A stretch of 63,878 bases of DNA, filler included, from Reticulomyxa filosa (Eukaryota > Protista > Foraminifera): NCBI GenBank assembly GCA_000512085.1. It is 22 parts of 22 records of this genome, joined end to end, with 100 filler letters (N's around TTAATTAATTAA, not from the genome) between each part and the next. Parts side by side here need not be neighbours in the genome. Positions count along the whole stretch, not along the records: positions 43,007 to 44,127 come from ASPP01028493.1; positions 44,228 to 45,441 come from ASPP01042345.1; positions 45,542 to 54,293 come from ASPP01024709.1; 19 more parts are not named here. One strand, given 5' to 3'. Numbering within the stretch: the first letter of the stretch is position 1; every line of letters begins with the position of its first letter. The position numbers were made by a program, and so were the translations under genes. The notes beneath the pieces are model-generated. The model ran no database searches and was not told the DNA's origin. It saw nothing but the letters and a program-made list of their open reading frames with translations. This document shows positions 1 to 63,878 of this stretch, one piece after another.

Positions 1-84
1 ACAATAGCCCAAAACAACTCTTTTTTTTTTTTTTTTTTTTTTTTGGAGTTAAAAAAAAAAAAAAAAATTTCTTTCTTGCCCCCT

Positions 85-586
85 CCCCTCTTGAACTGTT
101 GTCGCACTGACTCCCAATGTTATACGTCTTGTTCGTGGTCTTGTCAATGCAGTCAACTTTATCATATTTGGCCTGACATATGCTCCAATCCATTCGCAAT
201 CGCACATTGTCATTGTGATTGAACACGTTGATCAAACAGTAGCAACATTGGTCCGCCGCGTCGTAGTAGTTGTTTATTGCGCTCTCTCTTTGCAATGCCG
301 ACAATAATACAAACAACGCGATCGCGAGGAATCGCGCAATATTCCATATTGTATACAATGACTGCTGTCGCAAATGCTGCTCACTCATCACTCTTGTCTC
401 TCCACTCTCCGCAACCATCGGCTCTCTCCTTTGGTTTGACGGGCATACTTGCTTTTGTAACTCTATTTTTCCAAACAGTGCCACTTCCAGCACGTCGCTT
501 TTATTGCAACCACACTCCTTGGCTGGCTCTTGTGTAATTACACTCTCAAAACTACCCGTCAATCGCTCTCTATTGTCTCGTGACAT
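85..586 (-). CDS. 5' exon of a hypothetical membrane protein with a Cys-rich region (partial)
   Basis: Open frame from ATG at 586 (MSRDNRERLTGSFESV...) includes hydrophobic IWNIARFLAIALFVLLSAL, then DQCCYCLINVF...WSIC...DC...QC. It runs into an A/T-rich intron-like stretch at the contig edge and is absent from the ORF track. Confidence 0.6.
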
Positions 587-1364
587 GTTTTATTACTTTA
601 TTATAAGTTATTAAAAAAACTCTTCCAAAGAAAGGTTTTTCGTCGGTTTCCCTTTTATTTTTTTGTAAAATAAACGTGCACACAAAAAGATTTCTCAATT
701 CAGCAATTAAAATCGTGTGGAAAAAATATTTAAACACTACATCTATCATAATTTTTTTTTGCCTGCCATACGGATTAAAAGATAAGATTATGTCAAAAAT
801 TATGCAACATAGAAAGCAAATTTTTTGACCACCATCTCAAGTTTACAAAAATAGAAACAGATAAGTGAAACTTGTCATGTTAATAAGCAATCTTTTTTTC
901 CTCATGAAATTTTGGAAATTCATAGTAAATTACAATTTTTTAAATATTTTTCAATATTATTGTTAAAAAATTTTTAAAGAAATCTTGAGTTTTCGCGAAT
1001 AAAGTGAAAAAATTTGCAAGGATAGTTTTAGAAAGTTTTTTGCAAAATTTTATGAACGATGGTTTCACAATTGACACTATCTCTCCCCATGGAAGCATCT
1101 AGAGAGCTAATTAAGTGTGGCCCTTTTTGTAATTGAAATATAATATTCTCAAGTGAAACTAAAAATGAGACAATGAAGTTGAAACAGTTCCATAACTGCA
1201 ACGAACAAAGTCGCACAGCATGTTTGGAATAAAAACTAAAAGAACAATATTTATGCAGTATAAGATTTAGAAAACTTTTCCTTATATGCATCTACGAGAG
1301 TATCTCCTTTCGAACCTCCGATATTTCTGAGAACTTCCTCAGAAACCAAGTTTGTCAATTGATC

Positions 1365-1464
1365 NNNNNNNNNNNNNNNNNNNNNNNNNNNNNNNNNNNN
1401 NNNNNNNNTTAATTAATTAANNNNNNNNNNNNNNNNNNNNNNNNNNNNNNNNNNNNNNNNNNNN
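1365..1464. other. Artificial contig-joining spacer (N44-TTAATTAATTAA-N44), repeated 21 times in the window
   Basis: Identical 100-bp unit with stops in all six frames, starting at 1365, 11228, 13406, 15269, 24330, 25453, 27813, 32606, 34086, 36132, 37391, 38562, 41549, 42907, 44128, 45442, 54294, 55940, 57542, 58728 and 61455. Sequence on either side is unrelated. Confidence 0.98.
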
Positions 1465-1502
1465 TCATTCGAAATAATTTGCAATTGAGTGGGTTTGTGT
1501 GA
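1465..1502 (+). CDS. Probable last codons of a heterotrimeric G-alpha subunit (partial)
   Basis: Reads IRNNLQLSGFV-TGA, matching the G-alpha C-terminal pattern (compare IKNNLKDCGLF). It is followed by UTR-like low-complexity sequence. Confidence 0.45.
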
Positions 1503-2266
1503 CTAAAAAAAAAAAAAAAGAGGGTGGGATGGAGGTAGGTAGGAGGGATGGTCTTGCCACATGTGAATGAATAATTTTGTCGATCACAATAAATAAAAAA
1601 ATTGTTGGTGTGGCTCTTTTATTCGGATTTAACAACTTACATTGATGCCAAAAAAAGTCTTACTTTTTTGCTGTGTTTTTTTTTTCTTGTGCCTGTACAC
1701 AAGGTACAAGTCCGTTTTTATTTTTTGTATTTCTTTTTTTATTATATTTGATTTTGTCTTGTTTGTTGTTTGTTTTTATTCTTTTGAATTTTCTTTTTTT
1801 TGGGTGGGTTTACCACACGACACAAACACAATAAGATTCACTCAGTGCCAATCTTTTTTCTAAAAAAAGAGTATAAATTGTGTTTGTTGTTGCGTTTGAT
1901 TGTGTCCTTTGACAATGTTAACGATCTTTTGTGATTTTGACTGTGTTTAAACAAAACAAATTATCTTTTCCTCCACAAAAGTTCGTTTAAGGAATCTTTC
2001 CTCTGCTAATTCTTACTAATATAGTGGAATCTCTTGTCTTGTTTCCATCCACTCGCACAAAACTTGATGTACAATTAAAGCTTTTTTTGCTATCGACAAT
2101 AACGAAACGGGGAGCTATTAAAAATTACTGGTTGGCGTCTAAGTTTGTAAACTTTTGTCCACGTTACCTTTTCACAAAAAAAAGAGCAACGATTTATTTT
2201 CAGACTCAATTATTGTTTGGGGTATGGTTAAATATCTTCCAACAGCTATTTAAAAATAAATTTATA

Positions 2267-4095
2267 ATGTCAACACTCTCACCAGAGCTGCAGCAGCAAA
2301 TTGAACAAAACCGTTTGGCAGCACTAGAGCGACTTCGCAAAAGACGCGAAGAGCGACACCAAGCACAAAATATTAATCACGCCGTTTCAGGCAGCAGTCT
2401 GACAGCCGAGCAAAGAGAGGCCATTGAACAAAAAAGACAAGAAGCATTAAAAAGATTAGAACTTTCCCGACAGCGACACAAAAACCGTGTATATTTGCAG
2501 TTGTGTATTTCTTATTATCATTATTAAGTTATTGTTTGAACGGCAAATGCGAAATGTACAAGATGTACCCAAAAAAAAAAAAAAAAAAGTGTGACTCAAG
2601 TGCAATCGACAGAGGATGACATATCAACACTGGAAGCGGAACTCTCTTGTATGATATGTTCCGAGATATTTGTATGTCCAGTGAATCTCCCCTGTTGTAA
2701 GCAAGCTTTGTGCCATGGGTGTTTGATGCAGTGGCTATTGCAACAAAGAACGTGCCCTCACTGTCGACAGTCGTTATCGAGAAGACGCTGCATCAGATTG
2801 ATTGTCAGTAAAGAGCTCAAAACCAGGCTAACGCATTCATTGATCGCGTGTGTGCAAAAGATGGAGTGGACGAAAAGATACAATACCAAAACCGCCTTCT
2901 CGAATCGTCTGACTACGTGAAAGCTGTACAAATGCACATTGAATGGAACCTGCAATATAAGAAAAAGCGATCTGAACCTGACAACATCGACATACATCAA
3001 GAAGAAAAAAACGAGGCATAGAAGACAATGACGATAATAATGATAATAATGATAATAATGATAATAATGATAATAATGATAATAATGATAATAATGATAA
3101 TAATAATAATAATGATAATAATGATAATGACGATGATGATGACAATGACGATGATAATGATTGGGATGACAATGATGATGATGACGGTGGTGACGATGAT
3201 GATAATGATAATGATGATGATTGGAATGAAAATGAAGATGAAGATGACGAGAACGAGAACGAGGATGAAGACGCAGACGAAAGGGATGAAGAAGAATCAT
3301 CAACTCATAAATCCCAATACATTTCAAATGAAAGTAATGGCGATAATGAAAATCATGAACACTGTCATTTCCGCAATGCTAATTCATACTTTGGTTCAAC
3401 CCGTTCTGGGCACGATCTGGGAACCAGAATGAAACGTCTTGTTACGAATCCTTTTTTTTTTTTTTTTTTTCACATCCAATGTTTCGGTGTTCGTGCACGT
3501 CCGCACTCGTCTCTTTTTTTTGTTTTGTTATTGTTTGGAAAAAAAGAGCGATATCAACGATAACACCTTTCCGCAGCTTAGTGCACAGGAAAGTCGCAAC
3601 CCTATCATTGAGGCGGTCAATCAAAGGAGATCTCGACCGCAACTCCGAGAACAAACTATCGAAAATGAATATCGACACGTCCATTCTCCGAGAGAAACTA
3701 GTCTGGATCGACAGGAAGAGAGACAAAGAGATGCACATACACATTCATATTGGGCACGAAGCAGAAGCAGAAGCAGAGATAGGAGTAGAGATGGAAGCAG
3801 AGGAGATAACAGAGAATATGAAAGACCAAAAAGGGGCGGTTGGAGAGGTAGAAGAGGAGATCGGCATGATAGGGGCCGAAGAGGTAGAGGAGGAGATTGG
3901 CGTGGTAGGGGCTGGAGAGGTAGAGGAGGAGATTGGCGCGGTAGGGGCTGGAGAGGTAGAGGAGGAGATTGGCGTGGTAGGAGCTGGCGCAGTAGAGGTT
4001 GGAGGGGGAGGGGTTGCAGAGGAAGAGGTGGCACTGCAGCATCGGAGGAAAATACGGGACAATGGAGAGGAAGAGGTTATCGGCCTCACTTTTGA
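2267..4095 (+). CDS. RING-finger protein with two N-terminal RPA32C-binding-like helices, a D/N-rich acidic tract, and RS and RGG repeats (multi-exon; apparent frameshifts near 2818 and 3010)
   Basis: Starts MSTLSPELQQQIEQNRLAALERLRKR and has a second copy LTAEQREAIEQKRQEALKRL. RING: CMIC..PVNLPCCKQALCHGC..RTCPHC. GAT/AAT repeat at 3022-3290 encodes D/N. The last exon has RSRSRSRDRSRD and (GRGGDWRGRGWR)n, ending RGYRPHF-TGA. Confidence 0.75.
3030..3280 (+). repeat. Coding trinucleotide low-complexity repeat (GAT/AAT; Asp/Asn-rich)
   Basis: (GATAATAAT)n array grading into GAT/GAC/GAA codons. Confidence 0.9.
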
Positions 4096-4417
4096 CAAAA
4101 AAAAATGTGTTGATAAAAAAACTACAGCTAGTAAATATAACTTAATTTGTGTTTCTCCATTGGTTTTGTAATGCGTTTTTCGTTCAGAGCATAATAATAA
4201 ATATGAAAAGCAAAAAAAAAAACAACATTTAATCAGATTTCCGATTATCAGTTGCTAATTTGATCCTTTTCTAAATCTCTTGTGGCTCGTCAAAAGTAAA
4301 AAAAGAAATGATGCATTTGCAAATTAGGACAAAATATTCAACTTTTAAATGTTTTCATCCGAACGTTGTTTCTAAACAAAACACACAACAACTAAAAAAA
4401 AAACTCGTAGATTTGAT

Positions 4418-6074
4418 ATGGGCGGTGTTTGTTCTAATTCCGGGCAACATACAAATGCGCGGGGCCCTAAAGACGGCGGTCGAGTGACAGATCAAAAATT
4501 ACAAAAAGATTTGGACAGTGATAAAAAGAGAGACAGGGCAGTAAACAAGCTGTTGTTACTGGGGCCAGGAAACAGTGGCAAATCAACCTTTTTAAAGCAG
4601 CTGTCATCTATACACAATGATGGATTTTCTGAAGCAAACATAGAAGAAGCAGTGAGATCAGTGGCCGATTCAGTGTTAACCCAAATAAAAGCGCTTATTA
4701 CCGAGTGCAGAGCACTGCAATACGATGTAAGTTTATTTATTTTTTTTTACGTATATAAAAAAAAAAATACATATACCGAAATGATCAACTGTAATATGTT
4801 CGAAATCCAATACAACCCAAAAGTCTCTTTGAATGCGATGTCATAGGGAAATTGCGAATCCAAAACATTAGAAGCAATGAGATTTATTGATGATTTACCG
4901 CGAAATATTGAAATTACCGATGAAATTGCCAAAAATGTGAAGGTTGTATGGGCTGACCCTGCAATCAAAGAAACGTTCAAAGATCGAACCAATTTATCCG
5001 TAGTCGACTCGGCACCACATTTCTTTGAAAGTATTGATCGCATTGCCGAATTCGGTTACAGACCAACAGAACAAGTTAACATTCGTAAGAGCATTTTTTT
5101 ATTGGGATAATATGACTAAAGGGACGGTCGGAGCGAGACTTTTTTAAAAAAAAAGTTTTAAAGTATAGTAATTTTTTTTTTTTGAATTTTTAATATGTAT
5201 TTGAATATATAGGACATGCTGTTGGTACGCATTCCAACGACGGGTGTGACCGAATGTGAATTTTCTTATAACAACCTGGAATTCCGTATATACGATGTTG
5301 GCGGGCAAAGAAGCGAACGCTCGAAGTGGATCCATTGCTTTGATTGTGTTCCGTGAATTTAATGCCAAATTCTTTTTTTGTTTTGTTTTGCAAAAGACAC
5401 TGATATCAAAAAACTTTGGAAAATGATGAAAGGTTGATCATTGTTGTGTGTGTACATATGTCCAATATGACAATGACAGGTGACGGCGGTATTGTTTGTG
5501 GCATCACTGAGCTGCTATGACCAGCAATTATTTGAAGATGTGTCTGTTAATGCGATGCACGAAGCCCTAGCGTTGTTTGAAGAGACATGCAATTCACGTT
5601 GGTTCCGAAAGACGACAACAATATTGTTTTTAAATAAAGCTGATTTGTTTAATGAAAAAATTCAAAGAAAATCGTTGAAAGTGTGCTTTGAAGATTATGA
5701 TGGAGCAGATCAAAACTTTGAAGAAGGTTTGTGCTTATGTTTTGTCGTTGTATGATACAATATTTGGAGTTGAATCAAGGTAATTGAAAATTGAATACTC
5801 ATCAAAACTTGTTTGTACCTCTTTTTGTGTGGCTCCACAGCTGTGAGCTATATTGAACAACAATTTGTCAGTCGAAACAACAACCCACGTGTGAGACAGA
5901 TTTGCCATGTTACGTGTGCCACCGATCAAGAAAGCGTAAAAAAAGTCTTCAATGATGTGCAGCATATCATTGTAAATGCTTCATTGCAAAGAGGTTTGTT
6001 TTTATTCATGTAAGTCATCTTGCATGGATGTCACACATTTTGTTCTTATGAAATGAATAGGTGGGCTGTTGTAA
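4418..6074 (+). CDS. Heterotrimeric G protein alpha subunit, 6 exons (about 4418-4726, 4846-5074, 5213-5347, 5480-5727, 5840-5992, 6061-6074)
   Basis: MGGVCS myristoylation-type N-terminus; [14 protein letters not shown]; VRIPTTGV; [17 protein letters not shown]; FLNKADLF; TCATD; C-terminus LQRGGLL-TAA. GT-AG introns restore the frame. Confidence 0.96.
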
Positions 6075-6448
6075 ATATCAAGCACGACAAAACATAATCA
6101 TATATGTTATTGTAGGCAAAAAAACTGTTAATAGCTTTTTTTTGCTATGTCTTTAATTTTGTTTTTCTTTCAAGTTCGTTGTTGAAGCTCTTGGATTTGT
6201 TGAGGCTACAGATTTATTTTTTTTGAACGCGCATTTTGCCTCCGTCTACGACATTCCTTTTTTCTTTACTGGAGAATCCAAAAGAATGAAATCTTCTTTT
6301 TTCAAAAATAAGTGTGCCAGATTGTAATGCAAATTGATGGTATGATTTTTTGTTATAACATTTTCTTTTGACCTTTTCAAAGTTTTACAACAAACAACGA
6401 TTCCATTCAAAAATAGAAAATAAAATCCTACAACCAAAAAAGAATGGT

Positions 6449-9400
6449 TTATGATTTATCTGTGCTGAACCACGTTGTCCACAAACTGGTTCCTTGATTA
6501 TTTTCGTTTTTTATGCTACTAAATTTGCCGATTCCATATCCAACTAACAAACTAGCTGCAATTATAATTAAATCAGTCCGCTTTAAAACACTGGCATCAA
6601 AACTCAGAGAGACACGTGTGCCTTGTCGATTATAGGAAAGGACCCTCTCTTTGTTTTCGTTTTCTTTTTGCGGGGTACTTGTTATCGTGTAGTGATTCTG
6701 AAGATTTGTGTTAGCTTGCTGTCGAGAATATTTATTGTTTCCTTCACTATGATCAGTTGATGTAAGACCGTAGCTTGGGTTATTTCGGTTACTATTTTGA
6801 GTTAAACGCGTACAAATGAAAAAAAATAAAAAATGAACGAACGAGAAAATCCAAAATAATATAATCAAATTACCTTGTTATTGTCGGTGAATAGACTGCA
6901 TTGGGCTGATTTTGATTTGTATTGCCAGAAACATTATTGGTATTTCTTTCAAATAAATTCATATAACTGAGAGATTCAGCTTGTGACGTGATTTGTTTAT
7001 GAGCATTGTACTTTTGTTTTTTGTCATTGGCATCGGCAATGGAAGTGGCAACAATGCTATCCTTTTGGAGGACAGAATCATTCTCTTGGTTAAGATGATT
7101 CTCCTCTCCAGAAGAAGGTTTACGATAGCCCAAAATTCCAGGCTCTCTTTCGTTTGTAATGTCACGACTCGACAAAGCCCGAGACAGGGTCAGCGTCGGA
7201 CGTTTGGGAAGAGATGATACATCATCTGAAAGTTCTTTCTCCTTGGATTGTTTTTCAGCAATGGAACGTTTTTGATTTAGCGATTTGGGAGCTTTGGTCA
7301 TCATAACCTTATATTGCTGTGTAAATGATAATGGAAAAATTGGCGGTGGCAACCCTTTTTTTTTTTGAAAGGGGGTGCAAAGATTTGATAAAAACTTTTT
7401 TTGTTTAAAAAAAATATAAGTATACATACATGTATGTATATATGTGTACATGTATATTATAATTAAATAATCCTAATAAAAAAATATTTGTACCCAGGAT
7501 CCAATTTTCTTCTTCTCTCAATAGTTCATCACGAAATCGAAGACGAATATCAGGAACATTGGTTTGATGGATATCATTTCCGGCAGGTCCTCGCATATGA
7601 TATTTTTTCCCAATCCAATGGCGTTTGCACTCGTCCGGAAACCCGCATTGTACCACAGAGTTGCGTGCGATTTCGCACATGTCAATGGCGGACAATTTAT
7701 AGACCTGAGCGGCAATAGCATATTCTTCAATCAAAGGGTCTTTTGTATAATGGATGAGCAGCGGGTCATCCGTGGACAGCGTGACATTTAAACCGCGTTG
7801 AAAAAAGGAAGGAAAAGGATTTTTATCATACTCGATGAACAGGAGATTGTTGGACAACGGCGACATGGAAATGCCGACCTATACAATTCCAAAATGTCGT
7901 ATGCTTTGTAATGTTGGATGATGACAAAAAAAAAAAAAAGGGGGGGGGGAAGAGGTGTTTTTGTTTTTTTTGGATTGAAATATGAACCTGTTTCAAATAA
8001 TATAAAAATTGTAAAACAGGCGACTTTTTCAAAGTAAGTCCATGATTGATCGCATGCGCCAAAAGGAAAGCGCTTGCGACGTGATCAACATCTCCAGCCT
8101 CGCCACTGTGCGGACGAAATGCGAAAGTGTTCATGCCTTTGGCTTCGCGCAGCTTGTTCAAGACAAAGAGATTGGCATACAAGTAATAACACCAGAATAC
8201 GTAGGGAGGATTTTCGTCCATGTTCCAATCGTTTGGTAAAGGGAGATCTTTGTACCGTGTATTTTCTTGAATGCTTTCATCATCGACACTATCAAAGCCA
8301 ACGACAAGCTTCAAGAACAGGTCCAATTCCAAATTGGCTTGCGGATCGACGGTGACTTGAAAAAGGGGATAAAAGATATGATCCAGCATTTCCCCAAAAT
8401 TGGTAATGCATTTGCTCTGTTTGTATACGTTATACAAGCGCGGGATCTGGATCATCCATCGCACATTCGGACAATGCAGTTGGTTATGACACACCCAGTT
8501 TGCCAATGTGGTCCATTCGTGACGCGCCTTTCCGTATATGCTTAGTCGATACTCGGCATATTGGTATTTGCTTTCTTTCAAATCGTCAAACACCTCTTTC
8601 GTCACCCCCGCCAGAAAGCGCCCGTTCATCGAGTTTTCTACTTTCAAAAACACCTGACGCAACATCGGCTCGCCAATGGGATTGTACTTTGCGTTGAAGC
8701 GGTCGAACCGATGGAACGTCTGTCTGTGTCCGTGCATATTCAACAAGTCGATGCTCAGGTCGTACGCCGTCAAGTTCAGGCGCTCGAACAGCTGTGCCAA
8801 ACTTACATCTTTCCCGTCACTGTCTTTCATCACGACTAAATCTCCATTGTGTTTTAAGCGCGACTTTATAAATCGTAGCAAATGTTTTTGTCTTTTTTTT
8901 TTTTTTAATTAAACAACATTACAAATTTTTGCCAACGGTACTTTGAATTTAAAAAAAAAAAAAACCAAATATATTTCATTCGTACATAACGTCATACAAG
9001 CCTATTGAAACACAAACACATGAGAAGATTGCTCGTTTCAATATGTTACACATCTCCCTCCCCCCCTCTCTCTCCCTCTTTGATACAAAATGCATTTGTA
9101 CCGAGTGATGGACGTGGGTATCGACTTTGCGGACATTATAAAAGTCTCGATGCGGCACTGACTTCACCTCTCGCATTTCATTTTCTTCGTTCAATAGCAT
9201 GTGCAAGCGATACTTCGCTTCCAACATTTGCAATCGCGAATAGCAAAAAGTTTTTGCAGGTCCCATCCTAACCCATAAATATTTTTTTTAATTTAAAAAA
9301 AAAAAGGGGGGGTATGTGGGGCTCATGTTCATGAATTTTCCTAAAAAAAAAAAAAGAAACATGATCAAAGCCATTAAAATGTCCAAATCTCGAAAAAACT

Positions 9401-10250
9401 CATGGACGGAATGAATCCTGTACTTTTCATTTCCAAGCAAAGAATAAGTGGTACGAGCATCACTTTGGTTCTGTTTGTCTTCTGACTGTCGCTGTTGTTG
9501 TTGTTCTTGTTCTTTTTGTTTTTGCTCGGGTGAGTCCCACACTCGAAACACTCCGTCGATCATTTCAAACACATGTTGACTCGGTGGCTGCGTTGCCTTG
9601 GATTGCAAGTTGTCAAACGAGATATTGGGGTCGTCGTGCAGCGCCAACGGAAAGTACCCACTTTCCAACGTGAACACCCATTTTTCTCGCAACATACACG
9701 CGTGTTGCAATTTGCGAGACACTTCGCGAACTTCAGGACTATCCAAATCTCGCTTTTCTTGTTGGATCCATATTCGCAAGAAATCCACTTCCTCATACAC
9801 CATTTTATCTTTTTTTTTTTTTTTTAACATACATTTTTACGTGTGCATATAAAAACAAGACCCCTTTCTTCGAATTTTTTGTGTATGTTGTAATTTCAAT
9901 GTGTATACGTATGCAATGGGATGCCGAACACTTTTTAACGAGTGATCGGAGGTTTGTCATCTTCAAAGGTCTCCAATTCCTTTTTTTCTTCCGTCGTTTG
10001 GTCCGCTTCTACACCTTTAGTTGTTGTTCCATTTGTCTCACTTTCACCTGCTGCTTCGTTGTCCTTTTTTTCTTCTGTGCCTTGAGGTGGTATTTCTGGA
10101 TCAACGCAAACATACTATTTTTGTTTTTTTTTGTTTTTTCTTTTTATTGCGCTTGACTGCTCCCCATTTTCTCCCTTCTTTTTTCTCCTTGCACTTAAAG
10201 ACAATACAAACTTCGGAGAAATGCAATGCGGACATTTGGTTCCCATTTTT
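6449..10250 (-). CDS. AMPD: AMP deaminase, multi-exon, with a long C-terminal extension ending in a hydrophobic helix (5' end approximate)
   Basis: [87 protein letters not shown] and CEIARNSV are AMP deaminase signatures. Confidence 0.96.
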
Positions 10251-11010
10251 ATCGATGTCACTTAGCAAGTTGTCCTAGAAGATTGTTATTGTAGACCGAG
10301 CGCAACGGTTAATGAGGAAAAACACTTATGGACCACAAAATAAACACTAAAACTGTTTCTGTTGGATGTCGCCGTTTCCAACGGTCAGCCATAATAATTT
10401 TTTGTTGAATTTTCAACTATACTATTGGCCCTTCAATTGCTACCATACTTCAGAAAATTAGCTGAAAAACCTTTTTTAAGACAGCAAAGTTTGTAAGCTA
10501 TCGTTTTATTGATATTTTATTTGTTTTGTTTATTTGCGTTAAGTATAAACTACAGTAGACGCAAAATAAAGCCTTATAGATGACAGATTTTCTACGTGAG
10601 AAACAACATTTGAAAGTTTTTTTTAATAAAAAATTATCTACGAATCGTTGAGTTTTTGAATACAGTTTTGGTTTTTACATCTTTCCTGATTGCTTCAAAA
10701 TTTGATCTTTTATTGATCTTGAAAATTTGTGAAGAAGTTGCAGTAGTTTATCATATTTTATTTTTTTAGTATTGTGTGGTAAGGCCTACTGTTGTTAACA
10801 AGGTTCAGGTAGTCTTGAATTCCACTTCCTCGCTACACAACTTACTTCTTGCTTTATTCTGTTTTTGTTTTTTTTATTTGACTGTTTGTTCTTCTTTAAT
10901 TTAATGTTAATCATTTCTGCATACGGACTTACTAAGACAGTAATCTTTCATATTACACTTAGCGCAACCTTTTTACAACCTCTATCGCATCTCACAGTAT
11001 TGCGTACGCA

Positions 11011-11227
11011 GATCGAGATCACAGCATCTGTAAGAATTACAGACCAATCTTACTATTATCTGGAGTTGGAAAATTATTGGAAAGAATTATCAGAATGGAT
11101 TAATGTGGTATTTAAATGAAAACAATCTATTAACACAATGTCAAGCAGGATTCCAATCTTGGCACAACACGTCAGAATTGTTATTAAGAATGACTGAGTC
11201 AATTTATTCATCATTCGATAACAATGG
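11011..11227 (+). mobile_element. Non-LTR (LINE-type) retrotransposon reverse transcriptase fragment, frameshifted
   Basis: DRDHSICKNYRPILLLSGVGKLLERII / LMWYLNENNLLTQCQAGFQSWHNTSELLLRMTESIYSSFDN corresponds to the N-terminal RT motifs of APE-type LINEs (YRPISLL..KLLE..QxGF). Truncated by the contig end. Confidence 0.85.
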
Positions 11228-11399
11228 NNNNNNNNNNNNNNNNNNNNNNNNNNNNNNNNNNNNNNNNNNNNTTAATTAATTAANNNNNNNNNNNNNNNNN
11301 NNNNNNNNNNNNNNNNNNNNNNNNNNNAAAAAAAAAAAATCAAAATTTATTTGTGTTATCTTTGCGTTCGATGGAAAGTCCTTGTATTGATACTTTTCA

Positions 11400-12628
11400 G
11401 ATCCGTTGCTGTTCCTCCAATGCACTTGATAGTTCCAAGAGTTTGTCCTAAGAAATTTGATCATGATTGAGAATGATATCGCTATCGATCCTCCGCTTCC
11501 ACTCTTCAATCCGTTAGACTGAATCGAGACATTGATTAATTAATTGTTGTTCAATTATTAGTTCAATTATTCCACCACCTCCACTTCCACAATGAATTTC
11601 TCTCAACAATGTCTCTTCTCCATACACGTTTCCATACTATGAACTTTTGATTTTCATTCATCAACAAGAAATCGACTCCATTATTTAAACAAGGAGAGCG
11701 AATGACGGCCAACATATTTTGACAGGTGACATTGCGTTCATACTTTGTCGTATTCTTTTCCTCGCGTTTTCTTTCTTCATTTTGTACATCGGTTTGACTT
11801 TGAAGTCGGCTGATATATCGCCTTTGATTGTCCAAATTATTTTGGATGACTTGTTTGTGTTGGGATTGTTCAAGTTGTTTTTTGAATTCAATCTTATTTT
11901 GGTTCATTTCTGATTGCAATTCTTGGATATTTTTTGTCAATTCCATTATTTGTTGATCTTTCTTCAGCGATTCATGTTTTACATTATTCACTTGTTCCTG
12001 TTATTAGTTATATATGTACTTTATTGCAATCATTTAATTTGTTCATTCATTACATTGAATTGTTTTTGTATCTCGAATGAAGCATTTCGATTGATTGAAA
12101 TCAAATTACATATAATTTATCCAAATGGTCTTTCAATTTTTTTATTTTGTCTTTAAAATTACAACTCGGATTGGATTGGATTGGTTTTCATGTCCCTTGT
12201 AAATGTTTATTCAAATTGTAATTACCAATAATTCTGAATGTTGTTGAATTGGACATTTTCTATGATTTTGTTTCAAATATGCTTACTCAGAATTTTCGTG
12301 TTCGTCGTATTGTAATTCCACTGCGTTATTTGCAATTTGATTACAAAGACAGCAGACCAAAATGTGTCGAGTTTTTGTGGTTCTGTTGTCAAGGAAATCC
12401 AATCTTCTTGTAACAACCAGAAACAGAAAAGAGTTCTTTGTTGTGTTCCGTCTTTTTTCTTCTCCTTCCTGAGCAACTAAGAGCATTATTTCTTCACAAT
12501 AAATAAAAAAGTTTTTTTTTTCTCGATTAAAGGGATTTTAATTTGAATAGGCAAGTACTTAGTTTTCCACAGCGTCAAACTTTTTGAAAGATATTTTAAC
12601 TTGCTTAGAACTTTGTTCCTGTGTCATA
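11400..12628 (-). pseudogene. Decayed member of a Cys-motif/coiled-coil gene family
   Basis: CCLCNQIANNAVELQYDEHENSE...YLKQNHRKCPIQQH, then a coiled coil (11563-11991) and a GSGGSI tail. Multiple in-frame stops and frameshifts. Confidence 0.6.
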
Positions 12629-26683: not shown

Positions 26684-27812
26684 ATGGAAGTATCAGCCGA
26701 GACAAATAACCCTCCCGAAGAATATGTGTGTCCAATAACGAAAGATTTGATGGTGAGACCGGTGATGTTGTTGTCGGACGGAACAACATATGAGGAAAGA
26801 GCATTGGAGGGAATGGTTGAAAGAGAACAACACAAGCCCGTTGACAGGATTGGAGTTGACAACAAAAGAAACGAAGCCGAATTACAATTTGAGACAGGCA
26901 ATAGAGACTTACAAAAAAGGGAGGTTGAATAAGGACTCGGAAATGGTAGAGTTTTTGACAAAGCATAAATTGGAAGACTATGTGTCAATGTTGATATTGG
27001 AGGGATTCCAAGATATGAATGATTTGAGTCAAGTGACATTTGCAGATTTGATAGCAATGGATATGCCAAGAGGACATGCAAGAAGATTGTTACAGCAGTT
27101 GTCAGTGTTGAAGCAGAATGAAAGTAAAGATAATAGTAATGATAATGATAATGGTGTTATTTTATCAACAGGGAAATTACCTAAATCAAATAATAATAAT
27201 CATTTAAATATAAATGTATTATTATTAGGTGATGCATTTGTGGGAAAAACATCATTGCGAAAACGAATGGAATTGAATGAATTTGTATTAACGAATGCGA
27301 CGAATGGAGTGGAATTGTCGTGTTTGTTAGGACATTTTAAAGACGAGCCTTTGCAAGTGACAGTGTGGGATCCAGCGGGACAAGAACGATATGCGCCCAT
27401 CGCCAAAACCTTTTTTCGTAGAGCACATGGCGCAGCAGTTGTATTTTCGGCAGACGATCCCAGCACTTGGAAAGGAGTGGAATATTGGTTTAATGAATTG
27501 GATAACAATGCTCCAGACGATATTGAAGCCATTTTGATTTGCAATAAAATTGACGTTATCGAAAATGATCACAATTATTCTGAAACTGATTATTCTTATC
27601 CATTGCTTCAAAAAGCTATCGAAGTTGCACGCTCTCGTAGAATGCCTTTGTATTTGACTTCCGCCAAATCTGGTGAATGTGTTAAACAAGCCTTTCAAGA
27701 ATTAGTTTCTCAAATATTGATTAATTCATCAATTCTTCAAAAATTATTTCATGAAAGAGATACCAATATTATTGCTATTCCTAATTCTAATTCTAATTCT
27801 TCTTCTTCTTCT
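26684..27812 (+). CDS. U-box + SAM + Rab-like GTPase fusion protein (intronless, one frameshift near 26807-26811, 3' truncated)
   Basis: U-box: PEEYVCPITKDLMVRPVMLLSDGTTYEERAL / EWLKENNTSPLTGLEL..PNYNLRQAI. SAM: EFLTKHKLEDYVSMLILEGFQDMNDL..DLIAMDMPRGHARRLL. Rab: GDAFVGKTS, WDPAGQERY, NKID, TSAKSG. Confidence 0.88.
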
Positions 27813-28019
27813 NNNNNNNNNNNNNNNNNNNNNNNNNNNNNNNNNNNNNNNNNNNNTTAATTAATTAANNNNNNNNNNNNNNNNNNNNNNNNNNNNNNNN
27901 NNNNNNNNNNNNGGTTTTTTTTTTTTCATGTTTGTGTGTGTGTGTGTGTGTGCGCACTGTTTTAAGCTTGTTTTTTTGTTATTTGTTAATAGCTTCGTTG
28001 TTTTATTATACAATCTTAC

Positions 28020-28146
28020 TTCTTCTTGCTTCACTGATCGCAAGCTTGTCACTGTAAAAATCTCTTTCGGAATTTTACTGTCTGCATTCTTGCTTGAGGT
28101 TGTAGAGCCAACAGAAGACTTCCGACGGGCAAAAAATGGAAACATG
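28020..28146 (-). CDS. Possible first exon of an unknown gene (partial)
   Basis: MFPFFARRKSSVGSTTSSKNADSKIPKEIFTVTSLRSVKQEE followed by a GTAAG donor and a (CA)n/poly-A intron to the contig edge. Confidence 0.45.
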
Positions 28147-31100
28147 TTCAGGAATAATATTATTATATTTTGAATATATTTTCGATATTTCCTTCCAGTT
28201 TTTTCTAGTTCAGTATCCATATTTACCAATCTTCTCTTATACACAATGGAAAGTAAAAAATTCCAGAAATGTTTATTGTATTTACTTTTTGTTTAATCAA
28301 TATACTTGGATTGGTTGCAAAATCAACAAGTTGGACACAGGCGTTCGGTAGCCCCTTTTCTCAAAAACAATGTGTGCACAATCCGCATGTCGGTGTTTAC
28401 CTGGCACAGCTCAATGTTCTTTTCCTTTTCTATCTACTTTAAACGATCATTTTCAACCCATTTATTGTTGTCATATATCATTCTTGGAGAAGCAAACCAG
28501 AAAAGGCCACAACCCTCAAACTACGACAGTCGTCTTGGAAAAGACAGCATTAAAATATGTGAATTTGAATTGGACCAATAACTTCAATTTCAAAAAATTT
28601 ATTTATTTGTGCTATTTATAGAGTCATTATTATAATTATTAAAATTAATATTAAATTTAAAATTATTAATTAAAATCAAAATCAATTAATCAAACAATTA
28701 AATCAAAAAATAAATTAACTGGATACCATTGGAAGAAATCAGGAATCTTGCGAATAATAATTTTTTCACAACTATTCCAAAACAGACAAAGGATTGCAAG
28801 TATGTCAGTGTGATAGAATAAAAACAAATAGATAATGAAAATAGTAAATACAAACTAAACTTGGGAAAGCGTAGAAATGCGCAGTGACAGTCATCCTCCT
28901 TCGTGTTGCATTGGTATTTGTCTCGAAGATTGTAAGTAGGCAACGACACACTTAAGTGCTTGCTTGTTACATCATACTTTCACATAGTTGGGACCACTGT
29001 AACGGGACGCAACGCATCCCTAATGTGCGCACAATATCAAATGGCACAAGTCAAATGACTGTCCATAGATATCGAGCGTCCGCTGGGGTCGTCATTATCG
29101 CCATATCTGTCCACATCTTTGGACTATATCTCTCTTGCAGGACCGAATGGTATCGACGGCCTAAACATGTGATGCAACATTGCATCAAGTCGTGGTCTCC
29201 AGCGTGCAGCAACACATATCGAACTTTGAAGGGGAGCCATGATCCAACGTTTTCACAGGAACACAGGCATGTAACATGAGGAAAATGTCACAACGATAAT
29301 AATCCAATAATCCAATCCAAATAATAAAAAAATAAAAAATTAAAACAAACTTACTTAAAAAAAAACAACAAGTAATTCAAAATGGACACAAGTAGACCAA
29401 TACAGTGGTGACACTCATTATCTATACTTTATATATCTCCCTATCTCTATCATAAAACACCTCACTGCCAAAGAAAAAAAGACAAGTAAAAAAATCAGCA
29501 AAATAAAGTGCTACACAATAATGGGAAAAAAGGTGATTAAGGAACAAGGGAGAAAGTGTGAACAAAAAGGGGAAGAAAAAATGCAAATGGGGAACATTAT
29601 GAACAACGAGGGCGAAAAAAGTTGCAAAAAGTGCAACTGGTACAAAATGTAAAAAAAATAAATAAATAAATAAATAAAATCAAGATGGCTGGACCAATTT
29701 CAGCCAATTAATTCCATTTCCACCAATTCTGCGATCTCCAAACAATAACAATATATAAATAACTCGAAAAGCAGAGTAATCTCTTCACGACCGTCGTCAG
29801 CCGGTAAATGGGCGAATTTAATACATAGCTTGGTCTATGTTCGCCTTCTGTTAACACAGCCATACTGGCCGGTAACACCAAGGGTGGAGACATTACTTTA
29901 ATGACCATCATCAGACAGACACTACCACTTCGGTCATGCAAGAATTATTTGTCGGTGATGCTTACAAGCAAACCTTTATCATATGTTGTCTTTGGTTTGA
30001 ATCAATTCACCGACACGCCCGTTGCACGCATGCATGCGATTATGCATCGCAATCGTTGTAAGCGCATTATTACGCTGACGGCTGATTGGCTCCTTTTTAC
30101 TGGAGTCCACTAACGACCACCAATCCACCAAATATTCACCTACAATCAAATACCACTTCTCACAATCATTCCACCACCTCACGACGACACGACTCCACAA
30201 GACGACGATCTTACGACAACGGATCGCCGACGTCTGTTTGTTTGTAATGGTGTTTCACAACTCCAAACTTTCGAGCATTAAAAAACAAAGGAAATGTGCT
30301 TGTTTAACTTTGCTCGAACGAAACGGGCGCTGGTCTCGATATTAAGCGCGCCACCACCGATGCCAAACACAAACGACGAACGGACAGTTTCAAAAAAGGG
30401 AATAAACGTTCATACAATGACACTTTTCAAATTTTTTTTTACAACAAAAGAAGTTTCCTTAAAAATGAAATATTTGTTGCTTTGTAAATTTCAATTACGA
30501 AACATGTTCATCCAAGCGGGATACAATCAAACGTTGCCTAGTTTTATAATAAAATTTGATTTTTTAAGATTAACTACAAATTACTCAGTGACATGAAATA
30601 AATCGAATATTTAGGGTCAATCAAAAGTTATTCATCTAACAGACTTATTTTTAAACGTCTTTTTAATTGTTGTTATTTGCAAGACATTATTTTTGATTGT
30701 CTTCGCATTGAAAGTAAATTCCTCTTCACTATCCACTTGCAATGAAAAAAGCAAAAATTGTGTGCATAAATTAAAAAAGTTTGGAGAAGAGATTATAAAA
30801 TCAATGGACAAATAAAAAGATACAATCACTCCTGTCAAACAAAGTTAAACAATTGTCTCAGTGATTGACCTTGATCTTCACCTCTTCTGTCAATTTTTTC
30901 AAAGATTTAAAAAATATTTTTGGGACGTGAGACATTGTTCAATCAAATTTAAGAGCTTGTTGTAATGATATCTTGTTAATTGTGAGCAGTTGTCATCTGC
31001 TACTTAATTCATGCAAGGGTTGCATTTGCTGCCAAACAACATGATTCTAATGCCATTGTGCTCGATGGAATACATTAAAATCATTCAATAAATGATTTAT

Positions 31101-31973
31101 CAATGTATTGCTGATATTCGACATCGAATTATACTTACACTGTCTTAATGCACTCACTGCGTTTTGTTCGTCCATTTCTATAGTTCCTTTTTCTTGACAA
31201 TACCTTGCTGTCCATTTTTGTGTTATTGATCGATTTATTTATTGTTTTGCTCATTTATTTGAGAACATATATATGTAGATATGATGACGTGTTTAAAATG
31301 TACCAATTTGAAAATAAGGCACTCCAATATTTTTACTTTGTTTCTGAGATAATTCATTCTAATATCCAAAATGACTGCCGTGTTTTGGGATCATGTATCA
31401 TTATATATCCCGTTGTTAAAGTGAATGGCTGGAAACGTGTAGAAAGCTGTTTGCTTCTCCAAGATATGATATATGATGGAGCGAGAATGTTCTTCTGAAG
31501 AAGTAGGAAAGGAAAAGAACATTGAAATATATCCAGTACACCAACATGCGAATTCTACGTACATTGTTTTTGAGAAAAAGGAGTTGCCAACGATTCTGTG
31601 TTCAACTGTTACCAATTTTTTTTTCGATTCTCTTTTAACAAAATATTTTAATAACAAAATTTCATTGGATTTTGCCAATATTTGATACACATTAACTTTT
31701 TTTTTTTCAAGCTGTAAGAATCGTGTTTATTTTGTAATAAAAAGGAAAAATTTTAAAAATGAACTTTTTAGTTGTATCGGAGCAATAGTTGAAGTTGCTT
31801 CATTGCGTCAACTCAAACTTCGTTTCTAATTGGATGCCACTTTGTAACTTTGTTTTTCTCTGGTTGCGTTAAAAAACAGTGAACACTGCGTTATGCAAAA
31901 AAAAACAAGGAATATAAAAATGGGCCACAAAACAACAAATGATTAGGTAAAAAAAACAAAGAAGAAGAAAAAA

Positions 31974-32605
31974 ATGAACGACGGTGATAAAACAAAGCGA
32001 ACAGGGGATGAGCAAATATTGAGAATGAGCGAAAGTATATTGAATAGCACAGATGGGAGCCGAGTTGCAGGTTCGCCACGTTCCCCTCATTCAATAGACA
32101 TCTCTACTCACAATTCACCGAATGTGAATAATAATGCTCGATATACAAATAGTACGACAGTTACCAGCACTTTGCCGGTGACAACCACGGCATTGGGTCA
32201 CAACAACGCAAATAATAGTAACAACACCAACAATTACAATAACCGCATTTCTGGGAATGAAATGAGGATAACAATGAGTGATCAGCAGAGACAAGATAAA
32301 ACAAACAATGACGGAAGAGAAGAGGCACCCGATATGGCAATGCGAATCATTCACGGCGACGACATGCACGGTGATGAAAAAGACATTGAAGAAAAAGACA
32401 TTGAAAAAAAAGACGACAACGACGAAGAAGAAAAAGAAGAAGATATTTTCATCATTGTCGAAGATGAAGGCAAGGATGTTGAAAATGAAGTATTGATGTT
32501 GTCGCAAGACGAACATGATCGTGACAATGAAAAAGACAATGATGGACATGACCGACATGACAGAAATGAACGGGAAGAATTCGATTATGAAATGTTTCGA
32601 ACACA
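31974..32605 (+). CDS. Hypothetical protein, disordered N/D/E-rich N-terminus (partial)
   Basis: About 210 open codons from the ATG to the contig edge, with coding-like composition and no recognisable domain. Confidence 0.6.
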
Positions 32606-32705
32606 NNNNNNNNNNNNNNNNNNNNNNNNNNNNNNNNNNNNNNNNNNNNTTAATTAATTAANNNNNNNNNNNNNNNNNNNNNNNNNNNNNNNNNNNNNNN
32701 NNNNN

Positions 32706-34050
32706 CACCACCACCACCACCACCACCGTCGTCATCATATTCGTACTCTTCTCTATTGCTATCGCTCGATTCCGGAATGTACTCGTCGTTGTCACTTTCG
32801 TCATTGTACTTGCTCTTTTTAATTCTTTTCTTCGATTGTACTTTTTCGTTTTGCTTGGCTCGGATGGCCTGCTGCTCACGCTTGATCGCTTCGAATCGCT
32901 GCTCTTGCTTGCGACGTGCAGTCTCTTCCATCAAATGCACCATTGCGTCAAACGTCTGGTTGTTCATTTCCTGCTCTTGCTTTCTTCGATCTTCCGCTTT
33001 TTGCACTTCACGGTTCCTTTGATCTTTCAATGCTTGAATCTCTTCGAAGGAATATTGCAACGAATTCGGCTGCTCCAACGGCGCGTCGCACGAGTTGCCC
33101 ACTTTGCTGTTGATGGCCAGTCGACACTCCCAGTTGCTTGGGACCGTCCAGCCGTTGCGAACCAACAGCGTCGGCACATACGTTATTCGCCATTTCTTGC
33201 ATTTCGTACATTGCGCCCATTGCGGCAAGTGTGACAACCGCGGCTGCGCTTGCAAATGTGATTGTGCTTGTGGATGGAGATGTGCTTGCATTTGCGCTTG
33301 AGCTTGAGCTTGTGCTTGTGCTTGAGCTTGAGCTTGAGCTTGAGCTTGTGCTTGCACTTGAGCTGGAGATTGTGGATGTGTTTGGGCAGCAGTAAGACCA
33401 TGCGCATGGCCGTGACCATGTCCGTGTCCATGTCCATGTCCATGTGTATGCGTATGACTTGAAGCAAAAGGATGTGTCATTGCATTTGGACTGCCTACGT
33501 GGAGTTGCTTTTGCAATAATTGCGCACTTCCATGTCTCACTTGGTTGTTGTTTGTTAATCTCAATTTTAATGTTTCCAAGATATTGTTGGAATTGGCATT
33601 GCCATTATTATTATTATTATTATTGTTGTTGTTGTTGTTGTTATTGTTGTTACCATTGCTATTATTACTATTATTATTATTATTGTTATTGCCATTGTTG
33701 TTGTTATTGTTGTTGTTATTATTATTGCTATTGTTAGAAGAAATCTGCCCATGTCCTTGTATGGGCATTTGTCCCTGTGCTTGCACTTGCACTTGCCCTT
33801 GAGCTGGGAAGTAAGGAGTGGAACTATTCATATTCATGTTCATATTCATGTTCATGCCATTCATCAATTGCTGCAATTGATTCTTGCACGCTTGGTATTG
33901 CAGCCCTGCATCACTCAACGATTGCTGGACTTGGGGAATGGAATATTGTCCTGTTGGAAATTTCAAATACTGTTGATATTGTGCTATCTGTGGATATATT
34001 TATTGTTGTATAATGTGACCCGTTTCCCAATTGTCCAATACCTATCTTGA
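32706..34050 (-). CDS. CW-type zinc finger protein with poly-N, (HG)n and (QA)n low-complexity regions (partial)
   Basis: QWAQCTKCKKWR...PSNWECRLAINSKVGNSCDAPLE at about 33070-33222 fits the zf-CW pattern W-x-x-C-x2-C-x-KWR...W-x-C...C-x-x-P-x-E. A coiled coil and acidic tail follow. Confidence 0.85.
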
Positions 34051-34239
34051 AGCCGATTGGAATAATACACACACACACACACACANNNNNNNNNNNNNNN
34101 NNNNNNNNNNNNNNNNNNNNNNNNNNNNNTTAATTAATTAANNNNNNNNNNNNNNNNNNNNNNNNNNNNNNNNNNNNNNNNNNNNAATAAATAAATTGTG
34201 TGTTTTATTTTTGTATGACGGATGCAATGATATATCATT

Positions 34240-36070
34240 AGCCTGTGTCGCTATGAAAATAAGTGGACTGAATTCGATATTCCAAGGGGGACAGACTTTC
34301 AACCGGTTCAATGTACTGCCGACATCAACTTATATATCCGACGGAAGACGCATGTGGTCTAATGGTCGTGGTGTGAAGGTGTATTTCAGCAAGCGATGGT
34401 TCCCGCAAGTTGGAGTTTGGGTAATATCGAATGGCACGCTATCCGTGGTGCAGAATCGCACGCAACTTACAAACGACGCCCCAGGCACCTCAAGTGGCAC
34501 GTATGGACTTTGGGATCACTTTGTCAATAACAACGTCTACCAAGCCATCCAATTTCGCATCACTTTGCGCATGACCTGTTTATCCGTTACGACAGCTTGG
34601 CCAACACCCCTGCCGACCAAGGCGCCTGTCACGACCAAAGTGCCAACTTCAGTTGCTCCAACGTTGTCACCAACGCAAAGTAATCTTTTTGTTCAATATC
34701 TTTCATTTTTGTTTGTTGTTTTGTTTCCGATACACATTCCCCTCTTTTGAAGTTTAAAAAAAAAAAAAAAAATGTTGTTTTTTTTGTTGTTGTTGTTGAT
34801 GAATTCAAGCTTGTACGACCCTGCAGTTGGTTCGCAAACAATCAACGTGTCCTGGAGAAATTGCAAATCGACTGTCAGGATATTTTCTCAGACAAACTTC
34901 AACCTTCAATGGTAAAGTACACTTCACTGGAGTGGATACAACCCAAGGGTCGAATATTTTCTGGAGCGATTTGTATGGAACGTGGGTGATTGACGGCACG
35001 TCGTCCGTTGGTTATAGCGCTTTGTCTCTTGTCAATATCACTCAACATTTCCCTCCTCAACTGTCCTCCTGGACTGTGATTGAACAAACTGACATGTTTC
35101 ATTTGGATTGTGAAATTACTTTTCAATACATATGTTCCAGTTAGTATGACGTGTGTTGTCTTGTCTTTTTTTTTTGTTTGTTTTGTTTTGTTTTGTGTAA
35201 GAGAAAAACGATATAAAGACATTGACTGAGATGAGAAAAGGACTGAAGTCATAGTACAATGTTGTGCTCGTGTATCTATACACTATAATGGTGTACACAT
35301 ATATATATAAATATACTTTGGTTTGTTTGTCATATATTGAACGTTACAGGTTCCAAATACCCAACGTTAGCCCCAACCCCGTCACCTGTGACAAAGGCAC
35401 CAACCAGTGAAGTAGCTTTTTTGTTGCAAAAAAAAAAACAAAAAACAAACAACAACAAGTGAGGGTGATGTTTTTGTTTGCTGTAACCGTGCTTATGTAC
35501 GGATATATAATTCACAGAACAAACAAGTGCACCAACTCATTCTCCAACAAAAAGGCCCACAAAAAGACCGACAAAAAGACCAACAAGGCCACCCACAGCC
35601 GCGCCTACTAGTTGAGTAGTTTGCAATGTACGGATATTCGGCTATAGTGCATCTCTTCTTTTTTTTTTTTTTTTTCCCGTAGATAATGATAGGGCATACA
35701 GAACAACATTTCAATTTTGTTTTTATTTATTTCCACATATGTGAAAAGGTGCCCCAATTGACAAGTGCGATGGCCTTACAGTGACCGGAACTAAGGACAA
35801 ACTCTCGCAGAGATATCAAATATCTCGAACTGGAACTATTGCCAAAAGAAACTATTGGAATGCTGTGAGTGGTGACGCACAAGTGTTTTTTTCAAATTCT
35901 TCCGCTTACAACACATGGGTTATCAATTCTGCCTCTCTGGGGATATATTGGCTGGCACGTAGTACACCTCCAAAGCAACCTCCGTTGAAAAGTGTATGGG
36001 ACAAGTACCTGGGTACTTCACCATTTATCGACTCTTCTGCGAACTTAACCTTGATTTGCAATAGTTTGCA
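34240..36070 (+). CDS. Extracellular/surface protein fragment with three roughly 100-aa Cys-bounded modules separated by PT-rich linkers
   Basis: Modules share C..x(n)..[FY][FW]S..WVI..PP..W..C. Linkers are PTPLPTKAP, PTSVAPTLSPT and PTKRPTKRPTAAPT. GT-AG introns. Confidence 0.7.
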
Positions 36071-36094
36071 AGAAAAACACACACACGAGACGTA

Positions 36095-36131
<37 letters not shown>

Positions 36132-36231
36132 NNNNNNNNNNNNNNNNNNNNNNNNNNNNNNNNNNNNNNNNNNNNTTAATTAATTAANNNNNNNNNNNNN
36201 NNNNNNNNNNNNNNNNNNNNNNNNNNNNNNN

Positions 36232-37390
36232 ATATATATATATATATATATGTATATATATGGCAAACAAAATACTTGAAAACTACTGCCTGTCTCTGCT
36301 ATGGAATAAGCAATGGCTCCACCATTTTCAGTGCAAGTGTTATCCAAAAAACGACATCCGGCCACCCTCAGAACGTGGTAATTGGTTTGAACCTGTGAAA
36401 ACGACGTGTTCAAGGACGACAAGTTGTGATCATTGACCACATGTTTCACAAACAATGCACCACCGTTTTGATTGATATTTACAGCGCGGTTGTTCTCAAA
36501 CGTGCAATTCAATATACATATTTGATGGACCGACTCATCTATATTCCAAGTCGCGGCTGTCTCATTTTTGTTTCCAAAAATGCTGTCATCACCGGTCACG
36601 TTTTGAAACAGTGCAACGTAAATTGCTCCTCCACCGCTTGCGCTGTTATCATCTACAATGTGTATTCAAGTTTGTTTATTTTTTATTATTTTTGGCATTT
36701 TCCTTTTGAATTTAAAAAAACAGGCAAAAAAAAAAAAAAAAAATGGAGTATATAAAAGAGAGCCAGAAAGAATGTGATATTATATATGTACGTATACATA
36801 TACACATATATGTAACCTGTTTGGAGCCCGTCTTGTTGGGGCAGCAATAAAAGGCTATTGTCAACAAAGGTACAATTTTTAAGAAAAAGTCGCATTCCTG
36901 TCGTCAATCCAACATTGTCATTGAATCCATTGGCATTTTTTTTAAAATTGGACACATGTGTGGTACTGGTAAACCCAATGGCGGCTCCGTATTTCCAAGC
37001 CAGATTTTGTGCAAACTGACAATTTGTGACGATCATCATTGCATCGCTCTCCATATTGGTTTCCACGTAAAACACCCCTCCATTGAATACGTTGGCGCTG
37101 TTCACAAACAAGCTCCTGTCGATCCAAATTACGGAGGTATTGGACGAATTTGAATTAAAAAAGCTGTCATTGCTCCCCAAGCGATTCGACTCCGAAAACA
37201 AGAGTACAATATTCCCACTCATTACCTGGCTATCCGGTGATGTGTTCACTGTCACATTCACGTACTTGCTCACACGCATTTGCAACGCAGTGTCGCGCAA
37301 AAGCATTATCGCACCATTGGAGTAAATTGTCAGATTCAAAAACCGAGTGTTCAAAAACGAAAGCTTTTTTTTTTTTTTTTTTTTTTTTTT
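36232..37390 (-). CDS. Parallel beta-helix protein with polymorphic-membrane-protein-type FxxN/GGA repeats (partial)
   Basis: FVNSANVFNGGVF, CQFAQNLAWKYGAAI, CTFENNRA..NGGALF, CRFLDNTCTENGGAIA. Confidence 0.75.
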
Positions 37391-37736
37391 NNNNNNNNNN
37401 NNNNNNNNNNNNNNNNNNNNNNNNNNNNNNNNNNTTAATTAATTAANNNNNNNNNNNNNNNNNNNNNNNNNNNNNNNNNNNNNNNNNNNNAATATAGTTT
37501 AATTGAAAAGATTTTTAGTTTTTTCAAAAAAAAAATAATAAAAAAGCATTCTTAATATTCTTTTCACTTACTAACTTTGATTGTGAGGTCAGTGCTTACA
37601 AAAAAAAGGGGCAACCCGGGAGAAAAATAAAATACATTACACAAATGATACATCAGCTGAAGCTCAAGACAAAAAAATTTTTTCAATCATTGTGCACATT
37701 TCTTCTAAAAGTATAAAACAAAAAAAACAGCAAATT

Positions 37737-38012
37737 TAGTCAAAGACTCGCAAATTGAAATCCCAACAGCCAGTCGCCAATACATATCCATCATCAAATA
37801 CTCCCAAACATGAAACACGCTTATCGTGTGACAAACCATACAAATAGTCTCCTCGCAATGTGCTCCATCAGGACCTTCACTGTGTAATGGTCTATTGCTC
37901 TGGTTTACATAATGGTTTATTTGTTGGTACGGTTGGATATTAAACAATCGAATGTTGTCATCATCGGAGCCCATTGCCACACAGTTAGCATCAGGGAACA
38001 ATTGAACACTAT
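37737..38012 (-). pseudogene. G protein beta subunit (WD40) 3' fragment, internally deleted and frameshifted
   Basis: NSVQLFPDANCVAMGSDDDNIRLFNI (WD5-like) and, in another frame, [34 protein letters not shown] (compare G-beta GHENRVSCLGV..DG..VATGSWD). The intervening repeat is missing. Confidence 0.75.
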
Positions 38013-38874
38013 TTCATAACATGCAAAAAAAGATTTATATATAAAACTTTATTGCAATAACAAAATGTATGCATTATAATATTTCTTTAAAGTGTAAAAA
38101 AAAAAAAAAATTTTAAAGTTCAATTTTCCCCTTCCCCTCATTTAGAGATGATTCTGGGAGACAACACCTCACTCCAAACTCTGGATTAGATCGACATCAA
38201 TATAGTCACAACTAGGCGAGCATACATAGCACAACGGCAATGACAAAAGTCCATCTGACTAACAAGAGGAAGCAGGAGGAGAAACAGCGCTAGGTGGTTC
38301 TTCTGAATCTGTTTTTTTTGTGGATGGACACAAATGACTTTCTTGGACCGTATCATCAACAATGCCAGGAACCAAGTTTTTCAGAAATGTGTCTACATTT
38401 TCTTTTTTGTGTTCATCAATGAAAGCATCTAGCCACGGTGTGCCATACATTTTCCCATTTCTAATTATTTTTTTTTTTGGTAAAGTTCATTCCAATGTGC
38501 TCATGCGTGACCCCCTTTTTAATAAATACACAAAAAAAATTATATGCAATATATATGTATANNNNNNNNNNNNNNNNNNNNNNNNNNNNNNNNNNNNNNN
38601 NNNNNTTAATTAATTAANNNNNNNNNNNNNNNNNNNNNNNNNNNNNNNNNNNNNNNNNNNNAAAAATAAAAAGGGGTAAAGAAGTATTAAAAGCAAAAGA
38701 AAAGGCGTCAGCTCCAGTGGTAGAAGCAGCGACAAATGAATCGTGGAACGACGAACGAAGAAAAAGTGGAAGAAACAAAAAAAGGAGGACTAGGAGTAGA
38801 ACAGCAAGTTCAGACGGAGATAGGTCCAGAATGTACGTACACAATACATTTACACATTTGTATATATTTAACCA

Positions 38875-39065
38875 GTATGGAATGTTTGCAGCAATGCACG
38901 ATTTTCGTTTCGAATTTGAGATTAAAACGTCCAACGACTTGTCCAGTTGGCAAACTTGGCATTGAAAATAGAAACCTCCATTGGATGAACATGAATGTGC
39001 AAAGATACTTCCCGCTTCATTGGCCGGGATTGGACTGGATGGTCTGGTTTCTACCGTTTGCAAAT
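38875..39065 (+). pseudogene. Lipase maturation factor (LMF1/2)-like C-terminal domain remnant
   Basis: YGMFAAM..RFEFEIKTSNDLSSWQTW.*K*KP then (frameshift) RYFPLHWPGLDWMVWFLPF, matching the LMF pattern YGxF..R.E..IEGS.D...W...KP...PRLDWxMWF. In-frame stops are present. Confidence 0.6.
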
Positions 39066-40018
39066 GCATCGATGATTACTCGCCGAAGGGAGCATTTCCC
39101 ACGTGAAAAACAGCAAAGGAAATGGTTATCTCCCTCGCTGATATGTGCAGTTAATGATCAAGATTTTACAACAAGATCTCTACTGTCATGCAACTGCTTG
39201 ATGTTCGCAGAAACCAAAATTTGTTCGAACTGTGGTTTACAACTACCGAATTCCTAAGTGGAATTGGAAAAAAAACGAGTGACAATCATGATTAGAGATG
39301 GTGGGAAATTACTGGACCTTTTCATCGATTCAATCACATCTCTTTAGAGAACCTTTAATTTTTTAAAGGCTACACTGCTATCAAGAAAAAAGGAGTAAAA
39401 TAGTCACTTACATTTTTATATAGATGCTCGTTTGTAGTCGTTATGAAAACGCTAAAAATTTGCTTTCGCAATAACTCATTTGTAAATAATAATATAAAAT
39501 TATGTACAATTTAAAAGCACAATTGATAAATGATATAAAGAAATAACAAAAAGAAACAAGTTTTGAGTATCAAAATGTTGAAATGTAATTGAGTAATAAT
39601 TATCAATACAAATTAAATTCTATCACCAATAAAAAATAAAAATAGACATCCACCATAATAGAGTTTGACATTTTATTTGCTTATATAATCCGAGAATGAC
39701 TGATAAAAAAAAGCGAAACTGTTTAGTTTAATATATATGTTTTGTATTGTTAAATAAACAATGGCACTCTTTTTTTTAATGTCCGAAATTTTAAAAAAAG
39801 ACTTTGAAAGGATGTAAAATTATATCAATCTAAAATGAAATTTGTAAGTAAAAAAAAAAAACAACTTGAAACCTGGAAATGACAATATCAATGGTGTTAT
39901 TTTTTTTTTAAACTTTTTGTATCAGCCACCTTTTTATATGTATGCCTTTGCAAGTCCTAAAAAGAGGGAAAAAAAAAAAGAAAGCATTTAAGAATTGAAA
40001 ATACGATTGTAAATGTAG

Positions 40019-40720
40019 TCATGATATTTCTTCAAACGTCAACTTTTTGGGACGTAGTTTACTCCATTTTTGAACTTGTTTTATCCTTTCGCGGTGAACT
40101 TTTTCGCCAGCGAAGGAGACTTTCAAGCCAAAGTCTTCTTCCAAATCATGAGCAAAGCACGCTTTTTCCGCAGACTTCAACAAGTCAAAGAAAATGAAGG
40201 CATAGCTTTGATGTGGCAAAATTTCGAGTCCTCAACTCTGTTTCAGCATATGGCCTTTCGGACGCAATTTCAACGAACAAATATCATCGACTTTTCTTCC
40301 GTCGTCATATTATCTTCCGAATATCAAATCTTTCAATCTTTGTGACTTCATTTCATTGATTTGCTCCACTTTTGAATGGGTTATTCGCATACTCAAACTC
40401 TTTTTTATCCAATTCCTCTCACATTTGCCGCAGATCTGCATTCATCGTTGCGAACATCTTCTGCTGCTCATCAAATCTTTTCAGCCTTTCGAAATATTTC
40501 TTATACTCGATATCGTATTATTGCCTGGACTTATCGTTCGCAAGTACTTCCTTTGCTTTTACTATCAGTGCAAACTTCTCATCCGCGTTTGGGTCGTCCG
40601 AATTTTTGTCCGAGTGCATTATCAGTTCAATCTTATAGTAAGATTTTATAATGACTGCTTTTGAAGCATCAAAAACTACTTTCAACAAAGCATAATAGTC
40701 AATGAAATCGTCTTTATTCA
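40019..40720 (-). pseudogene. DnaJ (J-domain) protein pseudogene, DNAJC17/Cwc23-like
   Basis: DFIDYYALL / ASKAVIIKSYYKIELIMHSDKNSDDPNADEKFALIVKAKEVLANDKSRQ*YD followed by a coiled coil. HPD has become HSD, with several stops and no introns. Confidence 0.75.
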
Positions 40721-43700
40721 GTTGTTTGGATATTCTTTATTATTATGATTATTTTTTTTGTCTTTTCAAAAGATATGAACACTCTGTGCACTTATAGTTC
40801 AAGAGATTGAATATTCATCGAATTTTTTTTAAAAAATACCGAATATGATATCTAAGAATAAAGTAAGACATGCTGTTTTGTGTAACTATTATATCATAAG
40901 GCCATTTTTAACAAGCAAAGAGAAGTAGCTTCCTTTTTGTCATATATGCTTTGTATGGCAACAATACGGTATTGCAATTGGAAGAAAAGGGATGGCATTG
41001 TGCCTTTGACCGAACGTAGCTTTCGCTTTTTGGTGCATTTTGTGGAGCGTAATGCATACAATGAACATGAATTTGTAACATGTTAAAATTATAACACGTC
41101 CCTTTTCTCTTTTTTCTCTTTTTTAAACGATGTTTTTATAATGAATTTTCATTGTGTGGAAAAATTAAAAAAGTTATGCTTGATTTTTAAATTTTTGATT
41201 GGCTTTTACCATTCGCATTTAAATTAAATGGATTCGATAGCACATCCACAAACTTTATTTTTTAAGTAAACGTATCGAAATAAAAAAATTTGTGCGAATT
41301 TGCGTAAGAAATTTTGATCATACAAAATAATTAATGAAACATTGCATTAAAATGCAAATCTATGTATTTTGTAACATTTTTATTGTAGAGACATTGGTAT
41401 TTAACACGAGAAAAAATTGAAATCTGATGTGTTAATTATATAACACATTGTAACATGTGGTCTACAAGTGTGGTGTTAGTCGCTTTAAGAAAAAAAGTTT
41501 GCGCGGCAAGGTCAATGTACAAATTATTGGAGTTTGTTTAACAAAGTGNNNNNNNNNNNNNNNNNNNNNNNNNNNNNNNNNNNNNNNNNNNNTTAATTAA
41601 TTAANNNNNNNNNNNNNNNNNNNNNNNNNNNNNNNNNNNNNNNNNNNNGGTAGTCATAACGTGCTGTCTATTGTATTTTTTAAAAAATTATATAATTGAA
41701 GCATATTGTCATTTTATTGTTATGAAAGTTTTTTTACATACTTCTCTATATCTTTTTTTTTAATTGAAAGAAAGATAATGAAAGCAACTGTAGTGCAAGG
41801 TCACAACATCTAGTGACTCAATTTTTAAAAAAAAATCCAGTGATTGGATGTGCATAAATTTGATATGCTGCTCCTATATTTCCAATTTGCGTGATGATAT
41901 TTTGTTGATGATTTGTGCGATAGTTGGTGTGATGGTTGATCTGATTATTGATGTATTAGTCGATTTAAGAATTTTTGTGATTGTTGTTGATATTGCCGTG
42001 CCATCCGTTGGACGTGGTTGTGTAAAGGCTTGTGGGGTGTTGACTGATAACTTTTCATATTAATGATTTGGGCGTTATTTGTGGAAAAATATTGATACAG
42101 AATGACCATCATGTAACGCCAGCCCAGACTTCGGTCACCAAGAAAAGAGAAAAAGAGTTTTTACAACTATCCAATGACACCCTCCATAAAAAAAGAAGTT
42201 ATAATTTTCAATTTTAATTGACATATTTCGTCAAAATAAAATATTTTTGATTAAAATATTTGACTAAGATAACTTTACAATACTTTTCATGTCAAACAGG
42301 AAAAAAAAAGTTCTAGACCAAAAAAGTTTTTTTTGAAGATCTAAATCTATCAACATTTGAACAAGACCTTTCAAAGGAAAACTAGTACAGCGTTATTGCT
42401 CTTTGACATCTATGACTTCCTAAGTTTTCTTAAGTTTTGCTTACGACGCTGTCACAACGAAAACACAGTCAAGAGCTCCTAAAGTTAAGTTTGATAGTGT
42501 CCACTTTGTTTTTTTGTGTGTTATCTCACAATGAAAAAATTTAACAAACAAAAAAAAACAGATTTCAAAATGAAAAAAATAGAAAGCATGAACACAAAAT
42601 ACAGCAACGACCCACAGTTCACTGTCGAATAAAAACAAAAGGGATGTTATCTCTGATTTGTACTCACAAACTATTTACCTGTGAACTCGGTGCACTTTCT
42701 GAACCGTATTGTGGCTTATCAGTGGCACATACGATGAAGAAACTGTCACTATGCTATGGCTTTGATGTTGAAAGATAGTAGCATATTCGTTTTGCTACAT
42801 CTTTGAGCTTATCACTGAACCTTAGAAGCTTTGAGCAAATAACATAGTGGTGTGGCAATCCATACAAAAATAATAATCAAAAAAGACGAACGAAAGATAC
42901 AATCTTNNNNNNNNNNNNNNNNNNNNNNNNNNNNNNNNNNNNNNNNNNNNTTAATTAATTAANNNNNNNNNNNNNNNNNNNNNNNNNNNNNNNNNNNNNN
43001 NNNNNNAACTAATCCTTGTTCATTACTTTTTATCATCGTTTCGACAATTTTAGCTGCTTGTACAATAGAGCTCTTCCAATTAGAATTCCAATTTCTTTTC
43101 AAATCCAAACATTCACCATTCTGTGTCATTGATAATATTTTCTCTTTATTTTCCTTGACATTATTATTCGATATACAATTTTGATCTTCTTTATTTTTTT
43201 CTATTTATAGGTATGTATGTTACTGTTGTTGCATTTTGTGTGTGTTCTAAAGCTTTTTAAAAGAAAAAACATACCACGTCGAAAAAAAGAAAAGATGTTC
43301 CAGGACATTTTGGATTGTTGTTGCTCTTAGACACAAATGTCAATATTGATTAATCACAAAAAAAGCTATATACTTTTTGAAAAAAGTTCTTTTCATTTTT
43401 TTTTTTTTAATAGGAACTCGAAATGGCATAATCTGTCAACAGATCTTTATAATTATCCTTTCCAATTTTGGAATAACTTAATTTTGTATTTACACGTCTA
43501 AATTGTACAGAGTTATGTCAAAAATATGTGTAGTGTTATGAAAACAAAAGTAGGAAAGAATGTTAATGTTAAATCTTTTGGTTGGTAACCAGAAACACGC
43601 ATAAAAGATGACAACCACAATTTCATTAACACTTTGTGATTCTCATAATCCAAGAAATGTCGGAAAAGTAGAACTATCCTTCAATGAGTTGTCAATAGAA

Positions 43701-45720
43701 AGATTAATAAAAATTGCTTTCCAACTGGTTCCAGCTTTCGTTGATCCATTTTTGTTCTACAGTCAATGCTTTTTGCACTTGTTCACAAAAATTGTAAAAA
43801 TCATAAAAAATAATCATATTTTTTTTTCAAATTATCTTTATTTTTCTCAATAAGATCTGTTTTTTTTTTTGTAATCAAGTGCGTATATTTGTATAATGAG
43901 ATTGTATGCATTGAATTTTTTGTAGGTCGTTTAAATTATTTTCAAAACTCTTGAATAACAAATGTCTCAAGACAAATTATTACATTGAGTTAAATAAAAC
44001 TTTCTTCGAGCGTACTTAAAAAAAAAACACAACAGATCCCATTGAATAAAATTTTTTCGAACTTCTTTTTGATAAAGCATTTAAAGTTTGACATAACCAA
44101 AATTGTGGACCGTGTAAAGTGAAGTTANNNNNNNNNNNNNNNNNNNNNNNNNNNNNNNNNNNNNNNNNNNNTTAATTAATTAANNNNNNNNNNNNNNNNN
44201 NNNNNNNNNNNNNNNNNNNNNNNNNNNATATTCACATAAAATTGAAGTAAGATGTATGCAAAAAACATTGCCAATAAGTTATATCGTTTTTATACGTCAT
44301 TTGGTGCAAAAAGATTGGAGAAAGAGTTGATTTTACAATTGATCATGTTAAACAAAACAATATGGTGAATTCAATGAAAAAACTACCAACACACGTGACG
44401 ATAAGCAGATCAAAAGAATGGAGATTTTTGCCATATTTAATAGTAAAAAAAAGGTGAGTTGGATAAAAGATGCATTACAAAGACTGTACTAAACAACATG
44501 AGATTGCTATAATCACTGTACGAAAGGTATTGAAAAATTTGCAAAGATTTGTGGCGTAGATGCACCAATTTCTGTATTTGAATATCATGTTCTTGCACGC
44601 TTCGTAGAGGAATGCAACAGAGAAAAGACTGCTTATTTTCTTATTGGAATGGCAGCACAGTTATTTCGATTTCTCCAAATTTCAAACAAAAACAAAGTCA
44701 AGAAATTGTGTGTTGTGCATCATATGTAATTTTGATATTTTAATGACATTGGCATAGCAAACGAATGCAAAGGCTTTGTCAATATCTCGTCATTGCATTA
44801 CATGACCAGACAACGACGCAATCTCCACGATATGCATTACAAACTTAATCGTATGAAAAATAAAGCATTTTTCCATGCCCGGCAGCTACGGGACACTTGT
44901 TCTTCTTTTGTTGAAATTTACTGTGGTTCTGCTTTTTCCATTTTTTGTTTTTTGATTGAAGATTATTTTTGTTTTTATCTGTTAGCCTTTTTATTTGAGC
45001 AGGCTGAGATTAGTTTGAAAAAAGTTTTGAAATAACCAATTTTTTTTGTGCGTTTAGATATTGTGGATGTATATAAAACAAATTGCGACAAATTACATTT
45101 TCCAACTCGGCATTCTACAAATCATTTGCCACAAACTTTTTCTTAAAGTGGCTTTATTGCTCATTTGATACTTTCTGTTCGGCGTGTCCAGTAGGAGCGG
45201 AGGGGGCAAACTGAGCAAAAAATATTGAGTGGAGACTTTTAGTTGTTGGCAGCAGCGTGAAATCCACCTTGACGTTGGGATTCCACATTTATTAAATGTG
45301 TTCACGGTGGTGCAGTACAAAAAATGAAAATGAGCAATTCAGCTGGGAGCGGACAAACGCTTTTGTATCATCACGACAATATAAATGCATTTACAACATC
45401 AAGGAACAACTCTATCAGCCACGTGTAGAATTTATAACATGNNNNNNNNNNNNNNNNNNNNNNNNNNNNNNNNNNNNNNNNNNNNTTAATTAATTAANNN
45501 NNNNNNNNNNNNNNNNNNNNNNNNNNNNNNNNNNNNNNNNNATGGAGAAAATCGATTCTCTTCATATAGTGCCATTTAGGTATGGCGGTTTTTTTTGCAA
45601 TCTACTGTATAATACAAAAAAGCGATAATTCGAGAAATTCAACATTTTTTTTACAAGTTAATGTCGTGCCTTCCAAACAAGGTTACAACTCCGTAAGTTT
45701 AAAAAAACGAATTTCACACT

Positions 45721-47521
45721 TGTATGAGAAGCTCCTACTATATATAAAAACGTTAAAGGGGCTGATGAGCTCCCGGTGGGTTAAACTTTTGCTAACACTT
45801 TTCACTCACTAGTGTTTTCTTTTCTCGTTTTAGTCTGGTGTTTTGGTGTACTCATTTCCACACACTTGTTTTCCTTTTCTTTATTTAATCTTTTTCGTTG
45901 ATACTTGCTCAAAAGAGCTAATTAACCTTTCGTATTATATTTAGCAATACCAAGCGAAAGACCACATGTTGGGAAATCAGACGGTAGAGGCGATAAGAAA
46001 GACTTAATGGAAAGAACAGATGACAATGTAATGAAGCTGGCAATGGATTTGTCAAATAGGTTTCGATACATGTTCAAGGGAAGTATATATGATTTCCCTA
46101 GCTGGAGAAGGCAATTTTTGTCATAGAAAGAAACTTATCAGTTACCTGACTAATTTTGTGTGAGATATTTGTTATCACAATGTTTGTCACTCGAAGTAAA
46201 GGACATGGTGGCAGCGGAACAACATCAAACATTCGAGGAATTAATAGTATTATTATATACAATGTTTGGAGGAAAACATTATGTCGTTGAGCGAACTCAT
46301 GACTTGATCCAATTTAAAACAAAAAGCGTTGAAGGACCAGCTGACATTATATTACGCTGGCACAAAACAAAGTTTGATATAAAACTAGAATTAGAATATG
46401 CATCTGAATGCAAAGTATCTGCAAGAAAGAGGTTGAAACCTTCATACGAAAGATTAATGGAAGTATTATTAGATTCATTAGGCGGATTGGTACGCAAATT
46501 AGTTTACAAGCAAAATCCGACGACCATGGAAGATACAGAAGATGCTCTAGTATTCACACAAAGTAGATTCGAAGAAAAAATACAAGTACGAAGTAAAGAT
46601 ATAACAGGCAAATAGCGAATCACCAGGAAAAAGGTCGACGAAAGGCGATTATGCAAATTTCTATAACAATCGTTTTACAGTTAACAAAAAAGGAGTTCAA
46701 AAAATATGTAAAATTATGTCATAACACTAGGTCAGCATAGTTATAAGTGCAAAGCAAAGCACAACGTTATAGCAAACCTTATTCAAAAAATAAGCGAACT
46801 TATGGCAATAGTAATAATAAACGACAATGGAATGACGAATGTTGAAATGTGGAAAATATTGGCATAAACAACGATATTGTCCTAGCGATAAAAAAGAGAT
46901 TCAAATTTTAGAATATCAAGTAGATAATAGATCAGTCGCCGAACATATATTGCCAATGTTAGTATTGTACAGAGTAATTGAAGAGCCAAATACAATCGAA
47001 ATTGAGTTACAAACAGAAGATATATGGAAAATAAAAGCAATCGCAGATACAGGTGCATCTATATGTGCAGTCAAGGGGACAATAGCGAATACATTTAGTA
47101 ATTTGGTAACAAAAGACGATATAGCATTTAATGTAGCACATGCGGGTGGTTGTATGACATTGCAAGATAAATTGAAATTAACTTTATGTGATAACAATAG
47201 TCATAATCAAAGATTTCAAGAGAATTTTTATGTAGTTGACAATATTACACATAATTTTATTCTGTTCAGAAGCATATTGCGTAAATTGGGGTATTCCTTG
47301 AAATTAGAACACGAAAGGTTCGAACATGTCCGTTCAGATGTAGTATTGGATGGCCAAGATCTGGAGTCATCAGATATTGTGGAAATGATTACACCGAAAC
47401 ACCAGACTAAAACGAGAAAAGAAAACACTAGTGATTGAAAAGAGTTAGTAAAAGTTTAATCTACCAGGAGCTCGTCAGCCCCTTTAACAATTCTATCTAT
47501 ATAGTATGAGCTTCTCCTACA
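45721..47521 (+). mobile_element. Decayed LTR retroelement: 5' LTR (45721-45966), gag, protease, then an inverted partial LTR (47378-47521); 4-bp flanking repeat CACT
   Basis: Starts TGTA and ends TACA. CACT at 45717-45720 and 47522-47525. 45721-45862 matches the reverse complement of 47378-47521 at roughly 85-90% by eye. The interior carries gag, zinc-knuckle and DTGAS protease motifs. Confidence 0.88.
46007..47377 (+). pseudogene. gag (capsid plus CCHC knuckles) and retropepsin-type aspartic protease, disrupted
   Basis: ATG 46007 is in frame with ORF 46160: FKGSIYDFPSWRRQF (gag FxG...W..F motif). Knuckle C/KCGKYWHKQRYCP at about 46840-46883. Protease IKAIADTGASICAV...FILFRSILRKLG. Several TAG/TAA stops and frameshifts. 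Confidence 0.85.
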
Positions 47522-49322
47522 CACTAAATTAAATATCTTATGTTTGTTTTCAAAATTTCAACAAAAAATTAAAATGGAATTATCATCTATCCAAAAAGGA
47601 AACAATTTGATTTTCAAATATTTTGAAAATATCTTATCCTTTTGAAATAAAGCATGAAATATGTTCTAATTGACTATTTCCACTTTTTCTATTTTTGTAC
47701 ATTTCATTTCTATTGATTTAGATTCTATTTTAAACAATCACTTTAATCTAATTTGAATATTTTCTCAACGTCGTAATGCAATAATTTGCAAAAACTGTAC
47801 AACCAAAAAAAAGATTGCTTTTTTAGTATTTGACTTGTATTTTCATTGAAAAGAGGCAAATTAAAAATAATTTTGTAGATACACAGACTATCTTTTCTCT
47901 TTGTTGTAATATCTTATCTCTTGCATTTATTTGAAATGTTATATATTAATTTTTTTTAGTTAGATTTTACATTATGCATTTTTTTTAACAAAAATGTTTG
48001 TATTAAATCTATATTAAACTGTAAAGAAAAAATAATCAATTTAACAAATGTTTAAAAGAATCTCTTATGTGTAATTTACCACTTGGTGAAATTGCCATTT
48101 GCATTTATCAAATCATGAATACGCTTAGCTATTGAAGCAATAAGCATATCACACAAATCACCTTCAATATAGTACAAGTGCTTGATAAACTCATCAAAGA
48201 GATCACCTTTGCTGGAAAATTGTCTATTTTTGTAAGTAATAAAGATATACAAGTCAAATACTAAAAAAGCAACATTTTTTTTATTGAAGTGTTTTTTGCA
48301 AACTACTGTATTAGTCTGTATATAATATATCAATATGATTTAAACAATAAATGTTATTTTCATTATATTTTCTTTGTTCAATTTTCTTCAATGGCTATGT
48401 ATATTATAATGTATCTTTTAGTTTTTCTGTAAATAGTTTGACTGTATTTTATAATATTCATTTAATTCGAACTAATTGTCGACTGTATTTTTTGTTTCGT
48501 TTTTTCATTTTACTTCTGTTTGATGTTTAATTTCTTTATTAATGATTTAATATTTTTATACATAAAATATACTTTGTATTGTTGTTTCAATGTTTCAATT
48601 AAATACTTTATCATTTTATTTTGAACTATATCAATATGATTTAAAACAATCACATGAACAAATACAATACTAAACGATTTCTTTTGCTTTGTCAAATAAG
48701 CTTTTTCCGATGTGATATAGTGAAAATGTACAACTTAATGATTATTTATTCTATAAAGCGTTTTTACCTTGTACAATCATTGATCAATTCTGCTTTATAT
48801 ATTGTATTTTTTTATTTAGATTTATTCCTTTAACGACGACTTGCTTCTTCTGGTCGATATAATCTAATTGGATGATTGACATTTCACTAAATGTTACACT
48901 AATTGTTGAATGGAAATACAAGTTTAATGAATGAAATAAAAGTAAGTAATTATAAAACTATAGTTACGTAAAAAAAAATTCGTAAAATGAGAAAAGTCCC
49001 CTTTTCAATACACTCCTAAAAACTCGTCGGGCTGCATTTCGACGTTTATGCGAAAAAAGTATATGTTGCATATTTGTATTTTTTTAGACATTTTTTTCAA
49101 GTACAAAACATCTCTGATGAAAATCGCTGGAATGATCTAAGCCAAAACAAAAGAAGTAAACTGAAAATGCAACGCGTAAGCGAAATAAATCATTGAAAAC
49201 AAATTGAAATACTTTGTTGAAAGTAGTGTGAATGAGCTAATAATTGTCTGGTTTTGTGACAATAAGAAAATCCACACATTACAAGAGAGACATTTGTTTC
49301 AACGTTGATAAAGTTATTTTGT

Positions 49323-49968
49323 TTACAAATCTTTATCTTCAGCTTTGTGATTCAAAATATCCAGAAGTTCCACATCAAAGACTAAAGTGGCACCTCCTGG
49401 GATTTTGTCTCCTGCACCTCTGTCACCATAACCAAGGCCCGAAGGGATTGTTAGTCTTCTTTTCTCACCAATACACATATTCGTCAATCCTTGATCCCAT
49501 CCCTTTTTTTTTTACCAGATGATGTTTATTTGTTATAAAGTAAACATGAGTACTTTCTCAACTTTGATCACTTGTCCTTTTCCTAATGTGAATGTAAATG
49601 GTTGATTTCTGTCCAAACTTGAATCAAATTTACTTCCGTCACGTTTTAACGTACCAGTGTAATGCATAGACAATTTATCACCAGTACGGGTTCGAATCGG
49701 ACAGTTCTCAGGTTTGTACTTCACTGTTAAAAACATCAGAAGAAAAATGGTTCAGAACCAGGCATTTAATTTGTTGAGAACACATATTGAAAGCTAATTC
49801 CGCCTTTAACCTCCAATTCGCAGCTTCGCGTCTGCTGGCAAGTCCTAAATTTATCGAAGTTAAGATTACTATTGCATTGATTTTCTTTCAATAAAAATTA
49901 ACTTCTCCTGCAAACGTTGTGACCAAGAGCACCACAAAAGCCAATAAAATCAACTTCAGCTTCATCAT
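49323..49968 (-). CDS. FKBP2: ER-type FK506-binding peptidyl-prolyl isomerase (FKBP2/FKBP13-like), 4 exons
   Basis: Signal peptide [20 protein letters not shown]; [82 protein letters not shown]; ends EDKDL-TAA. Confidence 0.93.
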
Positions 49969-50239
49969 TATATCTAAATTAAATTTCAATATGTCTGACC
50001 CTTGAAAATAAACGCTGAACAACTGCCCCGCTTGTAGAATCCAATAAAGTGAAGAAGTTATTAAGTGTTATATGGGAAAAAGAATCAAGTTTACGATAAG
50101 ATAAAACAACGATGAAAACACAAGGTGTTTTAATTTATTGAAAAATATCATAGTTAATGCACAAAAATTTGACAGCGAAAACCATAATTTGAACAAAATC
50201 TGGCCATTTATAGAGCAAAATTAAAGGACATGAAGTATA

Positions 50240-51549
50240 TTACAACTTGGCTTTGTTGTTTTGTTCAAAAGATTTTGGAATTTGGATCAATTTATGATGG
50301 ATTAAACTGTTCGTTGCATCCAACAACATATCACGAGCGTTGATATACACAACGCTTAAATCTTTAATAGCAGGAGAGGAGTCAGAAAGTCGAAGTTTTC
50401 CATACTGTGGCAAGACAAAGTCGGTGACCAATGGATCAAAGAAGGAAGCAAGCCATATCACCCAATAAGGACCAGTAGTTTGACTGACCGAAAATCCTTT
50501 TGGTCCATATTCATAATTCAAATACTATCATGGGTTGTGATAGAAAAGGCAATGCAAGAACAAAACAAACAAACAAATGAGTAAATATGATGCTTGTATA
50601 TGCGTTTACAAACAAATAAGCATATAACAAACCATTGCAACATCACTTGTCCACATGGTGGCATTGACGATAATATAGCGATTGCCATTAGCCGCTTTGG
50701 AAGTCAATGCATTCACATGACCTGTAGCAACATCACGAACATCACAAAGCTTCCAGTTAATCTTGGGAAGTAAAGGATATATTCGGTCCATAATTGATGC
50801 TATCACCATCATGCTGGTTGGTAATCGAGGGTTCAGTAAAGGTCCTACTGTCATTGCCGGTGCAATAGTTACGAATTCAAACGGGTTGTTGTGTTTTTTT
50901 ACAAAATCCCATGCAAATTTTTCAGCCAATGTCTTCGACTTCATATAACCAGAAGGCTTTTTTTTTTTTATTTATTGATAAGACCCCCTTTTTTTTTTTT
51001 ATACAACCACTTACATGTTTTACACATCCTCCTTTTTTTCAATTAGTTAACGAAATAGTCAGGTTTGTCCAATGGCGTCCAGTCTTTTGATGTCAAAAAA
51101 GTCACTTCTTGGCGTTCTTTTGGTAAGTTTTTGCCTTCTACATCCATAGCCGCTACACTTGTTGTGTATACCACTCTTTTTATGGTGTTGCGATTCGCCA
51201 AACAAACGTTCAGAATTCTTTCCATTCCCTTCATCACGGGTTCAGTGTAATCTTTTTCGGTCAGATTTTTCTCTCCTTTCGCTGGTGGCATTACATTTGC
51301 CGTGTGAATGACATAGTCACAACCTTGAATTGCATTATCCCAGTTTTTATCACTTGACAAGTCACATTCAAATAATTCAATTGGACGGGTATTTTTGTCT
51401 GTTGACAGATCATATATGTATTGATGATCTTTGGAAATTTTACGCACTGTTCCTCGCACTCTGTAGCCTTTAATACACAGCTGTTGGACCACATGTCCAG
51501 CAATAAAACCAGAGGCACCAGTAACTAAAACCAATGGAGGATTATTCAT
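50240..51549 (-). CDS. NAD(P)-dependent extended SDR (dihydroflavonol reductase / aldehyde reductase-like), 3 exons
   Basis: VLVTGASGFIAGHVV, GYRVRGTVR, VIHTA, TTSVAA, YMKSKTLAEKFAWDF (YxxxK), CDVRDVATGH. Confidence 0.92.
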
Positions 51550-51791
51550 TTCAAAGTTGACGAGATGTTATCTGTACCAGAAATTTATTTAAGTTTCCGA
51601 CCGGTGCCAGTTCTTGCACTGAATTAAACATAAATTTATTTCACATTCATTTTTTAGATAGTAGTGATGTTAACAAAGTGTTTGTGTTTCTTAGATTACT
51701 GTTCATTCATGTAATAAATTTTATATAAGGTGCAGATCTTAATTTGGGTGTATTCGTATAAATATTAGTTAAAAAAAATTATACAAAAGTT

Positions 51792-52115
51792 TGTAGGAAC
51801 AGTGGGTGTGACTAAACGTAACACGAAAGGAACTATATTTCAAAAAATAGAGTTTCAGTAAAACGAAATCAATTAATAAGAAAACGACAAAAGTATAGTA
51901 AGAGTGAGTGGAAGCACCAAGTGTAATAAGGAAGTAATTAAAAGAGTTTTCGAAAAGAAAAATAAAAGTAGTTAATAATAAATAGATAAACAACTAACAG
52001 ATAAAGAAATAAGAAAACAGAAAAGTAAAGAAGAAGATAGTGAGTGTTGTTGAGGAAAAAGGGTTCAATCGTTCATATGGAACTTCTACTCTAATTAGTA
52101 TGGCGTTTCACTACA
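51792..52115 (-). mobile_element. Probable solo LTR (about 324 bp) related to the 45721 element
   Basis: On the minus strand it begins TGTAGTGAAACGCCATACTAATTAGAGTAGAA (compare TGTAGGAGAAGCTCATACTATATAGATAGAA), carries CCTTTCGTGTTA about 27 nt before its terminal CCTACA. No exact TSD. Confidence 0.6.
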
Positions 52116-52504
52116 AAAGATCTTTTATTTGTTTACTTGCTTGCGTCGAAGCAGGCGCTGAATACAAATGGACATTCGATCATTATTACTGATTTTGTAA
52201 ATTTTTTTATTGAAATTATAGTCAGTTTACACAAATTAAAGTGATATCACTAACGCATGCTTACAAAGATGCTTGCACGTTAGAAAATGTAATTAACATT
52301 AATCCAAATGGCGAAATAAATTGAAAACGCAGTAATTGAACAAGAGAATACACCAAATGAATTAGATATTCGAAAATAATATAAAAGCAAATAATTATAT
52401 TTATTTACAAAACTAAATAAACAATTAAAACATTTAAACATATAAAAATGCTGAAAAAGATATAAACACATAACATTGGAAAAAAGTCAAATCAGACAAT
52501 ATAG

Positions 52505-52721
52505 TGTGGGATTTTGAGAAGATTAAGTGTAATACGAAAGGAACTTAGTTCCAAGAGAGTAATTTCAGTAAAAGAAAGTTAATTAAAGAGAATAATTCCA
52601 ACGCAAGTAAAACAATTAAAACAAGAGGAAAGTTATTATTGCTAAGAGTATTGTTTTAACCCACTGGTGGTCCCAACGTTCCGTTAGTATTTAAGGATGT
52701 AATGTAGTGACTTTCCCTACA
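52505..52721 (-). mobile_element. Solo LTR (217 bp) with 4-bp TSD ATAG, related to the 45721 element
   Basis: TGT...ACA ends. ATAG at 52501-52504 and 52722-52725. Shares CC(A/G)GTGGGTTAAA and CCTTTCGTATTA...CCACA with LTR 45721-45966. Confidence 0.8.
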
Positions 52722-53364
52722 ATAGAATGAAATTTAAAGTCATATTTGTCAAATCTAAAAAAATATAAAATGCAAAGTTTGATGTTACAAATGAAGTTTT
52801 TAAGCTTTTCAGGCAAATTTAAGAAAAACATTAATTTAAATAGTTGTGCATGTACATTAACTGTTATTGTTATTTAATAACTTGGGTTTATTTTTTCAAT
52901 TATGAATAACTATTTGAAAGGTTATGCAACATAGATAAATAGATTATGTCATCCTGAAGAGAACATATAACTTAATACTAAAAAGTGTGATGCTGATACA
53001 ACAATGCACCTTTGTTTCTCCAATGAAATTTTGACTTTCATCGTTGTGAATTTCATATTATTCATTTGATCAATGATATAGTTTATGTGTGGTGATTTAT
53101 TGAACAGCTTATTTTTTTAATCTCTTTTCGTCTTTATGCGCTATGTTTATATTGATAGGCAAACTTGTGCGCAAGGTTAAGTCTTTGACTCCTTGCATCT
53201 CAAAAAAAAAATTATGCATAAAGCAGAGTAGGCAATTTCAAAAATATTAACCTTTCAATATAAAATGTGGACGAAATTGCATTTTCGAAAGAAAAAAAGA
53301 AATTGAAAGGAAACATTGTTTGAAGTACATTTGTGTCAGAAATACAAATTTTTTGCTTGTAGAT

Positions 53365-54262
53365 CTATTTGGAAGTGCTGGGATCAATTTCGCCCTGTTT
53401 TAGACGATGCAAATATACGTTTGGCTTTTCTTTGTCCAAAGCGTCACGGTCGTACCCTCTGCTATAATCGTAGCTAGTCGCATATGCCAAAATTCGGCCA
53501 GTATGATTGAAATCCATCGCGACAACAGGAAGCTTCATCCGTTTCAAACATAGTAGTCGAGTTCTATTCTCCCATCAATCAATTCGAAATCAAAGTATGA
53601 TTTTGTCTTCCCTCTCCCTTTCTCCTTGCACTAAAAATCAAAATAATGCACTCACCGGCTTTGTATAGCCCAGGTAGATACTTCGCCATCAGATCCTCCA
53701 CTCGCCAACGTCCCGAATTGTTGATTAAAGCGAAGCGTGTTGACACTGTAAATATCGGACTCACTTTTGTAAGAATAGGTAGTATGCGATGACTTGGATT
53801 CGTGTCGATGGCATTTGAAGGAAAAGCCACGTTTATCCTGTACGTCTTTATTGATATAACGAATTTGAATGCGACCTTCAACGGAGCCCACAGCAAAGCC
53901 ATCTTCGTTCGGGATGCAATCAAGGCCTCGTAATTGAGTCTGGAATGCACTCATGCAATCGGTCATACTTTGATTGACATTGCGAAGATCATACCAACGG
54001 AAATGTTTGTTGTCCAATGTACACACTAACAATGTATTCTTGTGACTCAAGTTGAAAATTTTTTTTTTTATGTTGTCAATCGTGAGACTCCTTTGAGAGC
54101 TTCGCAAATCCCAAAACACGATGCTTGTATCCCAACTCCCAGTCACGACCCAACTTTGCTCTTTCACATAGCACATGTCACTCACCGGCGCTCGGTGCCA
54201 GTTTCCTAATGCTTGAAATGATTGCTTTTGCAGGTTCCATAAACGAACAGTGCAATCACAGC
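53365..54262 (-). CDS. RAE1: mRNA export factor Rae1/Gle2 (Bub3/Rae1 WD40 family), 3' part
   Basis: VVTGSWDTSIVFWDLRS, GFAVGSVEGRI, FSFKCHR, DIYSVN, GTLASGGSDG, FNHTGRILAYATSYDYSRG (Rae1 YDWSKG). Confidence 0.88.
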
Positions 54263-54774
54263 CTTTTTTTTTTTTTTTTTAAATAAAAAAATTNNNNNNN
54301 NNNNNNNNNNNNNNNNNNNNNNNNNNNNNNNNNNNNNTTAATTAATTAANNNNNNNNNNNNNNNNNNNNNNNNNNNNNNNNNNNNNNNNNNNNATATATA
54401 TATATATATATATATGTGTTGTAACATTTATGGCATATTGAATTTATGCGAGGACACATCCTTTATGTTTGTTTCTATTGAATGCAGTCGACAATACATT
54501 GAAGATAAAGGATTTTTAATCAATGTGGAGATTGATTGGCACATTAAAAATTTTAAATTTTAGTTTTGAAAGTCCCAAATTTTTTTTTTTTTTTTTTATT
54601 TTTTTTTTTTTTAAAGAACATTTTGAAGTATTTACTGAAAAGTGTGTGTTGATTCCTCAGAGCATCCTGGAGCCTCTCCCCATTTTGTATCGCATAATAG
54701 ACAAACTCTTTGGCAGGCATATGCTTCATTATTTGGATCTTCCAAAGAGACAATAGTTTGACAGCACGACCATT

Positions 54775-55939
54775 TTAATTTACAACCGGGCAAGTGCTCG
54801 GGACTGTTGCAGCACGACCACTCCGATTTACATCCCTCTGTTTCAGTGCAGGTTTTTTACAACATGAATAGCGTTCCTTACATCCCTCCGTTCCAAATAT
54901 CTGTCCACAGCATTTGAGTTTGCAGCCAGTGGCGGTATTGAGAACATCTGTGTTACAGCAAAGCCATTTTTCACGACAGCCCTTATCTTTGTCCCCTCTT
55001 CTGCAGCACAAATAATAGCCACTTTTTTTACAGCCTTTCGCGTCAATCTCCCTTTTACAAGAGCTGCACTTCTCAACACAGCCAACGGAGCCACTCGGTT
55101 TGCCACAGCAAAGGAGTTTATATGCATGTTGGTTCTTTGTTTTGCAGCCTTCAGTGTCAGGGCTTTGTCTGCAATCGGTGCATTTCTCTGCGGAATGTTG
55201 GCCGCAATTAATGTCAAACATTCCTGTGCAGCCAATAATGTATAGTCCATCGGAATGGGTTGGCCGATTACAACAATGGCCACAATGATACGATTCACTG
55301 TTCGCTCGGATACCCTGAGAGCATGTTCGACATCGCCAAGTGTTTCCCAGGAATTCTTTCAAAGCATTGTATGGATTCGTGTAGTTTGTGTATAAAATAT
55401 ATATATATATATATGTATACGTATACATATATATGTACATACCTATGCGCTCGGTGACACGACTGTAAGAAGAAGCATTACCACAACGTGGACAAGAAGG
55501 AATTGTAGAGGTTGATGGATGATAATATTCAAGTCCAGCAAATTCTTCGTACGTCTCACTAGTTTGATGATCACAGTACTTTTTTTCATCGTGAGTCCAT
55601 TCTTCAATAAGTTGTTGTGGATGATACCACTCTTTACCCGACGGATGAACGAGCAAAGGAGAGGGGTGGTACCATTCTTTTCGGTAATTTCTGTCGTGAA
55701 CTTTTTTTTTGTTGCCGATATGTATACGTTCAGTGACTCCATTTTTGTCGTGCGCACTTACTGCAGCAATATGACAGCTAATGTCATCGCTGTACCGAGG
55801 GTCACACTCCAATCCACATTTTGTGCATTTCTTTATTTCAAAGTTGATTTCACAGCTTCCTATTTCATTCAACTTTGATGTCAATAGCTTCAATATTTCC
55901 GCTGACGTGTAATATCCGATTTCATGACGTTCATGTGCC
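54775..55939 (-). CDS. Cys/His-rich protein with tandem CC-x(5-8)-GC and YHP repeats (partial)
   Basis: 372-aa ORF with WYHP/YYHP repeats, then LLCCGKPSGSVGC, YLCCRRGDKDKGC, WLCCNTDVLNTATGC, KCCGQIFGTEGC, YSCC. A (TA)n intron near 55370-55442 is read through by the ORF. Confidence 0.75.
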
Positions 55940-56039
55940 NNNNNNNNNNNNNNNNNNNNNNNNNNNNNNNNNNNNNNNNNNNNTTAATTAATTAANNNNN
56001 NNNNNNNNNNNNNNNNNNNNNNNNNNNNNNNNNNNNNNN

Positions 56040-57541
56040 TACTAGTAGAATGTTTCAACACTTGCTGTTTAATTTCTTTCACAGATATTGAATTAACGAA
56101 TAGAAAAGGTACAAATTCCGATTGCGTTTGTGACTTTTCGTTCCACACGCTTACACATAACAAGCTTTCGTTGGGTCGAGGATAGCGCTCCGCTTCGACA
56201 ATCAAACGACAGTCGGTACGGAATGCGTGTGGAAATGTCACCAGCAATGGCACGTCATCTTTCACTTGCCATATTCGGATATCTTTCGATGGCTCAATGC
56301 TCAACCTTACTCGCAGCTCTTCCATCAAGGCTTGGACTTGATACGGTTTGATTGCCTTTAGTACAATCGAAGGAGGAGTCGGTGTTGCTTTATTTTCAAC
56401 TGTCAGCCGAATCAATTGTGTACGTTCTGTCCATTCGTTGGATGCCCGTGATTTCAAATTTGGTGTGAGTAATCCTTCCGATTTCTCAAAGCATATGAAT
56501 GGTCTCTCTTTGAATCCCACTGTCATTGATGTGTTCATTCAGACAACATATATCACACAATTTTGGAGTATTTTAATTGATATCCTGTTGCTGCAAGACA
56601 AGAGAAGGGGAGAGCGAATATATACATATACATATACATATATATATATATATATATATGTACGTATGTACAAATTTGTGATATTTCTAAACTGAACATT
56701 CCATAGTTAGCCATCAACAAATCATCGTGAACAATATTGGTGGAGATTCCATACTCCATCTGCATGGCCATTTCTTGATCGGTCATTCCTGGCGAAATGG
56801 ACTTTGGCATTGAACGATAGCGTGGATCATTTCTTGACCAATAACGTAATGGATCCATTTTATCATGTAAAATGTGTGCAAATTCCCTTCGAGAGAATAA
56901 ATCTCGGTGATATTTACCAGTTGTGCTGTCATCACGTTTTTCGGCTGTGTTGCTGGTTTCATCGGCAACATTTCCAAAGTAAACGACATCAGGTCGATCG
57001 TCACGACAGTCACTCATCAATGTGAATACAGGTTCTTTGATCGATTGTGCTTCGGAAAAATCTCTTTGAATTAGTGTCCATACATCTTTCAAGCTTGCCT
57101 CAATCGGTACTAGGATTCGCTTTATCGACACTATGAATTTTTCTTTGTCTGCTTCGTTGTCGCAATAATATTTCACTGTAAATTCTAAGGTCCTGCGCAA
57201 CACACACACACACACACACACATTACACACAAAAGAGCTATTTTGTCTTATGTATTTTCTTACAGATTGAATTTGGAAAGGAAGAGTCGACAGAGATGAA
57301 AGACCTAGCATTTAGGAGATCAAAAGGGACCCCATTGACCGTTTGTCCATCCCACACAAAACAAAATTTAAAACGGGCTTGGAAATGCAAGTCTCGAATC
57401 AACGTCGGTCGATTCCAGTCATCGAAATAATGTTCATTAAAGTCGTCTTGATAGTCATATTCATCCCCTTCTTCGGACTCGGGATCGTATCCATCATCCC
57501 TTTCTAGAAACGAAGAGTGGTTGTTATTGTTATTGTTATTG
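56040..57541 (-). CDS. Hypothetical multi-exon protein (internal fragment)
   Basis: Long open exons at about 56040-56575, 56690-57192 and 57305-57540, separated by (TA)n/(CA)n introns. No recognised domain. Confidence 0.6.
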
Positions 57542-57641
57542 NNNNNNNNNNNNNNNNNNNNNNNNNNNNNNNNNNNNNNNNNNNNTTAATTAATTAANNN
57601 NNNNNNNNNNNNNNNNNNNNNNNNNNNNNNNNNNNNNNNNN

Positions 57642-57677
<36 letters not shown>

Positions 57678-57809
57678 GACAAACATAATAAACAAAGGCA
57701 AAAAATACAATAAATAGATAACCAATACATATATGTATATAAGAGATGAGAAAGTAATTGCATGAAAAAGAATGAAATAATTTTTTTTTTTTTTTTTTTT
57801 TTGTGTTCG

Positions 57810-58670
57810 AAACAGGATACGAGGAAGGAGTATCTTTTTTCCAATCATTATTAAAATTTGAAGTGGCGCTATTGGATGTGTGTGAGAGAGTGGATTCATG
57901 TTTGTATTGAGAATGGGGAGGGCGATACGAATGAGATTGAAGCATATAGCCATCGTTTCCAATGTTGTTTTCGCAGTGCTTTTTCAATCGACGAAAAGCT
58001 TCCAACAGTGAATTGTATTTGCCAAAGTGATAATTTTCAATTTCTTCAATCTGTTTTTCTGTTTTCACTTGATTCGATGCATTTTCCTCCATCAATATAT
58101 TCAACTTTGTTTGTTGCATTTCATTCCGTTTTCGACTTGTATTCAGCTCTTCTTTTATTTCACTTATTTCTTGTTTGTACCGTTCATTGCTACTATTGAG
58201 CTTACTTATCGTTGCTTCCGATGTCGTTATTCGCTCTTCTTTCTATTTTGTGTCATGTTTTTATTTTGTTCATTTATTTGTACATTCATGCATATGATCA
58301 TACACATATTACGTATATGTAAGTACTCACATAGCGTCGGCAATTGATCAGTCAAAGTAAGAAGAATCAATCGAAATAAAGAGAGAGAGAGAGAGAGATT
58401 AAAAATAAAATAAAATAATAAAATAAACAAACAAACAAACTCGAGCAACAGAGTCCTCCAAAGCTGCGCATTGCACTTCCAACTGATGATTTTCTTGGAT
58501 TTTTTGCGTTAGCTTTTCTTCCATGTCATCAAATTTTTTCAGCTGTTTTTCCAACTCTTTTTTCATCTCTTCCACACGCTTGTGTTCTTCGCGCCACTCT
58601 TCCATTTTGTTTTGAGTCTCGTTGCAGCGATTTTCGCTTTGCGCGAGTTCCTCTTTCTTTTCCGTGTTTT
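57810..58670 (-). CDS. Coiled-coil protein (internal fragment)
   Basis: E/K/Q-rich heptad-like exons (MEEWREEHKRVEEMKKELEKQLKK..., NILMEENASNQVKTEKQIEEIE...). Confidence 0.6.
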
Positions 58671-58695
58671 GTGTTTTTTGTTGTTTTTTTTTTTT

Positions 58696-58726
<31 letters not shown>

Positions 58727-58827
58727 GNNNNNNNNNNNNNNNNNNNNNNNNNNNNNNNNNNNNNNNNNNNNTTAATTAATTAANNNNNNNNNNNNNNNNN
58801 NNNNNNNNNNNNNNNNNNNNNNNNNNN

Positions 58828-61454
58828 TGGGCAGCGAAAGCAGGGATTGCTATGTCAGCGAAAAGTTTAAACTGATTGTCATTGTTATGAAGTCCGTCGC
58901 CTACTCTCCGGAAATGCCCATTGCGTTTTTGAACCGCTTTGAAAAACAGCTTATTTCGTACGAAAGCTCGTTGCAACCAGAGATTCGAGAGCGTATCCCG
59001 GCAATGCGAAACAGACTTTGCCAAGCGTTTGGAGTGAGTGATGATCAATTGAGTGATCTGTTTCCTGGATTTTGTGGTGATACCATTCCCTCGGCACTTT
59101 CTTGCATATTGGCGGAGGAACAGCACGACGAGGAATATGAGGAACTTAAAATAGAACAATATACGAAGCCAGAGGAAGAGGCAAAAGCAGAGACAGTCGA
59201 CATCCGAGACACAGAATTGAAGATGTTAGAACTGTTTCGACCAATGTGTCGACCGGAAAAACTCATCGAATTGGCAATTCAAAAAAAATATCCTCCCAGC
59301 GATGATCCAGCACAGCTAGAGCATTTTCCCACCCTTGTATGAAAAATAATATCTTTATATGATCTATACATATCATAAATACTTTGTATGTAACAGAAAA
59401 TGATCATTGACGAACATCATGACAAATTTGCTGAGCAAATGCTGATGGTGTTGACACTGGACTTTGAATGTAATCTTGGCAAAGAGTGGTATGCTGATTT
59501 GTTAAAAGTTGAAAACTATAACAAGGCAAGCGACTTTGAGAAAGCTGTGAAAAGTTTCTTCAATCCTAAATCAAACAAAAACCGGCTGCTGTTGCAATAT
59601 TGCCACGAATTACAAAACCTGACACAGTTTATCCAAGTTAAGCATATACTTCAAAAGGCCCATTACCGACATCTCAAGTCAAACAATAAAGCATTGCAGA
59701 AGGTGGTCATTTGCATTGTCCATATCGACAAGAATATGATGAATGAATCATTCCCTTTGATATTTTCAAGAAAATGGAAATACGTATACATGGACTGTCT
59801 GTCTTGCACCGAGCCCATTAGTTTGAAGACGTTGTTAACGCAAAGAGTGACGGATGTGATTAACAATGAGCCAACACCAAATATTCGCAACAATATTCGA
59901 CGGGCATTGGGACATCTCCGTTTCCCTGCCTGTATGGATGTGTACAGGGAGTTGGAACGAGTATCTTTGCTGTTCAAAGATAACGTATTTGAAGAGTTTC
60001 AAGCAGTGATAAAGCAGCGCTTGCTATTGGTTTTGTCGATTGGACTGGTCAATGAGCCCATTGCACATATCATTCTTCAGCGCGCAAAAAAAAGAAAAAA
60101 CGGAGGAGAAAAACAGATTTGCGAGGGATCGTTCTTTGAACATTACAAATATACCATTGACAAATTGGTAACAATGGGTCTGATCAACATTTTGCTGGCA
60201 TGTTATGAAAACTGTTATTTCCAAGCCTGTTTCAACGGATTTGAACGGCAAATGACCGAATTAGATCACATTTTTGTCAGTTGCGCAAAGAGCTTTTCGC
60301 TATTGCAAATTGAGGAAATCAAGCAGGTCACATCGCGACTTGCCGAAGACACAATCGAACTCCACGTGGTGCCAATGAAATACACAGCTCAATTTCCGTT
60401 CAGTCATTTGCTTCATCGCTGGTGTCAAAAGCAACTGGTCGATCAAATTGTGAACAATCCGAAAATCATAGCATTATGAAACCATTAAAATGGAGGAAAA
60501 AAAGACAGAGGAAACCAAGATAGAAAACAAGAGTCAGTCGATTGCGAAAGCAGGTAACAAAAGTACAAAAGCAGTGCAAAGTGCAAAGTTGCTGACAATT
60601 GAACTTGCAGAATTTTCTTCATTGAATGACTGCAGTGAAGAAACTTGTCAAATGTAGTGATGGACGTGATCATGGAAACGTGTTCCATTCCAATCAACGT
60701 GGTATCACTACTCAAAGATATCATCCTTTGCATTACCTGCGCTGTGTGTGGCTCCATATCTTTGGCCAATTGCGAGACTGTGTTGTATTTTTATGATGAT
60801 GTTATAATGCAATATGTCACAATTTTTTCTCTAATCAAGGAAATAGACACAAACCAACTCGAAATTTCTGTCGAAAAAACTCTGTCTCCATTTGATCGCT
60901 TGACACGAATTACGAATGACTTGTGTCAGTATTTTTCCAATATTAATATTGGTATGAAAGTTTTTAAAGCAGTTTTTTTTTTTTTGGTACAACTTTCTCT
61001 CCATCTATTGCATACAAAAAAAAAAATAAATAGATGAGTTTATTCTCGTGATGCATCGATTGTGTGTGGCTATGACGCCGATCACTTCTTTAATGTTTGA
61101 ATTTTCCACGAAACACAAAAGTAGACAAGTGGAACAATTGCTGTCTCAATGTCGGGCCATCGAAGTACGCCGCTTATGTGTGGCTCATTTTGGACTCGCG
61201 GCTTTCTCAACCGAAACCAAAGACATTGGAGGACAAATTCATTCCTTGTCCTCCATTGGATTACTATCCAGCGATGAAGTTATTCCAAGCATTCTTAAAG
61301 CAGCTGAGAGCAGTGGGCTGTTGAAACAAAACAAATATCCACATTTCATTCACGATTTGCTGGCAATTGCCAAAAAAGTGGAGAATATGAACAATGAAAA
61401 GGAACAACAGGCATACAAGTCTGTGGTCACAAAGCTATTCTTTGACACAGAAAA
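58828..61454 (+). CDS. RNF213/mysterin-like large AAA+ protein, internal fragment
   Basis: MPIAFLNRFEKQLI (compare RNF213 FPIPLINRLEKH), DLFPGFCGDTIPS (compare DVFIGYHSDACAS), VICIVHI, FSRKWKYVYMDCL (compare W..VHIDDL) and FPFS occur in the order seen after the second AAA module of RNF213. Comparisons are from memory. Confidence 0.7.
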
Positions 61455-63878
61455 NNNNNNNNNNNNNNNNNNNNNNNNNNNNNNNNNNNNNNNNNNNNTT
61501 AATTAATTAANNNNNNNNNNNNNNNNNNNNNNNNNNNNNNNNNNNNNNNNNNNNCAATTTTATAACACAATGTCCACGTAATTGAACATTAATTAATGTA
61601 TTTAAGGGTATAATAATGAATAACACTGTCCTTCTCTATGGCCTACACAAATGAGCATTTCAAATTTGTGAATCATGCATTAATATTAAACAAGTGAATT
61701 AGGTAAAGAACACAAAGTCATAAAGAGAGTTGATAGTCTTGCATTTGCTGTCTCAATTGATTTAATATTAACTTTAGATATTTAAACTATTTCGATAAGT
61801 CCACAAAAACATTGAAGAAGAAACTTTCTTGGATTGGCAAGAATTGTGAACAGAAGATCCATGTATTTATTTTTTAATAAAAAAATATTTGTACAATATC
61901 ATCAATGATCAACTTTCAAAATAAATCAATTTTCAATTGTCAAAGATCTGATAAAACAATAAGAATCATAATATTTTCAATCGGCTGTTTCAAAATTGTT
62001 TAATTATAGAATAGTGACTGCTGTCACGCCATTTAGACAAAGCCCAAAAATTTAATTCAATTTTAGTGTCTGTTTTGTATTTTTTATTTTAATGTAATAT
62101 TTTTATTATTTCTAAAAACTTTGCAACTGTCTTTTCTTTTTAATCATGCATGTACATTCCAATACGTCAAACAATTGTTACTAATAATATAAAAAATAAC
62201 CTTATTTATTACACACGGACAATTTCAAAACAAATTAATATTTGCAAAAAACTTGAAATTGTTTTATTTTTTTTTATCAAATCTGTAACAAGTTGTAATA
62301 TTACAAGCAACATATTAAAATACAAATCAGATCGATTAGCTAGTTTTCACAAATACGTAATATGTCGCATATAAAGAGATAAAGCAAAACTCGAATATGC
62401 AATTGCCACATAGATCAGGATTTATTGATGAAATCCTAACATCAACAAAAGGATATCAATGATCTGTATTTCTGTCATAAAGTAAATCATGTATGTATAC
62501 ATAAGCAACAACGAACTCAACGCAGTAATTGAAATAATAGTCAATGTAATAAGAACATCTATCAACTCCCAAAAAAAATATTTAAGGGACAAACCAAAAA
62601 AAGGGACTATGTTTTGAAATACGTAACAATTGGAAATAAGGTAATTAATGTTGGATGCCAGCCGAATCCAAATGTCACCGTTTAATGACGAATATGAAAA
62701 ATTTGAAGGACCAAGATATTCATCCATTAGTCTTTTAAAATTATAATTTTTTTTAATTTTATTAGGTAAATTGTTTGTTATCCAACCTGATGGTAATTCT
62801 TCATTTCCAAATCGACGACGTGTTGCAGAAATTCCATACCTTATTTCGTGCTGTGAGGTTGTTCATATCATTGAATGTGCTTGTGCTTTGCTTGGATCGC
62901 TGCTAGCTTTTTTTAATGATTATATACTTCTCATATATTGGTTCATACTTTCTTTAATAGATAGAATTAATGTTTTCGGGAGAAAATGTATTAAGATTGT
63001 TCCAACTGGTGAAGTGAACGTAACTCATAAAGAACGACATGTTTGACGCCGTTGATGAAAAATACGAAAACTTTTTTTTGCATTATCCAAATGGACAGAC
63101 CGTGGAAACATTTAGCAAAGCCTGCTGCTTGCACTTTGACATCTGAGCTTTCAATTAAATCAAACAAAAGTTTTTTAAAAAATGAAATTTTGATTGAAAA
63201 TCAAGTCCGTTTTGGTGTCAAATTGTCCAGCAAAGAATACTTTACAAAAAATATTACCTTTTCCTTTTTTTAGCTAGTCTTGGTCACTTTCAATTTTTGA
63301 ACAAAGAAGGTTGCATCACACTTCTGCTTTCTGCGCAACTCAGCCACTTCGGAGCCAGAACATATGCAAAAAACATGTTGATTATGCTACATTGAACCCG
63401 AAGGACTGGCCGATACAACTCCCTAAAAATCTAGTCGTGCTATTCTTTCCATAATTATATAATTTTTTTTCAGCGTTCTTTATTTTTGTGTGTATTGTCG
63501 CTTCTCAAGCGATTTAAGCGTATTTGTTGTAAATTTTTAATATGAGTTTATAAATTTATTCTCCTTTTTATTCAGGAAAACCACATTAACAATTTTTCTT
63601 TTCTTTTTCTGTGGAAACCAATAAATAATAATAATAAATGATCTATTTTCCAATCGTGAAGATGTTTTGTTGTTACTTTTTTTTTTTGAATTGGTGTCAC
63701 ATGGTAGAGATTTTCACTAATAAGTTAAAACTAGTTGACAACGATCTTCAATTAGATGAATTTGAAATAATTAATTTTAGAAATAAATAAGTTTCTATTG
63801 TAAAAATATGTTTTTATCAAAAAATTTGTTTATATGAACAAGTTTATAAAAATTTTATTATTTTTGAAAGTTGGTCCC

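What the first reader, a model, noticed from the sequence alone, without database searches (positions are those of the whole stretch)
45717..47525. Gag-protease retroelement with inverted LTR ends and an intact target-site duplication
Seen: the element starts TGTA at 45721 and ends TACA at 47521. The first ~142 bp are repeated in inverted orientation at the right end (~85-90% identical). CACT flanks both ends. The interior is gag, CCHC knuckles and a DTGAS protease, with no RT or integrase, and the protease frame runs straight into the inverted repeat. Known: LTR retrotransposons have direct LTRs; TGT...ACA TIRs with 4-bp TSDs typify Ginger DNA transposons, which lack gag/protease; DIRS1 has inverted ends but no TSD and no protease. 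Inference: this is either a mobile TIR-bounded gag-PR cassette (an LTR-to-TIR hybrid moved in trans by integrase) or a fossil integration that used two left (U3) ends. Comparison with the nearby solo LTRs suggests the left repeat is the start of a full 246-bp LTR.
Basis: partly seen in the sequence, partly recalled or inferred. Interest (0 to 1): 0.85.

Follow-up and report, generated by a model that had tools for sequence, protein, structure and literature searches.

The report
Dead retrotransposon with two left ends
A decayed 1.8-kb fragment of a Ty3/gypsy-type retrotransposon in the foraminifer Reticulomyxa filosa carries the same LTR end at both tips in inverted orientation. An intact 4-bp target duplication flanks it, so it is most likely a rare fossil of an integrase joining two "left" ends of a faulty DNA copy, not a new kind of mobile element.

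Summary
Positions 45721-45862 and 47378-47521 are inverted copies (128/142 identical, K2P 0.106). The element runs TGTA...TACA and CACT flanks both ends. The interior is a decayed gag (three in-frame stops), a wrecked nucleocapsid region with one CCHC knuckle broken by a 1-nt deletion, and an open DTGAS protease frame.

The piece is Reticulomyxa filosa contig ASPP01024709.1. Relatives on other contigs of that assembly are Ty3/gypsy-type (gag-PR-RT-RNaseH-IN). Three of them stay homologous up to 47379 and then continue into a linker and RT. This copy is therefore cut at the PR/RT linker and capped by an inverted LTR.

Best reading (about 0.6): one integrase event inserted an aberrant cDNA with an LTR 5' (U3) terminus at both ends. 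The insert was dead on arrival. An MLV provirus of this type was reported in 1988.

I found no second copy with the joint, so a mobile TIR-bounded family has no support.

Two things stay open. No reads were available, so the joint is unverified. The LTR is either 142 bp (the arm is the whole LTR and the inner joint is an exact LTR terminus) or 246 bp. Interest is modest.

The parts
45717..45720 (.). Left copy of the 4-bp target-site duplication, CACT
   Evidence: Read directly. Identical to 47522-47525. The chance of two equal 4-mers is 0.75%.
45721..45862 (+). Left arm: LTR from its first base (TGTATGAG...) to ...TTTCCACA. TATA-like box at 45739-45750. This is either the whole 142-bp LTR or the first 142 nt of a longer one.
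   Evidence: Inverted match to 47378-47521. TATA box. ACA ends at only 4 of 246 positions, and the arm ends on one of them.
45863..45966 (+). Positions 45938-45966 already align with gag-coding sequence of relatives (..AIPSERPH..).
   Evidence: L008 9690-10015 matches window 45944-46269 at 73%. In-frame conservation of SERP(H/Y)V in L005, L008 and the window. No similarity to the right arm.
45938..46615 (+). Decayed gag (capsid-like core). The first ATG is at 46007. In-frame stops at 46124 (TAG where relatives have W), 46151 (TAA where relatives have K) and 46613. It lacks the roughly 150-codon N-terminal coiled-coil region present in relatives L001, L005 and L008.
   Evidence: tblastn of P0004 and P0005 gives 61-64% identity. 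Stop positions. Missing N-terminal region. No Pfam hit.
46616..46880 (+). Wrecked nucleocapsid region with stops in all three frames. One CCHC knuckle at about 46834-46880 is split by a 1-nt deletion.
   Evidence: Three-frame translation. L001 has the intact knuckle CWKCGKHGHKQRDC at the homologous place.
46881..47377 (+). Aspartic protease domain, still open (ORF 46839-47438). The active-site motif DTGAS is at 47046-47060. It ends in the conserved ...DGQDLES.SDI at the start of the PR/RT linker.
   Evidence: Pfam RVP E 0.003. 35 homologues, the distant ones in PR-RT-RNaseH-IN polyproteins. Alignment A2.
47378..47379 (.). The joint. Internal homology to relatives ends at 47379 and LTR homology starts at 47378, an overlap of TG.
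   Evidence: blastn end points for L001, L002 and L004 are all 47379. Arm alignment. Local comparison.
47378..47521 (-). Right arm: the inverted copy of LTR nt 1-142 (144 nt because of a 2-nt insertion). Its outer tip is the LTR's first base.
47522..47525 (.). Right copy of the target-site duplication, CACT

Best explanation
This is a single, old, dead insertion of a Ty3/gypsy-type LTR retrotransposon of Reticulomyxa filosa. It entered the chromosome as an aberrant DNA copy.

The copy consisted of LTR, gag and protease, and stopped in the PR/RT linker. There it was joined to an inverted LTR, so that the LTR's first base (the U3 end, TGTA...) stood at both tips. The element's integrase treated the two identical tips as a normal pair. 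It inserted the molecule in one concerted step with the usual 4-bp staggered cut, which gave CACT on both sides.

The insert lacked RT, RNase H, IN, a polypurine tract and a direct 3' LTR. It could never be copied again and has decayed: about 10% divergence between the arms, stops and frameshifts in gag and NC.

Shown: the anatomy, the truncation point, the exact tips, the duplication and the decay.

Inferred: how the two-U3 molecule arose. My preferred route is an error late in reverse transcription. A plus-strand DNA whose 5' end is U3 nt 1 (set by polypurine-tract priming) ran off or stalled at nt 142. That position is the U5 terminus if the LTR is 142 bp. The strand then paired by 2 nt (CA/TG) with the 3' end of another plus-sense DNA stopped in the PR/RT linker, and the two primed on each other.

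Two equally compatible routes exist. One is end-joining of a broken cDNA to a free double-stranded LTR. The other is integration of a partial inverted dimer followed by solo-LTR formation on its complete half.
For: - Both tips are exact LTR starts in inverted orientation, and the 4-bp flanks are identical. The chance match is 0.4-0.75%. Only one concerted integration gives the same duplication at two like ends.
- The element belongs to a PR-RT-RNaseH-IN family. L002 of the same assembly has gag-PR followed by RT_RNaseH_2, Integrase_H2C2 and rve. Distant hits are full gypsy polyproteins.
- L001, L002 and L004 are homologous up to 47379, and L001 and L002 read on into the linker; L001 reaches the start of RT and L002 carries RT-RNaseH-IN. 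The protein alignment shows ...DGQDLES..DIG.N... continuing where the window switches to LTR-encoded residues.
- The inner edge of the arm is ...CCACA. ACA ends at only 4 of 246 positions, which suggests a defined DNA end rather than a random break.
- The decay fits one old event. Arm K2P is 0.106, and there are three nonsense changes in gag plus a ruined NC region.
- The right flank is not the reverse complement of the left flank, and no RT/IN remnant follows the right arm. Fold-back replication and a nested solo LTR are therefore excluded.
- Precedent: Colicelli and Goff 1988, J Virol 62:633, 'integration utilizing two U3 sequences'. I saw the title; the content is from memory. Rearranged proviruses from faulty strand transfers are common in HIV-1 (PMC9278108).
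Against: - The joint rests on one contig of one fragmented short-read assembly (N50 3.6 kb). No sequencing run could be listed, so no read support was obtained.
- The family's normal LTR arrangement, LTR length, target preference and duplication length could not be shown. Every related contig breaks before an LTR.
- No primer-binding site or tRNA match could be established.
- The way the two-U3 molecule formed is inference only.
Confidence: 0.6

Rival explanations
1. Two independent insertions of the same LTR family lie in opposite orientation at adjacent or identical sites. A later deletion removed everything between the protease of the first and the LTR of the second. The CACT match is coincidence or reflects a target preference.
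For: The region is rich in transposon debris: a Tc1-like end at 45542-45608 and a MITE at 47774-48311. Internally deleted relatives exist, for example L008, where gag is joined to RNase H/IN. The 10% arm divergence could reflect two different source copies.
Against: It needs a 0.4-0.75% coincidence of the 4-bp flanks. It also needs a deletion that ends exactly at an ...ACA position of the inverted LTR. No remnant of the second element's interior or of the first element's RT/IN/3' LTR remains. No tRNA gene or other obvious site-specific target lies nearby.
Confidence: 0.13
2. Assembly artefact: a chimeric read or mis-join fused a truncated element from one locus to an inverted LTR and its flank from another locus.
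For: There is a single source, a highly fragmented 2014 draft assembly (50,809 scaffolds, N50 3,609 bp). The joint has only 2 nt of overlap. No read data could be examined.
Against: The same CACT at both outer ends would again be coincidence. The assembler breaks contigs at repeats rather than bridging them: the related contigs I could align stop before any recognisable LTR or at a Tc1-like end. The two arms differ at 14 positions, so each is anchored as unique sequence.
Confidence: 0.1
3. A non-autonomous mobile family: a gag-PR cassette bounded by 142-bp TIRs derived from LTR ends. A gypsy or Ginger-like integrase supplied in trans would move it as DNA. This would be a possible intermediate between LTR retrotransposons and Ginger DNA transposons.
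For: Formally it has Ginger-like features: TIRs within the 40-270 bp range, TGTNR-type tips and a 4-bp duplication (PMC2836005).
Against: The joint-spanning protein is a singleton, and no homologue carries the LTR-encoded tail. Every relative recovered continues past the joint into the linker, and L001, L002 and L004 carry RT-related sequence beyond it. The copy encodes no integrase and is decayed. Retroviral-type integrases are not known to excise integrated DNA (my knowledge). The target CACT is unlike the Ginger1 (CCGG/CCGT) or Ginger2 (RTATAY) targets. LTR words gave no hit in metagenome contigs.
Confidence: 0.05

Closest known systems
Moloney MLV provirus with LTRs in inverted orientation, integrated through two U3 ends (Colicelli and Goff 1988, J Virol 62:633-636)
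   Same: A retroelement DNA with the U3 terminus at both ends, LTR sequences inverted relative to each other, inserted by integrase with the normal short target duplication. It is defective as a result.
   Different: That case came from a laboratory virus in mouse cells. This one is a natural, ancient, decayed insertion of a Ty3/gypsy-type element in a foraminifer, with only gag-PR retained. I saw only the paper's title; its content is from memory because the paper was not held.
Ty3/gypsy (Metaviridae) LTR retrotransposons
   Same: gag with a CCHC knuckle, a D(T/S)G protease, TG...CA tips and a 4-bp duplication. Relatives in the same genome have PR-RT-RNaseH-IN with gypsy-type Pfam domains.
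   Different: This copy has no RT/RNaseH/IN, no polypurine tract and no direct 3' LTR. Its second LTR is inverted.
Ginger1/Ginger2 DNA transposons (PMC2836005)
   Same: TIRs of 40-270 bp, TGTNR tips and 4-bp duplications.
   Different: Ginger elements encode an integrase-like transposase, lack gag and protease, are multi-copy, and target CCGG/CCGT or RTATAY. This element has gag-PR, no transposase, one known copy and the target CACT.
DIRS1-type retroelements
   Same: A retroelement with inverted terminal repeats.
   Different: DIRS elements use a tyrosine recombinase, make no target duplication and lack a protease (my knowledge). Here there is a duplication and a protease, and relatives carry a DDE integrase.
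Rearranged or defective HIV-1 proviruses (asymmetric LTRs, inversions) from aberrant strand transfers (PMC9278108)
   Same: Integrated products of faulty reverse transcription with deleted or rearranged LTR regions.
   Different: As far as I read that paper, the asymmetric-LTR proviruses it describes keep both LTRs in direct order; none is described with two U3 ends.

Membership tests
Ty3/gypsy LTR retrotransposon | Polyprotein order PR-RT-RNaseH-IN with gypsy-type RT_RNaseH and Integrase_H2C2/rve domains | tested here: met
   Met in relatives, not in this copy. L002 carries RT_RNaseH_2, RT_RNaseH, Integrase_H2C2 and rve after gag-PR. L009 has RVT_1 and then IN. Distant PR homologues P0026, P0027 and P0036 are full polyproteins. 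The window copy stops after PR.
Ty3/gypsy LTR retrotransposon | gag with CCHC zinc knuckle and a D(T/S)G aspartic protease | tested here: met
   gag is 61-64% identical to relatives. There is one knuckle, frameshifted. DTGAS is at 47046-47060, with Pfam RVP E 0.003, below the cut-off.
Ty3/gypsy LTR retrotransposon | Two LTRs in direct orientation | tested here: not met
   The only second copy of the LTR sequence is inverted. No direct repeat of it exists in the piece.
Ty3/gypsy LTR retrotransposon | TG...CA tips and a 4-6 bp target-site duplication | tested here: met
   TGTA...TACA and CACT/CACT.
Ty3/gypsy LTR retrotransposon | Primer-binding site after the 5' LTR and a polypurine tract before the 3' LTR | tested here: inconclusive
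   A TGG-containing stretch follows 45966, but it lies in sequence that is gag-coding in relatives. No tRNA gene was available for comparison. No polypurine tract adjoins the right arm.
U3-U3 integrant (aberrant retroelement integration) | The same LTR terminus (U3 end) at both tips, in inverted orientation | tested here: met
   Arms 45721-45862 and 47378-47521 are 90% identical, and both end on LTR nt 1.
U3-U3 integrant (aberrant retroelement integration) | A normal-length target duplication flanking the two like ends | tested here: met
   CACT on both sides, with a chance of 0.4-0.75%. The family's normal duplication length could not be measured.
U3-U3 integrant (aberrant retroelement integration) | The structure is real in genomic DNA | not testable with these tools
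   No sequencing run was listed. Only one contig carries it.
Ginger DNA transposons | Encodes an integrase-like DDE transposase | tested here: not met
   There is no IN similarity inside the element or elsewhere in the piece. The ORFs are gag and PR only.
Ginger DNA transposons | TIRs of 40-270 bp with TGTNR tips, 4-bp duplication, and target CCGG/CCGT (Ginger1) or RTATAY (Ginger2) | tested here: inconclusive
   TIR length and duplication length fit. The tips are TGTAT and TGTAG. The target CACT does not fit either preference.
Ginger DNA transposons | Multiple copies sharing the same TIRs | tested here: not met
   No second copy turned up in the protein searches or in the eight related loci. 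The whole assembly could not be searched as DNA.
DIRS-type retroelements | Tyrosine recombinase, no target duplication, no protease | tested here: not met
   A duplication and a protease are present. Relatives carry a DDE integrase.

The most novel reading that the evidence does not exclude
The structure is not a one-off. It would be the founder or a member of a DNA-mobile, TIR-bounded family made from LTR ends, moved in trans by a gypsy-type integrase. That would be a living example of the step by which an LTR retrotransposon lineage could give rise to Ginger-like cut-and-paste transposons.
Probability: 0.05. Interest if true: 0.8.

Novelty: new member of a known kind. Interest (0 to 1): 0.33.

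Why it matters
If the joint is real, this is a natural fossil showing that a gypsy-type integrase can pair and insert two identical U3 ends in vivo. To my knowledge this has been documented only for a laboratory MLV provirus. It bears on how strict end recognition is in this integrase family. It also shows that molecules with the end structure of Ginger-type DNA transposons do arise from LTR elements. In addition, it records an apparently undescribed Ty3/gypsy family in a foraminifer: two literature searches listed no paper whose title or abstract is about R. filosa retroelements. As a single dead copy it has no evident effect on the host.

Tried and rejected
- Reads: the look-up of sequencing runs listed no run, so read laying was not used and the joint has no read support.
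- Exact LTR words in metagenome contigs gave 0 hits twice.
- A gag word search found only the window's own protein.
- I tried to reach a 3' LTR of relatives through an integrase query and two look-ups. Both contigs end inside IN, so the normal LTR orientation and length of the family could not be shown.
- No LTR-like DNA of this subfamily occurs in L001-L006, L008 or L009.
- PBS and tRNA: no tRNA genes in the piece or in eight loci.
- The Colicelli-Goff and Glockner papers are not held.
- I first took 45542-45610, which matches L002 3795-3863, for an inverted integrase fragment and considered a larger inversion. I rejected this. The same 5'-CAGTAG... terminus abuts TA with different flanks in the window, in L006 and in L002, and it also forms the ends of the small MITE at 47774-48311. 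It is a Tc1-like TIR end that sits at contig edges.
- Fold-back replication after integration is rejected because the right flank is not the reverse complement of the left flank.
- A nested inverted solo LTR is rejected. The 4 nt before the arm (ATAT) differ from those after it (CACT), and no RT sequence follows.
- Classical autointegration gives circles, not a chromosomal insert (my knowledge).


Full report
**Source**
The piece 45542-54293 is the whole of contig ASPP01024709.1 (8,752 bp) of the Reticulomyxa filosa draft genome GCA_000512085.1. R. filosa is a foraminiferan protist. The assembly is highly fragmented: 50,809 scaffolds with N50 3,609 bp (PMC13746701). The rest of the piece carries ordinary host genes on the minus strand: FKBP, an NAD-dependent epimerase/SDR and a WD40 protein. 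The host is a protist, so the limits on animal and crop proviruses do not strictly apply.

**The observation**
- The inverted repeat is real. Positions 45721-45862 match the reverse complement of 47378-47521 with 128 of 142 aligned bases identical. There are 8 transitions, 6 transversions and one 2-nt indel, and K2P is 0.106.
- The element begins TGTA at 45721 and ends TACA at 47521. CACT stands at 45717-45720 and at 47522-47525.
- Two random 4-mers from the host part of the piece are equal in 0.75% of draws, and CACT has frequency 0.4%.
- The gag frame has stops at 46124, 46151 and 46613. At the first two, relatives have W and K.
- The region 46616-46838 has stops in all frames.
- One CCHC knuckle (about 46834-46880) is split by a 1-nt deletion relative to the intact knuckle in L001.
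- The protease ORF (46839-47438, DTGAS at 47046-47060) is open and runs 60 nt into the inverted arm.

**What family it is**
- Pfam gives only a sub-threshold RVP hit (E 0.003) and nothing for gag.
- An exhaustive HMMER search with the protease ORF found 35 relatives.
- The seven close relatives whose contigs I looked up (P0002, P0004, P0005, P0006, P0008, P0012 and the window's own P0001) all lie on R. filosa contigs.
- L002 carries gag-PR followed by a gene with RT_RNaseH_2, RT_RNaseH, Integrase_H2C2 and rve. L009 has RVT_1 and then integrase.
- Distant hits P0026, P0027 and P0036 are full PR-RT-RNaseH-IN polyproteins.
- The family is therefore Ty3/gypsy-type. Two literature searches listed no paper whose title or abstract is about R. 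filosa retroelements.

**The truncation**
- Nucleotide homology of L001 (78%), L002 (73%) and L004 (65%) to the window ends at 47379 in all three.
- Relatives share ...FEHV.SD..LDGQDLES.. and then a linker (L001 and L002: DIG.N...). In L001 the linker leads into the start of RT (FDIGQIPNAEMKIELKSGTKPIK...). The window switches after SDI to residues encoded by the inverted LTR.
- LTR homology begins at 47378, so the two homologies overlap by TG.
- Nothing resembling RT, RNase H or IN lies to the right.
- On the left, the copy also lacks the roughly 150-codon coiled-coil N-terminal part of gag that L001, L005 and L008 carry upstream of the conserved ..ILSERP(H/Y)V.. motif.

**How long is the LTR?**
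- Against 246 bp:
  - The arm ends in ...CCACA. ACA ends at only 4 of the 246 positions, so a random break would land there 1.6% of the time.
  - Positions 45938-45966 are homologous, in frame, to gag-coding sequence of L005 and L008.
- For 246 bp:
  - The stretch also ends in ACA.
  - A TGG follows 3 nt later.
  - Contigs L003 and L004 both start within about 10 nt of that point, as if a repeat boundary lay there.

I lean towards a 142-bp LTR, which would make the right arm a complete inverted LTR and the inner joint an exact U5 terminus. The point is open.

**Mechanism**
The same 4-bp duplication on two like ends is the signature of one concerted integrase event. I therefore read the insert as an aberrant cDNA with a U3 terminus at each end (the "Excluded and less likely" section below gives the chromosomal routes I tried). 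Retroelement plus strands start at U3 nt 1 because they are primed at the polypurine tract (established knowledge).
- Preferred route (inferred). A short plus strand ended at nt 142. That would be a run-off at the end of U5 if the primer was already gone, or a stall. It paired through CA/TG with the 3' end of another plus-sense strand stopped in the PR/RT linker. Mutual extension gave a duplex with U3 nt 1 at both 5' ends.
- Second route. A broken cDNA was end-joined to a free double-stranded LTR.
- Third route. A partial inverted dimer was integrated, and its complete half later collapsed to a solo LTR.

In every route the integrase used two U3 ends.
- A precedent exists for MLV: Colicelli and Goff 1988. 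I saw the title. The paper was not held, so its content is from memory.
- Faulty strand transfers that yield integrated, rearranged proviruses are well documented for HIV-1 (PMC9278108).

**Excluded and less likely**
- Fold-back replication after integration would copy the left flank in reverse. The right flank is unrelated.
- A nested inverted solo LTR would be flanked by its own duplication and followed by RT. The flanks are ATAT versus CACT, and no RT follows.
- Two opposite insertions plus a deletion need the 4-bp coincidence and a deletion that ends exactly on an LTR-type ACA.
- A chimeric contig needs the same coincidence. The assembler visibly breaks at repeats rather than bridging them. 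Without reads I cannot exclude it.
- A mobile TIR-bounded family has no support:
  - The joint-spanning protein is a singleton on one contig.
  - No homologue has its LTR-encoded tail.
  - The copy is decayed.
  - It cannot retrotranspose, because it has no PPT, no direct 3' R/U5 and no RT or IN.
  - Its Ginger-like traits (TIR length, TGTNR tips, 4-bp duplication) are what any U3-U3 integrant would show.

**Verdict**
The "mobile hybrid" reading stands at about 0.05. This is a rare but known kind of aberrant retroelement insertion, seen here in a natural protist element. Interest is modest, and read-level confirmation of the joint is still needed.

Noticed in passing
window 45542-45608 (contig edge); also L006 1-36, L002 3797-3876, L004 2311-2327, L008 about 9011-9043: A high-copy Tc1/mariner-like terminal inverted repeat end (5'-CAGTAGATTGCAAAAAAAAC...) abuts TA with different flanks. 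It sits at the edges of several contigs and is inserted into the gag (L006) or integrase (L002) of gypsy copies. It probably causes many assembly breaks.
   Followed up: partly
window 47774-48311: A small MITE-like element of about 540 bp with 68-nt terminal inverted repeats (84% overall, the inner 36 nt at 94%). Its tips resemble the Tc1-like end above. It is flanked by TA on the right and TG on the left.
   Followed up: partly
L001 1-420, L008 9242-9690, L005 1-170: Relatives carry a roughly 150-codon coiled-coil-like N-terminal extension of gag (..DEASLKQQL..LQEQIKLLS..) that has no Pfam match and is absent from the window copy. In L001 it is joined directly to the nucleocapsid region, with the gag core missing.
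   Followed up: partly
L008 10013-10015: An internally deleted gypsy copy: gag (equivalent to L002 nt 137) is joined directly to the RNase H/IN region (L002 nt 2675). Large internal deletions are therefore common in this family.
   Followed up: no
window 49323-50022, 50606-51549, 53365-54185 (all minus strand): Intron-containing host genes: an FKBP-type peptidyl-prolyl isomerase, an NAD-dependent epimerase/SDR-family protein and a WD40-repeat protein. The retroelement lies about 1.8 kb beyond the nearest of them (the FKBP gene), in AT-rich, repeat-rich sequence.
   Followed up: no
window 45855-45893 versus 45798-45836: The stretch just after the left arm weakly resembles an internal part of the arm (about 31 of 37 aligned bases, T-rich). 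This could be a degenerate partial duplication or a chance match.
   Followed up: no
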